The notes under the pieces: generated by a model
Database searches by the model: none
The model's input: the letters and a program-made list of their open reading frames with translations, nothing else
What the model was told of the DNA's origin: nothing
NCBI GenBank assembly: GCA_031364845.1
Contig: JANLWX010000169.1
Location: forward strand, 1 to 18,053
Length of the DNA stretch: 18,053 bases
Reading direction: 5' to 3'
Origin: Candidatus Eiseniibacteriota bacterium
GTDB lineage: Bacteria > Eisenbacteria > RBG-16-71-46
Translations under genes and position numbers: made by a program
Shown: in pieces, positions 1 through 18,053 of the stretch
Numbering within the stretch: the stretch's first letter is position 1
Layout: every line of letters begins with the position of its first letter

Positions 1-880
1 CGACCACCTGTTCGCTGGGCCCATCCTCGACCAGGCGGCCCCGGTAGAGCACGAGGATGCGATCCGCGAGGTAGCGGGCGGAGGCCAGATCGTGGGTGAT
101 GAGCAGGATCGCAAGCCCGCGCTCGCGCTTGAGCTGGGCCAGCAGGTTGAGCACGCCCATGCGAATCGAAACATCGAGCATCGAGGTCGGCTCATCGGCG
201 ACCAGGAGATCCGGGGCGACCGCGAGCGCCCGGGCGATGGCGACCCGCTGACGCTGACCACCCGAGAGTTCGTGCGGATAGCGCCCGATGAACTCCTCCG
301 CCGGATCGAGCCCGACCGTCCGCAACAATTCGAGAACTCGAGCCCGAATCTCGGCGGCCGGGATCTTGCGTCGCCGCCGTGGAGCACCGCTTGCAGTTTT
401 CGGTGGGGCTTCCGGATCCGACGCGGAACCGAGCCGGGCCAGCGGCCGTTCGAGATGGTGGCCGACATCGTGCGCGGGATTGAGCGAACCGTGCCGCACC
501 AGCGGCCGCTCCAGATGGTGGCCGACACAGTGGACGGGATTGAGCGAGCCGAACGGATCCTGGAACACCATTTGGACCCGGCCACGATAGGCGAGCGTCG
601 CCCGGTTGGGCTCACTGGTCAGAACATCGTTGCCGGAGAGCCTGATCTCACCGCGATCCGCGGTTTCGAGGCGGAGCAGGATCCGGGCGATCGTGCTCTT
701 GCCGCTGCCCGACTCTCCGACCAGCGCGACCGCCTCACCGCGATCGATCGAGAACGAGACGTCGCGCGCGGCACAGACTTCCGTCGCCCGGGCGAACATC
801 CTCTTGGAGGAGAACGTCTTCCGCAGGTCTCGAACCTCGAGCAGCGGCGCCCGCGGATTGGTGCGCGCAGCGACCGTCAT
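1..880 (-). CDS. Oligopeptide/dipeptide (Opp/Dpp)-family ABC transporter ATP-binding protein, 3' end runs off the window; probably oligosaccharide import given the context
   Basis: Not in the ORF track. Manual translation from ATG at 880: MTVAARTNPRAPLLEVRDLRKTF...GESGSGKST (Walker A), QMVFQDPFGSLNP (Q-loop), YPHELSGGQRQRVAIARAL (signature), LLVADEPTSMLD (Walker B), LITHDL (H-loop). Frame stays open to position 2. Confidence 0.95.
   Translation of the reverse strand, partial: MTVAARTNPRAPLLEVRDLRKTFSSKRMFARATEVCAARDVSFSIDRGEAVALVGESGSGKSTIARILLRLETADRGEIRLSGNDVLTSEPNRATLAYRGRVQMVFQDPFGSLNPVHCVGHHLERPLVRHGSLNPAHDVGHHLERPLARLGSASDPEAPPKTASGAPRRRRKIPAAEIRARVLELLRTVGLDPAEEFIGRYPHELSGGQRQRVAIARALAVAPDLLVADEPTSMLDVSIRMGVLNLLAQLKRERGLAILLITHDLASARYLADRILVLYRGRLVEDGPSEQVV
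431..550. repeat. Imperfect in-frame tandem duplication, 2 x 60 bp, inside the ABC ATPase gene
   Basis: 431-490 versus 491-550 match at 50/60 positions by hand count; encodes GSLNPVHCVGHHLERPLVRH / GSLNPAHDVGHHLERPLARL. Confidence 0.9.
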
Positions 881-905
881 CGCGTGGCGAAACCCCCAAT
901 AAAAT

Positions 906-930
906 ACTTTGTTCGCATAGCGAACATAGT
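906..930. promoter_or_regulatory. 25-bp palindromic operator, candidate sugar-responsive repressor site (ROK-like)
   Basis: ACTTTGTTCGC-ATA-GCGAACATAGT with 10/11 arm symmetry, in an AT-rich patch between divergent genes, overlapping the putative -10/+1 region of the ABC gene. Confidence 0.7.
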
Positions 931-954
931 CTAGGATCGTCCTGCGGCTGTCAA
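926..954 (-). promoter_or_regulatory. Putative sigma70 promoter for the ABC transporter operon
   Basis: Consensus -35 TTGACA (954-949); -10 is either TAGACT (933-928, 15-bp spacer) or GACTAT (931-926, 17-bp spacer). Confidence 0.5.
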
Positions 955-1110
955 GGGAAGTCGGGGGCAAGGGACCCCCGGCGACCCTGACCGCGCAACA
1001 GTCATCGGATCGGCGCCCCCGTGCATTCGCGAGCATGTGCGAGTGAGGGCACGCCGGCCCGTCATGGCGCAGAGATCACGATGCCCACTGCATCCAGGAG
1101 GTCACAACGC

Positions 1111-2085
1111 ATGTTCCTTCGAGCGACCACAATCTTCGCGGCGGCGTTCCTGTCGCTCGCACCAGTGTCGAGCCAGGCCGCCCTCTCGGCCTATAGCCAG
1201 GACTTCGAAAGCATGACGCTGGCGGATCCCAACGCCCTGAGCAACAACGGATGGCTCGTCTATGGAAATGTCTTCACTCCGGCGAAAGTATATATCTATG
1301 GATACGGTCCATTTCCGGCGCCCAATCCGGGTAGCGGCTTCTGCGCGGTCGACGCGGGCCAGGGCGGCGTGCCACAGGGTGCGCAGCAACTGAGTGTCTA
1401 CAGTGACTACAACAACATCGATCACGGGAACGGGAGACTGATCGAGTCGAACGTGTACCGCGAGCAGACGATCAGCGCCGTTGACGTCGGTAAGACCTGG
1501 GTGTTCCAGTTCGATGCCAAACTCGGCAATCTGGTCGCGCCCTCGACCGCGCTCGCGTTCATCAAGACGCTCGATCCCAGCAACGGCTACAAGACGACCC
1601 ACTTCCACCAGGTCAACATGACCGCGATCCCGGCATCCTGGGGCACCTACACGATCAGGATCCCCATCCACCCCAACTTGGTGGGCCAGCTGCTGCAGAT
1701 CGGCTTTGCCAATACCGCGACGGGCTATGTCGCATCCGGGGTCTACTACGACAACGTGATCTTCTTCCGGCTGCCCACCACGGACGTGGATGGAACGCCG
1801 CTCGCGGACGCGCTTCAGTTGCGCGCCGCCGCCCCCAACCCGTTCCGGTTCTCGACGCGCATCGAATACGCGATCGCGCGTGGAGGCATGACCGATCTCA
1901 GCGTCTTCGACATCACGGGACGCCGGGTTGCGACACTCTTCCACGGTCAGGCGAATCCCGGCCAGCACGCGGCGACATGGGACGGACGGGCCACTGACGG
2001 CCGCCTTGCGGCAACCGGAGTCTATCGATACGTGCTCCAGACGGACGCGGGTCGCCAGGAACGAAGTCTTGTACTGAATCGCTGA
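1111..2085 (+). CDS. Secreted protein: uncharacterised N-terminal beta-rich (CBM-like) domain plus C-terminal FlgD-Ig-like domain
   Basis: GGAGG SD at 1097-1101 before ATG 1111 (preferred to the track start at 1021). Signal peptide MFLRATTIFAAAFLSLAPVSSQA. Domain runs from YSQDFE to YYDNV. Tail APNPF...FDITGRRVATL...TWDGR...TGVY. Confidence 0.8.
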   Translation: MFLRATTIFAAAFLSLAPVSSQAALSAYSQDFESMTLADPNALSNNGWLVYGNVFTPAKVYIYGYGPFPAPNPGSGFCAVDAGQGGVPQGAQQLSVYSDYNNIDHGNGRLIESNVYREQTISAVDVGKTWVFQFDAKLGNLVAPSTALAFIKTLDPSNGYKTTHFHQVNMTAIPASWGTYTIRIPIHPNLVGQLLQIGFANTATGYVASGVYYDNVIFFRLPTTDVDGTPLADALQLRAAAPNPFRFSTRIEYAIARGGMTDLSVFDITGRRVATLFHGQANPGQHAATWDGRATDGRLAATGVYRYVLQTDAGRQERSLVLNR

Positions 2086-2092
2086 AGCCACC

Positions 2093-2123
2093 GGCGGGCG
2101 GCCCTCTCATGCGGCCGCCCGCC
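2093..2123 (+). terminator. Stem-loop after the first secreted gene (terminator or mRNA-stabilising hairpin)
   Basis: Perfect 11-bp stem GGCGGGCGGCC / GGCCGCCCGCC with a 9-nt loop; the U-tract is weak (CTGTATTCT). Confidence 0.5.
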
Positions 2124-2185
2124 CTGTATTCTGAACGGCCGCGCTGCGCGCCGGTGCGCGAAACATCACCCTGCGGAGTCCCTGA

Positions 2186-3793
2186 GTGTTTCATCCCAGA
2201 ATGGTGCTGGCCGCGATCGCGACCATCGTGTGCTCTCTGGCGGCCGGCGGCAGCGCTACCGCGCAATGCATGCTCGCCAATCCGAGCTTCGAAGTGCTCG
2301 GCTCCGGCGGATCGGTCTTCGCAGGCTGGAATCAGTTCGGGCCGTGCGCGTCCTCGACCGGCGCCGCACACGGATCACGTTCCGCCCGCGTCACGGGGCC
2401 CAACACCGGCGGCTTCGACGTCTCCGGATTCTGGCAGTCGCAAGACTCCGCACCAGGCCAGAGATGGTCGGCGTCGGTGTGTGTATCCAACACCTCGGCG
2501 AGCCCGCTGGCCGGTCAGTCCCAGGCGCTTCTCAACATCGAGTGGCGCAACGCAGCCGGCACTCTCATCTCGTACGAGTCTCACACCGCCGCCAGCGCCT
2601 CGACCCCGCTCGATGCCTGGCGTGTGTATTCGGTCGAGAGCCAGCCGGCGCCAGCGGGCACCGCGTCGATGCGACTGCTGCTCGGCGTGCTCCAGGGGCC
2701 AGCCGATCCGACACCGCAGATCCTGTTCGACGCCGCGACATGCGTGAGCCTTGGCCCGCCCACGTTGGAGACCCTGCAGTGGGGCGATTTCGGAGGCGGG
2801 CGCACACTGAGCTTCAGCGGGCGTACCTGGCGCGTGAAGGGCCCCGGCTACTTCGGACCAGGACCCAATCTCTTCGACAACAGCACCGCCGCCGCCTCGG
2901 TCGATGCCAATAGCCGGCTTCACCTGACGATCCACAAGATCGGCAGCGCCTGGTACAGCAGCGAAGTCGTACTCAACGATGCGCTGGGATACGGCGACTA
3001 CATCGTCACGACGCGCGGCCGATTGGACCTGCTCGACAGGAACACCGTACTCGGGATTTTCCTGTGGGAATACGGCTCCTGCTACGACTCGGGCTACCTG
3101 TGGTGGAATCCCTACAACGAGATCGACATCGAGTACAGCCGCTGGGGTGCTGCCGGCAATTCGAATTCGCAGTTCGTGGCCCAACCCTACGACGCCCCCG
3201 GCAACATCCATCGGTTCAACACCACTTTTGCGGACAACGAAGTGACAAGTCACGCCATGCGCTGGTTGCCGCAACGCGTGGAGTATCGTACCTGGCGCGG
3301 CGGGCCAGATGCCGAGTCGCCCGCGAACATGATCGCGTCGTGGACCTACACCGGCCCTCACATTCCGCGACCGGAGTCGCCGCGCGTTCACCTCAACATG
3401 TGGCAACTGGCCGCCCCCGCGGTCACTCAGGAGGTGGTGTTCGATGCGTTCACGTTCCATCCCGCCTGCCCCTCGGGCAACTGCGGCGTGCTGGCGGTTG
3501 CGACACCCCCAGTGGGCTCGATACGGTTGGCGGCGGCGGCCCCCAACCCGCTCACTTCGCGAACCACGATCCGCTTCTCGATGGCGGTGCCTGGCAACGC
3601 GGAACTCTCGGTTCTGGACATTACGGGACGGCGATTGCGTCGTCTCTTGAATGAACCCATGAGCCCCGGCGACCATGCGGTTACCTGGGACGGACGCAAT
3701 GAGTCCGGTCAGCGCGTTCCGCCCGGAGTCTATCTCTACCGGCTTCAGTCGGCGGGAAGCGCGGACACGAAGCGTGTAGTCGTTCTCCAGTGA
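2186..3793 (+). CDS. Secreted GH16-family glycoside hydrolase (probable beta-glucanase) with N-terminal CBM-like domain and C-terminal FlgD-Ig-like domain
   Basis: Signal peptide; LANPSFE...LFD CBM-like module; GH16 catalytic motif E-I-D-I-E (NEIDIEYSRWG); tail APNPL...LDITGRR...TWDGRNESGQRVPPGVYLYRL. GGAG 7 nt upstream of GTG 2186. Confidence 0.85.
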   Translation: MFHPRMVLAAIATIVCSLAAGGSATAQCMLANPSFEVLGSGGSVFAGWNQFGPCASSTGAAHGSRSARVTGPNTGGFDVSGFWQSQDSAPGQRWSASVCVSNTSASPLAGQSQALLNIEWRNAAGTLISYESHTAASASTPLDAWRVYSVESQPAPAGTASMRLLLGVLQGPADPTPQILFDAATCVSLGPPTLETLQWGDFGGGRTLSFSGRTWRVKGPGYFGPGPNLFDNSTAAASVDANSRLHLTIHKIGSAWYSSEVVLNDALGYGDYIVTTRGRLDLLDRNTVLGIFLWEYGSCYDSGYLWWNPYNEIDIEYSRWGAAGNSNSQFVAQPYDAPGNIHRFNTTFADNEVTSHAMRWLPQRVEYRTWRGGPDAESPANMIASWTYTGPHIPRPESPRVHLNMWQLAAPAVTQEVVFDAFTFHPACPSGNCGVLAVATPPVGSIRLAAAAPNPLTSRTTIRFSMAVPGNAELSVLDITGRRLRRLLNEPMSPGDHAVTWDGRNESGQRVPPGVYLYRLQSAGSADTKRVVVLQ

Positions 3794-3812
3794 TCTCGGA
3801 TCGAGGCTGGCA

Positions 3813-6800
3813 TTGACTGATGGGGATCTGGATGTGAGGGACGCTCCGCGCGCGCGGCAAGGCGCTCGTCCGTCGAACTCGGTGATGGAGCCTCCGGTCG
3901 CCGATTCGTCCGCGACCAAGCACGACCGGCGGGGGCCCACCGGGGAATTCGTGATGCTGGAAGGCGAAGCGTTCTATCGCATCCACGCCGTCGACACATT
4001 GCCGCCATTCCTGATGAACATCCCCACTGATACGGATCTGTGGATGTTCATCTCTTCGACGGGCGGACTCACCGCCGGCCGGCGGGATCCCGATGGCGCT
4101 CTGTTCCCCTATGAGACGGTCGACAGGCTGCACGATGCGCCTCATCACACGGGCCCTGTCACGCTCGTCCGCGTCGAACGCAGGGGAGCGCAACCGCTCG
4201 CATGGGAGCCCTTCGCGCCGAGCCCGCCCGTGGGCGGAGCTACATCGCGATCACTCAGCAAGAACACGATCGGGAATCAGTTGGTGTTCGAGGAGATTCA
4301 TCACCAGGCGCAGCTCGCGTTTCGATACCGTTGGGCGGGAAGTGACGAGACCGGGTGGGTGCGCACGGCGACGCTGACGAATCTCGGCCGTGAACGGGTG
4401 ACGCTCTCGCTGCTCGATGGTTTGAGGAACATCCTGCCGAGTGGTGTACCGCTTGCCCTGTATCAGCACTCGAGTTGCCTCGTCGATGCCTACAAGCGCG
4501 CGGATATCGATGCCCGATCCGGCCTGGGAATCTACTCCCTCACCGCACGGATCAGTGATCGTCCGGAGCCGGCCGAGGAACTGCGCGCCACCACGGTGTG
4601 GGGCCACGGTCTTGCCGAATCACGCGTTGCCGTTTCGCCGGAAGCTCTCGCTGCGTTCCGTCTGGGGATTCCGGTTCGCGGAGAGAACGTGCTCACCGGA
4701 CGCCGTGGCAACTATCTCGTGATCTCAACTCTGACGCTCGAACCCGGCGCCAGCGCCGAGTGGCACATCGCCGCGGACACCAGGCGGAGCCACATCGAGG
4801 TCTCCCGATTGCGCGCCCGGCTGCTCGATCCCGAAAGCGTCGGTCCCTGGGTCCGGGACTCGATCCAGGCTGCTGGTGAGAACCTCCGTCGCAGCGTTGG
4901 AAGCGCCGATGGCATTCAACTCACCCAACGCGCGGAGGACTCCGTACATCACTTCGCCAACGTTCTGTACAACAATCTCCGGGGCGGGGTGTTCGTCGAG
5001 AACTACTCCTTCCCCACGGCGGATCTGATCGCTTTCCTCGAGTCACGCAACCGCGAGGTCGCGGGCCGACACGCCGAACTCCTCACCGGCCTCACCGCCC
5101 AGCCGACGGTGACGGACCTGCATCACGTGGCGGAGTTGACGGGTGATGCGGACCTGCGACGCCTGTGCTTCGAATACCTGCCGCTCTATTTCGGCCGCAG
5201 GCACGGGGATCCGAGTCGCCCATGGAACCGCTTCTCGATCCGTGTGCGAAATCCGGATGGCAGCCAGGCGTTGCGCTACGAGGGGAACTGGCGCGATGTC
5301 TTTCAGAACTGGGAGGCGCTGACCCTCAGCTTCCCCGGATTCCTCCCCAGCATGATCGCCAAGTTCGTGAACGCCTCGACCGTTGACGGCTTCAATCCCT
5401 ATCGCATCGCCCGCGACGGCGTCGATTGGGAAGTGTTCGACCCCGGTCACCCGTGGAGCGGCATCGGTTACTGGGGCGATCATCAGATCGTGTACCTGCT
5501 CAAGTTCCTAGAGTCCATGCACCGTCACATCCCCGGTGGCCTCGAGGACATTCTGGGGCAGGAGATCTTCAGCTACGCCGATGTTCCCTACCGCCTGAGG
5601 TCCTACGCGGAGATGCTCGCCCATCCGCGTTCGACGATCACATTCGACGAGACGCGGCACGCGGACATCATGAGCCGCGTGACCGCGAATGGCGGCGATG
5701 AAAAGCTCGTCCATTCGGCTGATGGGACCGTGTACCACGTCAGCCTGCTCGAGAAACTCATCGTCCCGGCGCTCACCAAACTGTCGTGTCTCGTGCCCGA
5801 CGGCGGAATCTGGATGAACACCGAACGTCCGGAGTGGAACGACGCGAACAACGCGCTCGTCGGCAACGGACTCTCCGTCGTGACGCTAAGCTACTTGCGC
5901 AGGTATCTCAACTTCCTCGACGGCCTCCTGACCTCGGCACCGCTGACCGGTGCTCCCGTTTCGGCCGAAGTGGTGGGGTGGTTCCGGCAGGTGGCGCACA
6001 CCCTCGAACTGCACCGCACAGCGCTCGACGCCGGATCGATGGACGACTGTAGTCGCAAGCAGGTGATGGACGCATTGGGCATCGCCTTCTCTTCGTATCG
6101 TGAACGGGTTTACGCCCATGGCTTCTCCGCGAAGGTCCGGCTCGATACCCGCGAGGTGCTCGCCCTGTGCCGCAGCGCCCGTGACCACGTCGATCATGCG
6201 ATCCGGGCGAACCGGCGTGACGACGGTTTGTACCACGCATACAACCTGCTCGAGATCAGCGACGATGGCACGCGTGCCTCGATCCGTCCGCTGGGTGTGA
6301 TGCTCGAAGGCCAGGTCGCGGCGCTGAGTTCCGGACTCGTCAGCGCAACCGAGGCCACGGAACTGCTGGCCCAACTTGCCGCGAGTCCGCTCTACCGTCC
6401 GGACCAGGACAGCTTCCTGCTGTATCCGGAGAAGTCACTGCCGACGTACCTCGAACGCAACCTGATCCCGGAAACGAAGGCGTCGGCCGTGCCGCTCGTC
6501 GGCGAACTCATCGCCGCGGGCGACTCATCGATCGTCGAGCGCGATGCTGAAAGCGCGTTACGCTTCCATAGCGACTTCAGCAACTCTCGCGACCTCGAGG
6601 CCGCCCTCGAGCGACTGGAACAGCGTGAGCCATGGACTCGCTCCGTCGCGCGCGACCGCCACGCGCTCATCGCCCTGTTCGTGGACGTGTTCGGTCATAG
6701 CACGTTCACCGGACGTTCCGGAACGATGTACGCCTATGAAGGGCTCGGCTGTGTCTACTGGCACATGGTGACCAAACTGCTGCTCGCGGTTCAGGAAGCC

Positions 6801-7367
6801 GCCCTGGCAGCGTATGCGAACGGCGAAGACGAGAACGTCTGTGAATCCCTGGCTCGAGACTACTATCGGATTCGAGGCGGCCTGGGCTTCGAGAAGTCGG
6901 TGCTCGACTACGGCGCGTTCCCTTCAGACCCGTACTCGCACACGCCCGCGCATGCGGGAGCACAACAGCCGGGCATGACCGGGCAGGTGAAAGAGGAGAT
7001 CCTCACCCGCTTCGGCGAATTGGGCGTGCGGATACAGGAAGGCCTCGTGGGATTCGACCCCGTGCTGCTGAGGCGAAGCGAGTTCCTCACGCAGCCCGGC
7101 ACGTATCGCTGCTTCGACCTCTCAGGGACGTTGCAGGCGATCGAAGTGCCCGCGCGCGCACTCGCCTTTACTTACTGTCAGGTGCCGGTCGTCTACACCT
7201 TGACCCGCGGCGATGCCTGGGTCCGGGTCACGATGGACGATGGGGTCGCGCATCAGCGATCGGGTTGCTGGCTCACCTCGAGTGACAGCGACAGAATCAC
7301 AAGCCGCCTCGGCGGCATTCTGCGAGTCGATGTCGGCGTCCCCGAGGGACGACTCCTCCCGGGTTAG
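3813..7367 (+). CDS. Probable GH149-family beta-1,3-glucan phosphorylase (start codon uncertain)
   Basis: ~1180 aa with no signal peptide. Blocks recalled as typical of GH149: RRHGDPSRPWNRF, YEGNWRDVFQNWEAL, GYWGDHQIVYL, GIWMNTERPEWNDANNALVG, YEGLGCVYWHMV, GAFPSDPYSHTP...QQPGMTGQVKE. Directly follows a GH16 gene. Family assignment is from memory, not an HMM search. Confidence 0.8.
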   Translation: MTDGDLDVRDAPRARQGARPSNSVMEPPVADSSATKHDRRGPTGEFVMLEGEAFYRIHAVDTLPPFLMNIPTDTDLWMFISSTGGLTAGRRDPDGALFPYETVDRLHDAPHHTGPVTLVRVERRGAQPLAWEPFAPSPPVGGATSRSLSKNTIGNQLVFEEIHHQAQLAFRYRWAGSDETGWVRTATLTNLGRERVTLSLLDGLRNILPSGVPLALYQHSSCLVDAYKRADIDARSGLGIYSLTARISDRPEPAEELRATTVWGHGLAESRVAVSPEALAAFRLGIPVRGENVLTGRRGNYLVISTLTLEPGASAEWHIAADTRRSHIEVSRLRARLLDPESVGPWVRDSIQAAGENLRRSVGSADGIQLTQRAEDSVHHFANVLYNNLRGGVFVENYSFPTADLIAFLESRNREVAGRHAELLTGLTAQPTVTDLHHVAELTGDADLRRLCFEYLPLYFGRRHGDPSRPWNRFSIRVRNPDGSQALRYEGNWRDVFQNWEALTLSFPGFLPSMIAKFVNASTVDGFNPYRIARDGVDWEVFDPGHPWSGIGYWGDHQIVYLLKFLESMHRHIPGGLEDILGQEIFSYADVPYRLRSYAEMLAHPRSTITFDETRHADIMSRVTANGGDEKLVHSADGTVYHVSLLEKLIVPALTKLSCLVPDGGIWMNTERPEWNDANNALVGNGLSVVTLSYLRRYLNFLDGLLTSAPLTGAPVSAEVVGWFRQVAHTLELHRTALDAGSMDDCSRKQVMDALGIAFSSYRERVYAHGFSAKVRLDTREVLALCRSARDHVDHAIRANRRDDGLYHAYNLLEISDDGTRASIRPLGVMLEGQVAALSSGLVSATEATELLAQLAASPLYRPDQDSFLLYPEKSLPTYLERNLIPETKASAVPLVGELIAAGDSSIVERDAESALRFHSDFSNSRDLEAALERLEQREPWTRSVARDRHALIALFVDVFGHSTFTGRSGTMYAYEGLGCVYWHMVTKLLLAVQEAALAAYANGEDENVCESLARDYYRIRGGLGFEKSVLDYGAFPSDPYSHTPAHAGAQQPGMTGQVKEEILTRFGELGVRIQEGLVGFDPVLLRRSEFLTQPGTYRCFDLSGTLQAIEVPARALAFTYCQVPVVYTLTRGDAWVRVTMDDGVAHQRSGCWLTSSDSDRITSRLGGILRVDVGVPEGRLLPG

Positions 7368-7399
7368 CCGCAACTCCAGCCCACGAACGCGTGGCGCTC

Positions 7400-7846
7400 T
7401 CACCCGCGCCGCAGGGCGCAGATCGCGCGATCCAGCGCTTGCAGGAAGTTCGAGCGGTCGCGCGGCTGAAAGGGTGCGGGGCCGCCGGATTCGATTCCGG
7501 CGCCCCGCATGTCGGCGAGCAGATTCCGCGTCGCCAGAGCGTCTCCGATGTTGGAAACGGTGAAGGGCCGGCCCGTTGGTCCGAGCACGCAGGCCCCTCG
7601 TTCCAGACAGCGCGCGGCGAGCGGAATGTCGGCCGTGACCACGATGTCGTTCGTCGTGACTTGCCCCACGATCCAGTCATCGGCCGCGTCGAAGCCCTCG
7701 CCGGCCACGTGGAGCGTGATGCTCGCATCGGCCGGAGTTCGCATCCACGTCCCGACCACCAGGGTCACCGGCAATGAGTAACGCCGCGCGACCTTGTAGG
7801 TTTCTTCCTTGACGGGACACGCGTCCGCATCGACGAAGATCTGCAG
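7400..7846 (-). CDS. yaiI: YaiI/YqxD family (UPF0178) protein, apparent CTG start
   Basis: The frame extends upstream of the track ORF to (L)QIFVDADACPVKEETYKVARRY; also has FDAADDWIV, VVTADIPLAARCL and GGPAPF motifs; 148 aa; GAGGG just upstream of CTG 7846. Confidence 0.88.
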   Translation of the reverse strand: MQIFVDADACPVKEETYKVARRYSLPVTLVVGTWMRTPADASITLHVAGEGFDAADDWIVGQVTTNDIVVTADIPLAARCLERGACVLGPTGRPFTVSNIGDALATRNLLADMRGAGIESGGPAPFQPRDRSNFLQALDRAICALRRG

Positions 7847-7873
7847 GGGAGCCCTCGATTGCTGAGGTCGGGT

Positions 7874-8062
7874 CTATCCCACGCGCACATTGCTGATCGG
7901 TCCGAAAAGACCGAACGCGCGGAGCAGCCACAGCACGACCCCGACGACGACGACGATGTTGAGGATCTGTTTGATCTTGGCATCCATCGGGATGTAGCTG
8001 TTCACGAGCCACAACAACACACCCACCACGATCAGCGTGACCACGACGTTCATGAGCGGCAT
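7874..8062 (-). CDS. Small two-helix membrane protein (Thivi_2564-like family)
   Basis: 62 aa MPLMNVVVTLIVVGVLLWLVNSYIPMDAKIKQILNIVVVVGVVLWLL...; two hydrophobic helices around IPM; AGGAG SD upstream. Confidence 0.85.
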   Translation of the reverse strand: MPLMNVVVTLIVVGVLLWLVNSYIPMDAKIKQILNIVVVVGVVLWLLRAFGLFGPISNVRVG

Positions 8063-8428
8063 TCGGTACTCCTATCGGATTGCGGCCAGGGCGCCCGGTA
8101 CATGGCGCGGACCTCCCGTGATCGTCCACGCGAGGCAAGGGACGTGTGAACCCTCGGCATCATCCGTGCCAGCGATTCAGCTCCTAAATGCCTGTGATAT
8201 CAACAGGTTTCGGCTGGCCCGCACCCTTCCCGGGTAACTCCGGCGTGAATCGCAGACAGAAGTACACCATGTTCCCTGAATCGACTGCCCACGCGTGCAT
8301 CTAACGGTGCCGCTGGCGAAAGGCGGATCTCATCGGCCAGCGGACACCAACCCTGCTGGTCTCGTGCATGAGTGACGCGGCGCTCGCCCATTGGAGTGTT
8401 CGCGCACTTCGACACGGACATGCGCGGG

Positions 8429-8468
8429 AGGCGGCCCGGTTCCTCGCATGAGGACCGGGCCTCGCCTA
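8429..8468. terminator. GC-rich hairpin downstream of tadA, possible terminator
   Basis: AGGCGGCCCGGTTCCTC-GCAT-GAGGACCGGGCCTCGCCT imperfect inverted repeat about 60 nt past the tadA stop; no clear U-tract. Confidence 0.4.
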
Positions 8469-8524
8469 TTGGGCGGCGGAGCCCGACGCGGCCTGCGTGT
8501 GCGAGCGCGCTTCACTCGAAGACA

Positions 8525-9022
8525 TCATGTGCCCTCGCTCGCGGGATCGTTGGATACTTCCGCCTTGCGCCGTTTGCGCTGGAAGAACTCCCGCAGGATC
8601 GCGCCGCACTCCCCGGCGAGCACGCCCGAGGTGACCGGAACCCGGTGATTGAGCCGCGGCTCGTGGATGACGTCGAGCACCGAGCCGCACGCCCCGGCCT
8701 TCGGATCGTGAGCGCCGAACACCAGACGCCCCATCCGCGCGAGGATGATCGCCCCCGCGCACATCGCGCACGGCTCGAGCGTCACGTACATCGTGCACTC
8801 GTTGAGCCGCCACGAGCCGAGCGTGTTCGAGGCGGCGCCGATCGCGAGGATCTCCGCGTGCGCGGTCGCATCCTGCAGCCCTTCGGTCTGATTGTGCCCG
8901 CGTCCGATGACGAAACCGTCGTGGACGATCACGCATCCGACCGGAACCTCGTCACGCTCGCCGGACCGCTCGGCCTGCTGGAGTGCCGCGCGCATGCCGC
9001 GCTCGTCATCGAGAATCAGCAC
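8525..9022 (-). CDS. tadA: tRNA adenosine(34) deaminase TadA
   Basis: EVPVGCVIV, DATAHAE (HxE), LEPCAMC (PCxxC), DPKAGACGS, RLNHR and LREFF motifs. Start is likely GTG 9022 (alternative ATG 8995); the track extension to 9400 overlaps the upstream gene. Confidence 0.95.
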   Translation of the reverse strand: MLILDDERGMRAALQQAERSGERDEVPVGCVIVHDGFVIGRGHNQTEGLQDATAHAEILAIGAASNTLGSWRLNECTMYVTLEPCAMCAGAIILARMGRLVFGAHDPKAGACGSVLDVIHEPRLNHRVPVTSGVLAGECGAILREFFQRKRRKAEVSNDPASEGT

Positions 9023-9056
9023 GAGCGTGGTGCGACGCGAGCCCGGCGAAGCATGA

Positions 9057-9797
9057 CTAGCGAGTTCCGCCGGCCGCGGAATCCGATGCCGCGTGCTTCG
9101 CCGGGAACAGCTCGAGCCAGCGGGCGAACAGCGGCAGCACGACCTCGGGAAAACTCGGCGCGCCGGCCAGAGCGGTGATCGGCTTGGAATCGAGCCCCGA
9201 CGCGGTGACCCCGCCGATCGCGGCGTTCGGGCCGTGATCCGAACCTTCGCCTTTGTTGCTGCCGGATGCCGACCACACGAGCCGCCCGAGCGAGTCGACC
9301 AACGAGGCGCGGATCTGGACCTGCGTGAACGGCTTGCCGGTCTGGTTCCACTCGACCTGCTGTCGCTCCCATTGATCGACGCGCAGCGACAGCACGGCAT
9401 CGGAGCGCAGCCAGCCGCAAATCTGAGGAGCGGTGAGTGAATCGATGCGGTCGGCCTTGAGGATTCGAGCCTGCACCGCTTTCACGAGTGAATCGTTGCC
9501 GCCGCTGCGACTGCGCAGCAATTCCCGCGAGCTGCTCGCCGAGACCCAGCGATAACCGGTCTCGCGAAACGTCTGGCTGAACGCCTGCTCGACCACCTTC
9601 TGCGCTTCGAAGCTGTTGTCGAACGTCGCGATGGGGAGTACTGCGATCTTCTCGATGCCGAGCGCTGCGAAGTCGGGATGGACCCAGATCTTGTCGATCG
9701 CCTTGCCACGCTTGGGAGCGGCATTGCTTATCGGAGTCAGCAACGCGATGGCGGAGAGCGCGAGCAGAATGAGGCCGGCGATGATACGAAGCTTCAT
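9057..9797 (-). CDS. Secreted/periplasmic hypothetical protein (alpha/beta fold resembling DUF799/CsgG/TolB-N-like proteins)
   Basis: AAGGGG SD before ATG 9797; signal peptide MKLRIIAGLILLALSAIALLTPISNA; KIAVLP...DAVL...LVD...GRLVWSAS pattern. The fold call is an inference. Confidence 0.7.
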   Translation of the reverse strand: MKLRIIAGLILLALSAIALLTPISNAAPKRGKAIDKIWVHPDFAALGIEKIAVLPIATFDNSFEAQKVVEQAFSQTFRETGYRWVSASSSRELLRSRSGGNDSLVKAVQARILKADRIDSLTAPQICGWLRSDAVLSLRVDQWERQQVEWNQTGKPFTQVQIRASLVDSLGRLVWSASGSNKGEGSDHGPNAAIGGVTASGLDSKPITALAGAPSFPEVVLPLFARWLELFPAKHAASDSAAGGTR

Positions 9798-9926
9798 GAT
9801 CGATCCCCTTTCACGAGAAAGCCCCTGGAGTGGGCCCGCAAACGGGGGACGGCGGTGGGCCCGGAGTTGGCGTGCGGACCACGCGCGAAACGGAAGCCAC
9901 GCGATCCGGACCGAACCGGTTCGAAG

Positions 9927-10003
9927 TGGCGCGCCCTGGAGGATTTGAACCCCCAACCTTCTGATCCGTAGTCAGATGCTCTATCCAATTGAGCTAAGGG
10001 CGC
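9927..10003 (-). tRNA. tRNA-Arg(ACG)
   Basis: GCGCCCTTAGCTCAATTGGATAGAGCATCTGACTACGGATCAGAAGGTTGGGGGTTCAAATCCTCCAGGGCGCGCCA, 77 nt; cloverleaf, anticodon loop CT-ACG-GA, encoded CCA. Confidence 0.98.
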
Positions 10004-10064
10004 GCTTCGATTGCGCGTCGTGGGCCGCATGGCGGCCACGTTTCTCGCCGAGCGTCGGCACGTC

Positions 10065-10156
10065 TGGCGGAGAGGAGAGGATTCGAACCTCCGGATCAGT
10101 TTTACCCGATCAACCGCTTAGCAGGCGGCTGCCTTCAGCCACTCGGCCACCTCTCC
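10065..10156 (-). tRNA. tRNA-Ser(GCT)
   Basis: GGAGAGGTGGCCGAGTGGCTGAAGGCAGCCGCCTGCTAAGCGGT...GGTTCGAATCCTCTCCTCTCCGCCA, 92 nt; long variable arm, G discriminator, anticodon loop CT-GCT-AA. Confidence 0.98.
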
Positions 10157-10271
10157 AAAAATCGGTCATCGCGAGCGGAGCGTGGCGCCCGGATCCGCGG
10201 ATCTCCGAAGACATCTCGCGGCTGAGGGGGTCCAGATCCTGCGCTTGCGCCGACTGCTTTTGCGAGGAAGC

Positions 10272-10299
10272 ACCTTAGCCGATTTCGCGGCGCAGTCAA
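10272..10299 (-). promoter_or_regulatory. Putative sigma70 promoter of the tRNA-Ser(GCT)/tRNA-Arg(ACG) unit
   Basis: TTGACT (10299-10294) - 16 bp - TAAGGT (10277-10272). Confidence 0.6.
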
Positions 10300-10420
10300 A
10301 ACTGCCGGTTCGTGAACGATGCCGCACTGCGTACCGAGCGCGCGTTGCCGAGAACGCGCCGCAATTCAATGATTTGCCGCGCCGTCCGGATCACGGGAGC
10401 GCCTTCCGCGACTCGGAGCG

Positions 10421-10604
10421 AACCCCTGCGCAAACGATGCGCATCGGAAGCGGGGTTGGAGGGAAAACCTCTCCACACCACGGTTCTGCGGCGATGAGAG
10501 ATGACCGAGCGGGCTTTCCGATGGGGAGCTGATCCGGATGACCTCGGTCGGCAGAACCAGTGACACGATGCGGCCTCCTGCCAAACGGGAGGCCGCAATC
10601 TTTT
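10421..10604 (+). ncRNA. Candidate structured non-coding RNA, family not recognised
   Basis: Several adjacent or nested helices ending in a 12-bp hairpin plus ATCTTTT; G-U pairs favour the + strand; no credible ORF. Confidence 0.35.
10569..10604 (+). terminator. Intrinsic terminator-like hairpin (possibly bidirectional)
   Basis: TGCGGCCTCCTG-CCAAA-CGGGAGGCCGCA followed by ATCTTTT on +; also lies about 65 nt downstream of tRNA-Ser(TGA) on the minus strand. Confidence 0.6.
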
Positions 10605-10662
10605 GCAGGCGGCAGCTAGCTCGGCCGGCCCGGCTAGTTTCAGCAGGCCGGCATCCGGCGAA

Positions 10663-10748
10663 TGGCGGAGGGAGTAGGATTCGAACCCACGGAGCTTTCG
10701 CTCTCCGGTTTTCAAGACCGGCGCCTTAAACCACTCGGCCATCCCTCC
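10663..10748 (-). tRNA. tRNA-Ser(TGA), intact copy and integration site of the islet
   Basis: GGAGGGATGGCCGAGTGGTTTAAGGCGCCGGTCTTGAAAACCGGAGAGCGAAAGCTCCGTGGGTTCGAATCCTACTCCCTCCGCCA, 86 nt; anticodon loop CT-TGA-AA, variable arm, CCA. Confidence 0.98.
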
Positions 10749-10755
10749 CAAGACT
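10709..10755. repeat. 47-bp direct repeat, copy 1 (att site in the intact tRNA-Ser(TGA))
   Basis: TTTTCAAGACCGGCGCCTTAAACCACTCGGCCATCCCTCCCAAGACT, identical to 14710-14756. Confidence 0.97.
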
Positions 10756-10765
10756 GGCGGGACTT

Positions 10766-10794
10766 AACCTAGCCGATCCGGCTGAAGACGTCGA
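10766..10794 (-). promoter_or_regulatory. Putative islet-supplied replacement promoter for tRNA-Ser(TGA)
   Basis: TCGACG (10794-10789) - 17 bp - TAGGTT (10771-10766), with the -10 lying 17 nt upstream of the tRNA 5' end. Confidence 0.55.
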
Positions 10795-10877
10795 AAGCCT
10801 TGCGGATTACACTTTGGAGTATCCCTGCCCTGGGATCCGTTGCGCCTCCGCCTGCACACCGACCACAAGACATCGGC

Positions 10878-13800
10878 CTAACCGGCACTTTGCTTCACCG
10901 GCGGCGCGCCACATCCATATCCCTTAATAGTTTCCAGCAACTGCTTATACTCCGCCGGCGCTAATCGTTCATATGCCTCATCAATGGCCGCATTAAACCC
11001 CGGGCCTTCGGTCTCATCGCTGGGAATCACGCGTCCCCGCACGTTATTGTCTATTACGCTAACACAGTAACTCTTCCACCATGACGCGTAGCATTCAATC
11101 AGCTGAGTCCGTGGCAGGCCGAGGGCTCTCGCCTGGAGCGTAAAATTAAGACACACTCCGCTCCAGAAGGCGCCTGCAGCCTCACCATCGACTGCCTCAT
11201 CTGCGAAATCCGCAGCAACCTGAAGCCCAGTCGCCTGGACGAAACGCGCCAGATCTTCCCCACTGCCGCCTATTGCTCCCGGCTGCCGGTACCAACTCAT
11301 GGCTCCAAGTACTGACCCTGCGGTGTAAGCAACAATGCCTTGGTACCAGACGACAAAGTATGGTTGACGTCCCGCCTTCTGAACGGCTCCCGGAAAGTGA
11401 CCCGGCGATGCGACACAGCCATGCAGGCCATCCTCGGTGCGACCTATGCACCGCCCTGTTGCTGTCTCAATTTCAAACCAAGCGTAAGCGGATACACCTC
11501 CGATAAAAGTCCGTTCAGTCGGGATGCGCACGGACCACCTACCGTCCGCAAGCCTCTTCTCTATCAGGTTCCTTGCTTCTGATGTCAGGCCATTACAGCT
11601 ATCCAGAAGGGCTGCATTCTGATGAGTGACGGTAATAAGACCTCGATCAACTTCATGGTCGCAGTCACAAGCTGCTTTCAGGGTAATCTTTAATGGTACG
11701 GACGCATGTTCAGTAGGGGCGTCACAAATCATACGTTCGTAACCCACCGCCGATACTTCAAGGAGCCGCCCAGTCGCCGTGCCCATTAAGCCACGTAGCA
11801 CGTCTTGCAAAGCTTCCGCCGATGTCGTGCTAACGAAGATCCCGCCGCTCTTCGCAGCCAACAACTCCAAAGTTCGTCTTGCATTGCCGGAGTCAGGGAC
11901 CGCAAATCCGACCGTATGGATGACAATTCCTCCGCCTTCCTGATCGTAAACGGCGACCGGATCCGCCTCATCGGTATTCTCACCGTCCGTAAGTAGGATG
12001 CCAATCGTTGGGCGGTCCAGGGGGTCCTGTTTCCTAAGCTCCACAAGGCGTTCCACGACAGAGGCAATGGGCGTGGCCCCATCAGGTACTAACCCAGCCA
12101 CCGCCTGGGACATGCTGTGGAGAGTTGTCGTGAAATTCTGCTCTGTTCTGATGAGTAGTTCCTCGTCGCGGCCCGCTCCGGTAGTCGTGAATGACCACAG
12201 CGCCACTTCAGCGTCTATGCTGAAGTCTTTCGAAATGGTATCAATTGCTTTCACAACCTGATCGATGCGACGAACGCCATGTTCAGCGGGTACGGAGTCA
12301 GTTACGGACATTCCAAAGGCCATGCTGCCTGAACGGTCGATCGCGATGACTACGCGGGGCTTGAGGGCAACAGATTCGCTAGTATAAAAGTGTCCACTAC
12401 CGTCCGTCCGCCTAGAGCGCGAATCGGCTAGAGACCGGACAACAGCGTGGGGAATCCCCGCCTTATCATCTACCACTACCCCCGCCCTAACCGCGCTAAC
12501 AGATGCCAGAGTTACGCGAAGATCCTGCTGGTTCCACTTGCCGATAAGGCCTAGCGATCCACCTAAGATCGACACTTCAGCTTCCGTGTAATTGCCCGTC
12601 GGCAATAGCGTTTTCACCCTTTTTGAAAATGCTCTAATGGTCACATTGTGGCCCCCTATATCTACAAGCATCGGGACAGTAACCGGCAGGTTCTCGGCGG
12701 GCACGGCCATATGCGTCAGGCGCAGCAGCTGCCAATGCCCGTCAATGCCCCGCGCCAGGGCGGGGCCGTCTTGATTGTCAATGTTCCAAGAAACACCGGT
12801 GGATATATTTGTGGCCCTACCGACCACAAGACCGTCGCGCACTTCGACTCTAACACCAATCCGATATTTGTCTGCACCTTCCACCACGTCGTATATGGCT
12901 ACGGATCCGGGACGCAACATAAATCCGTCCTGAGCCCAGAGTGACCTGACCTCAAATCGAGGATCATATGATTTACTTGTTAGTGAGTTCGCGAGCACGG
13001 CGTCCACAATGGTCGCGCAGGCTTCACTGTCGGTACCGAACTCGACACTGTCCATGTCTGAGCCCACTTGAAACCGGTTTAGAACCCTGTCCGTTGGGAC
13101 CTCCGCCACTTCGCGAACACCGTGGGCAACAAGGCCTTGAGCACTGCGCACAATGCTGATTGGTGACGGCGTGGAGGGGCCCATAAGGACGCGAGACGAA
13201 CTCCCATTCAATTCCTCATATAGCAGGCGATCCAACTCACGTTCAAGCGTCCTCATACGCATTTCCGGAGCTTGCGCGGAGCGATTGAGGAAGTTGGAAA
13301 AGATTGTAGAAGCACTAACAACATCCTGCCCAGTGGCTCGATAGACGCATTCTGACTCGATAAGGTCGTTGCGAAGACCGCGGGCGAACTGGCATGCGAT
13401 AGCGTTACTGCCGACAATCGTGACGTCATTCGCAAGCACATCAAACGACAGTATCCCGCCAGATGCGACATCCCGCTTAGGTTGGCCTGCCGAATCGGGC
13501 ATCTCGAGGGCTATAATAGCTAGCCGCGGATCTAACCAAGACACGCGCGACTGCGTACTTGATGCGAATCCGTGCGTGGCCTCGTCGGAGGCCGTGAAAT
13601 AAGACATGCCGAGCATGGTGAGAGCTACAACAAGTGAGTCACAGACACCTTCACGTTGAAGGGCACCGAGAAGACGCCGGCGAGACTCGGCCGTTTGCGC
13701 AGTGTACGGACCGGTTGCCGTTGTAACACAATATATATCACCAGTCGAAGTTAAGCCGTGGCCAGCGACATTATCTGCAGGATCACGGCGGCGAAACAAT

Positions 13801-14540
13801 TCCCTATCTACTGATTGGCCCGTCGCGGGGGGGCTGAACTGTATCGATAGAGTAGCCCAATCGAACGGTCGGAGGTCGCTGGAGGTTGTAAGAGTTTCTC
13901 GACCTAGGTGAAGAGCGTACTGTACCCCGTTATTGATTGGAACTGTTGCGATCCACGCGGGTGTACAAATCCATTCTGCAACAAATGTTTGACGGGACCA
14001 ACGAGTGGTTTTGGAACCAAAGCCGTTGCGAACAAGATCGAAAGATATCTGCATAGGTCGAAGAGGGACAGCTTGCGAACGATCTATAGCACTCAAGGCG
14101 ACCCAATTAGTTCCGGCGTTGGCACGTCTCTCTGGTTTGTCGGCTTGTCCGAGCGCAATCACTATCCATTGATCTTGGTCCTTATAAGCGACTCTCGGTT
14201 GTGCCGCATCCGCAACGAGACGAGCGTGGTAGCCCGAGGCCTCCATCGCCGCAACGGCGAGCAGCGACCTATCCCATGCGTTGCCACCGCGTGACCAAAG
14301 AGTGCCGAATGGGCCGCGGACAACGTCGTTGTAAGTTTCGCGACTTAAGGAATCGCCGCAAAAGCGAATGATGCTTTGTGGATCTGTTCCAACTTCTGTT
14401 GCCACGGATGTAGGGAGAGCGAGCCAATAGGGCAACGTGTTTCTATTATGTGGCACCTTGAAAAATAGAACTGCCGCCACGACGATTGATGTGATGAGGG
14501 TCAAGATCCATAGGCGAGAGCTTGTCGCAAGGGAGCGCAA
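10878..14540 (-). CDS. Large membrane-anchored/secreted protein: transglutaminase-like N-terminal region, vWA domain with intact MIDAS, carboxypeptidase-regulatory-like beta-sandwich
   Basis: AGGAGG SD before TTG 14540. N-terminal hydrophobic helix. YNDVVRGPFGTLWSRGGNAWDRSLLAVAAMEASGYHARLV (transglutaminase-like). vWA motifs IAIDRSGSM, GATPI, ILLTDGE, IHTVGF and LAAKSGG. Confidence 0.85.
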   Translation of the reverse strand: MRSLATSSRLWILTLITSIVVAAVLFFKVPHNRNTLPYWLALPTSVATEVGTDPQSIIRFCGDSLSRETYNDVVRGPFGTLWSRGGNAWDRSLLAVAAMEASGYHARLVADAAQPRVAYKDQDQWIVIALGQADKPERRANAGTNWVALSAIDRSQAVPLRPMQISFDLVRNGFGSKTTRWSRQTFVAEWICTPAWIATVPINNGVQYALHLGRETLTTSSDLRPFDWATLSIQFSPPATGQSVDRELFRRRDPADNVAGHGLTSTGDIYCVTTATGPYTAQTAESRRRLLGALQREGVCDSLVVALTMLGMSYFTASDEATHGFASSTQSRVSWLDPRLAIIALEMPDSAGQPKRDVASGGILSFDVLANDVTIVGSNAIACQFARGLRNDLIESECVYRATGQDVVSASTIFSNFLNRSAQAPEMRMRTLERELDRLLYEELNGSSSRVLMGPSTPSPISIVRSAQGLVAHGVREVAEVPTDRVLNRFQVGSDMDSVEFGTDSEACATIVDAVLANSLTSKSYDPRFEVRSLWAQDGFMLRPGSVAIYDVVEGADKYRIGVRVEVRDGLVVGRATNISTGVSWNIDNQDGPALARGIDGHWQLLRLTHMAVPAENLPVTVPMLVDIGGHNVTIRAFSKRVKTLLPTGNYTEAEVSILGGSLGLIGKWNQQDLRVTLASVSAVRAGVVVDDKAGIPHAVVRSLADSRSRRTDGSGHFYTSESVALKPRVVIAIDRSGSMAFGMSVTDSVPAEHGVRRIDQVVKAIDTISKDFSIDAEVALWSFTTTGAGRDEELLIRTEQNFTTTLHSMSQAVAGLVPDGATPIASVVERLVELRKQDPLDRPTIGILLTDGENTDEADPVAVYDQEGGGIVIHTVGFAVPDSGNARRTLELLAAKSGGIFVSTTSAEALQDVLRGLMGTATGRLLEVSAVGYERMICDAPTEHASVPLKITLKAACDCDHEVDRGLITVTHQNAALLDSCNGLTSEARNLIEKRLADGRWSVRIPTERTFIGGVSAYAWFEIETATGRCIGRTEDGLHGCVASPGHFPGAVQKAGRQPYFVVWYQGIVAYTAGSVLGAMSWYRQPGAIGGSGEDLARFVQATGLQVAADFADEAVDGEAAGAFWSGVCLNFTLQARALGLPRTQLIECYASWWKSYCVSVIDNNVRGRVIPSDETEGPGFNAAIDEAYERLAPAEYKQLLETIKGYGCGAPPVKQSAG

Positions 14541-14709
14541 ATCGTACCCCTCCTTCGTTCACAAGCGTGCGTTGCACCTGCGCCATCGGCCAGAACTGTT
14601 GCGAGGAGAGCACGCGTTTGCAAGTAATGCAACCCCATTCAAGACCTCGATTTGGGGCTGTGCGCTCACACCGTCTTAGGCGGCGAACCGGCACAAAGGT
14701 CTGATCAGC

Positions 14710-14756
14710 TTTTCAAGACCGGCGCCTTAAACCACTCGGCCATCCCTCCCAAGACT
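14710..14756 (-). pseudogene. 47-bp direct repeat, copy 2: displaced 5' half of tRNA-Ser(TGA) (first 40 nt plus 7 nt of leader)
   Basis: On the minus strand reads AGTCTTG-GGAGGGATGGCCGAGTGGTTTAAGGCGCCGGTCTTGAAAA, then diverges (GCTGATCAG); no T arm or acceptor 3' strand follows. Confidence 0.95.
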
Positions 14757-14765
14757 TGGGGGCCG

Positions 14766-14794
14766 ATCCTAGCGGGACACGCCAGATGTATCCA
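14766..14794 (-). promoter_or_regulatory. Putative native tRNA-Ser promoter, now facing the half-tRNA and the islet cargo
   Basis: TGGATA (14794-14789) - 17 bp - TAGGAT (14771-14766), with the -10 lying 16 nt upstream of the half-tRNA; spans the rtcB start codon on the opposite strand. Confidence 0.5.
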
Positions 14795-15973
14795 CTATTC
14801 CCCAAAGCCATAGGCTTCCTCCCGGCCGCCGACATCGAGCCGCAGGCGCTGGTGCAGATCCGCAACGTGTCCGAGCTGCCGATCATCTTCCGGCACGTGG
14901 CGGTGATGCCCGACTGCCATCTCGGCATCGGAGCGACCATCGGCAGTGTGATCGCGACGCGTGACGCGGTCATCCCGGCGGCGGTCGGAGTCGACATCGG
15001 GTGCGGCATGATCGCGGTGCGCACGCCGTTTCCCGCTTCGAGCCTGCCCGCGGATCTGGCCGCGATCCGTCGCGGCATCGAAGGCCGGATCCCCTCCTCC
15101 GTGGGTAATTACAACGACGTGATCACACCGACTGCCGCAGCCCGCATCGCGGCGCTCGAAACACTCGCGGCGGCGGATGGCGTGAAGCCCGATCACTACG
15201 ATTCCAAGTGGAGGGTTCAACTCGGCTCACTCGGCGGCGGCAATCACTTCATCGAAGTCTGCGCGGACCTGCGCGATGACGTGTGGCTCGTGCTGCACTC
15301 GGGATCGCGGGGAGTCGGCAACAAGATCGCGCAAAAGTACATCGCCGCGGCCAAGCGGTTGATGGATCAGTCGGGGCTGACCCTCGCAGACAGGAACCTC
15401 GCCTATCTCCCGCAGGATTCGCCGTTGTTCGATCCCTATCTCAAAGCGCTCCACTGGGCGCAGGAGTTCGCGCGGCACAACCGTGACGAGATGATGGATC
15501 GAGTGCTCGAGGAAATGAGCGGGCGGTTCGAAGGCGCCGTCGGACATCCGGGCGAGCTCGAATCCGAGCGCATCAACTGCCACCACAACTTCGTCCAGCG
15601 CGAGCATCACTTCGGTGAGGACGTGTGGGTCACGCGCAAGGGCGCGATCCAGGCGCGAGCCGGGATGAAAGCCGTGATCCCGGGATCGATGGGCACGCGC
15701 AGCTACATCGTTTCGGGCCTCGGCAACTCGATGGCGTTCGAATCCGCGCCCCACGGCGCCGGCCGCCGTTTCTCGCGGACCGAAGCGCGGCGCCGCTTCA
15801 CGCTCGGCGATCTGAGCGAGCAGATGTCGGGGATCGAGTACCGGCACGAGAAAGGACTGCTCGATGAGATCCCGAGCGCGTACAAGGACATCGACCAGGT
15901 CATGGAGCACAGCCGGGATCTGGTGACGATCGAGCACACGCTGAGGCAGTTGATCAACGTGAAGGGTAACTAG
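14786..15973 (+). CDS. rtcB: RNA ligase RtcB (3'-phosphate/5'-OH ligase)
   Basis: VMPDCHLG, VGVDIGCGM, LGSLGGGNHFIE, LHSGSRG, CHHNF, RKGA, IPGSMG, SAPHGAGR and DEIPSAYKDI motifs. ATG 14786 preferred to TTG 14756, which touches the att repeat. Confidence 0.97.
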   Translation: MYPLFPKAIGFLPAADIEPQALVQIRNVSELPIIFRHVAVMPDCHLGIGATIGSVIATRDAVIPAAVGVDIGCGMIAVRTPFPASSLPADLAAIRRGIEGRIPSSVGNYNDVITPTAAARIAALETLAAADGVKPDHYDSKWRVQLGSLGGGNHFIEVCADLRDDVWLVLHSGSRGVGNKIAQKYIAAAKRLMDQSGLTLADRNLAYLPQDSPLFDPYLKALHWAQEFARHNRDEMMDRVLEEMSGRFEGAVGHPGELESERINCHHNFVQREHHFGEDVWVTRKGAIQARAGMKAVIPGSMGTRSYIVSGLGNSMAFESAPHGAGRRFSRTEARRRFTLGDLSEQMSGIEYRHEKGLLDEIPSAYKDIDQVMEHSRDLVTIEHTLRQLINVKGN

Positions 15974-16264
15974 CCGAGCGCCGGCCGTGGCGGTTGTGGA
16001 CCTGTCGAAAAGAGACCACGCGGTCTGATATCCGCCGTCGATGCCGCCTAGCCCCATATCCGTAGGATTCGCAAGGTCTTGTCAGTAGAAACATTCCCCA
16101 AGAATCTCGAACCGCTTGCCCAAACGTGCATCCAACGTGCGCTGGTGAAAAGGCTAGACCGTCACCGGCAAAGGCAAGGCAAGACGACCTGCTGGCTTCG
16201 TGGATCCCGCATCGCTTTGACGTTCACGCATCGAGCGTTCAGGCGGTCGACACGGGCCCAGAGT

Positions 16265-16324
16265 GGGAGGCAGACCCGGTTCCTCGAGGGGGTTGAGGGG
16301 CGGGGTTTCTGCCTTTTCTTTTTT
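16265..16324 (+). terminator. Intrinsic terminator-like hairpin with a long U-tract between rtcB and the aminopeptidase
   Basis: AGGCAGA (16268-74)/TCTGCCT (16308-14), inner GTTCCTC/GAGGGGC, followed by TTTCTTTTTT. Confidence 0.65.
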
Positions 16325-16461
16325 GAGGCCCGGACCGGCTGCACCCGTCGGAACCGCCTCCGGGACGCGCCTCGCACCCGAAAACCCGACCCGCAATTCC
16401 CCTGATCCCCGCACGCCTTTCCTGCCGATAACCCGGCTGAAAACGTCCCCGGGGGATCTGC

Positions 16462-18053
16462 ATGTTCCGTCGTGTCGTGCCCGTATTCATCCTGTCCGCC
16501 CTGCTCGTCTCCGGCTCCGTCGCCCATGGCGCGGGCTCGCGTCTCGACGGAAAGGTCGTGCCGACTCAGCAGGCGATCCGGCTCTCGATCGAGGCTAATC
16601 AGGCGCAGTACCGCGGCTCCGTCCGGATCGATCTTCAAGTCCGCGAACGCACCGACCGCTTTCGCTTTCACTCGAACGGTCCCGAGTTCACCGCCCTCCA
16701 GCTACGCTCGGCTTCGCGCGTCTATCGCATCGACGTGGTGCCGGAGTCCGAGGGCGTCGTCGTCGCGCGCGTCGCGCCGATGCTCGAGCCGGGCGCCTAC
16801 ACGCTCGTCATCGACTTCACGAACACGCTCGACACGTTGGGGTCGGGCCTTTACCGGCTCGCCGTGGAAGGCAGGAGCTACGCGTTCTCGCAGTTCGAAC
16901 CGGCCGCTGCGCGCAAGGCGTTTCCGTGCTGGGACGAACCGGAGTTCAAGATTCCCTGGCAGCTCACGCTGATCGTGCCCCGTGATCATCTCGCGCTTTC
17001 GAACACGCCGATCGAGCGCGAGAACGAGTTCGGCGATCAGAAGACCGTCGTGTTCAAGCAGAGCCCGCCGATGCCGTCGTACCTCGTGGCATTGGCGGCC
17101 GGACCGTTGGAGACCGTTGAGATCCCGGGGCTCACGGTGCCGGGACGCATCGTCACGGTGGCCGGGCGCTCAGGGCTCGCGAGCACCGCGGCCGCCCGCG
17201 TGCCGTCGCTGCTCAAGTCCCTCGAGGACTACTTCGGCCAGCCGTATCCCTACGAGAAGCTCGACATCATTGCAGTGCCCGAGTTCCCTTACGGCGCGAT
17301 GGAGAATCCGGGAGCGATCACGTTCGCCGACCGCATTCTGCTCGCCGACCCCGCCGAAGCCACACCCCCGCGCCTGCGCGCGCTCACCGAGATCATGGCG
17401 CACGAGATCGCCCACATGTGGTTCGGCAATCTCGTCACGATCCGCTGGTGGGATGATCTGTGGCTCAAGGAATCCTTCGCTTCATGGATGGGCGACAAGA
17501 TCGCGGATCAGGTGCACCCGGAGTTCAACACCGGCCGCGGCGACGTCGCCGCCGCGAATCAGGCGATGCGCCTCGACGCGCTGGCCTCGACGCACGCGAT
17601 GCGGCGCCCGGTTGCGGCCGCCGAGGATCTCGGCCGGCTCGCCGACGATCTCGCCTACGACAAGGGTCAATCGGTGCTCGGCATGTTCGAGCAGTGGCTG
17701 AGCCCCGGGGTGTTCCAGGCAGGGATCAGCCGCTACCTGCAGAAGCACGAGTGGAGGAACGCAAGCGCGAGCGACCTGTGGCGCGCGCTCGGCGAGGCGG
17801 CGGGCACCGACGTCGGCCGCTCGATGAGCACGTTCCTCGACCAGCCCGGCGTGCCGCTCGTCACCTGCCAGTTGCTGGCGGACGGGCGGGTGCAGCTGAA
17901 TCAGAAGCGCTATCGCGAACACGGTCATGCGGGTGTCGACCGGGCGCGCTGGAGCATCCCGGTCGCGCTGAGATACTCGGACGGAAACACGACCGGCCAG
18001 ATGACGGTGCTGCTGACGGAACCGATGCAGACCTTCGCGGTGCCGACCGCAGC
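16462..18053 (+). CDS. Secreted M1-family zinc aminopeptidase (aminopeptidase N-like), 3' end runs off the window
   Basis: Not in the ORF track. ATG 16462 after GGGGGA; signal peptide MFRRVVPVFILSALLVSGSVAHG; SQFEPAAARKAFPCWDEP, GAMEN (~17293), HEIAH-x18-E (17401 onward) and AYDKG, all in one frame. Confidence 0.95.
   Translation, partial: MFRRVVPVFILSALLVSGSVAHGAGSRLDGKVVPTQQAIRLSIEANQAQYRGSVRIDLQVRERTDRFRFHSNGPEFTALQLRSASRVYRIDVVPESEGVVVARVAPMLEPGAYTLVIDFTNTLDTLGSGLYRLAVEGRSYAFSQFEPAAARKAFPCWDEPEFKIPWQLTLIVPRDHLALSNTPIERENEFGDQKTVVFKQSPPMPSYLVALAAGPLETVEIPGLTVPGRIVTVAGRSGLASTAAARVPSLLKSLEDYFGQPYPYEKLDIIAVPEFPYGAMENPGAITFADRILLADPAEATPPRLRALTEIMAHEIAHMWFGNLVTIRWWDDLWLKESFASWMGDKIADQVHPEFNTGRGDVAAANQAMRLDALASTHAMRRPVAAAEDLGRLADDLAYDKGQSVLGMFEQWLSPGVFQAGISRYLQKHEWRNASASDLWRALGEAAGTDVGRSMSTFLDQPGVPLVTCQLLADGRVQLNQKRYREHGHAGVDRARWSIPVALRYSDGNTTGQMTVLLTEPMQTFAVPTA

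Follow-up and report, generated by a model that had tools for sequence, protein, structure and literature searches.

How a single large gene, with no recombinase beside it, came to lie between an intact tRNA-Ser(TGA) gene and a detached copy of the 5' half of that tRNA is the question raised by this locus. It is situated in the window, the whole stretch of 18,053 nucleotides of a Candidatus Eiseniibacteriota genome that was analysed, and comprises the following features.

10663..10748, minus strand: intact tRNA-Ser(TGA) (ARAGORN).
10709..10755, minus strand: repeat copy 1, nucleotides 1-40 of the tRNA and 7 nt of leader, within the working tRNA (repeat search, self-BLAST).
10756..10877, minus strand: tRNA-proximal islet end, 122 bp, with no integrase remnant (direct reading, tblastn).
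10878..14540, minus strand: cargo gene P0001, 1220 aa (ORF listing, Pfam).
14541..14709, minus strand: distal islet end, 169 bp, with the ribosome-binding site of the cargo gene (direct reading).
14710..14756, minus strand: repeat copy 2, orphan tRNA-Ser(TGA) 5' half with 7 nt of leader (repeat search, reading).
14766..14772, minus strand: -10-like CTAGGAT upstream of the orphan half, with a putative function (reading).
14787..15973, plus strand: rtcB RNA ligase gene, divergent from the orphan half, in the outer flank outside the islet (Pfam RtcB, E 2.5e-118).

The perfect 47-bp direct repeat described in the original prediction was recovered by repeat search and by direct reading, with 47 of 47 positions identical. 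A self-BLAST of the whole genome returned the same pair at 100% identity, and the repeat scan of the whole genome was run at an identity of at least 88%. An exact repeat of 47 nt is far beyond chance. The unit consists of a 7-nt leader (10749-10755 in the first copy) followed by nucleotides 1-40 of the tRNA, and its last base is the one that opens the 3' arm of the anticodon stem, so that it runs past the 7-nt loop by a single base. At the distal islet end the tRNA sequence changes to GCTGATCAG right past the loop. Judging by this geometry, copy 1 would be, on a model of integration, the 5' half brought by the islet, and copy 2 the displaced host copy.

The islet between the two copies (10756-14709) measures 3,954 bp and holds a single gene, with 122 bp and 169 bp left outside the cargo ORF; an imperfect direct repeat (GGCCGATGT / GGTCGGTGT) lies directly after the cargo stop codon. 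GC content is 0.53-0.58 within the islet and 0.63-0.70 outside, with the shift falling at the repeats, and the overall values obtained in the self-BLAST step are 0.553 and 0.649, which agrees with the description of lower-GC DNA made up almost entirely of one ORF. No second copy of the islet was found elsewhere in the genome. On the outer side, the rtcB start at the ATG at 14787 is the analyst's reading, whereas the ORF list places it at 14756.

The arrangement could have arisen during assembly, if a circle or a contig of another strain had been stitched into the tRNA at the shared 47-mer. The genome is a MAG of 233 contigs, and when Logan contigs (k=31) from four runs of one study were compared with the window, they broke inside the 47-bp repeat, so that they look alike for the integrated form and for an empty site accompanied by a circle. 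Contigs of X1 end inside the repeat, while in X2 a single contig of 1758 nt connects the rtcB flank through the repeat to 46 nt of the tRNA 3' half. This is the path of an empty site, at k=31 and ~3-5x depth and possibly a graph artefact; X2 also has no contig over 14600-14709 at that depth (~3-5x). Against misassembly, the MAG contig crosses both repeat copies, each of which is flanked by unique sequence on either side, ordinary reads are longer than the 47 bp of the repeat, and islet contigs in two samples match the window without differences. In addition, the same architecture was assembled independently in G001 and in G032 and G038, the last two of which, together with the islet described here (G000), make up the three complete Ser(TGA) islets (G038 is unpublished). 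An assembly artefact is scarcely plausible on this evidence.

In related genomes, the P0001 gene is present in none of 60, and the tRNA-Ser(TGA) heads a Ser(TGA)-Ser(GCT)-Arg(ACG) cluster that recurs as the same three tRNAs at eight related loci. Two relatives (G013 and G009) carry the tRNA ~200-230 bp from an M1 peptidase gene, so close that the site is empty there, and the suggested comparison with relatives has thus produced two empty sites. The particular form of empty site that had been named, with rtcB directly beside the tRNA, did not appear in relatives, since rtcB itself occurs in only one of 40; it is seen only as the one ambiguous contig of the second sample. The possibility that rtcB is a second islet was rejected, as a search by local alignment for an older, decayed tRNA half between rtcB and the M1 peptidase gene gave scores no better than those of shuffles.

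The break in the anticodon loop is recurrent. There are 17 orphan tRNA-Ser(TGA) 5' halves in other genomes of the class, and in all 14 that were read similarity is lost in the loop or no more than 3 nt past it, followed by different DNA in each. Within this genome, the boundary of tRNA fragments falls at tRNA nucleotides 32-45 in nine of 11. These data bear on the explanation that no site-specific enzyme took part and that a circle which happened to contain the tRNA 5' region was integrated by a single homologous crossover, giving a long target duplication. The repeat of the G032 islet, ~220 bp long, imperfect and extending 177 nt into the upstream region, far beyond the tRNA, favours such a route, as its appearance fits captured chromosomal DNA or homologous recombination better than a compact attP. 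However, the duplication has its inner edge in the anticodon loop in 14 of 14 orphan halves, in nine of 11 tRNA fragments of this genome and in an integrase-bearing element of G001, and chance homology is unlikely because it would not stop at this loop every time. A repeat of 47 bp is also short for a RecA-type crossover. We regard a homologous crossover as quite unlikely here. Insertion with long target duplication, reportedly described by Nobusato in 2000 and Furuta in 2010, resembles the islet in its foreign genes, its direct duplication of a target, tens to hundreds of bp long, and its lack of a recombinase, but in the islet one edge is pinned to the anticodon loop, a known recombinase target, and its genome encodes a matching integrase family.

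This family consists of Xer-like tyrosine integrases and is found in 54 of the 102 genomes of the order. Among the best 30 integrase loci, a co-directional intact tRNA lies at most 100 nt downstream in 14 (Ser-CGA in nine, Ser-TGA in two, Cys-GCA in two and Arg-CCT in one), and the integrase gene usually lies just upstream of an intact tRNA, in the same direction. Intact elements have the end of the integrase gene 27-83 nt from the tRNA, and decayed ones retain its last 40-50 codons. The reference is a 12-kb element in the same genus (G001:C17) that encodes GmrSD, a primase-polymerase, a resolvase and an integrase, the last of which is separated by 30 nt from the intact tRNA-Ser(CGA) downstream of it. 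A perfect 45-bp repeat, made of 4 nt of leader and tRNA nucleotides 1-41, marks both ends of the element, and the inner edge of its duplication is that of the islet, both at the anticodon loop.

At tRNA-Ser(TGA) itself, an intact integrase lies ~60 nt from the tRNA core GTCTTGAAAA in G039, C-terminal integrase remnants adjoin the tRNA in G044 and G046, and the integrase of G049 contains a stop codon. At this tRNA, the distal limit of an integrase-bearing element was sought in two genomes, with no fragment in G049 and a contig that stops 1.2 kb upstream in G101. Integrases of Ser-TGA and Ser-CGA sites are intermixed in the integrase tree, and the two loops differ by one base. The genome search for tyrosine integrases proposed earlier identified three family homologues on other contigs, namely C87 (55-56% identity), C200 and C34; the C87 integrase is partial, cut by the contig end, and stands at a tRNA-Ser(CGA) fragment. 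The original prediction that a tyrosine recombinase performs the crossover within the anticodon loop has gained from both the recurrent break and this 5'-side integrase family in the lineage. As far as sequence comparison can indicate, the Xer-like family is the likely enzyme family for insertion of the islet.

The islet itself had been described as integrase-less, and this description holds. A whole-genome PF00589 search found no tyrosine-recombinase domain on the islet contig, and tblastn with five family integrases detected no remnant of a local-family integrase at either islet end (best E 0.39). One reading of this absence is that a formerly autonomous 5'-side island was reduced to a stump, the present islet, when the integrase and all but the vWA-domain gene were deleted in place. 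Decay of such elements is common, as seen from integrase C-terminal remnants beside tRNA-Ser(CGA) on G000:C231, upstream of the displaced fragment in G001, and in G044 and G046, and from the stop codon in G049. Furthermore, CIMEs are by definition decayed elements that retain attL and attR (PMC5704250). Nevertheless, decayed elements keep 40-50 integrase codons, whereas neither the 122-bp end of the islet nor the cargo C-terminus shows any. The deletion would need to be complete and exact already in a young insertion, as the still perfect repeat and the sharp GC contrast indicate it to be. Remnants are likewise missing from the two further complete islets of tRNA-Ser(TGA), so that none of the three has an integrase or a trace of one. 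Deletion in place is thus unlikely, though of all these alternatives it deserves the most serious consideration.

The reading that suits the islet best, drawn from the recurrent break, the local integrase family, the G001 reference element and the three homologues in the genome, is as an integrase-less, CIME-like member of an island family that lies on the 5' side and targets the anticodon loop. We give about even chances to the more specific proposal that a tyrosine integrase not encoded by the islet inserted it through site-specific recombination within the anticodon loop of tRNA-Ser(TGA). In this proposal, the incoming circle would carry an attP composed of promoter, leader, tRNA nucleotides 1-40 and loop, and crossover in the loop would fuse the host 3' half with this newly arrived 5' half. 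Expression of the tRNA and of the two that follow it would be preserved, while the host promoter and 5' half would be pushed 4 kb upstream, now facing the cargo gene. The enzyme may have acted in trans from a co-resident element, or may have belonged to a tandem partner since gone, by accretion and cis-mobilisation as for CIMEs. The nearest candidate helper would be the partial C87 integrase beside the tRNA-Ser(CGA) fragment, and the islet would be remobilised only with such a helper.

The promoters assumed here correspond to short motifs near the repeats. A -10-like CTAGGTT at 10766-10772 (plus-strand numbering) lies 17 nt from tRNA nucleotide 1 and is a putative promoter, by its resemblance to TAnnnT elements upstream of the tRNA in relatives. 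The -10-like elements are equally spaced from both repeat copies in the window, and CTAGGAT (14766..14772) is presumably the original tRNA promoter, now pointing into the cargo gene. Neither presumed tRNA promoter was flagged by a sigma-70 consensus scan. This genome has four complete islets bounded by tRNA fragments, none with an intact integrase, and cargo runs in the direction of the displaced promoter in two of the three complete Ser(TGA) islets. Together with the lack of remnants in all three, these observations prompt a broader conjecture, in which the tRNA genes of the phylum would serve as integron-like docking platforms, where small integrase-less cassettes with one or a few genes, using a promoter and tRNA 5' half as attachment site, would routinely be moved into and out of anticodon loops by Xer-like integrases scattered over the chromosome, and the displaced host promoter would express the cargo. 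We consider this a long shot. The family integrases score far under the integron-integrase cut-offs, and the islet differs from an integron cassette in that its repeats are tRNA sequence rather than attC and its contig has no integrase.

The cargo gene P0001 starts with TTG, with AAGGAGG 8 nt upstream. Its product combines a hydrophobic segment at the N-terminus with a vWA domain (residues 730-914), a conserved C-terminal region and a distant transglutaminase-core-like stretch, and Pfam reported the vWA domain alone for this only ORF of the islet. A HMMER scan against 1.84 billion representatives recovered 31 proteins at E<=1e-30, with the best non-self matches at 34-37% identity, and Pfam was also run on these homologues. 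P0001 is therefore not an orphan but belongs to a thin family, recovered by the full HMMER scan. A word-based search of 5.8 billion proteins returned only P0001 itself, its N-terminal 700 residues gave no matches as a query, a scan of genome contigs found no relatives, and the ESM Atlas yielded no usable match. Comparison with PADLOC gave no match and NCBIfam only a sub-threshold one. A match of residues 35-136 to KomC, a SIR2-domain NADase in the PDB, was rejected as too weak (E 0.0013, 19.6 bits).

The islet is an uncommon yet known kind of insertion. The 5'-side geometry had been called uncommon in the original prediction, and Table 1 of the Islander survey bears this out, with 159 of 3919 islands carrying a 5' fragment and 3760 a 3' fragment (PMC4383910). 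The survey counts 2083 anticodon-centred sites and requires a 5' fragment to lie upstream of the tDNA (PMC4383910). Like its 5'-fragment islands, the islet has an intact tDNA (10663-10748), a 5' half in the same orientation upstream (nucleotides 1-40 at 14710-14749 on the same strand, 4 kb away in the tRNA's direction), a break in the anticodon loop and foreign DNA between them, and it is absent from relatives. Islander islands, however, need an internal integrase gene and the islet is without one; with 4 kb and one gene, it is also near the 2-kb lower limit of the survey.

CIMEs keep attL and attR, have lost integration and transfer genes, and are expected to move only when a related element with a matching integrase lands beside them (PMC5704250). 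The CIMEs related to ICESt1 and ICESt3 of Streptococcus thermophilus share with the islet att-like repeats and a lack of integration and transfer genes. In the islet, attL and attR correspond to the perfect 47-bp repeat with its inner edge at the anticodon loop, no conjugation genes are in view, and no remnants of integration or transfer genes were found. In contrast, known CIMEs occupy protein or tRNA genes at their 3' ends and bear traces of a parent ICE, whereas the islet uses a tRNA 5' half and shows no trace of a parent. Tycheposons of Prochlorococcus are cargo elements at few tRNA genes, with partial-tRNA flanks and arrays containing degenerated fragments, and a figure legend labels tRNA-Ser(TGA) among the tRNAs (bioRxiv 10.1101/2020.12.28.424599). 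By definition they have their own integrase and usually replication genes; the islet has neither, its single ORF containing the vWA domain only.

The locus provides a clean, recent and precisely bounded case of rare 5'-side tRNA integration in an uncultured lineage, accompanied by a probable enzyme family and, within the genus, by an intact element of 12 kb that serves as a reference. Most islets of this kind in the genome would escape pipelines that require an internal integrase, as none of its four complete islets has an intact one. If integrase-less islets move with a helper, the tRNA sites would constitute a simple gene-capture system, and the integrases would become candidate tools for site-specific insertion that restore their target.

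The islet lies in a metagenome-assembled genome (MAG; here G000) of 233 contigs that is 97% complete. Its surroundings in the window are arranged as follows, with tRNAs assigned by ARAGORN.

8525-9400, minus strand: TadA-like tRNA adenosine deaminase gene (MafB19-deam and dCMP_cyt_deam_1 domains)
9927-10003, minus strand: tRNA-Arg(ACG), followed on the same strand by tRNA-Ser(GCT)
10157-10662: 506-bp spacer between tRNA-Ser(GCT) and tRNA-Ser(TGA)
10182-10532, plus strand: 116-aa ORF, no Pfam match
10569-10597: strong terminator-like hairpin
10663-10748, minus strand: tRNA-Ser(TGA)
10709-10755: first copy of the direct repeat
10878-14540, minus strand: cargo gene, the sole ORF between the repeat copies (1220 aa, TTG start, AAGGAGG ahead of the start)
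14710-14756: second copy of the direct repeat
14787-15973, plus strand: rtcB
16462: M1 peptidase gene

The repeat copies are identical at 47 of 47 positions and, read in the tRNA direction, comprise 7 nt of leader and nucleotides 1-40 of tRNA-Ser(TGA). The inner repeat edge falls one base past the 7-nt anticodon loop (CUUGAAA). Outside the cargo ORF, the islet consists of 122 bp and 169 bp at its two ends. GC content is 0.53-0.58 between the repeats versus 0.63-0.70 outside, and the step coincides with the repeats. Direct reading, ARAGORN and the GC profile bore out the original prediction's description of the repeat, ORF, ends and lower GC in every detail. Given the perfect repeat and the sharp GC step, the islet is young.

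Between the orphan tRNA 5' half, whose end is at the anticodon loop, and the start of the divergent rtcB there are 30 bp. RtcB is an RNA ligase that rejoins the halves of tRNAs cleaved in the anticodon loop, and this proximity is probably a coincidence. Most relatives have a gap of about 10 nt between the two tRNA-Ser genes, and the same-genus genome has one of 450 nt. The TadA-like gene adjoins tRNA-Arg(ACG), a substrate of TadA-type enzymes.

The islet DNA is foreign: the cargo protein was found in none of 60 relatives, from genus to class. The M1 peptidase gene, with orthologues in 17 of 25 relatives, is separated from the tRNA-Ser(TGA) 5' end by approximately 200-230 bp in G009 and in the one-contig genome G013, which supplies the empty site that the original prediction had proposed to look for. 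The expected form of that site, with rtcB beside the tRNA, did not hold, as rtcB itself was found in only one of 40 relatives. The same interval holds unrelated genes elsewhere (2.2 kb in G003 and G014, 7.7 kb in G001 of the same genus, 9.5 kb in G004). Since these contents differ among relatives, the interval upstream of tRNA-Ser(TGA) is a hotspot. The possibility that rtcB forms a second islet was rejected, as no older tRNA fragment was found around it.

In the cargo protein, Pfam detected a vWA domain alone (residues 730-914). A HMMER scan of 1.84 billion representatives returned 31 proteins at E<=1e-30, about 15 of them full-length homologues with 30-37% identity. The homologues share the presence of vWA domains; in one distant match, a transglutaminase core aligns with the N-terminal region. 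The cargo belongs to a thinly spread family of large proteins, which are probably membrane-anchored; defence-system models gave no match to it.

The break point in the anticodon loop is recurrent. Of 102 genomes of the order, 83 contained a match to a 106-nt query spanning the tRNA, and matches confined to the 5' half occurred at 17 places in other genomes. In all 14 of these 17 that were read, similarity to the tRNA ends inside the loop or at most three bases past it; because each runs on into different DNA, the 14 are separate events. When the 48 tRNAs of G000 were compared with their own genome by BLAST, 11 fragments were recovered, nine with a boundary at tRNA nucleotides 32-45. The nine comprise 5' halves of Ser-TGA, Ser-CGA and Arg-CCT (two copies) and 3' parts of Lys-CTT (two copies), Arg-CCT, Leu-TAA and Ser-CGA. 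Fragments of the two kinds overlap in the anticodon stem-loop, as would be expected of an anticodon-centred tyrosine recombinase attachment site. In relatives, the varied accessory genes beside orphan tRNA-Ser(TGA) fragments include a CAP12/Pycsar-type TIR protein, a set of MerR, heavy-metal-associated and thioredoxin genes, and an AbiEii toxin (loci L073, G021:C343; L074, G095:C153; L087, G161:C136).

Two of the orphan 5' halves belong to complete islets with the intact tRNA on the same contig, and neither islet contains an integrase or integrase remnant. That of G038 is 4.0 kb and carries a tricorn-protease gene (genome data unpublished), and that of G032 is 2.9 kb, with an imperfect repeat of approximately 220 bp extending 177 nt upstream of the tRNA. 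The G032 repeat fits homologous single-crossover insertion with a long target duplication; however, such insertion leaves the constant loop edge unexplained and is an improbable origin for the islet.

A family of Xer-like tyrosine recombinases is present in 54 of the 102 genomes (E<=1e-40), scoring only below the cut-offs of the NCBIfam Xer and integron integrase models. Among the best 30 loci, a co-directional intact tRNA lies within 100 nt of the integrase in 14 (Ser-CGA, 9; Ser-TGA, 2, in G101 and G049; Cys-GCA, 2; Arg-CCT, 1) and at 292-508 nt in three more. A second survey, with one genome per species (mostly Candidatus Eisenbacteria), covered 57 loci: 23 with a co-directional tRNA, six with a tRNA in the conventional, convergent geometry, 25 without an intact tRNA within 600 nt, two at a contig end and one beside a tRNA 3' fragment (G039); the two counts are not independent, because the genomes overlap. 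In G044 and G046, C-terminal remnants of the integrase adjoin tRNA-Ser(TGA) or halves of it. Just past integrase stop codons lie pairs of 8-10-nt direct repeats spaced by about 12-13 nt, whose sequences differ by element (TTCGGTAGCA, CGTACCCA and AACGGGACAG, each twice; e.g., L090 9880-9930, G000:C87 720-745, G000:C34 43575-43600). These look like arm-type binding sites, and a weaker pair lies in the islet past the cargo stop codon.

In G039, an intact 324-aa recombinase gene lies approximately 60 nt from a tRNA-Ser(TGA) 3' part starting at GTCTTGAAAA. This 98%-complete MAG has the 5' half on a contig other than that of the 3' part (the two loci are C102, L091 9940-11040, and C107, L061 4923-4962), and the core GTCTTGAAAA is the sole sequence that the two parts share. 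No intact tRNA-Ser(TGA) was detected in G039; either an intact copy between two islands is unassembled or the gene is split. The genus has one other genome, G001, where a 55%-identical integrase gene stops 30 nt short of an intact tRNA-Ser(CGA), of which nucleotides 1-41 with 4 nt of leader recur as a perfect copy 12 kb upstream. The interval carries GmrSD, a primase-polymerase/D5 helicase, a resolvase and the integrase. This element is the integrase-bearing counterpart of the islet: its repeat likewise consists of leader and 5' half to the loop, on the same side of the tRNA, and each of the two repeat copies is preceded by a diverged version of the native upstream element. Since another integrase of the family is found 56 nt upstream of the displaced fragment, the 5' side is a tandem array, in the order older integrase, displaced 41-nt 5' half, 12-kb element and intact tRNA-Ser(CGA) (C17:2386-15352; L109, L090).

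As the islet has no integrase, the enzyme would have acted in trans, and the search for tyrosine integrases in G000 that the original prediction proposed recovered three family members: C87:3-623 (55-56% identity, interrupted at the contig start), C200 (46-47%) and C34 (42-45%, beside tRNA-Lys(CTT)). The C87 gene is followed 160 nt further on by CTCGAAAA and a tRNA-Ser(CGA) 3' part, and on C231 an integrase remnant lies 43 nt upstream of the intact tRNA-Ser(CGA). In a maximum-likelihood tree of 18 integrases, Ser-TGA enzymes are interspersed among Ser-CGA and Cys-GCA ones, and moderate support (85/89) places the C87 enzyme in a group with those of G101 (Ser-TGA) and G001 (Ser-CGA). Given this grouping and the single base separating the Ser(TGA) and Ser(CGA) anticodon loops, we infer C87 to be the nearest candidate helper.

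In the most likely mechanism, recombination at the chromosomal loop would have brought in a circle carrying promoter, leader, tRNA nucleotides 1-40 and loop. The incoming 5' half and its -10-like CTAGGTT (10766-10772) would then take over expression of the tRNA cluster, and the displaced host 5' half with CTAGGAT (14766-14772) would be aimed into the cargo gene in the same orientation. Both putative promoters rest on resemblance to relatives, and a consensus promoter scan flagged neither. Arrival without an integrase, the islet having either accreted with an integrase-bearing partner or been captured by one, is preferred over loss in place, because decayed elements here retain the last 40-50 integrase codons beside the tRNA and the islet, though young, has none; the islets of G032 and G038 likewise lack a remnant. 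Loss in place is a less likely but serious rival.

Excision was looked for in four runs of a single study, as Logan contigs (k=31), and was not seen. In run X1, which may be the source sample, contigs break within the 47-bp repeat and both islet ends join repeat sequence, which is equally compatible with the integrated form and a circle. In X2, from a different sample, islet contigs match the window without differences, and one 1758-nt contig follows the empty-site path, linking the rtcB side via the repeat to 46 nt of the tRNA 3' half and skipping 4001 bases. This contig may be a graph artefact, since depth is approximately 3-5x, no contig covers 14600-14709 and the tRNA words are common to many organisms in the sample.

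The 5'-side geometry is uncommon, as had been stated: Islander lists a displaced 5' tDNA fragment in 159 of 3919 islands versus 3760 with a 3' fragment (PMC4383910). An autonomous island has an integrase, whereas the islet does not. It has the structure of a CIME, an integrase-less element retaining both att sites (PMC5704250), with helper-dependent movement putative. The four complete tRNA-fragment-bounded islets of G000 contain no intact integrase:

C138 (the window), 4.0 kb: tRNA-Ser(TGA)
C111:3328-6499, 3.1 kb: tRNA-Arg(CCT)
C226:4344-13424, 9.0 kb: tRNA-Leu(TAA); Kelch-repeat protein, stray tRNA-Arg(CCT) 5' half inside
C231:152-7088, 6.8 kb: tRNA-Ser(CGA); three beta-helix secreted proteins

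A further site of this kind (C152:8368-8405) also has no intact integrase. The main value of the islet lies in the integrase family and the abundance of integrase-less islets in this lineage.
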